Below are positions 1 to 13,493 of a stretch of DNA of 13,493 nucleotides, piece by piece. Source of the stretch: a virus (lineage: Duplodnaviria; Heunggongvirae; Uroviricota; Caudoviricetes); the IMG/VR virus record IMGVR_UViG_2690316346_000006, positions 1 through 13,493 of that record; one strand, 5' to 3'. Both the position numbers and the translations under genes were made by a program. The notes under the pieces are model-generated. The model saw only the letters and a list, made by a program, of their open reading frames with translations. It did no database searches and had not been told where the DNA came from. Within the stretch, counting starts at the first letter, position 1. Each line of letters begins with the position of its first letter.

Positions 1-51
1 ATCGGGCATTATCTGAACATAAAACACTATCAATAAGTTGGAGTCATTACC
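1..51 (+). mobile_element. IS1 terminal fragment (insB-proximal end including the terminal inverted repeat); body of the element lies upstream of the window
   Basis: Positions 1-51 are the exact reverse complement of 9926-9976 and 13443-13493, and match the remembered IS1 end ...CATCGGGCATTATCTGAACATAAAACACTATCAATAAGTTGGAGTCATTACC. Confidence 0.85.
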
Positions 52-183
52 AAACGGTTGAAATGTATGCCGCTACTTACGGGTCCTGTAATCCTCTGAA
101 TAAACCAGAGGGAAAAGATGATTTCGACAAAATTTACCGCTTCTTGGAGGACCGCTATATCAAAAGCTTAGAGGACGCAGGGA

Positions 184-561
184 TCAAATCCCCAGTGAAG
201 TCACCATTGTCCTGAGAACTTGCAGAACGTCATGATCATAACTTCCATCCAAACCGCGACGGCGAATTGCTTCTCGTATTACCGGAAGCAGTTCGCTGGA
301 AATCTCGGTGCATATTTCACCTGATAATACGCTTGGCTCAAGTGAGAATATTGGTGAACTTACGGTCTTGGTCTCGACAGTTTCAGAGTCAGTGCCAACA
401 TTATAAAGCTCAACGAAAGCGGTCTTGATTTTCCGGGCCAGATCTTTTGCTGGCTCGCTTGCAATATCTTTCCCGATTTCTCGCAGCACAGAATGCAATG
501 TATGAGCTGCTGTTTTCTGTACATCAGACGGTAAATCTTTAAATTCCATCGTCAGCCTCAT
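184..561 (-). CDS. hypothetical protein, 125 aa, second gene of a coupled two-gene operon
   Basis: ORF track. Its ATG (559-561) overlaps the stop of the upstream ORF (561-563) as ATGA on the minus strand. An alternative ATG at 547-549 has a GAGG 8 nt upstream. No recognisable motif. Confidence 0.5.
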   Translation of the reverse strand: MRLTMEFKDLPSDVQKTAAHTLHSVLREIGKDIASEPAKDLARKIKTAFVELYNVGTDSETVETKTVSSPIFSLEPSVLSGEICTEISSELLPVIREAIRRRGLDGSYDHDVLQVLRTMVTSLGI

Positions 562-767
562 CAGTCAGTGTTTCTGGCTAACCAGCAACGCGCGCCAGAT
601 TCGGTTTTAAACGTTTTGCTTTTGGTATACGTCATGGCGGTAAACGTTCCATCCTGGTTAGGGAACACGCCGCACACCAGAGATTCGTTGTTGCCAAGAT
701 CGATAGTATCCATGCTGACCTCATTTCCCCTTAACGCCGGGGTGGCGGAACAAAAAACCTGCTGCAT
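561..767 (-). CDS. small hypothetical protein (68 aa as listed; more likely about 50 aa from the internal ATG at 711-713)
   Basis: The internal ATG is preceded on the minus strand by TGAGGTcagcATG, a good Shine-Dalgarno; the listed start at 767 has none. Coupled via ATGA to the downstream ORF. Confidence 0.45.
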   Translation of the reverse strand: MQQVFCSATPALRGNEVSMDTIDLGNNESLVCGVFPNQDGTFTAMTYTKSKTFKTESGARCWLARNTD

Positions 768-953
768 AGTTAAAGATTGAACCCTGCCGTCATGTTCTTA
801 CGCCTCGGGCTGGCTACTTAACCCCTGACCACTGTCTGGTAACTCGAAGTATTGCCCTGCATTCTGTGGGGCGGGGTGGGTTGACGCCTGAAACAATAGC
901 ATCATTATTTTTTTTGATGTAAATAGCATCGCTATTGTTTTTTGTTGGGGCAA

Positions 954-976
954 GAAAAAACCACCCTAAGGTGGTT
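954..976 (-). terminator. rho-independent terminator for the minus-strand repressor/antitoxin/toxin transcript
   Basis: Plus strand reads aaaaaACCACCctaaGGTGGTT. On the minus strand this is a 7-bp stem with a 4-nt loop followed by a U-run, about 20 bp after the ParE-like stop at 993. Confidence 0.55.
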
Positions 977-992
977 CTGTCGGCGGGAATAA

Positions 993-1283
993 TTAACTGT
1001 TTTTGCCTGGATACTGTCTTCGAGAATGCACAATATTTACTACTTCTATGCTTGATGCTGTTACTCGGTAAAGGATGATGTAGTTAGGATGAGTTACAAT
1101 TTCACGAAGACCAAGAACTCGCTCGCTTGGAGGATACAGGTAAGGATGCTCTGTGAGCGGCAAAACGGATGTTTCAATTCGAATTTTCATTCTGCGTGCT
1201 GCCGCGGGATTTTCTTTAGCTATGTAGGCTACGATCTGGCGCAAATCATCACGAGCAGATGGTAGCCATAAAACGGGTAACAT
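993..1283 (-). CDS. parE: type II toxin, ParE/RelE superfamily
   Basis: 96 aa; sequence pattern (LPVLWLPSARDDL ... REIVTHPNYIILYRV ... VVNIVHSRRQYP) is typical of ParE-family toxins. Start overlaps the antitoxin stop (TAATG on the minus strand). Confidence 0.75.
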   Translation of the reverse strand: MLPVLWLPSARDDLRQIVAYIAKENPAAARRMKIRIETSVLPLTEHPYLYPPSERVLGLREIVTHPNYIILYRVTASSIEVVNIVHSRRQYPGKNS

Positions 1284-1477
1284 TATTCACCTCTGTGAGT
1301 TGCAGCAGCAATTTGGGCAATAATTTGTTCCATTTCCGCCATTACCTCATCATGCGGAATCGCCGGGCGGGGATCCGCGAGGCTTGCTGCTACTTTGGCC
1401 CGCAGCCATTCGTTGTAACTATTTTCTTGCTCAACTGTCTCAAATTCTGAAACCATTGGGGAAAGGACTGTACTCAT
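1283..1477 (-). CDS. paaA: small antitoxin, PaaA2-like, partner of the ParE-like toxin
   Basis: 64 aa, directly upstream of and overlapping the toxin gene. Segment SPMVSEFETVEQENSYNEWLRAKVAASLADPRPAIPHDEV matches my recollection of PaaA2 from the O157 paaR2-paaA2-parE2 system. AGGAGA lies 10 nt upstream of the ATG. Confidence 0.65.
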   Translation of the reverse strand: MSTVLSPMVSEFETVEQENSYNEWLRAKVAASLADPRPAIPHDEVMAEMEQIIAQIAAATHRGE

Positions 1478-1496
1478 TTTACATATCTCCTCTGAT

Positions 1497-1997
1497 TTAG
1501 GCGCGACGGCCTTTTTGTGCAGCTAACCACCGCGCAACCGTACGATCCATTGATTCTTTTTTATCTTTCATCTCCTGAAGCATGTGTTCTTGATCTTCTT
1601 TCGGAAAAGCTCTGAACGTATGGATTAAATCTCGTTCCATCGGCTCTACGGCAAACGGTAGTTCATCCTCTGTTTGTTCTGTGTCTGCTGGTAATGCGAC
1701 TATGTTATCTTGCTGTGGTTCTCGACAATACATCCTTGCAATTTGCAGCAAATCTACCATGTCTGGCCTGATTGACTCAGGGGGAACTTTCAGTAAGCCA
1801 GCAAACTTTAGAACAGCCTCAAGGTTTAGTGGGGTTTGACCATTTAGGTAGTGACTTACCGCCCCTTGTGTTGAAAACCCCATAATTTCCGCCGCACGTT
1901 CCTGAGTCAATCCCAACTGAGATTTCTTTGCCATCCAGATTTCTTTCAGTCTTCTGGCGGCGTTGAGGTCGGTGTCTGACAATGATTTTCTTTTCAT
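1497..1997 (-). CDS. cI-like HTH (XRE-family) repressor, probably PaaR2/RacR-like; ORF track extends to a GTG at 2027
   Basis: HTH motif region QLGLTQERAAEIMGFSTQGAVSHYLNG. Sits divergent to a Cro-like gene with a palindromic operator between them. The ATG at 1995-1997 (MKRKSL...) is favoured over the GTG at 2027, which has no Shine-Dalgarno. Confidence 0.7.
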   Translation of the reverse strand: MKRKSLSDTDLNAARRLKEIWMAKKSQLGLTQERAAEIMGFSTQGAVSHYLNGQTPLNLEAVLKFAGLLKVPPESIRPDMVDLLQIARMYCREPQQDNIVALPADTEQTEDELPFAVEPMERDLIHTFRAFPKEDQEHMLQEMKDKKESMDRTVARWLAAQKGRRA

Positions 1998-2027
1998 ACA
2001 TCCAATTCTAATAAGATTGCTAATCAC

Positions 2028-2108
2028 TTTGAAATAGTATCACTATTTACTTTTAAAAATAACAGTGCTATTAATTATGCATTGGTAACACATCACATAG
2101 GGCGGATT
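2028..2108. promoter_or_regulatory. divergent promoter/operator region between the repressor and the Cro-like gene; contains the palindrome AAATAGT-atc-ACTATTT (2032-2048)
   Basis: AT-rich 81-bp intergenic region between divergently oriented HTH genes. A perfect 7-bp inverted repeat with a 3-bp spacer is read directly from the sequence. Confidence 0.55.
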
Positions 2109-2372
2109 ATGAATCTTGGAGAATATTTGCATCATTTTCATATAACCCAGAGTTCATTTGCTGAGATTGTTGGCGCATCCCAAGGGATGGTCAGCCACGT
2201 TATAACGGGGCGTGCAAAACTTACAGGAGAAAAAATATTACGTTGGTGTGAAGCAACGGGATGGGTGGTGACCCCACATGAGATTGACAGTAAAACCTAC
2301 CCCAACCCAACTGACGGCTTGCCTGCTGAGTTTCAGGCTAACACACAACCATCGGCGGGGGTTGATTCATGA
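2109..2372 (+). CDS. ydaS: Cro-like HTH regulator (YdaS-like); ORF track start 2082, internal ATG at 2109 preferred
   Basis: HTH motif region ITQSSFAEIVGASQGMVSHVITG. Divergent from the repressor. GGGCGG lies 5 nt upstream of the ATG at 2109. Confidence 0.65.
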   Translation: MNLGEYLHHFHITQSSFAEIVGASQGMVSHVITGRAKLTGEKILRWCEATGWVVTPHEIDSKTYPNPTDGLPAEFQANTQPSAGVDS

Positions 2373-2794
2373 AAATCAAGCATGAACACATCCGCATGGC
2401 GATGAAAGCCTGGGCGCATCCGGACGGTGAAAAAGTTCCGGCAGCTGAAATAACCAGGGTTTATTTCGAACTGGGAATGACGTTTCCGGTTCTGCATAAC
2501 GACAGCAAGCACAACACGCTTTATCTCAACACCCAAAAGATTTTCCGTTGGCTGGATAAAGACACCCCTGACGCTGTTGAAAAAATTCAGGCGTTGTTAC
2601 CTGCGATCGAAAGGGCAATGCCACCTCCGCTGGTGGCTCGAATGCGCAGCCACAGTTCAGCTTATTTTCGGGAACTGGTGGAGACGCATGAACGACTGGT
2701 GAGAGACGCTGATGATTTTGTCGCAGTGGCAATCGCCGGTTTCAATCAGATGAACCGTGGTGGCCCGGCAGGAAATGCTGTGGCAGTACATTGA
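2369..2794 (+). CDS. ydaT: YdaT-like protein (proposed CII-like switch component in Rac-type prophages)
   Basis: 141 aa beginning MKIKHEH..., which matches my recollection of the YdaT N-terminus. Start overlaps the Cro-like stop (ATGA), indicating coupling. Confidence 0.5.
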   Translation: MKIKHEHIRMAMKAWAHPDGEKVPAAEITRVYFELGMTFPVLHNDSKHNTLYLNTQKIFRWLDKDTPDAVEKIQALLPAIERAMPPPLVARMRSHSSAYFRELVETHERLVRDADDFVAVAIAGFNQMNRGGPAGNAVAVH

Positions 2795-2865
2795 CTGACA
2801 ATAGCCATATCGAATCGCTCCCGGCAACTCGTGAGTAAAAAGATTCGGTATCAGAAGAGGTGAGT

Positions 2866-3930
2866 ATGGCTAACGCCTGGCTCAGATTATGGCATGACAT
2901 GCCAAATGACCCTAAGTGGCGAACAATTGCCAGGGTGTCAGGGCAGCCAATTGCAACAGTGATGGCAGTGTATATCCACCTCCTGGTGAGCGCGTCACGA
3001 AATGTCACGCGAGGTCACATTGATGTCACGACAGAAGATTTGGCAAGTGCGCTCGACGTGACAGAAGAGGTAATTGATTCAATTTTGCAGACGATGCAGG
3101 GGCGGGTACTTGATGGTGATTTAATCACTGGATGGGAAAAACGCCAGGTGCTTAAAGAGGACAACGGCAATATTTCGCAAACCGCAAAATCTCCTGCAGA
3201 GCGCAAGAGGGCGCAGCGAGAGAGGGAAAGAAAGCGGGAACAAAATGGCGATTGTCACGGCGCGTCACGAAATGTCACGCACATGTCACGACGAGTCACG
3301 ACAGATACAGATAAAGATACAGATAAAGAAGATCAAAACACTATGGTCCATGGCGTAAAAAACGCCACGAACCAGGCAGGGGATGTTCAGACCGTCAATC
3401 CTGGTCAGCCAGCAGGCTCGACACCGGAAGCCGATTCAGCGTATGCGCTGAAAGCCGATTCGGGCGCTGTGCAGCAGGTGATGACCGCAAGGCCGGAGCA
3501 ATCACTCCAACTGCAGCAGCCTGAAGCCGATTCCGCCATTCAGCGGGAAGCCGATCGGGTAGCCCCGGAAAACACCGGGCAGCCTGTGGGACGAGTGGAT
3601 TATCCGGATGTGTTCGAACAGGTCTGGCGGGAATACCCGTTGCGTGCCGGGGCAAACCCGAAGAAATCCGCATTCAGTGCCTGGAAGGCCAGATTGCGCG
3701 AGGGGGTGCCACCAGAGACCATGCTGGATGGTGTGAGGCGTTACGCGAGATACCTGGCGGCGACCGGGAAAGCGGGAACGGAATTTGTTCAGCGAGCGAC
3801 GACGTTTTTTGGGCCGGACCGGAATTTTGAAAACCCCTGGTTGCTCCCGGTAAGCGGCACGAACAACCAGCGTTGTGTGAATCATATTTCTGAACCGGAT
3901 ACCGAAATTCCGCCGGGATTCAGGGGGTGA
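2866..3930 (+). CDS. phage replication initiator 1 (O-like / YdaU-like), with origin iterons embedded in the coding sequence
   Basis: ATG at 2866 preceded by GAGGTG (track start GTG 2860). Lies immediately upstream of a DnaC-like gene. Contains two clusters of GTCACG direct repeats. C-terminus ends IPPGFRG, as in the second initiator. Confidence 0.7.
   Translation: MANAWLRLWHDMPNDPKWRTIARVSGQPIATVMAVYIHLLVSASRNVTRGHIDVTTEDLASALDVTEEVIDSILQTMQGRVLDGDLITGWEKRQVLKEDNGNISQTAKSPAERKRAQRERERKREQNGDCHGASRNVTHMSRRVTTDTDKDTDKEDQNTMVHGVKNATNQAGDVQTVNPGQPAGSTPEADSAYALKADSGAVQQVMTARPEQSLQLQQPEADSAIQREADRVAPENTGQPVGRVDYPDVFEQVWREYPLRAGANPKKSAFSAWKARLREGVPPETMLDGVRRYARYLAATGKAGTEFVQRATTFFGPDRNFENPWLLPVSGTNNQRCVNHISEPDTEIPPGFRG
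2993..3030 (+). repeat. iteron cluster 1 of putative origin 1: four GTCACG/GTCAC repeats at 10-11 bp spacing
   Basis: Repeats begin at 2993, 3003, 3014 and 3025, read directly from the sequence. Confidence 0.6.
3254..3300 (+). repeat. iteron cluster 2 of putative origin 1: five GTCACG repeats at 10-11 bp spacing, followed by an ACAGATA-rich AT-rich stretch
   Basis: Repeats begin at 3254, 3264, 3274, 3285 and 3295. The roughly 45-bp unit is near-identical to cluster 1. Confidence 0.6.
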
Positions 3931-3936
3931 TGTGGC

Positions 3937-4683
3937 ATGAAAAACATTGCGGCAGCCGGGGTTCTTGAACGTATTCACAGACTTGCACCACAGGGGGCGG
4001 TTCCACCGTACCGGACGGTGGAGGAGTGGCGGGAATGGCAACTTGCTGAAGGACGAAAACGCAGCGAGGAGATTAACCGCCAGAATCGCCAGTTGCGGGT
4101 GGAAAAAATCCTGAATCGTTCGGGCATCCAGCCTCTGCACAGCAAATGCTCGTTTGCGAATTATCAGGTGCAGAACGACGGGCAAAAATACGCGCTGAGC
4201 CAGGCCAAATCCATAGCTGACGAACTGATGACCGGGTGCACGAATTTTGTGTTCAGCGGTAAAACCGGCACCGGGAAAAATCACCTTGCAGCGGCGATGG
4301 GTAACCGGCTGATGGCGAAGGGGCGCAGCGTGATTATCGTCACCGAGTCTGATGTCATGAGCGTGTTGCATGACAGCTACGACAACGGCAAATCCGGTGA
4401 AAAATTTTTACAGGAGCTTTGCGGGGTTGATTTGCTGGTCCTGGATGAAATAGGCATTCAGCGGGAGACGAAAAACGAGCAGGTGGTATTGCACCAGATA
4501 ATTGATCGCCGGACAGCATCACTGTGCAGTGTCGGGATGTTAACAAACCTGAATCATGCCGCAATGAGCACGCTTCTTGGTGAGAGGATTATGGACCGCA
4601 TGACCATGAACGGTTGTCGGTGGGTGACGTTTAACTGGGATAGCTGGCGTTCAAATGTCAGCTTTCCGGGAGTTGTGAAGTAA
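3937..4683 (+). CDS. DnaC-like helicase loader (YdaV-like), copy 1
   Basis: 248 aa with Walker A-like SGKTGTGKNHLAAA and Walker B-like DLLVLDEIG, as in DnaC. Follows the initiator with 6-bp spacing. Confidence 0.85.
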   Translation: MKNIAAAGVLERIHRLAPQGAVPPYRTVEEWREWQLAEGRKRSEEINRQNRQLRVEKILNRSGIQPLHSKCSFANYQVQNDGQKYALSQAKSIADELMTGCTNFVFSGKTGTGKNHLAAAMGNRLMAKGRSVIIVTESDVMSVLHDSYDNGKSGEKFLQELCGVDLLVLDEIGIQRETKNEQVVLHQIIDRRTASLCSVGMLTNLNHAAMSTLLGERIMDRMTMNGCRWVTFNWDSWRSNVSFPGVVK

Positions 4684-4704
4684 TTTTTGTTGGAGGATGT
4701 TTTA

Positions 4705-5430
4705 ATGGAAACTGTATTTGACGCACTGAAAGCACTGAAAAGAGCCTCTTCACATGTGGTGGCGTCCCGCCTTGGAATCAGCCGTGAAGATGCGGTCAAC
4801 GAACTGTGGAAACTGAAGCGCCGTGGTGAAGCGGATAACAAGGGTTCGATGTGGTGGCTGATTCAGGCTGGTGAAAGTGAACCAGTGTCACCGGTACCGA
4901 AAGTGACAGCGCAAATGCTGACTGAGGCGATTGAACAACATGGCCCACAAACGGCGGATGAGCTGGCACTGATGTTCGGGATTACCTCCCGCCGGGCGAA
5001 TTCATCGCTGGCCATGGCAATCAGCAAAGGGCGTCTGATTCGCGTGAATCAGGGCGGTAAATTTCGGTACTGCATACCGGGCGCTGATTTACCGGCAGAG
5101 CCGAAAGCCGCATCCATAGCGGAAACGGATGGTAAAGTCTTTCCTCAGCCAGCAGGTGTTGCGTTACCGGTACAGGAAGCTGCAACACAGGAAGAAATTA
5201 AAACAGAAACTGTGGCGGACATTGTGCAGTCGTTGCCATCGTTCACCGAAACGCAAGCGGATGACCTGGTTTTACCATCGCTGCATATGGCAAACCGCGA
5301 ACTGCGTCGGGCGAAAAGTCATGTCCAGAAGTGGGAGCGTGTCTGCGCCGCGTTGCGGGAGCTGAACAAGCACCGGGATATTGTTCGACAGATTGTCGAT
5401 TCCTCCGGTCGTATTGTGTCGGAAAAGTGA
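4705..5430 (+). CDS. hypothetical protein, possibly YdaW-like; present only in module 1
   Basis: ORF track lists a TTG start at 4687; the ATG at 4705 has GGAGG 8 nt upstream. No catalytic motif recognised. Confidence 0.55.
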
Positions 5431-5445
5431 TTGCCGGGGGCGCTT

Positions 5446-5868
5446 ATGGCAAAAGTATTTACACAGGAAGAGCGGGAAAAAATTAAGGGGCAGGTTGTTG
5501 AACTCGTACGCCAGAGTGGGCGCGAGACGTTACGACAACTGGAAGCTAAAACCGGGGCGACAAGATATTTAATAAGCGTTCTCGCCAGAGAGCTGGTTGC
5601 CAGTGGGGATGTATACAACTCTGGCTACGGGTTATTCCCGTCTGAACAGGCTCGTAAGGACTGGCAAAACGCCCGCAAAAAACTCTCGAGGGCAAAGCTG
5701 AAGAAACCATCTGTGGTTGATCCGGACCTTATCTGGTCATTACCGGACGGAGAAATACGCCGCTACGACAGACATCAGAACATAATCTGTCGCGAGTGCC
5801 GGAAGAGTGAAGTTATGCAGCGTGTACCGGCTTTCTATCAGGGTGATTTTCAGGAGGCGGTACTGTGA
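5446..5868 (+). CDS. hypothetical protein (about 140 aa), paralog of 9117-9539
   Basis: ATG at 5446 preferred over the listed TTG at 5431. The C-terminal ~90 aa are near-identical to the 9117-9539 product; the N-terminal ~50 aa are diverged. Confidence 0.6.
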   Translation: MAKVFTQEEREKIKGQVVELVRQSGRETLRQLEAKTGATRYLISVLARELVASGDVYNSGYGLFPSEQARKDWQNARKKLSRAKLKKPSVVDPDLIWSLPDGEIRRYDRHQNIICRECRKSEVMQRVPAFYQGDFQEAVL

Positions 5869-6282
5869 GTGAAATTAGCTATCAGGCTTCAATTACCGCT
5901 GGCATTCGCATCAAAGGAGAGGAGCATGGAAATAAAACCAGAAGATGAGTTAAGCAATATTGTTTTATTTCCGGTAAAAGAGGATAACCCTCGTAATCAG
6001 GTTAATTTTCTTTATGAGCCATCGGAAAGACCATATTGCCATCACGCTTCTGTCCGGGTTGACGAAAAAGAGCGTCAGGTCCGCTGTAAAATCTGCGGTG
6101 CGGTTGTGGAGCCGTTTGACTGGATGCTCTCTGTGGCGAAAAGAGAAACCAGACTGGCAGATGATGTAAGGCTCTTGCGCCAGGAGGAGCGGGAAAGGCG
6201 AAAAAATATAGAAAAGCTAATCCAGATTGAGCGTAACGCGAAAGCGCGGATACGCAGGGCGACAAAATCCAGAACTGAATAA
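5869..6282 (+). CDS. hypothetical small protein with a putative zinc-ribbon motif (C-H-H ... C-x2-C); copy A
   Basis: Listed start is GTG at 5869. An internal ATG at 5926 has a strong Shine-Dalgarno (AAGGAGaggagcATG) and gives 118 aa. Motif YCHHASVRVDEKERQVRCKICG. Two further copies lie at 9540-9925 and 10695-11035. Confidence 0.6.
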   Translation: MKLAIRLQLPLAFASKERSMEIKPEDELSNIVLFPVKEDNPRNQVNFLYEPSERPYCHHASVRVDEKERQVRCKICGAVVEPFDWMLSVAKRETRLADDVRLLRQEERERRKNIEKLIQIERNAKARIRRATKSRTE

Positions 6283-6309
6283 TTAAATTTAGCACTGTTA
6301 AAAATTTAA
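6283..6309. repeat. AT-rich palindrome TTAAATTT-N11-AAATTTAA immediately after the stop of the zinc-ribbon gene; repeated at 11036-11062
   Basis: Read directly from the sequence; present after copies A and C, and homology between them ends just beyond it. Confidence 0.4.
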
Positions 6310-6421
6310 TCCTTAATAACCTTTTTATTCTTTGCCACGGGTTCCGTGGCGGGAGATTATGCCGCGTGAACATGAAGATGAGGTGTACTGGCAATAGCGG
6401 ACACTACCATTTGTTCTTTTT

Positions 6422-7240
6422 TTAAGCAGCCATCTGATGATATTTTTCCCTGAAGGCTGCCGGGGAGATATTCCCCAGACGAGAGTGACGACGCTGACGA
6501 TTGTAGAAAATCTCAATGTATTCCCGTATTACTGAGATGGCTTCATCCCGGTTATTAAAACGATAGTGGCTCAGGCTCTCATTTTTCAGCGTTCCCCAGA
6601 AGCTTTCCATCGGAGCGTTGTCGTAACAGTTACCTTTACGCGACATTGATGTTTTCAGACCAGACTGCTCCTGTATGACCCGGTAATCGTATGCGCAGTA
6701 CTGTGAACCTCGATCAGAGTGGTGGATTAGCCCGGCAGGTGGGCGCTGGCTCCTGAGCGCCATAAACAGGGCTTTACCTGTCAGCTCTTTTGTCATGCGC
6801 TCTCCCATGGCGTAGCCGACAATTTCGCACGTATAAACATCTTTGATGCCAGCGAGGTACAACCATCCCTCCTGTGTGGCAACATACGTCAGGTCCGCCA
6901 CCCAGACCTGATTTGGTGCTGTAGGAGCGAACGTCTGGTTCAGCAGATTTGGCGCAACTGGCAGATTGTGGTTCGAGTTCGTAGTCGCTCTGAACTTGCG
7001 TTTCTGCTTACAGCGTAGCCTTAGCTCCTTACGAAGACGTGCCAGTCGGTCACGACCAACGATGATGCCATTCTCTGCCAGCTCCGTCTGGAGCCGCCGG
7101 GTTCCATATGTTTCGCGAGTGCGGATATGTGCCACCTTAATCTCCAGTTTTAGCCGCTCATCACTTTGTTTTCTGTCTGAGGGTTCATGCTGTACCCAGT
7201 TGTAATAACCGCTCCTGGATACACCAAATACCTGACACAT
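6422..7240 (-). CDS. IS3-family transposase OrfB (DDE catalytic part), expressed as an OrfAB fusion by -1 frameshifting
   Basis: 272-aa ORF with DDE-type transposase signatures (HSDRGSQY ... conserved acidic residues) in the -1 frame relative to orfA. Confidence 0.8.
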   Translation of the reverse strand: MCQVFGVSRSGYYNWVQHEPSDRKQSDERLKLEIKVAHIRTRETYGTRRLQTELAENGIIVGRDRLARLRKELRLRCKQKRKFRATTNSNHNLPVAPNLLNQTFAPTAPNQVWVADLTYVATQEGWLYLAGIKDVYTCEIVGYAMGERMTKELTGKALFMALRSQRPPAGLIHHSDRGSQYCAYDYRVIQEQSGLKTSMSRKGNCYDNAPMESFWGTLKNESLSHYRFNNRDEAISVIREYIEIFYNRQRRHSRLGNISPAAFREKYHQMAA

Positions 7241-7275
7241 CGCTTCAATGGGAAATTGTTGTCGCCATTGTTCGA

Positions 7276-7578
7276 TTAACGCGTATTTTTCAGCGACTCC
7301 TGTGCAAAATACGCTGTTGCTTTTTTTAATATATCTCGCTCAAGGCGAGCTTCATTTAACGCCTTACGCAGTTGCAGAATTTCAGATTCCAGTTCAGCCA
7401 CCGTGCGGGAACCAGGAGTACCGAGCCCTTTTCTGGCGGCGGTAACCCATTGTCCTAAAGTGCCTTCAGGAAGAGATAATCGGGAAGCGCCTTCACTGAT
7501 CGAAAGTTGATTTTCAAGAACCGTTCTGACAGCTTCGGCTTTGAACTCTTTAGAGTAACGTTGGGTTTTTCTGCTCAT
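7276..7578 (-). CDS. IS3-family transposase OrfA (HTH part)
   Basis: 100 aa, MSRKTQRYSKEFKAEAVRTV..., which I recognise as IS600/IS3-group OrfA. Confidence 0.8.
   Translation of the reverse strand: MSRKTQRYSKEFKAEAVRTVLENQLSISEGASRLSLPEGTLGQWVTAARKGLGTPGSRTVAELESEILQLRKALNEARLERDILKKATAYFAQESLKNTR
7320..7327 (-). promoter_or_regulatory. programmed -1 ribosomal frameshift site (A AAA AAG) within the orfA/orfB overlap of the IS3-family element
   Basis: Minus-strand sequence TTAAAAAAAGC lies where orfA and orfB overlap, as is typical of IS3-family elements. Confidence 0.6.
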
Positions 7579-7698
7579 TATTAGCTCCTTCTGATGCCAT
7601 TCTATTTCAGGAAGGAGTGTCCGTTAAACTCAGGCTACCTCAGGTTATTCGCTTCTGGGCATGGGCGGATCAACAAATGATAGACGGTAATGCAGATT

Positions 7699-7950
7699 GT
7701 AACGCTCGCGGCGTTACAAAAAGTGCAATAGATCGCATCACTTTTATGTCTGGTTTTGCTGATGCGTTAATTCAGGTTGGATGGCTGGTCGAAAATGACG
7801 GAGGGCTTTCTCTACCTAACTTTGAACGTCATAACGGAAAAAGCTCTAAAAAAAACGGGCGGTTACAAACGAGCGAGTAACAAAAATACGCGAACTGAAA
7901 CGAAAAGGTAACGCTGCCAGCGTTACACAAACGGATCAAAAAGCGTTACC
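7699..7950 (+). repeat. putative origin 2 binding sites: two copies of the palindrome GTAACGC-N5-GCGTTAC (7699-7717, 7908-7926) plus half-sites at 7862-7866 and 7943-7949
   Basis: Read directly from the sequence. Located inside the linker-coding region of initiator 2, analogous to the iterons inside initiator 1 but of a different sequence. Confidence 0.45.
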
Positions 7951-7952
7951 AG

Positions 7953-8000
7953 AGGAAGAGGAAGAGGAAGAGGAAGAGGAAGAGGAAGAGGAAGAGGAAG
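7953..8000 (+). repeat. perfect tandem hexanucleotide repeat (AGGAAG)8; encodes Glu16 in the frame that appears to be coding for the initiator 2 linker
   Basis: 48 bp of uninterrupted AGGAAG units counted directly from the sequence. Confidence 0.9.
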
Positions 8001-8355
8001 ATCTAAATACTGATCTCCCCCTCGCCAAAAACGAGCGTCTAAAAAATTCGAGCCGGAGGCTATTGAGCTGCCCGATTGGTTGCCGGAAACACTCTGGCAT
8101 GAGTGGGTCCGGTTCAGACAGGCATTGCGAAAACCGATTCGAACGGAGCAGGGCGCTAACGGGGCGATACGGGAACTGGAAAAATTCCGTCAGCAGGGTT
8201 TTACACCTGAGCAGGTGATTCGACACAGCATCGCCAATGAATACCAGGGCCTGTTCGCGCCGAAAGGTGTTCGGCCTGAGACGTTGCTCCGACAGGTTAA
8301 CACCGTCTCGTTGCCGGACAGTGCGATCCCGCCAGGCTTCAGGGGGTAACGGACC

Positions 8356-9102
8356 ATGAAAAATATTGCGACAGGCGGCGTTCTGGAACGCATCCGCCGA
8401 CTGACCCCGCCACATGTAACCGCCCCATTCAGAACGGTAGCGGAGTGGCGCGAGTGGCAACTTGCTGAAGGCCAGAAACGTAGCGAGGAGATCAACCGCC
8501 TGAATCGCCAGTTGCGGGTGGAAAAAATTCTGAATCGCTCAGGCATCCAGCCGTTGCACCGTAAATGCTCGTTTGCGAATTACCAGGTGCAGAACGACGG
8601 CCAGCGATACGCGTTAAGCCAGGCGAAATCCATCGCCGATGAACTGATGACCGGGTGTACAAATTTTGCGTTCAGCGGAAAACCTGGTACCGGGAAGAAT
8701 CACTTAGCGGCAGCTATCGGGAATCGCCTGCTGAAAGACGGTCAGACAGTGATTGTGGTTACCGTGGCTGATGTTATGAGCGCCCTGCACGCCAGCTATG
8801 ACGACGGGCAGTCAGGCGAAAAATTTTTGCGGGAGCTGTGCGAAGTGGATCTGCTGGTTCTTGATGAAATTGGCATTCAGCGCGAGACGAAAAACGAGCA
8901 GGTGGTGCTGCACCAGATTGTTGATCGCCGGACAGCGTCGATGCGCAGCGTGGGGATGCTGACAAACCTGAACTATGAGGTGATGAAAACATTGCTCGGC
9001 GAGCGGGTGATGGATCGCATGGTCATGAACGGCGGGCGCTGGGTGAATTTTAACTGGGAGAGCTGGCGTCCGAATGTTAGCCATTCGAGGGTTGTTAAGT
9101 AG
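8356..9102 (+). CDS. DnaC-like helicase loader, copy 2 (roughly 85% amino-acid identity to copy 1 by eye)
   Basis: 248 aa with SGKPGTGKNHLAAA and DLLVLDEIG motifs; same length and architecture as 3937-4683. Confidence 0.85.
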   Translation: MKNIATGGVLERIRRLTPPHVTAPFRTVAEWREWQLAEGQKRSEEINRLNRQLRVEKILNRSGIQPLHRKCSFANYQVQNDGQRYALSQAKSIADELMTGCTNFAFSGKPGTGKNHLAAAIGNRLLKDGQTVIVVTVADVMSALHASYDDGQSGEKFLRELCEVDLLVLDEIGIQRETKNEQVVLHQIVDRRTASMRSVGMLTNLNYEVMKTLLGERVMDRMVMNGGRWVNFNWESWRPNVSHSRVVK

Positions 9103-9116
9103 TTTCAGGAGGATTT

Positions 9117-9539
9117 ATGGCGAAACCTTTTACTCCCGAACAGCGGGAAGAACTGAAGACGCGAATTGTGGAACTCGTGCATCAGGACGGTCGGGTCACG
9201 ATTCGGCAGTTGTCAGATGAAACAGGTATCAGTCGTGCGTCTGTCGGTCGCTTATGCATAGAACTGGTCGCAAGTGGTGATGTATATAATTCTGGCTACG
9301 GCTTATTCCCGTCTGAACAGGCTCGCAAGGACTGGCAAAGCGCCCGCAAAAAACTCTCGAGAGTAAAGGTGAGGAAACCGGTTGTTGTTGATCCGGACCT
9401 TATCTGGTCATTACCTGACGGAGAAATACGCCGCTACGACAGGCGCCTGAATATAATCTGTCGCGAGTGCCGGAAGAGCGAAGCTATGCAGCGTGTACTG
9501 GCTTTCTATCAGGGTAATTTTCAGGAGGCGATACTGTGA
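9117..9539 (+). CDS. hypothetical protein, paralog of 5446-5868 with a diverged N-terminus
   Basis: 140 aa; C-terminal region (ELVASGDVYNSGYGLFPSEQARKDWQ ... IICRECRKSE ...) nearly identical to copy 1. Confidence 0.6.
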   Translation: MAKPFTPEQREELKTRIVELVHQDGRVTIRQLSDETGISRASVGRLCIELVASGDVYNSGYGLFPSEQARKDWQSARKKLSRVKVRKPVVVDPDLIWSLPDGEIRRYDRRLNIICRECRKSEAMQRVLAFYQGNFQEAIL

Positions 9540-10007
9540 ATGAAATTAGCTATCAGGCTTCAATTACCGCTGGCATTCGCATCAAAGGAGAGGAGCATGG
9601 AAATAAAACCAGAAGATGAGTTAAGCAATATTGTTTTATTTCCGGTAAAAGAGGATAACCCACGTAATCAGGTTAATTTTCTTTATGAACCATCGGAAAG
9701 ACCATATTGCCATCACGCCTCTGTCCGGGTTGACGAAAAAGAGCGTCAGGTCCGCTGTAAAATTTGCGGTGCAGTTGTGGAGCCATTTGACTGGATGCTC
9801 TCTGTGGCGAAAAGAGAAACCAGACTGGCAGATGATGTAAGGCTATTGCGCCAGGAGGAACAGGAAAGGCGGAGAAATATAGAAAAGCTGATACAGATTG
9901 AGCGTAACGCGAAAGCGCGGATACGCGGTAATGACTCCAACTTATTGATAGTGTTTTATGTTCAGATAATGCCCGATGACTTTGTCATGCAGCTCCACCG
10001 ATTTTGA
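9540..10007 (+). pseudogene. zinc-ribbon small gene copy B, 3'-truncated at 9925 by IS1; the ORF reads on into IS1, giving a chimeric 26-aa tail
   Basis: Homology to copy A ends exactly at the IS1 end (...gcgcggatacgc|ggtaatgac). Translation continues ...ARIR then [26 protein letters not shown] from the IS1 sequence. Confidence 0.7.
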
Positions 10008-10445
10008 GAACGACAGCGACTTCCGTCCCAGCCGTGCCAGGTGCTGCCTCAGATTCAGGTTATGCCGCTCAATTCGCTGCGTATATCGCTTGCTGATTAC
10101 GTGCAGCTTTCCCTTCAGGCGGGATTCATACAGCGGCCAGCCATCCGTCATCCATATCACCACGTCAAAGGGTGACAGCAGGCTCATAAGACGCCCCAGC
10201 GTCGCCATAGTGCGTTCACCGAATACGTGCGCAACAACCGTCTTCCGGAGACTGTCATACGCGTAAAACAGCCAGCGCTGGCGCGATTTAGCCCCGACAT
10301 AGCCCCACTGTTCGTCCATTTCCGCGCAGACGATGACGTCACTGCCCGGCTGTATGCGCGAGGTTACCGACTGCGGCCTGAGTTTTTTAAGTGACGTAAA
10401 ATCGTGTTGAGGCCAACGCCCATAATGCGTGCAGTTGCCCGGCAT
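9942..10445 (-). CDS. insB: IS1 InsB (expressed as an InsAB' fusion by frameshifting)
   Basis: 167 aa, ...[62 protein letters not shown]..., recognised as IS1 InsB. Confidence 0.9.
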
Positions 10446-10639
10446 CCAACGCCATTCATGGCCATATCAATGATTTTCTGGTGCGTACCGGGTTGAGAAG
10501 CGGTGTAAGTGAACTGCAGTTGCCATGTTTTACGGCAGTGAGAGCAGAGATAGCGCTGATGTCCGGCAGTGCTTTTGCCGTTACGCACCACCCCGTCAGT
10601 AGCTGAACAGGAGGGACAGCTGATAGAAACAGAAGCCAC
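10364..10639 (-). CDS. insA: IS1 InsA
   Basis: 91 aa, [42 protein letters not shown]..., recognised as IS1 InsA. Confidence 0.9.
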
Positions 10640-10694
10640 TGGAGCACCTCAAAAACACCATCATACACTAAATCAGTAAGTTGGCAGCATCACC

Positions 10695-11035
10695 AAGATG
10701 AGTTAAGCAATATCGTTTTATTTCCGGTAAAAGAGGATGACCCTCGTAATCAGGTTAATTTTCTTTATGAGCCATCGGAAAGACCATATTGCCATCACGC
10801 CTCTGTACGGGTTGACGAAAAAGAGCGTCAGGTCCGCTGTAAAATCTGCGGTGCGGTTGTGGAGCCGTTTGACTGGATGCTCTCTGTGGCAAAAAGAGAA
10901 ACCAGACTGGCAGATGATGTAAGGCTATTGCGCCAGGAGGAACAGGAAAGGCGGAGAAATATAGAAAAGCTGATACAGATTGAGCGTAACGCGAAAGCGC
11001 GGATACGCAGGGCGACAAAATCCAGAACTGAATAA
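10695..11035 (+). pseudogene. zinc-ribbon small gene copy C, 5'-truncated (lacks the first ~5 codons); mosaic of copies A and B
   Basis: Begins abruptly at the IS1 end with aagatgagttaagc..., matching codon 6 onward of copy A. Its 5' half carries copy-A-type variants and its 3' half copy-B-type variants. Stop at 11033-11035. Confidence 0.65.
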
Positions 11036-11104
11036 TTAAATTTAGCACTGTTAAAAATTTAATCCTTAACCGGAGGGATTTCTGCACCCTCAAATCATCA
11101 GGAG

Positions 11105-11122
11105 ACCGCCCGAAAGGGCGGT
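11105..11122 (+). other. stable GC-rich hairpin with a GAAA tetraloop (ACCGCCC-gaaa-GGGCGGT), 5 nt upstream of the ATG at 11128
   Basis: Read directly from the sequence. No U-run follows, so it is not a canonical terminator; it could occlude a ribosome-binding region or stabilise an mRNA. Confidence 0.4.
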
Positions 11123-11127
11123 AATGA

Positions 11128-11346
11128 ATGGTTACATTATTTAGAAAAAAATATCCGCGAAAGAGTAGAACAACAGAATTCCTGTTTCTCATTCTGTTTA
11201 TCGTGTTGATGACACCGATATCCCCGCTAATTTTTGTCTGGATAATCGGAAAAATAATTGAGCCAGTTATTGAATTGTATAACGACGTGGTATGGGCGTC
11301 ATTCAACACACTGCACAATAAAATTAATCCGTATAAGGAAAGCTGA
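11128..11346 (+). CDS. small hydrophobic (probably membrane) protein, 72 aa
   Basis: ORF track; hydrophobic core FLFLILFIVLMTPISPLIFVWIIG. No clear Shine-Dalgarno, so the call is tentative. Confidence 0.35.
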   Translation: MVTLFRKKYPRKSRTTEFLFLILFIVLMTPISPLIFVWIIGKIIEPVIELYNDVVWASFNTLHNKINPYKES

Positions 11347-11713
11347 TATGGCACTGACGAAAAAACAACGTGCAGAACTGCGCATGAAGTTCGGTGGTCG
11401 CTGCGCTTATTGCGGCTGCGAACTTGGCGAAAAGTGGCATGCAGACCATGTAAAACCGGTCATTCGTTTTGATGGAAATATGCTTCACCAGGAACGTGAC
11501 GATATATCCAACATGGTACCAGCATGCCACCCATGCAATCTGCACAAGCATTGCAGTAGCCTGGAAGATTATCGACGAATTATCAGTGATGGTCGTCGTG
11601 AATTCCTTGCGTCCGGGAAAGGCAAAGCGCTGGTTCGTATGGGATTGGTTGAAATGAAATCTGACCCGGTTGTGTTCTGGTTTGAAAAATATCAAGAAGG
11701 GGCTACGGCATGA
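11347..11713 (+). CDS. HNH endonuclease
   Basis: ATG at 11347 with AAGGAAA upstream (ORF track extends to 11258). Motifs CAYCGC ... HADH ... N ... ACHPCNLHKH are typical of HNH nucleases. Confidence 0.75.
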
Positions 11714-12375
11714 CCACTATTACCAAAGAGCGACTGCAATGGCTGGCTAACATTTCTGGCCGCGATGATATTGACGATATAGACGGCGGTGAAATTCGTG
11801 AACTGGCGCTTATCGCTCTGGCATCACTGGAAGCAGAGCCTGTAGCGGAATGCATTGTTGAAGATGGGGGCATGTGTATTGACGGGTTCGGTGAGTATGT
11901 GGGTCACTCGCTGCCTGATGGAATGCATGAGCTTTATGCTGCCCCGCGAATGCGACAACCTGATGGATGGAAAGCCGTAGCTGTAGCGTGGAAGGTGACG
12001 TTTACTCAAGTTGACCAGGAATCTAATACGTTCACTGCTATATATTTTGACAAAGCGGAAGTTGAGTGTTGGGTACGACTGCATAAAGCATGTGATTTTC
12101 GGGCAGATATAACACCGCTTTACGCAGCGCCGGCAGTGCCGGTTGCAGTAAACGACGACATGGCTTACGCATTCCATCACGCACTGTCAGATTCATCGCT
12201 TGGCTCTGATGAAATCGAAGAAATTAAAACCGGTTTGCGTGCTGCCTTTGCCAACGTCACTATCCAACCAGAGCCGATAGTGCCGGATGAAATCGGGCCA
12301 AACGATAGTAATACGTTTGATTATGTTGATGGCTGGAACGCCTGCCGCGCTGCCATGCTTAAGGGAGATAAATAA
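11710..12375 (+). CDS. hypothetical phage protein, 221 aa, acidic
   Basis: ORF track; start overlaps the HNH stop (ATGA). No motif recognised. Confidence 0.6.
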   Translation: MTTITKERLQWLANISGRDDIDDIDGGEIRELALIALASLEAEPVAECIVEDGGMCIDGFGEYVGHSLPDGMHELYAAPRMRQPDGWKAVAVAWKVTFTQVDQESNTFTAIYFDKAEVECWVRLHKACDFRADITPLYAAPAVPVAVNDDMAYAFHHALSDSSLGSDEIEEIKTGLRAAFANVTIQPEPIVPDEIGPNDSNTFDYVDGWNACRAAMLKGDK

Positions 12376-12740
12376 TGATTAATCGAACCAAACTGGAGCA
12401 CATTCTCGAATATGCCAGGCAGCAGAAATGTATTGGGCAACTTTGTAAAATTCCACCAGGAGATATGGTTGAAATCGTGGAAATGGCCATGCGTAAGGCT
12501 GGCAACTCTCCGGTAGCTCCGGCTGGCTGGATAAGCTGTAGTGATGCAGTTCCTGCTGAATATTGCGATGTGATTCTTCTCGATGATCTCGGGAATGTAT
12601 TCCCCGGTTCCTGGGATAAGGTTTTTTGCCCCACTCGTGGCGGGAATAAGATGGCTTTTGTGGACAAAGACGGCGTTGAAGTAGAGAGCTCAACTCACTG
12701 GATGCCGCTACCGGAACCACCGCAGGAGGTGAATCAATGA
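12375..12740 (+). CDS. hypothetical phage protein with a DUF551-like C-terminus
   Basis: 121 aa; WISCSDAVP ... THWMPLPEPP resembles the DUF551 signature as I recall it. Confidence 0.6.
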   Translation: MINRTKLEHILEYARQQKCIGQLCKIPPGDMVEIVEMAMRKAGNSPVAPAGWISCSDAVPAEYCDVILLDDLGNVFPGSWDKVFCPTRGGNKMAFVDKDGVEVESSTHWMPLPEPPQEVNQ

Positions 12741-12820
12741 CCTGGCCTGAGGCATTCACCACGGTAGGAATTGCGATGGCGGTGGCGCTGGTGGTGTATT
12801 CGATTTGCCGTTGGGGTTAA
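12737..12820 (+). CDS. unlisted small ORF, 27 aa (MTWPEAFTTVGIAMAVALVVYSICRWG), predicted single transmembrane helix
   Basis: Perfect Shine-Dalgarno AGGAGGTGA 6 nt upstream of the ATG at 12737. Start overlaps the upstream stop (ATGA). A rho-independent terminator follows immediately. Below the length cut-off of the ORF track. Confidence 0.5.
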   Translation: MTWPEAFTTVGIAMAVALVVYSICRWG

Positions 12821-12825
12821 CAAAC

Positions 12826-12857
12826 AAAAACCCCGGATTGATGGTCCGGGGTTTTTG
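12826..12857 (+). terminator. rho-independent terminator (AAAAA-CCCCGGA-ttgatgg-TCCGGGG-TTTTT), potentially bidirectional
   Basis: 7-bp GC-rich stem, 7-nt loop and a T5 run, read directly from the sequence; 6 bp after the stop of the small ORF. Confidence 0.8.
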
Positions 12858-13195
12858 AAGGAAACAAAACAGAAACAGCAATTGCCGTTACCTGTTGTTA
12901 CCATGGCAAGTAAACGTATCTCAGGCGAGCGCATTGCGCCGTTCTGACGCAGATAAACTAGCCTGGATAGATGGTGCTGGCAATAAAAAATAGCGTTTTC
13001 TTATCGGTGTCGGTAAGATTGCTGCGGGTGCTTGAGGCTGTCTGCCTCGGGTATGTCACTGTAAGGCAGACAGAGAAAAGCCCCAGTTAACATTACGCGT
13101 CCTGCAAGACGCTTAACATTAATCTGAGGCCCAATCTATGTCTCACAAATGTAGGTTAGCCTCTTACGTGCCGAAAGGCAAGGAGAAGCAGGCTA

Positions 13196-13350
13196 TGAAG
13201 CAGCAAAAGGCGATGTTAATCGCCCTGATCGTCATCTGTTTAACCGTCATTGTGACGGCACTGGTAACGAGGAAAGACCTCTGCGAGGTACGAATCCGAA
13301 TCGGCCAGACGGAGGTCGCTGTTTTCGTAGACTACGAATCTAGAGAGTAA
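13196..13350 (+). CDS. hok: Hok/Gef-family type I toxin (closest by memory to HokD/RelF or HokC)
   Basis: MKQQKAMLIALIVICLTVIVTALVTRKDLCEVRIRIGQTEVAVFVDYESRE; AAGGAG lies 9 nt upstream of the ATG at 13196. The ORF track extends in frame to an ATG at 13138. Confidence 0.85.
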
Positions 13351-13442
13351 GAGTGACCAGGCGGGAGAGTAATCTCCCGCCACCTTTGATGTGTCAGGCA
13401 TCCTCAACGCACCCGCACTTAACCCGTTTCGGCGGTTTTTTT

Positions 13443-13493
13443 GGTAATGACTCCAACTTATTGATAGTGTTTTATGTTCAGATAATGCCCGAT
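13443..13493 (-). mobile_element. IS1 terminal fragment (insB-proximal end), element in minus orientation with its body downstream of the window
   Basis: Identical to 9926-9976 and the exact reverse complement of 1-51. Confidence 0.85.

What the first reader, a model, noticed from the sequence alone, without database searches (positions are those of the whole stretch)
7953..8000. Perfect (AGGAAG)8 hexanucleotide repeat encoding a Glu16 tract inside the initiator 2 linker
Eight perfect hexamer units is a classic slipped-strand-prone simple repeat. Changes in unit number keep the frame but alter linker length between the DNA-binding N-terminus and the loader-interacting C-terminus. On the DNA level it is a 48-bp pure purine/pyrimidine tract next to the putative origin 2 sites, so it could also affect unwinding. 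The equivalent linker in initiator 1 instead uses an ACAGATA-type repeat encoding TDKDTDKED, so both initiators carry low-complexity repeat linkers of different sequence.
Basis: seen in the sequence. Interest (0 to 1): 0.55.

Follow-up and report, generated by a model that had tools for sequence, protein, structure and literature searches.

The report
Known VNTR in a dead prophage gene
The perfect (AGGAAG)8 repeat is real, but it sits in a broken copy of a prophage replication-initiator gene (ydaU) in Shigella sonnei and almost certainly is the variable-number repeat already used as strain-typing marker SS10, so it is an ordinary, known slippage-prone repeat.

Summary
Observation confirmed: window 7953-8000 is a perfect (AGGAAG)8. 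The perfect period-6, all-purine run is 7951-8001 (51 nt); shuffled sequence gives at most 15 nt.

Interpretation partly right. The tract lies in a YdaU-family (Rac-prophage type) replication-initiator gene upstream of the DnaC-like loader gene ydaV. In the ancestral frame it encodes poly-Glu, inside a predicted disordered interdomain linker. A poly-Glu tract after the motif DQKALP is conserved in relatives from many enterobacterial genera.

In this window the gene is dead. IS600 replaces its first ~103 nt, an A6->A8 run shifts the frame, and a 10-nt deletion shifts it again. The Glu frame has no start codon, so no Glu16 initiator is made here.

Copy number does vary:
- 3, 4, 6, 7 and 8 units in S. 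sonnei-type loci that share the same lesions.
- 2-5 units in almost all of 679 E. coli complete genomes, most with 3.

The published forward primer of S. sonnei MLVA locus SS10 (6-bp unit, 2-10 repeats in 1,672 isolates) lies 135 nt upstream. The variation is therefore already known and in use.

H-DNA is unlikely because the tract is not a mirror repeat.

Side result: conserved GTAACGC-N5-GCGTTAC palindromes abut the tract and look like an origin inside the gene.

The parts
7953..8000 (+). (AGGAAG)8 hexanucleotide repeat. The perfect period-6, all-purine run is 7951-8001. In the ancestral ydaU frame it reads (GAG GAA)8 = Glu16.
7642..8349 (+). Remnant of a YdaU-family phage replication-initiator gene (pseudogene). 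It corresponds to about nt 104-789 of the intact 789-nt gene and is now split over three frames.
   Evidence: Alignment to intact genes in L002, L003 and L005; three-frame translations; PHROG phrog_2509 'replication initiation protein', E=3.9e-89, for the intact homologue
6379..7641 (-). IS600 (IS3 family; orfA 7276-7578, orfB 6422-7240), inserted in ydaU. It removes the first ~103 nt of the gene and the upstream palindrome from this copy.
   Evidence: (annotated IS600)
7848..7855 (+). A8 homopolymer run. Intact genes have A6, so this is a +2 frameshift. S. sonnei 53G has A9.
8016..8022 (+). Scar of a 10-nt deletion. The window has a single TCCCCCT where intact genes have TCCCCCTAAATCCCCCT. 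This is the second frameshift.
7699..7717 (.). Palindrome GTAACGC-TCGCG-GCGTTAC, a conserved candidate initiator-binding site (gene position about +160).
7908..7926 (.). Palindrome GTAACGC-TGCCA-GCGTTAC, a conserved candidate initiator-binding site 24 nt upstream of the repeat.
7943..7949 (+). Half-site GCGTTAC. It is part of the codons GCG TTA CCA (A-L-P), and one base (7950) separates it from the purine tract.
7798..7817 (+). Annealing site of the published forward primer of S. sonnei MLVA locus SS10 (ACGGTGGGCTTTCTCTACCT). One mismatch here; exact in S. sonnei 53G.
8356..9102 (+). ydaV, an intact DnaC-like helicase-loader gene (NCBIfam PRK12377, 510 bits) directly downstream.
3253..3329 (+). 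Comparison element in initiator 1 (2860-3930): five GTCACG iterons, then an ACAGAT(A) purine-rich repeat encoding TDTDKDTDKED.

Best explanation
The tract is a coding-region microsatellite that changes length by replication slippage in whole 6-nt units.

It arose in the YdaU family of Rac-type prophage replication initiators. There (GAG GAA)n encodes a short poly-Glu patch (normally E4-E10) in the disordered linker between an N-terminal domain and a DnaT-like C-terminal domain. The N-terminal domain is probably a winged-helix origin-binding domain.

In this window, from a Shigella sonnei-type genome, the gene has been inactivated three times: by an IS600 insertion, a +2 shift in an A-run, and a 10-nt deletion. 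The tract no longer encodes part of a working protein and drifts in length as a neutral VNTR. The 8-unit allele here is one state of the locus that S. sonnei MLVA typing schemes call SS10.

Shown: the repeat, the pseudogene lesions, copy-number polymorphism among sister loci, conservation of the poly-Glu in homologues, and the primer match.

Inferred: slippage as the mutational mechanism, relaxed constraint as the reason for longer alleles, and the domain functions.
For: - Repeat and frames.
- Gene identity and lesions: intact 262-aa homologues read ...DQKALPEEEEEEDLNTDLPLNPPRQKRASKK.... The alignment shows the window's A6->A8 change, the 10-nt deletion and the 5' replacement. The IS600 junction is identical to that in L012, where the insertion is flanked by a short direct repeat of target sequence (AGGTT on both sides).
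- Organism: the 87-aa junction ORF product (7617-7880) is an exact match to 'putative bacteriophage protein [Shigella sonnei]', seen on 492 contigs.
- Polymorphism: nine sequences that share the 10-nt deletion scar and an expanded A-run (A8; A9 in 53G) carry 3, 3, 3, 3, 4, 6, 6, 7 and 8 perfect units. Among 679 E. coli complete genomes, one has 8 units (a frameshifted copy), two have 5, about 40 have 4, at least 7 have 2, and most of the rest have 3; about 55 align only through the left flank and part of the repeat and were not fully scored.
- SS10: the forward primer from PMC3420240 Table 1 hits 7798-7817 with 1 mismatch and is exact in HE616528.1. SS10 has a 6-bp unit, 9 alleles and 2-10 repeats (PMC3310650 Table). 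This is the only period-6 array near the primer.
- Linker: AlphaFold2 gives pLDDT<50 for residues 97-159, which contain the poly-Glu at 138-143. Folded blocks are 11-96 and 160-235. The 114-aa insert in 376-aa variants starts right after the poly-Glu.
- Family-wide poly-Glu.
Against: - The SS10 assignment rests on the forward primer, unit size and allele range only. The original paper (Liang et al. 2007) and the reverse primer were not available.
- 'Relaxed constraint' rests on small numbers. The one 8-unit E. coli allele is in a frameshifted copy, but alleles of 6 or more units could also reflect the higher slippage rate of longer arrays.
- In S. sonnei 53G the tract is still translated as E14 within a 224-aa truncated product, so some lineages may express a poly-Glu-bearing fragment.
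- A DNA-level role next to the conserved binding sites is not excluded.
Confidence: 0.88

Rival explanations
1. The tract is a working poly-Glu linker of a live initiator, and unit changes tune the distance between the DNA-binding and loader-binding domains, and hence replication.
For: In intact family members the poly-Glu lies in a disordered linker. It is conserved across genera. Intact proteins tolerate E4-E10.
Against: In this window the gene lacks its 5' end and is split over three frames. No ORF with a start codon contains the Glu frame. Intact genes cluster tightly at 3 units, which suggests a preferred length and not a tuning device.
Confidence: 0.07
2. The tract acts at the DNA level as part of a prophage origin, as an unwinding element, a spacer or an H-DNA/triplex former next to initiator-binding sites. 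Its length would then affect origin firing.
For: It lies one base downstream of a conserved GCGTTAC half-site and 24 nt downstream of a conserved GTAACGC-N5-GCGTTAC palindrome. These sites are kept at fixed positions in at least 10 genera, including one copy in non-coding DNA upstream of the gene. The GAG/GAA alternation is kept in several genera. Lambda ori has iterons followed by an A/T-rich, strand-biased tract inside the O gene (established knowledge). Initiator 1 shows iterons followed by a purine-rich repeat.
Against: The tract is not a mirror repeat (best mirror identity 69%), so H-DNA formation is poor. GC content is about 47%, not lower than the flanks, so it is not a classical AT-rich unwinding element. 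Every poly-Glu is all-purine by the genetic code, so the purine run needs no DNA-level explanation. Slippage alone propagates the GAG-GAA alternation. In this window the initiator is dead and the upstream palindrome is lost.
Confidence: 0.04
3. The frameshifts are homopolymer sequencing errors and the gene is really intact, or the repeat belongs to the antisense ORF 7936-8460, which would encode poly-Ser.
For: Both frameshifts lie at or next to homopolymer runs. An antisense 174-aa ORF with a Ser16 run exists in the window.
Against: The same 10-nt deletion and an expanded A-run recur in eight further independent assemblies. The deletion is 10 nt between direct repeats, not a homopolymer miscount. 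The IS600 truncation stands regardless. In an intact homologue the antisense ORF stops before the repeat (L003 2348-2797), so the poly-Ser fusion is a by-product of the deletion.
Confidence: 0.01

Closest known systems
Shigella sonnei MLVA locus SS10 (Liang et al. 2007 scheme; data in PMC3310650 and PMC3420240)
   Same: 6-bp unit; forward primer anneals 135 nt upstream; published allele range of 2-10 repeats covers the 3-8 units seen here; same species context.
   Different: Nothing found that differs. The reverse primer and genome coordinates could not be checked because the original paper is not held.
Lambda-type replication module: O initiator with ori inside the O gene, followed by the loader gene (P or DnaC-like)
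   Same: Initiator gene directly upstream of a helicase-loader gene. Repeated initiator-binding sites lie inside the initiator coding region, at the part encoding the interdomain linker, and are followed by a strand-biased low-complexity tract. The protein has an N-terminal domain, a flexible linker and a C-terminal domain.
   Different: There is no detectable sequence relationship to lambda O; the closest label is PHROG 'O-like', for the C-terminal half only. The sites are three dispersed 19-bp palindromes plus half-sites, not four tandem iterons. The tract is 50% G+C poly-Glu codons, not an A/T-rich block. Origin function is untested.
In-frame coding microsatellites used as VNTR markers in E. 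coli and Shigella (for example the 6-bp CVN loci of the generic E. coli MLVA)
   Same: Short perfect tandem units whose length is a multiple of three, so length changes preserve the frame. Variation occurs by whole units among close relatives.
   Different: None of the CVN014-CVN017 primers match the window, so this is not one of those loci.
Phase-variable contingency loci (simple-sequence repeats that switch genes on and off)
   Same: A slippage-prone simple repeat inside a coding region.
   Different: A 6-nt unit cannot shift the frame, and the gene is already inactivated by other lesions, so there is no on/off switching.

Membership tests
VNTR / microsatellite evolving by slipped-strand mispairing | Perfect head-to-tail tandem copies of a short unit | tested here: met
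   TRF: 8.5 copies, 100% matches; direct reading
VNTR / microsatellite evolving by slipped-strand mispairing | Copy number differs among close relatives by whole units while the flanks stay the same | tested here: met
   3, 4, 6, 7 and 8 units in loci that share the same flanks and the same pseudogene lesions; 2-5 and 8 units in E. coli
S. sonnei MLVA locus SS10 | Published forward primer anneals next to the array | tested here: met
   ACGGTGGGCTTTCTCTACCT hits 7798-7817 with 1 mismatch and is exact in S. sonnei 53G (L009)
S. sonnei MLVA locus SS10 | 6-bp unit and allele range of 2-10 repeats | tested here: met
   PMC3310650 Table against 3-8 units observed; it is the only period-6 array near the primer
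S. sonnei MLVA locus SS10 | Reverse primer and published genome coordinates | not testable with these tools
   Liang 2007 and Chiou 2009 are not held; the held papers list forward primers only
YdaU-family phage replication initiator (functional gene) | Sequence homology to YdaU | tested here: met
   91-97% DNA identity over 7642-8400 to ydaU/ydaV of Rac-type prophages
YdaU-family phage replication initiator (functional gene) | Uninterrupted full-length ORF (about 262 aa) | tested here: not met
   5' end replaced by IS600, plus two frameshifts
Phase-variable contingency locus | Unit changes shift the reading frame or promoter spacing of a functional gene | tested here: not met
   The unit is 6 nt, so changes are frame-neutral; the gene is already dead
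H-DNA / intramolecular triplex-forming tract | Homopurine-homopyrimidine run | tested here: met
   51-nt purine-only run
H-DNA / intramolecular triplex-forming tract | Mirror-repeat symmetry | tested here: not met
   Best mirror identity 0.69; no rotation of AAGGAG equals GAGGAA
Origin DNA-unwinding element | A/T-rich, low-stability segment next to initiator sites | tested here: not met
   GC 0.467 in 60-nt windows over the tract, equal to or above the flanks. Adjacency to conserved sites is met. Unwinding itself cannot be tested here.

The most novel reading that the evidence does not exclude
In live YdaU-type phages the (GAGGAA)n tract could be a dual-use module. It would be a fixed component of a conserved origin built from GTAACGC-N5-GCGTTAC sites inside the initiator gene (possibly the uncharacterised oriJ type of Rac). 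At the same time it would be the acidic hinge of the initiator. Slippage would then change origin geometry and linker length together and tune prophage replication.
Probability: 0.1. Interest if true: 0.45.

Novelty: already known. Interest (0 to 1): 0.17.

Why it matters
For the finding as stated, little. It is a documented typing VNTR in a decayed prophage gene, and it is useful mainly as a worked example that a 'repeat in an initiator linker' can sit in a pseudogene.

The by-product may matter more. YdaU-type initiators have no Pfam or NCBIfam model and no held paper characterises them. They carry three perfectly conserved 19-bp palindromes at fixed positions in and just upstream of their own gene across at least 10 enterobacterial genera, directly abutting the poly-Glu codons. 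This gives a concrete, testable map of a candidate Rac-type (oriJ-like) origin.

Tried and rejected
- Pfam and NCBIfam scans of intact YdaU and of initiator 1 gave no family. Only PHROGs labels them as replication initiators.
- A sequence search of the PDB gave only marginal DnaT C-terminal hits, E 0.16-0.5.
- A Foldseek search of the AlphaFold2 model against the PDB gave no hit below E=0.38. The top hits were mostly winged-helix regulators plus plasmid Rep initiators, so the 'winged-helix N-domain' reading is only suggestive.
- The original MLVA papers (PMC2168494, PMC2668296) are not held. The S. flexneri MLVA paper contains none of the hexamer strings. Another S. sonnei MLVA paper uses a different locus set.
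- Primers of the 6-bp CVN014-CVN017 loci of the generic E. coli MLVA do not match the window. CVN014 overlaps SS9, not this locus.
- Literature searches for ydaU, oriJ and the Rac initiator found no functional or structural study.
- The antisense poly-Ser ORF was rejected.
- Sequencing error as the source of the frameshifts was rejected.
- The GTDB genome scan could not name the source strain, but it supplied distant homologues.

Full report
**1. The observation**

Window 7953-8000 reads (AGGAAG)8 without a single deviation. Tandem Repeats Finder reports one array at 7951-8001, period 6, 8.5 copies, 100% matches. The perfect tract is AG(AGGAAG)8A, 51 nt.

It is also the longest purine-only run in the window; the next is 17 nt. 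In 200 shuffles the longest period-6 run never exceeded 15 nt. The repeat is real and not a chance feature.

**2. The tract is in a broken gene**

Only one of the three forward frames reads the tract as Glu16. The other two give (RG)n and (KR)n. No ORF with a start codon contains the Glu frame.

DNA searches show that 7642-8400 is 91-97% identical to ydaU-ydaV of Rac-type prophages of E. coli. Window 7400-7646 is a multi-copy element. Alignment with intact genes (L002, phage Rac from strain 442/2; L003, E. coli COL60J, annotated 'phage replication initiator YdaU family protein') shows three lesions in the window:
- The first ~103 nt of the gene are replaced.
- An A6 run has become A8 (7848-7855).
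- 10 nt are missing between two TCCCCCT direct repeats (scar at 8016-8022).

The replacing element is IS600, of the IS3 family. Its orfA and orfB lie on the minus strand, and the element spans 6379-7641. Its right junction with ydaU is identical to the junction in sister loci where IS600 is a simple insertion, flanked by a short direct repeat of target sequence (AGGTT on both sides).

The antisense ORF 7936-8460 reads the tract as poly-Ser. It is a by-product of the 10-nt deletion, because in an intact homologue the antisense ORF stops before the repeat.

**3. Source organism**

The 87-aa product of the junction ORF 7617-7880 matches exactly a 'putative bacteriophage protein [Shigella sonnei]' found on 492 contigs. 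Contigs encoding the window's exact YdaV include HE616528.1, which I know as S. sonnei 53G.

The window is a prophage- and IS-rich S. sonnei-type region. It contains a complete Rac-like early and replication module (initiator 1 at 2860-3930, DnaC-like gene at 3937-4683), then IS600, then the truncated ydaU, ydaV and later genes. An IS1 lies further on.

**4. Copy number varies, and this is already known**

Nine sequences share the 10-nt deletion scar and an expanded A-run (A8; A9 in 53G). They carry 3, 3, 3, 3, 4, 6, 6, 7 and 8 perfect units. This is whole-unit variation inside one clonal lineage, on identical flanks.

In the 679 E. coli complete genomes that hold this ydaU type, the distribution is narrow:

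| Units | Genomes |
|---|---|
| 8 | 1 (2013C-4974, a copy annotated 'frameshifted') |
| 5 | 2 |
| 4 | about 40 |
| 2 | at least 7 |
| 3 | most of the rest (about 55 genomes align only through the left flank and part of the repeat and were not fully scored) |

The forward primer published for locus SS10 of the S. sonnei MLVA scheme (PMC3420240, Table 1) anneals at 7798-7817 with one mismatch. It matches exactly in 53G, 135 nt upstream of the array. SS10 is listed with a 6-bp unit, 9 alleles and 2-10 repeats among 1,672 isolates (PMC3310650 Table). No other period-6 array lies near the primer.

I therefore identify the tract as SS10. The caveat is that the reverse primer and the original paper were not available.

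**5. What the tract is in working genes**

Intact YdaU proteins read ...DQKALP-EEEEEE-DLNTDLPLNPPRQKRASKK.... Among the 120 best representatives of 1,203 database relatives, an acidic run follows the invariant L-P in Escherichia, Shigella, Salmonella, Citrobacter, Klebsiella, Enterobacter, Serratia and Yersinia. It is usually E5-E9, and in E. coli E4, E6, E8 or E10, which are steps of one hexamer.

An AlphaFold2 model built on 18 homologues has two confident blocks, residues 11-96 and 160-235. Residues 97-159 have pLDDT<50, and this segment contains the poly-Glu at 138-143. The 376-aa variants are the same protein with a ~114-aa insert that begins right after the poly-Glu.

Domain functions are inferred only:
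- PHROGs labels the family 'replication initiation protein', and its C-terminal half 'primosomal protein' or 'O-like'.
- The PDB sequence search gives marginal DnaT C-terminal hits.
- Fold hits to winged-helix proteins and plasmid Rep initiators are not significant.
- Initiator 1 and YdaU are otherwise unrelated but share the tail PDxxIPPGFRG. Each precedes a DnaC-like gene, and the two loaders are 81% identical. This is consistent with the tail contacting the loader.

**6. The neighbouring 'origin sites'**

GCGTTAC occurs 10 times in the window against about 1 expected, and five of the ten lie in the ydaU remnant. They form two 19-bp palindromes, GTAACGC-N5-GCGTTAC (7699-7717 and 7908-7926), and a half-site at 7943-7949. 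One base (7950) separates the half-site from the purine tract.

In intact genes a third palindrome lies about 32-44 nt upstream of the start codon. The set is kept at about -40, about +160 and +357 to +412, with invariant arms and a free central pentamer. It is present in homologues from Escherichia/Shigella, Mixta, Erwinia, Yersinia, Serratia, Winslowiella, Rouxiella, Samsonia, Rahnella, Pantoea and Pectobacterium, although their proteins are only 42-97% identical; a few of these loci show only the two in-gene palindromes.

This is conservation at the DNA level. It resembles lambda, where ori lies inside the O gene in the stretch encoding the interdomain hinge (established knowledge). Initiator 1 shows the same layout: five GTCACG iterons followed by a purine-rich ACAGAT(A) repeat encoding TDTDKDTDKED.

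A DNA-level role for the tract itself remains unsupported:
- It is not a mirror repeat (best mirror identity 69%).
- It is not A/T-rich (GC about 0.47).
- Every poly-Glu is all-purine by the genetic code.
- Slippage alone would propagate the GAG-GAA alternation seen in several genera.

**7. Mechanism and verdict**

The best explanation (confidence 0.88) is an in-frame hexanucleotide microsatellite. It originated as the poly-Glu hinge of a phage replication initiator. Here it lies in an inactivated copy and drifts in length by replication slippage.

The longer alleles (6-8 units here, up to 10 in MLVA data) are seen in the inactivated S. sonnei copies and in the one frameshifted E. coli copy. 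Intact genes stay at 2-5 units. This fits relaxed constraint, but the numbers are small and longer arrays also slip more often.

In S. sonnei 53G the A-run is A9, so the N-domain and E14 are still in frame. The product is a 224-aa protein that lacks the C-domain.

Nothing here is new as a kind of feature, and the polymorphism is already exploited for typing. Interest is low. The conserved palindrome set is the only element worth following up.

Noticed in passing
window 7699-7717, 7908-7926, 7943-7949; L003 1862-1885, 2054-2077, 2261-2284; L014-L030: The 19-bp palindrome GTAACGC-N5-GCGTTAC is conserved at three fixed positions (about -40, about +160 and +357 to +412 relative to the ydaU start), plus a GCGTTAC half-site that abuts the poly-Glu codons. 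It is found in homologues from at least 10 enterobacterial genera, with a variable central pentamer; a few loci show only the two in-gene copies. This is a candidate origin (oriJ type?) or autoregulatory site set inside the initiator gene. The arms force the peptide motif N-A-x-x-V-T to occur twice in the protein.
   Followed up: partly
window 9927-10694, flanked by 9613-9912 and 10695-10994: An IS1 element (InsA 10364-10639, InsB 9942-10445, minus strand) is flanked by a 300-nt direct duplication at 97% identity, not the usual short target duplication. Sister loci (for example L012) have a single copy of this 300 nt and no IS1.
   Followed up: partly
window 6283-6378 / 6379 (left IS600 junction) versus L012 930-1036: In sister S. 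sonnei loci IS600 is a simple insertion in ydaU, with the 5' end of ydaU on its left. In the window the left flank is the end of a different Rac-like module (DUF977 and zinc-ribbon genes, 5431-6282). This implies an IS600-mediated rearrangement that joined two prophage replication modules.
   Followed up: partly
window 2860-3930 and 7642-8349 (C-termini 3898-3927 and 8317-8346): Two otherwise unrelated initiators end in the same tail, PD(T/S)xIPPGFRG. Each precedes a DnaC-like loader gene, and the two loaders are 81% identical. The tail is a likely loader-docking peptide.
   Followed up: partly
P0011-P0058, P0065 (376-380 aa YdaU variants); alignment A2 columns ~170-305: Many E. coli and Salmonella YdaU proteins carry a ~114-aa insert immediately after the poly-Glu (…CREYPVPERGDGCGGRIDIVVTDRNGVRCGIELDR…). 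It looks like a small nuclease-like domain inserted in the linker. Its function is unknown and it has no Pfam hit.
   Followed up: no
window 7848-7855; L009 (S. sonnei 53G): The A-run upstream of the repeat is itself length-variable: A6 in intact genes, A8 in most S. sonnei loci, A9 in 53G. In 53G this restores the frame, so an N-domain plus E14 product of 224 aa is predicted.
   Followed up: yes
window 7877-7881: A T->A substitution turns a conserved GTTAC half-site into GTAAC. It also creates the TAA that ends the 87-aa junction ORF.
   Followed up: no
window 993-1283 (-): A ParE-family toxin gene lies next to the repressor-like HTH gene (1497-2027) at the left end of the first prophage module.
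   Followed up: no

Follow-up and report, generated by a model that had tools for sequence, protein, structure and literature searches.

An ordinary IS1 copy with mismatched flanks between truncated paralogous genes in a Shigella sonnei draft contig

Introduction

IS1 transposes replicatively within one molecule, and the outcome is an adjacent deletion or an inversion. An intramolecular event of this kind would give a junction like the one described here in one step, with a flank abutting the exact IS1 end. The element is recognized by a length of ~768 bp, imperfect terminal inverted repeats of ~23 bp, the insA and insB′ frames with an A6C frameshift site, and the zinc-ribbon/HTH domain of InsA together with the IS1 DDE domain. 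A simple insertion is recognized by a direct target-site duplication of 8-10 bp (usually 9), a criterion that tests the type of insertion and not the identity of the element as IS1. Homologous recombination between IS copies is a second source of rearranged flanks: direct copies yield deletions, inverted copies yield inversions, and what is left is one IS between two unrelated flanks, each half of a separate insertion, with no target duplication (PMC5009759, PMC7373316). The median S. sonnei chromosome has 286 IS copies, IS content varies a great deal between strains, and IS1 makes up the largest share (PMC7373316).

Scaffolding and gap closing of short-read assemblies are known to produce false joins. 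Paired reads of ~500 bp cannot reveal which flanks connect across the element (PMC5009759). The Sanger pipeline that combines Velvet, SSPACE and GapFiller produced 299 S. sonnei assemblies and, in the words of its authors, "can lead to false joins" (PMC5320598). By default GapFiller requires an overlap of at least 10 nt between the two extensions before it closes a gap (PMC3446322).

The window analyzed here, a stretch of 13,493 nucleotides, is the whole of the short-read draft contig CXEQ01000138.1 from the S. sonnei assembly GCA_001258815.1. An IS1 element within it separates two truncated copies of the same small gene. Like the products of homologous IS recombination, the IS1 element in the window lacks a target duplication and lies between flanks that are unrelated; unlike them, it has only one documented parental insertion, and the linkage across the IS is beyond short reads (PMC5009759). 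Like the false joins made by SSPACE and GapFiller (PMC5320598, PMC3446322), it crosses repeats internally while its ends stop at the same repeat, and it shares with them an 11-nt overlap that fits the 10-nt rule, shuffled alleles, and N gaps in a sister record. The likeness is incomplete in two respects, in that we infer the use of the Velvet/SSPACE/GapFiller pipeline for the window, and one haplotype in the window (A118+A123, described below) is not explained by k-mer extension.

Results

The window is a composite of three loci. Positions 1-6268 are collinear with the A locus (L026/L033), 6379-9926 with the B locus and 9927-13493 with the C locus, and a single contig thereby links, via IS600 and IS1, three loci that are separate in finished genomes. 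On both sides of the IS1 the window is identical over kilobases to the chromosomes of finished S. sonnei genomes, that of strain 53G among them, and the B-locus segment has no mismatches to the finished genomes outside the gene copy. The features are collected in Table 1.

Table 1. Positions of the features of the 13,493-nt window
Feature	Positions	Strand	Description
Contig start	1-51		exact 51-nt match to an IS1 terminus; IS1 bounding the Qin-like A locus
Gene copy A	5926-6282	plus	118 aa, full length, 357-bp gene, phrog_1621
yiaD-bisC intergenic DNA	6306-6378		73 bp of core chromosome, once each in 5422/5426 E. coli genomes
IS600	6379-7643	minus	1265 bp; right junction as in the O-like gene, B locus of finished genomes
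B-locus segment	7644-9539	plus	3′ part of the O-like gene, DnaC-like 8356-9102, DUF977 9117-9539; identical to finished B locus
Gene copy B	9597-9926	plus	codons 1-110, cut exactly at the IS1 terminus
Read-through ORF	9597-10007	plus	136 aa = 110 gene codons + 26 codons from the IS1 end
IS1	9927-10694	minus	768 bp, complete; insA 10364-10639, insB′ 9942-10319/10445
Gene copy C	10695-11035	plus	second base of codon 6 to stop
C-locus downstream	11128-13442	plus	DUF4014, HNH endonuclease, 221-aa gene, DUF551, hok; collinear with finished genomes
Contig end	13443-13493		51 nt of the next IS1

The size and terminal repeats of the central element, and equally its reading frames, frameshift site and domains, are those of IS1. 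The two ends, compared as terminal inverted repeats, agree at 18 of 23 positions, the A6C site AAAAAAC lies at IS1 position 307, and PF03811, PF12759 and PF03400 match the two minus-strand ORFs, insA and insB′. The sequence is that of the S. sonnei consensus IS1. It has 0-2 mismatches to the IS1 copies of finished S. sonnei genomes, compared with 3-10 to the annotated E. coli IS1A/IS1B. SNPs internal to the element were considered as a marker of the parental copy and were uninformative because the window IS1 equals this consensus.

Four IS1 junctions would be expected in the isolate both for two simple insertions and for an inversion: column 387 of the gene alignment followed by GGTAATGAC; CATCACC followed by (G)CGGATACGCAGGGCG; the junction of the 5′ fragment of copy C with IS1, in which ...CCAGAAGATGAGTT is followed by GGTAATGAC; and CATCACC followed by AAGATGAGTT. 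In the window the gene with its ATG at 9597 is cut after codon 110; this left flank runs to 9926 and reads ...GCGCGGATACGC at its end. The right flank begins AAGATGAGTT (IS1 end followed by AAGATGAGTTAAGC) at 10695, within codon 6 of a gene of the same family. The 9-bp flanks, CGGATACGC on one side and AAGATGAGT on the other, are unrelated, and there is no target-site duplication at the window IS1. An earlier note on this DNA had described an IS1 between two truncated paralogs whose flanks are not a target-site duplication. The sequence confirms that arrangement with one-base shifts in the coordinates, and the flanks remain unrelated after the coordinates are corrected. The argument that a single simple insertion is insufficient to produce the window sequence also stands, and two IS1-made junctions are involved. 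The flank pattern is far beyond chance. The existence of a B-IS1-C DNA molecule in the cell is a separate question from whether the sequence is as described.

All three gene copies belong to phrog_1621 (E = 1e-55), a family with no assigned function. The gene had been called a zinc-ribbon gene, a label that is not upheld by the Pfam score of 21.6 bits for PF08271 (TFIIB-type), which lies below the 29-bit gathering cut-off. The CxHH...CxxC spacing in the gene may hint at a zinc ribbon and is only suggestive. The flanks contributed by copies B and C have 314 gene positions in common (alignment columns 74-387). Differences occur at 9 of these, all within columns 93-270. The protein encoded by copy A was found, among S. 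sonnei assemblies, in the window contig only. A natural allele equal to copy B was not found in E. coli, where the best match reached 97.4% across 387 bp and 98.6% across 71 bp.

The upstream fragment had been said to read into IS1 and acquire a 26-aa tail, and the ORF bears this out. Of the 118-aa protein the read-through ORF loses the last 8 residues (RATKSRTE) and nothing more. An exact look-up in the protein collection returned the 136-aa product from the window contig only. Truncated read-through products with tails of 10, 17, 18 and 25 residues, in both N21 and D21 forms, and the full-length D21 form were all absent from the collection, which is a weak test since drafts fragment here. 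The 136-aa ORF is a trivial read-through of an IS1-cut gene. The suggestion of a dominant-negative or neofunctionalized product is unsupported and was rejected because the existence of the ORF is the sole evidence for it; the tail is plain read-through of the IS1 end in place of 8 residues. Residues 98-136 of the chimeric ORF, IS1-derived tail included, match phrog_27209 (E = 3e-17), a family that may take in comparable ORFs, annotated in phages, that read through an IS1 end.

The finished S. sonnei genomes carry the three gene copies in three separate prophage remnants. Copy A lies in a Qin-like locus that an IS1 bounds on each side, with a methyltransferase/restriction pair after the gene. 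Copy B is intact; its remnant adjoins modABC, and QueH and hok come after the gene. Copy C lies in the Rac-site prophage remnant beside ttcA/dbpA. The search of related genomes for the unrearranged arrangement that the earlier note had proposed was carried out in this way, and it returned an intact B and separate A, B and C loci. In strain 53G, B is located at 0.78 Mb (+) and C at 1.95 Mb (-), a distance of ~1.17 Mb (about 1.2 Mb) in opposite orientation. Locus positions, orientations and IS flanks vary among the finished S. sonnei genomes.

The right junction in the window has a documented origin. In 7 finished S. sonnei genomes the junction of IS1 with AAGATGAGTT at copy C belongs to a simple insertion with the 10-bp direct repeat AAGATGAGTT, and the opposite side of this IS1 holds the first 83 bp of the gene, ending ...AAGATGAGTT. 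These genomes show directly that the IS1 insertion in copy C (codons 5-8, Rac-site prophage) is old and fixed. The copy C insertion in 53G and the other finished genomes agrees with the window in IS1 sequence, in right junction (IS1 followed by AAGATGAGTTAAGC) and in downstream genes. The difference is on the left, where the finished genomes have the gene's first 83 bp with the 10-bp repeat and the window has columns 1-387 of a paralogue from another locus. In a separate case, in one finished S. sonnei genome (L013, 10609-11873), an IS600 splits the B-locus gene copy at column 185, and the small phrog_1621 gene has been struck repeatedly by different ISs.

The left junction has no counterpart. 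Column 387 joined to IS1 did not occur in the fetched Shigella loci, in the finished S. sonnei loci, in any of 5426 complete E. coli genomes, or in the species-representative genomes and metagenome contigs; it was found in the window contig only. The A-IS600-B and B-IS1-C adjacencies were found in 0 of ~30 finished S. sonnei loci. Three E. coli IS1 flanks (H35, H39 and H43) that align in part to the left flank were set aside as chance similarities. The earlier proposal of two IS1 insertions followed by recombination is therefore retained in part: the right insertion is documented in 7 finished genomes, but the assumption of a faithful contig is doubtful, and the recombination may be the assembler's.

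The gene copies in the window are scrambled relative to their reference loci. The window has 20 mismatches to these loci, 17-18 of which fall inside the three gene copies. Each gene-copy mismatch is the allele of another paralogue, and several are swapped reciprocally. At columns 123, 150 and 186 the alleles of copy C in the window are those of reference B, with the IS1 junction itself being the ancestral Rac-site one. Copy B mixes reference A-, C- and B/C-type alleles, with those of reference C at 123, 150 and 186 and those of reference A at 93, 118 and 225-270. Copy A is of the A-locus type to column 354 with a B/C patch at 225-246 and is of the B/C type from 369 onward. The reciprocal swaps fit mis-phasing, since gene conversion does not produce reciprocal swaps.

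The protein forms are distributed accordingly between drafts and finished genomes. The two reference forms occur on at least 1000 contigs each, complete chromosomes included. The S. sonnei records of the mosaic forms (P0001, P0019, P0021 and P0022) are draft contigs only (91, 75, 1 and 1), and none were seen on complete S. sonnei chromosomes. The longest contigs with mosaic forms are 9.5-220 kb, and many have ENA protein accessions of the same series. All A-type/B-type mosaic combinations of the 118-aa protein occur in S. sonnei drafts, and the two commonest mosaic forms are reciprocal swaps of residue 21.

One haplotype stands apart. Copy B carries A118+A123, GGATAACCCACG, at columns 118-123 (window 9653-9664), a combination absent from the reference paralogues and from the 5426 E. 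coli genomes. Switching between k-mer paths cannot create A118+A123 because only 4 nt are shared between the sites. Per-site consensus correction or real local conversion may account for it.

Both contig ends consist of exactly 51 nt of IS1, which suggests an assembly k-mer of ~51 and an IS1 that was not resolved at these ends. IS1 is uncrossed at both contig ends, yet the internal IS1 and the 1.26-kb IS600 are traversed. An 11-bp overlap, TTAATCCTTAA (6306-6316), fuses the prophage DNA 3′ of copy A to yiaD-bisC DNA in a join that resembles the product of gap closing, and no yiaD gene accompanies it. IS600 has no target duplication in the window, where its left flank is yiaD-bisC DNA. The same IS600 is a simple insertion in the O-like gene in L007 and L008; in L009, a finished genome with a real rearrangement at this element, its left flank is different again. 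The yiaD-bisC/IS600 junction was not found in finished genomes by an IS600 transposase look-up or a pattern scan. The marks of a chimera found in the contig are an adjacency absent from finished genomes of the clone, joins that run through the multi-copy elements IS600 and IS1, and a minimal 11-bp overlap between unrelated sequences. A sister S. sonnei draft covering the A locus (L035, CWVT01000151.1) has N runs at 3552-3928 and 4095-4324 in the paralogous O/DnaC region. The ENA records of this series are scaffolds, because this "contig" holds two N runs.

Other features of the window were recorded along the way. A perfect AGAGGA hexamer array of 8.5 copies occupies 7951-8001, within the fragment of the O-like gene; the finished genomes have it at a different length, and the alignment breaks at 7971-7981. 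A ParE toxin/PaaA2 antitoxin pair (993-1477) adjoins the prophage repressor in the Qin-like locus. A hok/gef-type toxin gene (13195-13350) lies just before the terminal IS1, and hok also follows copy B in finished genomes.

Discussion

The adjacency in the window was probably made in silico, from an old insertion in copy C and a new insertion in a paralogue, the halves of which were linked by the assembler via a collapsed IS1. The window would be a gap-closed short-read scaffold of an S. sonnei isolate that carries its own new IS1 insertion in one paralogue beside the old copy C insertion. All IS1 copies would collapse in the short-read graph, and the flanks would be paralogues that are 97% identical. 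Scaffolding and gap closing would then connect the new insertion, by its left half, with the right half of the old insertion, and the gap between the linked halves would be filled with consensus IS1. The same process would use IS600 and the 11-bp overlap to place the Qin-like locus next to the B locus, and it would shuffle paralogue alleles among the three gene copies. A strain-specific IS1 event is part of this scheme because the left junction falls exactly on the IS1 terminus. The left junction would be a genuine product of transposase, as an assembler cannot have invented the exact terminus, and this counts against a pure artefact. A strain-specific IS1 end probably abuts column 387 in a copy of B/C type. 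Other points also weigh against the assembly reading. The gap-size check of GapFiller should resist a fill of ~670 nt unless the estimated gap agreed. Real rearrangements occur at these IS copies, as at the IS600 in L009, so a real one is not far-fetched. The A118+A123 haplotype does not follow from k-mer extension.

A real IS1-mediated inversion that joins B(1-387)-IS1-C(74-end) is the foremost competitor, possible but distinctly less probable than the assembly join. An IS1 could first have entered the B-locus gene at column 379-387 and later recombined with the C-locus IS1, or the C-locus IS1 could have transposed replicatively within the chromosome into the B-locus gene in one step. Either route would invert the intervening segment, because B and C lie opposite and ~1.17 Mb apart in 53G, and would leave the B-IS1-C join at one of its ends. 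The exact IS1 terminus at the left junction, the parental copy C insertion documented in finished genomes, the mutual inversion of B and C in 53G, the variation in locus position, orientation and IS flanks among finished S. sonnei genomes, and the high, strain-variable IS load of the species (PMC7373316) all agree with an inversion. It requires, however, that the partner among well over a hundred IS1 copies be exactly the one in the paralogous gene, a coincidence for which random recombination does not account, and the arrangement is found in one draft contig only. An inversion also leaves unexplained the 11-bp yiaD-bisC join, the scrambled alleles, and the crossing of the internal IS1 in a contig that stops at the terminal ones.

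The remaining routes are much less probable. An IS1 adjacent deletion would start with B directly upstream of C in the same orientation and have the left end of IS1 attack column 387. It is a single event that gives an IS1 without a target duplication, and the contig itself shows a tandem module layout, but that layout belongs to the suspect scaffold; no finished genome has B upstream of C, the 53G pair being 1.17 Mb apart and inverted, and we regard a deletion as improbable. The earlier note had also raised an IS1-mediated duplication junction, in which columns 74-387 were duplicated around a single IS1 and the copies then diverged. The outer neighbors, DUF977 on the upstream side and DUF4014 on the downstream side, are the natural ones of an uninterrupted prophage, but they come from two different loci. 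The 9/314 differences in an otherwise clonal genome, together with the old 10-bp duplication that the right junction has as its own in finished genomes, with a different left partner, lead to rejection of this proposal, which we consider highly improbable. Very little credence is likewise given to the idea that the adjacency is real, that the location of both IS1 flanks in paralogues of one 357-bp gene is no accident, and that pairing of the homologous flanks guided the old IS1, or the partner with which it recombined, to the paralogous gene, in a homology-assisted choice of target by a DDE insertion sequence. If this were true, a C-terminally altered phrog_1621 protein would be expressed from the B locus.

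A draft contig that crosses a multi-copy IS between paralogous flanks is not to be taken as chromosome structure, and clusters of "SNPs" confined to the paralogous prophage genes of a clonal pathogen are a warning of assembly mixing. The mismatched flanks most likely reflect a draft assembly that joined two loci across a repeat or, at most, a routine IS1 rearrangement. The element is an ordinary IS1 copy in S. sonnei prophage remnants and is not new biology. IS1 insertions, recombination between ISs, and truncated genes with read-through are routine in Shigella, and their occurrence here carries little biological weight.

Follow-up and report, generated by a model that had tools for sequence, protein, structure and literature searches.

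Small single-pass inner-membrane regulators such as AcrZ, MgtS, MgrB, MgtR, KdpF and CydX are believed to pack against a larger membrane protein. The peptide family presented here resembles these regulators of Escherichia coli and Salmonella in its size below 50 residues, in its single hydrophobic helix and in having been missed by annotation pipelines. Unlike the AcrZ-type regulators, the 27-residue family is phage-borne, mobile and present in multiple copies, and a sequence relationship is absent. Phage inner-membrane superinfection-exclusion proteins, among them T4 Imm, P22 SieA and HK97 gp15, are likewise small membrane proteins expressed early or from the prophage; they differ from the peptide in being larger and show no detectable similarity to it. 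DicB has 62 amino acids and is not known to contain a transmembrane helix. It belongs to the lambdoid prophage Qin, and is reported to inhibit inner-membrane receptor proteins and thereby to guard E. coli against phage (PMC6832061). Like the peptide, DicB is a small protein of a lambdoid prophage early region, and with its action on host membrane-associated processes it offers a precedent for a phage-encoded modulator or exclusion function. Homologs of the 27-residue peptide were absent from Qin as well as from Rac, DLP12 and e14, the other K-12 lambdoid prophages inspected. The Hok/Gef toxins, small hydrophobic membrane peptides borne by phages or plasmids, share these traits with the peptide and are its neighbours in 45 % of the genomic contexts. 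The peptide differs from them by the lack of a HOK_GEF match and by a strong, exposed Shine-Dalgarno sequence with translational coupling, and control by an antisense RNA or an mRNA fold was not detected, with the proviso that weak promoters may escape.

Another small peptide is encoded at this spot in the Sakai prophage Sp6, namely XECs145 (ECs_5710), a membrane peptide of 34 amino acids with a strong RIBOseq signal (RPKM of 346 in LB, coverage of 0.99; PMC5597208). As the 27-codon ORF, it is a tiny hydrophobic reading frame upstream of hok, at a distance of 35 nt on the 3' side of the family's Sp6 copy (MIWPEAFAITGVAIAIDFLVYVICRWG, NC_002695.2 1550843..1550926), and the frame named XECs145 begins inside the last 22 nt of this copy. 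The sequence of ECs_5710 is unrelated (MSDDISLAMEGALAVIAVVGVYCLVVFLMDRLGN), and it is annotated in the RefSeq record of Sakai, whereas the 27-codon ORF is not. The strong translation of XECs145 indicates that the Sp6 locus is transcribed and covered by ribosomes in the lysogen, the reads being not assignable to the 27-residue frame. Reading frames of less than 30 amino acids were left out of the Sakai RIBOseq study, and with this cutoff the peptide does not appear in its supplements (PMC5597208). Genes of the exo-xis region have been linked to the lysis-lysogeny decision and to the induction of Stx prophages (PMC3824215, PMC7093339); the exo-xis literature searched contained no mention of the peptide, and a text search of a paper collection with the literal peptide sequence gave no match. 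Phage-encoded small membrane proteins are already known; new is this essentially unannotated family of 27 residues.

The reading frame and its surroundings

The window, a stretch of 13,493 nucleotides of the IMG/VR record IMGVR_UViG_2690316346_000006, is a lambdoid prophage early region that has decayed and is ridden with IS elements. The genes in it include an HTH repressor, YdaS- and YdaT-like genes, replication genes, DUF1627 and DUF977, followed by DUF4014, HNH, a protein of 221 amino acids and DUF551; on the 3' side of the small ORF follow a terminator and a hok/mok/sok locus (Table 1). The nearest complete genome, E. coli FDAARGOS_944 with 99.8 % identity, continues into genes for DUF1367, DUF1364 and DUF1133 proteins and an ORF6N gene.

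Table 1. Features at the small ORF in the window (positions in nucleotides of the window)
Feature	Position	Strand	Description
DUF551 gene, upstream	12375..12740	+	121 aa; Pfam DUF551, E=3.4e-19; TGA at 12738-12740
Shine-Dalgarno of the small ORF	12724..12732	+	AGGAGGTGA; within the terminal QEV codons of the DUF551 gene
27-codon ORF, ATG to TAA	12737..12820	+	ATG at 12737, TAA at 12818-12820; product MTWPEAFTTVGIAMAVALVVYSICRWG, predicted single transmembrane helix
Bidirectional intrinsic-terminator-like hairpin	12825..12857	.	G+C core 12831-12837 / 12845-12851, A-/T-tract arms, T-run 12852-12856
hok/mok/sok locus, neighbour, context only	13026..13350	+	Rfam sok 118 bits, E=5e-28 (match confined to 13026-13200); Pfam HOK_GEF E=1.7e-21

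A preliminary description, made from the letters of the window, had pointed to an unlisted 27-codon ORF whose start overlaps the stop of the preceding gene. Both were present, the ATGA overlap being exact (12737-12740). The Shine-Dalgarno sequence, placed there 6 nt before the ATG, is indeed strong, and this distance is approximately right: the spacing is 7 nt from the AGGAGG core and 4 nt from the full 9-mer. From this arrangement we infer that the DUF551 gene is the probable translational-coupling partner of the small ORF in the window. The product had been called a single hydrophobic helix, in agreement with a top 19-residue Kyte-Doolittle mean of 2.11, a value that none of the other window ORFs of 22-40 codons attains (104 ORFs, the small ORF among them). 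Reading frames of this size are common by chance, with 27 ORFs of at least 20 codons overlapping the last 1.5 kb of the window; the case for a gene rests therefore on the comparative data and not on the existence of the ORF.

The hairpin behind the ORF folds with -23 kcal/mol (z = -4.5; none of 200 shuffled sequences folded as well) and has the build of a Rho-independent terminator, with a G+C core of 7 bp, extended by A/T arms, and a TTTTT tail. A terminator scan listed it on the minus strand, since the symmetric A/T arms make the hairpin bidirectional. A terminator of the ORF's own, 6 bp after the stop, had been proposed. The hairpin is there and strong, its A-tract arm at a distance of 5 nt and its G+C stem at 10 nt from the stop codon, but across the family only 9 of 83 distinct downstream contexts contain a terminator-like hairpin; the terminator is a property of the arrangement in this window and not of the family. 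Promoter-like sites were not observed on either strand between 12300 and 13493 in a consensus scan, which weak promoters may escape.

A hok locus lies within 700 nt of the small ORF in 80 of 176 distinct contexts (45 %) and is absent in 96 (55 %), and approximately 30 % of the hok-anchored loci carry the small ORF; an obligate pairing with hok is ruled out by these numbers. In the arrangement of the 933W type, the small ORF stops 39 nt short of the 5' element of the hok mRNA. Further small hydrophobic ORFs are also situated upstream of hok.

As had been suspected, annotation has passed over the ORF. PGAP did not annotate it in E. coli FDAARGOS_944, in two further E. coli genomes or in O157 Sakai, which has other copies in Sp5 and Sp15, and the ORF is unannotated in all ten phage records inspected. 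The exact peptide is present at NCBI in a few GenBank annotations, named 'bacteriophage protein' or 'hypothetical protein'. In Stx2 phage II, the entry 'hypothetical protein (x2)' at the site of the match is a spurious ORF call on the antisense strand and not the 27-residue peptide.

Conservation, selection and mobility of the family

The IMG/VR database was scanned with a degenerate pattern that allowed gaps of 45-60 nt, and at least 120 loci were obtained; in nearly all of them ATG and stop delimit exactly 84 nt. The pattern presupposes a start and a stop codon, thus the test was repeated with anchors that fix only the upstream junction. With the anchor CAGGAGGTGAATCAATGA an intact homolog of 27 codons followed in 124 of 125 evaluable loci. 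With GGAGGATRTTTTRCGATGA, 92 of about 98 module-bearing loci were intact, two had lost the stop codon and about four were disrupted; in about 24 further loci the junction is followed by another sequence. Across all loci retrieved, a local tblastn yielded 280 family places, of which 267 presented the intact 27 codons, where many copies are near-identical recent relatives and the counts of intact copies overstate the number of independent events. The other places had 24 codons (3), an in-frame deletion of two codons (1), a stop-loss (2), a TGG-to-stop change at codon 3 (4) or a frameshift near the start (3). Internal indels were not observed across copies down to 59 % amino-acid identity. The disruption of about seven copies and the circulation of several variants with stop-loss or repeat expansion show that the gene is dispensable in prophages.

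Among 55 unique sequences of 84 nt, pN/pS was 0.34 in the frame of the ORF and 1.02 and 2.05 in the other sense frames. The antisense frames had values of 1.24, 2.33 and, for the third frame that shares the wobble position, 0.33. This last frame was treated as non-coding: a value that mirrors the sense signal is expected for it, and in the window a single minus-strand ORF is listed in this frame (12379..12762), which overlaps the small ORF by no more than 26 nt. Parsimony on a neighbour-joining tree of 93 unique sequences counted 146 synonymous and 132 non-synonymous changes, distributed over the codon positions 1, 2 and 3 as 65, 60 and 153. Under random mutation a synonymous share of 24 % is expected (binomial P = 1e-24), and a rough dN/dS is about 0.3. 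The replacements were mainly swaps among A/V, V/I, M/L/I, T/S/A and F/L. Near-invariant are M1, W3, P4, A6, G11, A15, A17, Y21, I23, C24, W26 and G27, while variation is concentrated on the positions 2, 8, 10, 12, 14, 16 and 19. These data support the small ORF as a genuine protein-coding gene with an amino-acid sequence that is under purifying selection. The preliminary description had argued for a genuine small protein that length filters miss, and had named loss of the frame in homologous regions as a refutation and the balance of synonymous and non-synonymous changes in relatives as a check; the frame is kept, the substitutions are biased to synonymous ones, and its proposal is supported. 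A toxin or a modulator of host membrane proteins, named there as frequent roles of such prophage peptides, would be a candidate function.

The 84-nt ORF matched 1558 of 5426 complete E. coli genomes at 2512 places, with up to six per genome and 161 on plasmids. A tblastn search against 50,697 phage records returned 94 records with 59-100 % identity, including 933W, VT1-Sakai and VT2-Sakai, Min27, BP-4795 and ArgO145, the P1-like plasmid-phage SJ46 with a version of 24 residues, and the virulent Vequintavirinae Av-05 and TH18. In 185,579 species-representative genomes (GTDB), the degenerate pattern had true matches in E. coli and Shigella flexneri alone, and 44 further matches are chance hits of scattered lengths. 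The peptides of about 27 residues make up a narrow, mobile family; its carriers are lambdoid and Stx phages of Escherichia and Shigella and, occasionally, P1-like and virulent Vequintavirinae phages. Since Av-05 and its relatives are virulent, their possession of the gene speaks for a role in the infection cycle that is not confined to lysogeny.

The gene preceding the small ORF varies: it codes for DUF551 proteins of 120-308 amino acids, a protein of 114 amino acids, L0139 of 933W, gp123 of Av-05 or gp092 of SJ46. The inspected phage loci keep the ATGA junction although their neighbouring genes differ, and many E. coli matches set in exactly with the first letter of the ATG (query position 363). 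The upstream proteins were clustered by their C-terminal tails, for single-linkage of whole proteins is uninformative owing to common N-terminal modules; the last 64 residues formed at least five unrelated clusters, in one of which the DUF551 domain is nearly all deleted and the peptide is retained. DUF551 carriers are the commonest upstream partners, and the domain was absent from four of nine upstream proteins tested. An obligate pairing with DUF551 is ruled out by the unrelated C-termini and by these four proteins. The ATGA start was found in 277 of the 280 family places, the remaining three being the copies frameshifted near the start, and the upstream frame that ends at the overlapping TGA has a median length of 164 codons. 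A Shine-Dalgarno-like 4-mer at -17 to -4 is present in all 280 places, across 39 distinct upstream 25-mers. Codon 2 of the small ORF always begins with A (T, S, N or I), as the ATGA overlap requires it. The conserved unit was shown to be the Shine-Dalgarno sequence with the ATG and the 27 codons, a self-contained mobile module, and the small ORF to follow diverse early accessory genes as the final cistron, in the exo-xis (pL) region as well as in the nin (pR) region. A programmed frameshift fusion to the upstream protein was ruled out in view of the own Shine-Dalgarno sequence and ATG, the unrelated upstream genes and the absence of a visible slippery heptamer.

Peptide features and candidate functions

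The best 19-residue hydropathy mean has a family median of 2.11 and a minimum of 1.46, the 95th percentile of the control being 1.58. The peptide has the layout of a single-pass membrane protein, with a hydrophobic segment long enough to span the bilayer and conserved W3, Y21, W26 and R25 flanking it. Its charges are a single acidic residue (E or D) at the N-end and Arg25 at the C-end. Small residues occupy two opposite faces of the helix, in a conserved run G11-x-A13-x-A15-x-A17 together with A6 and C24; small residues on helix faces are the usual signature of tight helix-helix packing.

Profile searches with Pfam, NCBIfam and PHROG assigned no family above threshold to the peptide. KdpF (TIGR02115) reached 14.7 bits over 12 aligned residues, below the cut-off of 26.85, and the DUF883_C glycine zipper (PF19029) 14 bits, below the gathering threshold of 27. 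The best PHROG match was phrog_4612 (E=0.019), a family without an assigned function; other variants matched different PHROGs with E of at least 0.1. The HOK_GEF profile, which recognizes the adjoining hok gene, did not match the peptide, and none of the Rfam families was above threshold over the small ORF. A protein database search with the peptide and its in-frame N-terminal extension (40 aa) as query gave 71 short calls of 25-59 amino acids, all from E. coli, Shigella, E. albertii or Salmonella and without functional names, several being mislabelled 'DUF551 domain-containing protein, partial'. Larger proteins that use the peptide as an anchor were not among these 71 matches. A lipoprotein signal peptide ending at Cys24 was considered and rejected. 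The lipobox, L-[AS]-[GAS]-C, has a small residue (G, A or S) at -1 before the cysteine and is preceded by a positively charged n-region; in 59 unique peptides position 23 was I (55), L (2) or V (2) and never small, and the N-terminus carries E or D without K or R.

We consider it probable, with some reservation, that the ORF is a genuine gene of the early accessory cassettes of phages and that its product, a micro-protein with a single pass through the inner membrane, acts by helix-helix packing. Ribosomes at the end of the upstream gene would re-initiate at the small ORF via the ATGA overlap. The product may insert into the inner membrane as one helix from about A6 to C24, with Trp3 and Tyr21/Trp26 at the two interfaces. 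A topology with the N-terminus outside and the C-terminus inside is likely from the positive-inside rule, which is established knowledge, so that Arg25 would be cytoplasmic. The near-invariant small residues A6, G11, A13, A15, A17 and C24 would form tight packing faces, by which the peptide could bind another membrane helix, either of a host or phage membrane protein or of copies of itself, and the binding may modify the activity of the partner during early phage development. Topology and helix packing are derived here from the sequence and general membrane-protein rules, without homology to any characterised protein.

Other readings of the locus have to be weighed against a helix-packing micro-protein. 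An unlikely role for the peptide is that of a toxin damaging the membrane or of a holin-like pore former, in the manner of type I toxins; it would then oligomerise in the inner membrane and dissipate the membrane potential for host shut-off or abortive killing. A small, very hydrophobic single helix would suit such a function, its small residues on two opposite faces are compatible with self-association, and a hok/sok locus is nearby in 80 of the 176 contexts, with other small hydrophobic ORFs upstream of hok. However, neither HOK_GEF nor any other toxin family matched the peptide, a charged or amphipathic tail, as is usual in these toxins, is missing, and promoter-like sites were absent from both strands in the consensus scan of 12300-13493. 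The translation of type I toxins is tightly blocked, whereas the small ORF has a strong, exposed Shine-Dalgarno sequence and is coupled to its upstream genes; intact copies are moreover retained at up to six per genome. Quite unlikely is a service of the peptide as membrane tether or partner of the preceding gene's product (DUF551, Ea22-type or others), so that the coupled pair would be the functional unit: the nearly universal ATGA coupling and the frequency of DUF551 carriers upstream would fit, but the upstream C-terminal regions fall into at least five unrelated clusters, including the one that kept the peptide after losing almost the whole DUF551 domain, and four of the nine tested upstream proteins are without DUF551.

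Two further explanations do without a function of the peptide. Only the act of translating the ORF might matter, with ribosomes running up to the terminator or the hok promoter and modulating termination, Rho polarity or read-through into hok. A ribosome terminating at the stop codon, 10 nt before the G+C stem, would be expected to cover part of the 5' arm of the hairpin, and the end of the 933W-type ORF is 39 nt away from the hok mRNA element. This is nevertheless highly improbable in view of the purifying selection on the amino-acid sequence, the length fixed at 27 codons and the diversity of the downstream contexts, of which 9 among 83 have a terminator and 55 % lack hok. Extremely improbable is a chance ORF on a conserved nucleotide element, be it a recombination junction or an RNA structure. 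Such ORFs are abundant by chance, RefSeq annotation is absent in the inspected records and mosaic boundaries coincide with the ends of the ORF, yet the variation is frame-specific and rich in third positions, internal indels are absent down to 59 % amino-acid identity, start, Shine-Dalgarno sequence and stop are kept in unrelated contexts, and no Rfam family covers the ORF above threshold.

Very unlikely, and speculative, is a joint function of the tiny hydrophobic peptides encoded directly upstream of hok/sok, i.e., the 27-residue family, the 34-residue ECs_5710 family and others, which may cooperate with Hok or oppose it. Such a peptide could, for example, antagonise Hok by helix packing and so protect the infected or lysogenic cell from it. 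If true, this would add a new protein-level layer to a type I toxin-antitoxin system.

Approximately 29 % of the complete E. coli genomes carry the gene, as do 933W, Sakai and further Stx phages, and it is missing from the annotation of the inspected RefSeq records and from Pfam, NCBIfam and PHROGs. Micro-ORFs coupled by ATGA to the ends of phage accessory genes deserve a systematic annotation. If the plasmid or deletion constructs of the exo-xis region include the ORF, it is an unrecognised variable in them. Being short, highly conserved and easily mutated, the reading frame lends itself to the search for a new phage-host membrane interaction. The peptide family is widespread, is located in a region implicated in the development of Stx phages and is directly testable.

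Architecture of the window

Both ends of the window carry terminal sequences of the IS1 family and a solo copy lies in the interior (see table). IS1 interrupts the prophage immediately 3' of hok, as is typically seen in Shigella-like genomes. An IS3-family element is bordered on both sides by partly duplicated early-region segments. The window has two DnaC/IstB-like paralogs (80.6 % identity) and DNA repeats with 93.6 % and 96.8 % identity. This arrangement suggests that two prophage early regions were fused or duplicated around the IS3-family element.

Features of the window and of related loci
Feature	Sequence	Positions	Strand	Remarks
IS1-family terminal sequence	window	1-54; 13440-13493		inverted copies, one at each window end
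IS1-family terminal sequence	window	9927-9977		solo copy, 51 nt
IS3-family element	window	~6422-7578	minus	orfA 7276..7578; orfB 6422..7240
Duplicated early-region segments	window	3937-4683 vs 8356-9102		
Duplicated early-region segments	window	5586-6316 vs 9257-9926 and 10695-11069		
hok/mok/sok type I toxin-antitoxin locus	window	13026-13350		complete; Rfam sok 118 bits; Pfam HOK_GEF E=1.7e-21
27-aa ORF, codon-3 stop	L009 (Shigella phage POCJ13)	2501-2581		
27-aa ORF, codon-3 stop	L185; L261; one further copy			
27-aa ORF and ECs_5710	L349 (E. coli O157 Sakai Sp6)	3344-3567		
'ea' cassette	L006 (phage Av-05)	1842-2581		
'ORF C38', 249 aa	L435 (Stx2 phage II)	201-950	minus	antisense to L0139-like gene and small ORF

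Variation and annotation of the 27-aa ORF

Four copies of the 27-aa ORF have a stop in place of TGG at codon 3 (Trp3), three further copies a frameshift near the start, and all of these are pseudogenised. Natural length variants of the peptide occur among the database proteins P0037, P0042, P0043, P0021, P0070 and P0073. They comprise stop-loss C-terminal extensions, which arose at a recombination junction and of which one is present on 62 contigs, an expansion of an AM-dipeptide repeat, an N-terminal duplication of 15 residues and an insertion of 2 residues.

The partial proteins P0012, P0017, P0031, P0032 and others, which are calls of the peptide at the ends of contigs, carry the name 'DUF551 domain-containing protein, partial', and clustering at 90 % identity chained the peptide with the unrelated 121-aa DUF551 protein (cluster 1); name and joint cluster are an annotation artefact. 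The DUF551 protein identical to that of the window was found in records chiefly from Shigella. 'ORF C38' of Stx2 phage II looks like a spurious call of early annotation.

A cassette of the lambdoid 'ea' type was also present in the virulent Vequintavirinae phage Av-05. Here, the homolog of the 221-aa protein encoded upstream of the DUF551 gene in the window (tail ...DYVDGWNACRAAMLK) is ATGA-coupled straight to the 27-aa peptide, the DUF551 gene being absent between them.

Small hydrophobic ORFs near hok

The hok/mok/sok locus of the window lies ~200 nt 3' of the small ORF, and about 30 % of the hok-anchored viral loci have the 27-aa ORF upstream. In prophage Sp6 of the Sakai strain, ECs_5710 lies 35 nt downstream of the 27-aa ORF, and mokC/hokC come next. 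ECs_5710 is a second tiny membrane peptide, of 34 aa, whose translation is supported by RIBOseq (as XECs145). Its homologs are located directly 5' of hok in other viral contigs (L354, L360). The region upstream of hok loci seems to be a site where small hydrophobic ORFs cluster.

What the first reader, a model, noticed from the sequence alone, without database searches (positions are those of the whole stretch)
12860..13442. Hok/Gef-family toxin locus with structured flanks and an IS1 inserted immediately downstream
The toxin ORF has a strong ribosome-binding site. Upstream there is a 9-bp stem (CTGTCTGCC at 13038-13046 pairing with GGCAGACAG at 13065-13073); downstream a GC hairpin (13360-13381) and a T7 run that abuts the IS1 end at 13443. 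This resembles the long-range-folding hok mRNAs. An in-frame ATG at 13138 would extend the toxin by 19 codons, whereas canonical mok frames overlap hok out of frame, so the upstream regulation may be atypical. I could not confidently identify a Sok antisense promoter. Chromosomal hok loci are often flanked by insertion sequences, and the adjacent IS1 may have altered the 3' fold-back region or terminator.
Basis: partly seen in the sequence, partly recalled or inferred. Interest (0 to 1): 0.5.

Follow-up and report, generated by a model that had tools for sequence, protein, structure and literature searches.

The report
Complete hok/mok/sok toxin locus beside IS1
This is an ordinary, already catalogued Hok-type toxin/antisense-RNA cassette in a decayed prophage of Shigella sonnei; all its known regulatory parts are present, and the IS1 element next to it starts just after the transcript's end.

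Summary
The locus is a complete hok/mok/sok type I toxin-antitoxin cassette of the hokD/hokW clade.

- **Family matches.** Hok (51 aa, 13195-13350) matches Pfam HOK_GEF. The leader at 13026-13200 matches Rfam RF01794 at 118 bits against a cut-off of 59.
- **mok.** The in-frame ATG at 13138 is mok. The same layout (70 aa, stop shared with hok) is annotated for mokW/hokW in phage 933W and for mokC/hokC in K-12, so it is normal for this clade. Only R1-type plasmid loci have an out-of-frame mok.
- **Sok.** The Sok promoter is present on the minus strand: -35 TTGCCT at 13181-13176 and -10 TAACCT at 13158-13153. It is identical to the sokW promoter region of Sp5, which has been tested by experiment. 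The predicted Sok RNA runs 13146->13076.
- **mRNA switch.** Folding reproduces the R1 switch. The 5' end (13026-13037) pairs with fbi (13402-13414). After 3' truncation it pairs with ucb instead.
- **IS1.** IS1 starts after T7 of the terminator's T-run; IS1-free relatives have T8. There is no target duplication, and 135 bp of downstream spacer is missing. The terminator stem is weak, but it is equally weak in an IS1-free relative.

The exact protein is on at least 1000 contigs and is named Shigella sonnei. Low novelty.

The parts
13014..13019 (+). Putative hok/mok mRNA promoter -10 (TAAGAT). There is no convincing -35.
   Evidence: It fits TANNNT and lies 6 nt upstream of the predicted +1 at 13026, the same position as R1's TATGAT -10 (PMC9841398). 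Read directly from the sequence. Inferred, not tested.
13026..13037 (+). mRNA 5' end and tac element (GGGUGCUUGAGG)
   Evidence: Position 1 of the Rfam RF01794 match. It pairs with fbi in the full-length MFE and with ucb in the truncated MFE. The same 12-mer occurs in 933W, K-12 hokC and the IncY hokD locus.
13036..13075 (+). Conserved 5' hairpin.
   Evidence: Paired in the Rfam consensus and in every fold.
13078..13086 (+). ucb (anti-SD box)
   Evidence: Bases 13080-13086 pair with the mok SD region (13124-13130) in the full-length fold. Bases 13078-13084 pair with tac after 3' truncation.
13076..13146 (-). Sok-like antisense RNA (71 nt): a 14-nt single-stranded 5' tail over the mok AUG, then a long hairpin, then UUUU
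   Evidence: The sokW annotation of 933W and VT2-Sakai maps onto these coordinates. It folds at -29.2 kcal/mol with the same shape as sokW.
13153..13181 (-). Sok promoter: -35 TTGCCT (13181-13176), 17-nt spacer, -10 TAACCT (13158-13153)
   Evidence: Bases 13149-13200 are identical to Sp5/933W. The sokW promoter was shown to be functional by -10 mutation (PMC8621323).
13126..13129 (+). mok Shine-Dalgarno (GAGG)
   Evidence: It lies 8 nt before the ATG at 13138. It is sequestered by ucb in the full-length fold and pairs with dcb (13159-13163) in the Rfam consensus.
13138..13350 (+). mok reading frame (70 aa), in frame with hok and sharing its stop codon
   Evidence: Same layout as annotated mokW and mokC. 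This exact 70-aa sequence is on 998 contigs and is named for Shigella sonnei.
13195..13350 (+). hok toxin gene (51 aa), SD AAGGAG at 13180-13185, carrying a T36I substitution
   Evidence: Pfam PF01848 at 76 bits. 98% identical to Hok of E. coli FDAARGOS_944. 107 of 120 relatives have T at residue 36 and 5 have I.
13360..13381 (+). GC-rich 9-bp hairpin in the 3' UTR; likely 3' end protector of the processed, active mRNA
   Evidence: Present in every fold and conserved in hokD, hokW and hokC. Its role is inferred from the R1 'last stem-loop of Tr-hok' (PMC9841398).
13402..13414 (+). fbi (fold-back inhibition) element CCUCAACGCACCC
   Evidence: Forms 12 bp with one bulge against tac, duplex -21.1 kcal/mol. 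Identical in IS1-free relatives.
13424..13442 (+). Terminator: 4-bp stem CCGU/GCGG, UUCG loop, then U7. It is weakened relative to the clade consensus.
   Evidence: -3.8 kcal/mol against -11 to -14 for K-12 hokD, A19 and others. The differences are 13427 C>T and 13436 G>T. FDAARGOS_944, which has no IS1, has the same weak stem.
13443..13493 (-). Terminal 51 bp (IRR end) of a 768-bp IS1; its transposase gene converges on hok
   Evidence: The junction is identical in six S. sonnei records and four IMG/VR contigs.

Best explanation
Window 13014-13442 is a complete hok/mok/sok type I toxin-antitoxin cassette of the hokD/hokW clade. It sits in the nin region of an IS-riddled lambdoid prophage remnant of Shigella sonnei.

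Proposed mechanism, by homology with R1 hok/sok and Sp5 hokW-sokW:
1. A weak promoter makes a ~417-nt mRNA starting at 13026.
2. In the full-length mRNA the 5' tac element pairs with the 3' fbi element, and ucb covers the mok ribosome-binding site. The mRNA is then neither translated nor bound by Sok.
3. Slow 3' trimming back to the GC hairpin (13360-13381) removes fbi. tac then pairs with ucb, the mok SD is released, and ribosomes starting at the mok ATG (13138) read in frame through the hok SD and ATG. This allows synthesis of the 51-aa membrane toxin.
4. The unstable ~71-nt Sok RNA is made from the minus-strand promoter at 13181-13153. It pairs with the mok start region and blocks or destroys the activated mRNA.

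The IS1 at 13443 lies after the last U of the terminator. It removed one T and, with it, 135 bp of downstream spacer. It touched no hok element.

Shown here: sequence identities, family matches and in-silico pairings. Inferred: transcript ends, translational coupling, toxicity and Sok action.
For: - **Family matches.** Pfam HOK_GEF E=1.7e-21. Rfam RF01794 at 118 bits against a cut-off of 59 over 13026-13200.
- **Layout.** mokW/hokW/sokW annotations of 933W and VT2-Sakai map one-to-one onto the window: mok 13138, hok 13195, sok 13076-13146.
- **Sok promoter.** The region is identical to Sp5. In Sp5, HokW was toxic and sokW from its own promoter neutralised it (PMC8621323).
- **mRNA switch.** The MFE of the full-length RNA pairs 13026-13037 with 13402-13414, and 13080-13086 with the mok SD. 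Truncated RNAs pair 13026-13033 with 13078-13084. z = -5.9 against shuffles.
- **IS1 boundary.** An IS1-free relative that is 99.5% identical (FDAARGOS_944) matches base for base from fbi to the end of the terminator stem and has T8 where the window has T7.
- **Source.** S. sonnei Ss046 (CP000038.1) and other complete genomes carry the same junction with a 768-bp IS1. The exact Hok and Mok-Hok sequences are named for Shigella sonnei and occur on ~1000 contigs.
- **Context.** DUF551, HNH and DUF4014 genes lie upstream. In Ss046 and in IS1-free FDAARGOS_944, DUF1367, YbcO/DUF1364 and a Q-like DUF1133 gene lie downstream, beyond the window's end. This is a lambdoid nin-region arrangement.
Against: - No expression or toxicity data exist for this allele.
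- Hok carries T36I, where 107 of 120 close relatives have T, so activity could be reduced.
- The terminator hairpin is no more stable than shuffled sequence, so the true 3' end may lie inside IS1.
- The hok promoter has no recognisable -35, and the generic promoter scan found nothing on either strand.
- In the truncated MFE the mok SD pairs locally (13140-13145) rather than with the dcb box of the Rfam/R1 model.
- tac and fbi are invariant among the relatives compared. The only change seen is C-to-T in fbi, which turns G-C pairs into G-U. These loci therefore give no compensatory covariation of their own.
Confidence: 0.88

Rival explanations
1. The cassette is a decaying, functionally silent remnant. 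The T36I change inactivates or attenuates the toxin, and the weakened terminator plus IS1 perturb mRNA 3'-end formation. The locus would then persist only as neutral baggage in a defective prophage.
For: - The I36 variant is a minority state, 5 of 120.
- The terminator stem is -3.8 kcal/mol against -11 to -14 in most relatives.
- The surrounding prophage is broken up by IS1 and IS600-like elements and contains duplicated segments.
- K-12 offers a precedent for a hok locus disturbed by an IS: IS186 lies 19 bp beyond the hokC stop codon (PMC3562002).
Against: - No frameshift, stop codon or promoter lesion is present.
- Every regulatory element is intact and identical, or nearly so, to the functional hokW-sokW locus.
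- The identical ORF is kept on ~1000 S. sonnei contigs.
- T-to-I recurs in at least four different Hok backgrounds, which is also what a tolerated polymorphism would look like.
- The weak terminator is also present in IS1-free E. coli.
Confidence: 0.25
2. IS1 changes hok regulation. One route is hok read-through into IS1, giving a longer mRNA with altered 3' processing. The other is convergent IS1 transposase transcripts reading out of the IS1 end as a second antisense RNA across fbi and the hok 3' UTR.
For: - The weak terminator is followed directly by IS1.
- The insB gene converges on hok and ends about 15 nt inside the IS1 end (read from the sequence).
- The hok terminator has no U-run when read on the minus strand.
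- In K-12, gef mRNA is reported to extend into IS186 and still be regulated (PMC3562002).
Against: - This is purely inferential and no transcript data exist.
- T7 is retained, and the stem is the same as in the IS1-free relative, so termination should be no worse than before the insertion.
- IS1 transposase transcription is known to be weak and self-repressed (established knowledge, not tested here).
Confidence: 0.1
3. The upstream in-frame ATG marks an atypical regulatory design: an N-terminally extended toxin rather than a mok leader.
For: - The frames coincide, so initiation at 13138 must produce a 70-aa protein containing all of Hok.
- Mok start-site assignment is acknowledged to be uncertain across the family (bioRxiv 10.1101/2025.08.07.668861).
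Against: - The same 57-nt in-frame arrangement is annotated as mok in 933W, VT2-Sakai and K-12 hokC.
- 89 of the 120 nearest database entries are called at 70 aa.
- The first six codons of the extension vary freely among relatives (MSHKC, MLNTC, MLVTY and others). This is where the Sok 5' tail pairs, so the constraint appears to be on the RNA rather than the peptide.
Confidence: 0.05

Closest known systems
hokW-mokW-sokW of Stx2 phages 933W and Sp5 (VT2-Sakai), E. coli O157:H7
   Same: - 92.7% DNA identity over window 13018-13424.
- Same 170-nt leader, and the same in-frame 70-aa mok and 51-aa hok.
- Identical Sok promoter, Sok hairpin and tac/fbi sequences.
- Lambdoid prophage location.
- Toxicity and sokW antidote activity were shown experimentally for hokW (PMC8621323).
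   Different: - The Sok 5' tail and the mok start region differ at about 6 of 19 positions, so the antisense specificity probably differs.
- The Hok C-terminus is ...ESRE rather than ...ESEK, and residue 36 is I rather than T.
- In 933W the sequence after fbi diverges and has no hokD-type terminator.
- 933W has no IS1.
hokD (relF) of the Qin cryptic prophage, E. coli K-12
   Same: The Hok protein is about 88% identical. The 3' UTR shares the GC hairpin, the fbi element and a terminator of the same design.
   Different: In K-12 hokD the homology stops just upstream of the hok SD, where relBE takes its place. tac, ucb, mok and sok are therefore missing. The window has the full upstream module. 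The K-12 terminator stem is intact (-12.3 kcal/mol) whereas the window's is weak (-3.8).
hokC (gef)/mokC/sokC of E. coli K-12 with IS186 downstream
   Same: A chromosomal hok locus with an in-frame mok that shares the stop codon, with an insertion sequence just downstream.
   Different: IS186 ends 19 bp after the hokC stop codon and displaces fbi and the terminator (PMC3562002). Here IS1 begins 92 bp after the stop codon, beyond both fbi and the terminator, so nothing of the transcript is lost.
hok/mok/sok (parB) of plasmid R1
   Same: The element set and the predicted two-state mRNA switch are the same: tac/fbi, ucb/mok SD, then tac/ucb after 3' processing (PMC9841398). It also has a 70-codon mok, with 19 codons upstream of hok.
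   Different: - The protein is only about 44% identical (the value given for HokW in PMC8621323).
- R1 mok is out of frame: the start codons are 58 nt apart, against 57 nt here.
- R1 is plasmid-borne and acts in post-segregational killing.

Membership tests
Hok/Gef toxin family (Pfam PF01848) | Profile match above the curated cut-off | tested here: met
   76 bits against a cut-off of 22, E=1.7e-21, covering all 42 profile positions.
Hok/Gef toxin family (Pfam PF01848) | ~50-aa protein with an N-terminal hydrophobic helix and a conserved RK-x-LCE motif | tested here: met
   51 aa...LIALIVICLTVIVTALVTRKDLCEV....
Hok/Gef toxin family (Pfam PF01848) | Membrane toxicity when expressed | not testable with these tools
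   Shown only for the close homologue HokW (PMC8621323). This allele differs at T36I and at the C-terminus.
[quoted passage not shown] | hok mRNA leader matching the family covariance model | tested here: met
   RF01794 at 118.1 bits against a gathering score of 59, model positions 1-157 of 157. The match is on the hok-sense strand.
[quoted passage not shown] | Cis-encoded antisense RNA with its own promoter and terminator, overlapping the mok start | tested here: met
   The sequence features are present and the promoter is identical to that of annotated and tested sokW (PMC8621323). Transcription of this copy was not tested.
[quoted passage not shown] | mok leader reading frame with its own SD, starting upstream of hok and overlapping it | tested here: met
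   ATG at 13138 with GAGG 8 nt upstream; 70 aa. Translational coupling was not tested.
[quoted passage not shown] | 5'-3' long-range tac/fbi pairing, with ucb covering the mok SD; a switch to tac/ucb after the 3' end is removed | tested here: met
   The thermodynamic folds show both states. Duplex energy is -21.1 kcal/mol. This is in silico only. The relatives compared show only G-C to G-U changes and no compensatory changes.
[quoted passage not shown] | mok out of frame with hok, as in R1 | tested here: not met
   The frames coincide, 57 nt apart. This is not a defining feature of the family: mokC/hokC and mokW/hokW are annotated in frame, whereas R1-like plasmid loci are out of frame.
[quoted passage not shown] | Intrinsic terminator after fbi | tested here: inconclusive
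   U7 is present, but the stem is only 4 bp at -3.8 kcal/mol, no better than shuffled sequence. The tool's terminator rule does not call it. The consensus stem in relatives is -11 to -14 kcal/mol.
IS1 insertion sequence | 768-bp element with terminal inverted repeats, encoding InsA and InsB | tested here: met
   The window holds only the terminal 51 bp. In S. sonnei genomes the element at this junction is 767-769 bp, runs from GGTAATGAC... to ...GGCAGCATCACC, and carries the Zn_ribbon_InsA, HTH_Tnp_IS1 and DDE_Tnp_IS1 domains.
IS1 insertion sequence | Short direct target-site duplication (usually 9 bp) flanking a simple insertion | tested here: not met
   The left flank is GGTTTTTTT and the right flank is TTTTGTCTC. 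135 bp present in the IS1-free relative is missing. This fits an IS1-associated adjacent deletion or recombination between IS1 copies.

The most novel reading that the evidence does not exclude
The S. sonnei allele could be a naturally rewired hok locus. A terminator stem already weakened by two substitutions, followed directly by a convergently transcribed IS1, could let hok mRNA run into IS1. It could also let IS1 transposase read-through act as a second antisense RNA over fbi and the 3' UTR. Together with the T36I toxin variant, this would change when, or whether, the toxin is activated in a lineage where the junction recurred in every S. sonnei record examined.
Probability: 0.08. Interest if true: 0.35.

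Novelty: already known. Interest (0 to 1): 0.1.

Why it matters
It matters little beyond correct annotation. The window shows that:
- hokC/hokD/hokW-clade loci normally have mok in frame with hok;
- the Sok promoter is too far from consensus for a generic promoter scan to find it;
- an IS next to a hok gene does not necessarily damage it. Here IS1 stops one base inside the terminator's T-run, unlike IS186 at K-12 hokC.

For S. sonnei genomics it is one more example of IS1-driven erosion around prophage remnants that left a toxin-antitoxin cassette intact.

Tried and rejected
- **Consensus promoter scan of 12780-13493.** It found no sites on either strand. This was rejected as evidence of absence, because the homologous and experimentally tested sokW promoter matches only 7 of 12 consensus positions.
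- **Exact-junction scan of genome contigs.** No hits, probably because Shigella is folded into E. coli in a one-genome-per-species set. The same pattern found four IMG/VR contigs, and the protein look-up found S. sonnei genomes.
- **K-12 hokB region.** I guessed the coordinates and they were wrong; only gapC appeared. Not pursued.
- **Supplementary tables of PMC9841398.** I looked for substitutions at R1 Hok D37, which is equivalent to I36 here. The tables are not held, so the effect of T36I remains open.
- **Low-threshold Rfam scan of 12700-13493.** It gave only sub-threshold matches, driven by the terminator hairpin at 12825-12857, so nothing else is called in the 12860-13025 part of the finding.
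- **Is the missing target duplication an assembly artefact?** Considered and rejected. The same flanks occur in four complete S. sonnei chromosomes.
- **Is the weak terminator a consequence of IS1?** Considered and rejected. IS1-free FDAARGOS_944 has the identical stem.

Full report
**Observation.** Every coordinate in the finding is correct.
- CTGTCTGCC (13038-13046) is the reverse complement of GGCAGACAG (13065-13073).
- A 9-bp GC hairpin lies at 13360-13381.
- A T7 run lies at 13436-13442, and GGTAATGACTCC... starts at 13443.
- A 51-aa ORF runs 13195-13350, preceded by AAGGAG at 13180-13185.
- An ATG at 13138 lies 57 nt upstream of the hok ATG and in frame, giving a 70-aa ORF.

None of this is chance.
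- The protein matches Pfam HOK_GEF at E=1.7e-21.
- The leader 13026-13200 matches Rfam RF01794 end to end at 118 bits against a cut-off of 59.
- The 417-nt transcript folds 5.9 standard deviations better than shuffled sequence.
- The Rfam family is called 'sok', but the match is on the hok-sense strand. It begins at the mRNA 5' end and ends at the hok start codon.

**Source and context.** The exact 51-aa and 70-aa proteins are on about 1000 contigs and are named for Shigella sonnei. Complete S. sonnei chromosomes, including CP000038.1, carry the identical locus and junction.

Upstream genes are DUF4014, HNH and DUF551. Beyond the IS1 come DUF1367, YbcO/DUF1364 and a Q-like DUF1133 gene. This is the nin region of a lambdoid prophage.

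The window is an inter-IS1 contig. It contains a further complete IS1 and an IS600-like element, and three paralogous copies of one prophage segment. This is a heavily eroded prophage landscape.

**mok.** It is atypical only relative to plasmid R1. There the mok and hok start codons are 58 nt apart, as computed from the substitution names T117/G118 and G176 in PMC9841398. R1-like plasmid loci annotate a separate DUF5431 protein that ends at a different position from Hok.

In the clade to which this locus belongs, mok is in frame and shares the hok stop codon:
- mokW/hokW of 933W and VT2-Sakai;
- mokC/hokC of K-12.

Of the 120 closest database clusters, 89 are called as the 70-aa form. The first five or six codons of the extension vary freely among relatives (MSHKC, MLNTC, MLVTY, MTCTL...). 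This is the stretch that pairs with the Sok 5' tail, so the constraint there appears to be on the RNA rather than the peptide.

**Sok.** The GenBank sokW features of 933W and VT2-Sakai map to window 13146->13076 on the minus strand.
- The RNA has a 14-nt single-stranded 5' tail complementary to the mok start region, then a long hairpin (-29.2 kcal/mol), then UUUU.
- Upstream lie -35 TTGCCT (13181-13176), a 17-nt spacer and -10 TAACCT (13158-13153).
- The stretch 13149-13200 is 100% identical to Sp5 and 933W.
- In Sp5, HokW was toxic, sokW expressed from its own promoter neutralised it, and mutating the -10 abolished protection (PMC8621323).
- The generic promoter scan finds nothing because this promoter matches only 7 of 12 consensus positions.

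**mRNA switch.** In the full-length fold, 13026-13037 (tac) pairs with 13402-13414 (fbi) over 12 bp with one bulge, and 13080-13086 (ucb) covers the mok SD region at 13124-13130.

When the 3' end is cut back to 13385-13400, tac pairs with 13078-13084 (ucb) and the ucb/SD pairing is lost. This is the two-state mechanism described for R1 (PMC9841398).

The same tac 12-mer and an fbi partner are present in 933W, in IS1-free E. coli relatives, in an IncY phage-plasmid hokD locus and in an intact hokC locus. The fbi partner is missing in K-12 hokC, where IS186 ends 19 bp beyond the stop codon (PMC3562002).

K-12 hokD shares the coding sequence and 3' UTR but lacks everything upstream of the hok SD. 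The window therefore holds the complete version of a hokD-type locus.

**IS1 and the 3' end.** The closest IS1-free relative is E. coli FDAARGOS_944, 99.5% identical. It matches the window base for base from fbi to the end of the terminator stem, and reads GGCGG-T8-GTTGCG where the window reads GGCGG-T7-IS1. IS1 therefore begins one base inside the T-run and removes no hok element.

It is not a simple insertion:
- There is no target duplication. The flanks are GGTTTTTTT and TTTTGTCTC.
- 135 bp of spacer between the terminator and the next gene is missing relative to FDAARGOS_944.

This fits an IS1-associated adjacent deletion or recombination between IS1 copies. That reading is an inference.

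**Two subtler points.**
1. The terminator stem is weak. CCGU/GCGG folds at -3.8 kcal/mol, no better than shuffled sequence. The clade consensus CCCGC/GCGGG folds at -11 to -14 kcal/mol. The cause is two substitutions, at 13427 and 13436. FDAARGOS_944 has the same weak stem, so the weakening predates IS1.
2. Hok carries T36I. Among 120 close relatives, 107 have T and 5 have I, and the I variants occur in at least four backgrounds. I could not find data on the effect of this substitution.

**Verdict.** This is a canonical hok/mok/sok cassette of the hokD/hokW type that is already catalogued.
- The identification as Hok plus an adjacent IS1 is right.
- The three suggested oddities do not hold up. 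mok in frame is normal for the clade, the Sok promoter is present, and the fold-back element and terminator are not damaged by IS1.
- What remains open is whether this particular allele (I36, weak terminator, convergent IS1) is fully active. Only experiments can settle that.

Noticed in passing
window 1-54, 9927-10694, 13443-13493: The window is bounded by IS1 ends on both sides: bases 1-54 are the reverse complement of 13440-13493. It also contains a complete 768-bp IS1. It looks like a short-read contig that broke at IS1 repeats.
   Followed up: partly
window 5586-6316, 9257-9926, 10695-11069: There are three paralogous copies (93-97% identical) of one prophage segment. The internal IS1 is flanked by a 314-bp direct duplication (9613-9926 and 10695-11008) rather than a 9-bp target repeat. 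This suggests that IS-mediated recombination joined several lambdoid prophage remnants. Two DnaC/IstB-like genes (3937-4683 and 8356-9102) fit this picture.
   Followed up: partly
window ~6378-7642 (ORF 6422-7240, minus strand): An IS3-family element. Its transposase has rve and HTH_21 domains. E. coli relatives annotate IS600 at the matching place.
   Followed up: no
window 12737-12820 (+), 12825-12857: A 27-aa hydrophobic ORF (MTWPEAFTTVGIAMAVALVVYSICRWG) starts at the ATGA that overlaps the stop codon of the DUF551 gene. A strong 13-bp bidirectional terminator hairpin follows it. The ORF is not annotated in related genomes and has no Pfam match. It may be a small membrane peptide or may be chance.
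   Followed up: no
window 13301 (Hok codon 36): ACC>ATC gives T36I in the S. sonnei Hok. All sampled E. coli, phage and K-12 relatives of this clade have T. Among 120 database clusters, I appears 5 times in at least four different backgrounds.
   Followed up: partly
window 13424-13442: The hok terminator stem is weakened by 13427 C>T and 13436 G>T: -3.8 kcal/mol against -11 to -14 in most relatives. IS1-free E. coli FDAARGOS_944 shares the weak stem.
   Followed up: yes
L018 (S. sonnei Ss046) 3249-4016 and flanks; L001 3624-3758: The IS1 downstream of hok lacks a target-site duplication, and 135 bp present in the IS1-free relative is missing.
   Followed up: yes
L006 2612-3034 (IMG/VR contig IMGVR_UViG_2690316285_000008): A second hok locus, 90% identical, lies about 0.9 kb beyond the IS1 junction in the opposite orientation. 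In this contig the IS1 is represented by only 54 bp joined to an IS600 end, so the contig may be a repeat-collapsed assembly.
   Followed up: no
window 13133-13148 compared with 933W: The Sok 5' tail and the mok start region form the most divergent stretch between this locus and hokW, about 6 of 19 positions. The promoter and hairpin are nearly invariant. This fits diversification of antisense specificity among co-resident hok loci.
   Followed up: partly
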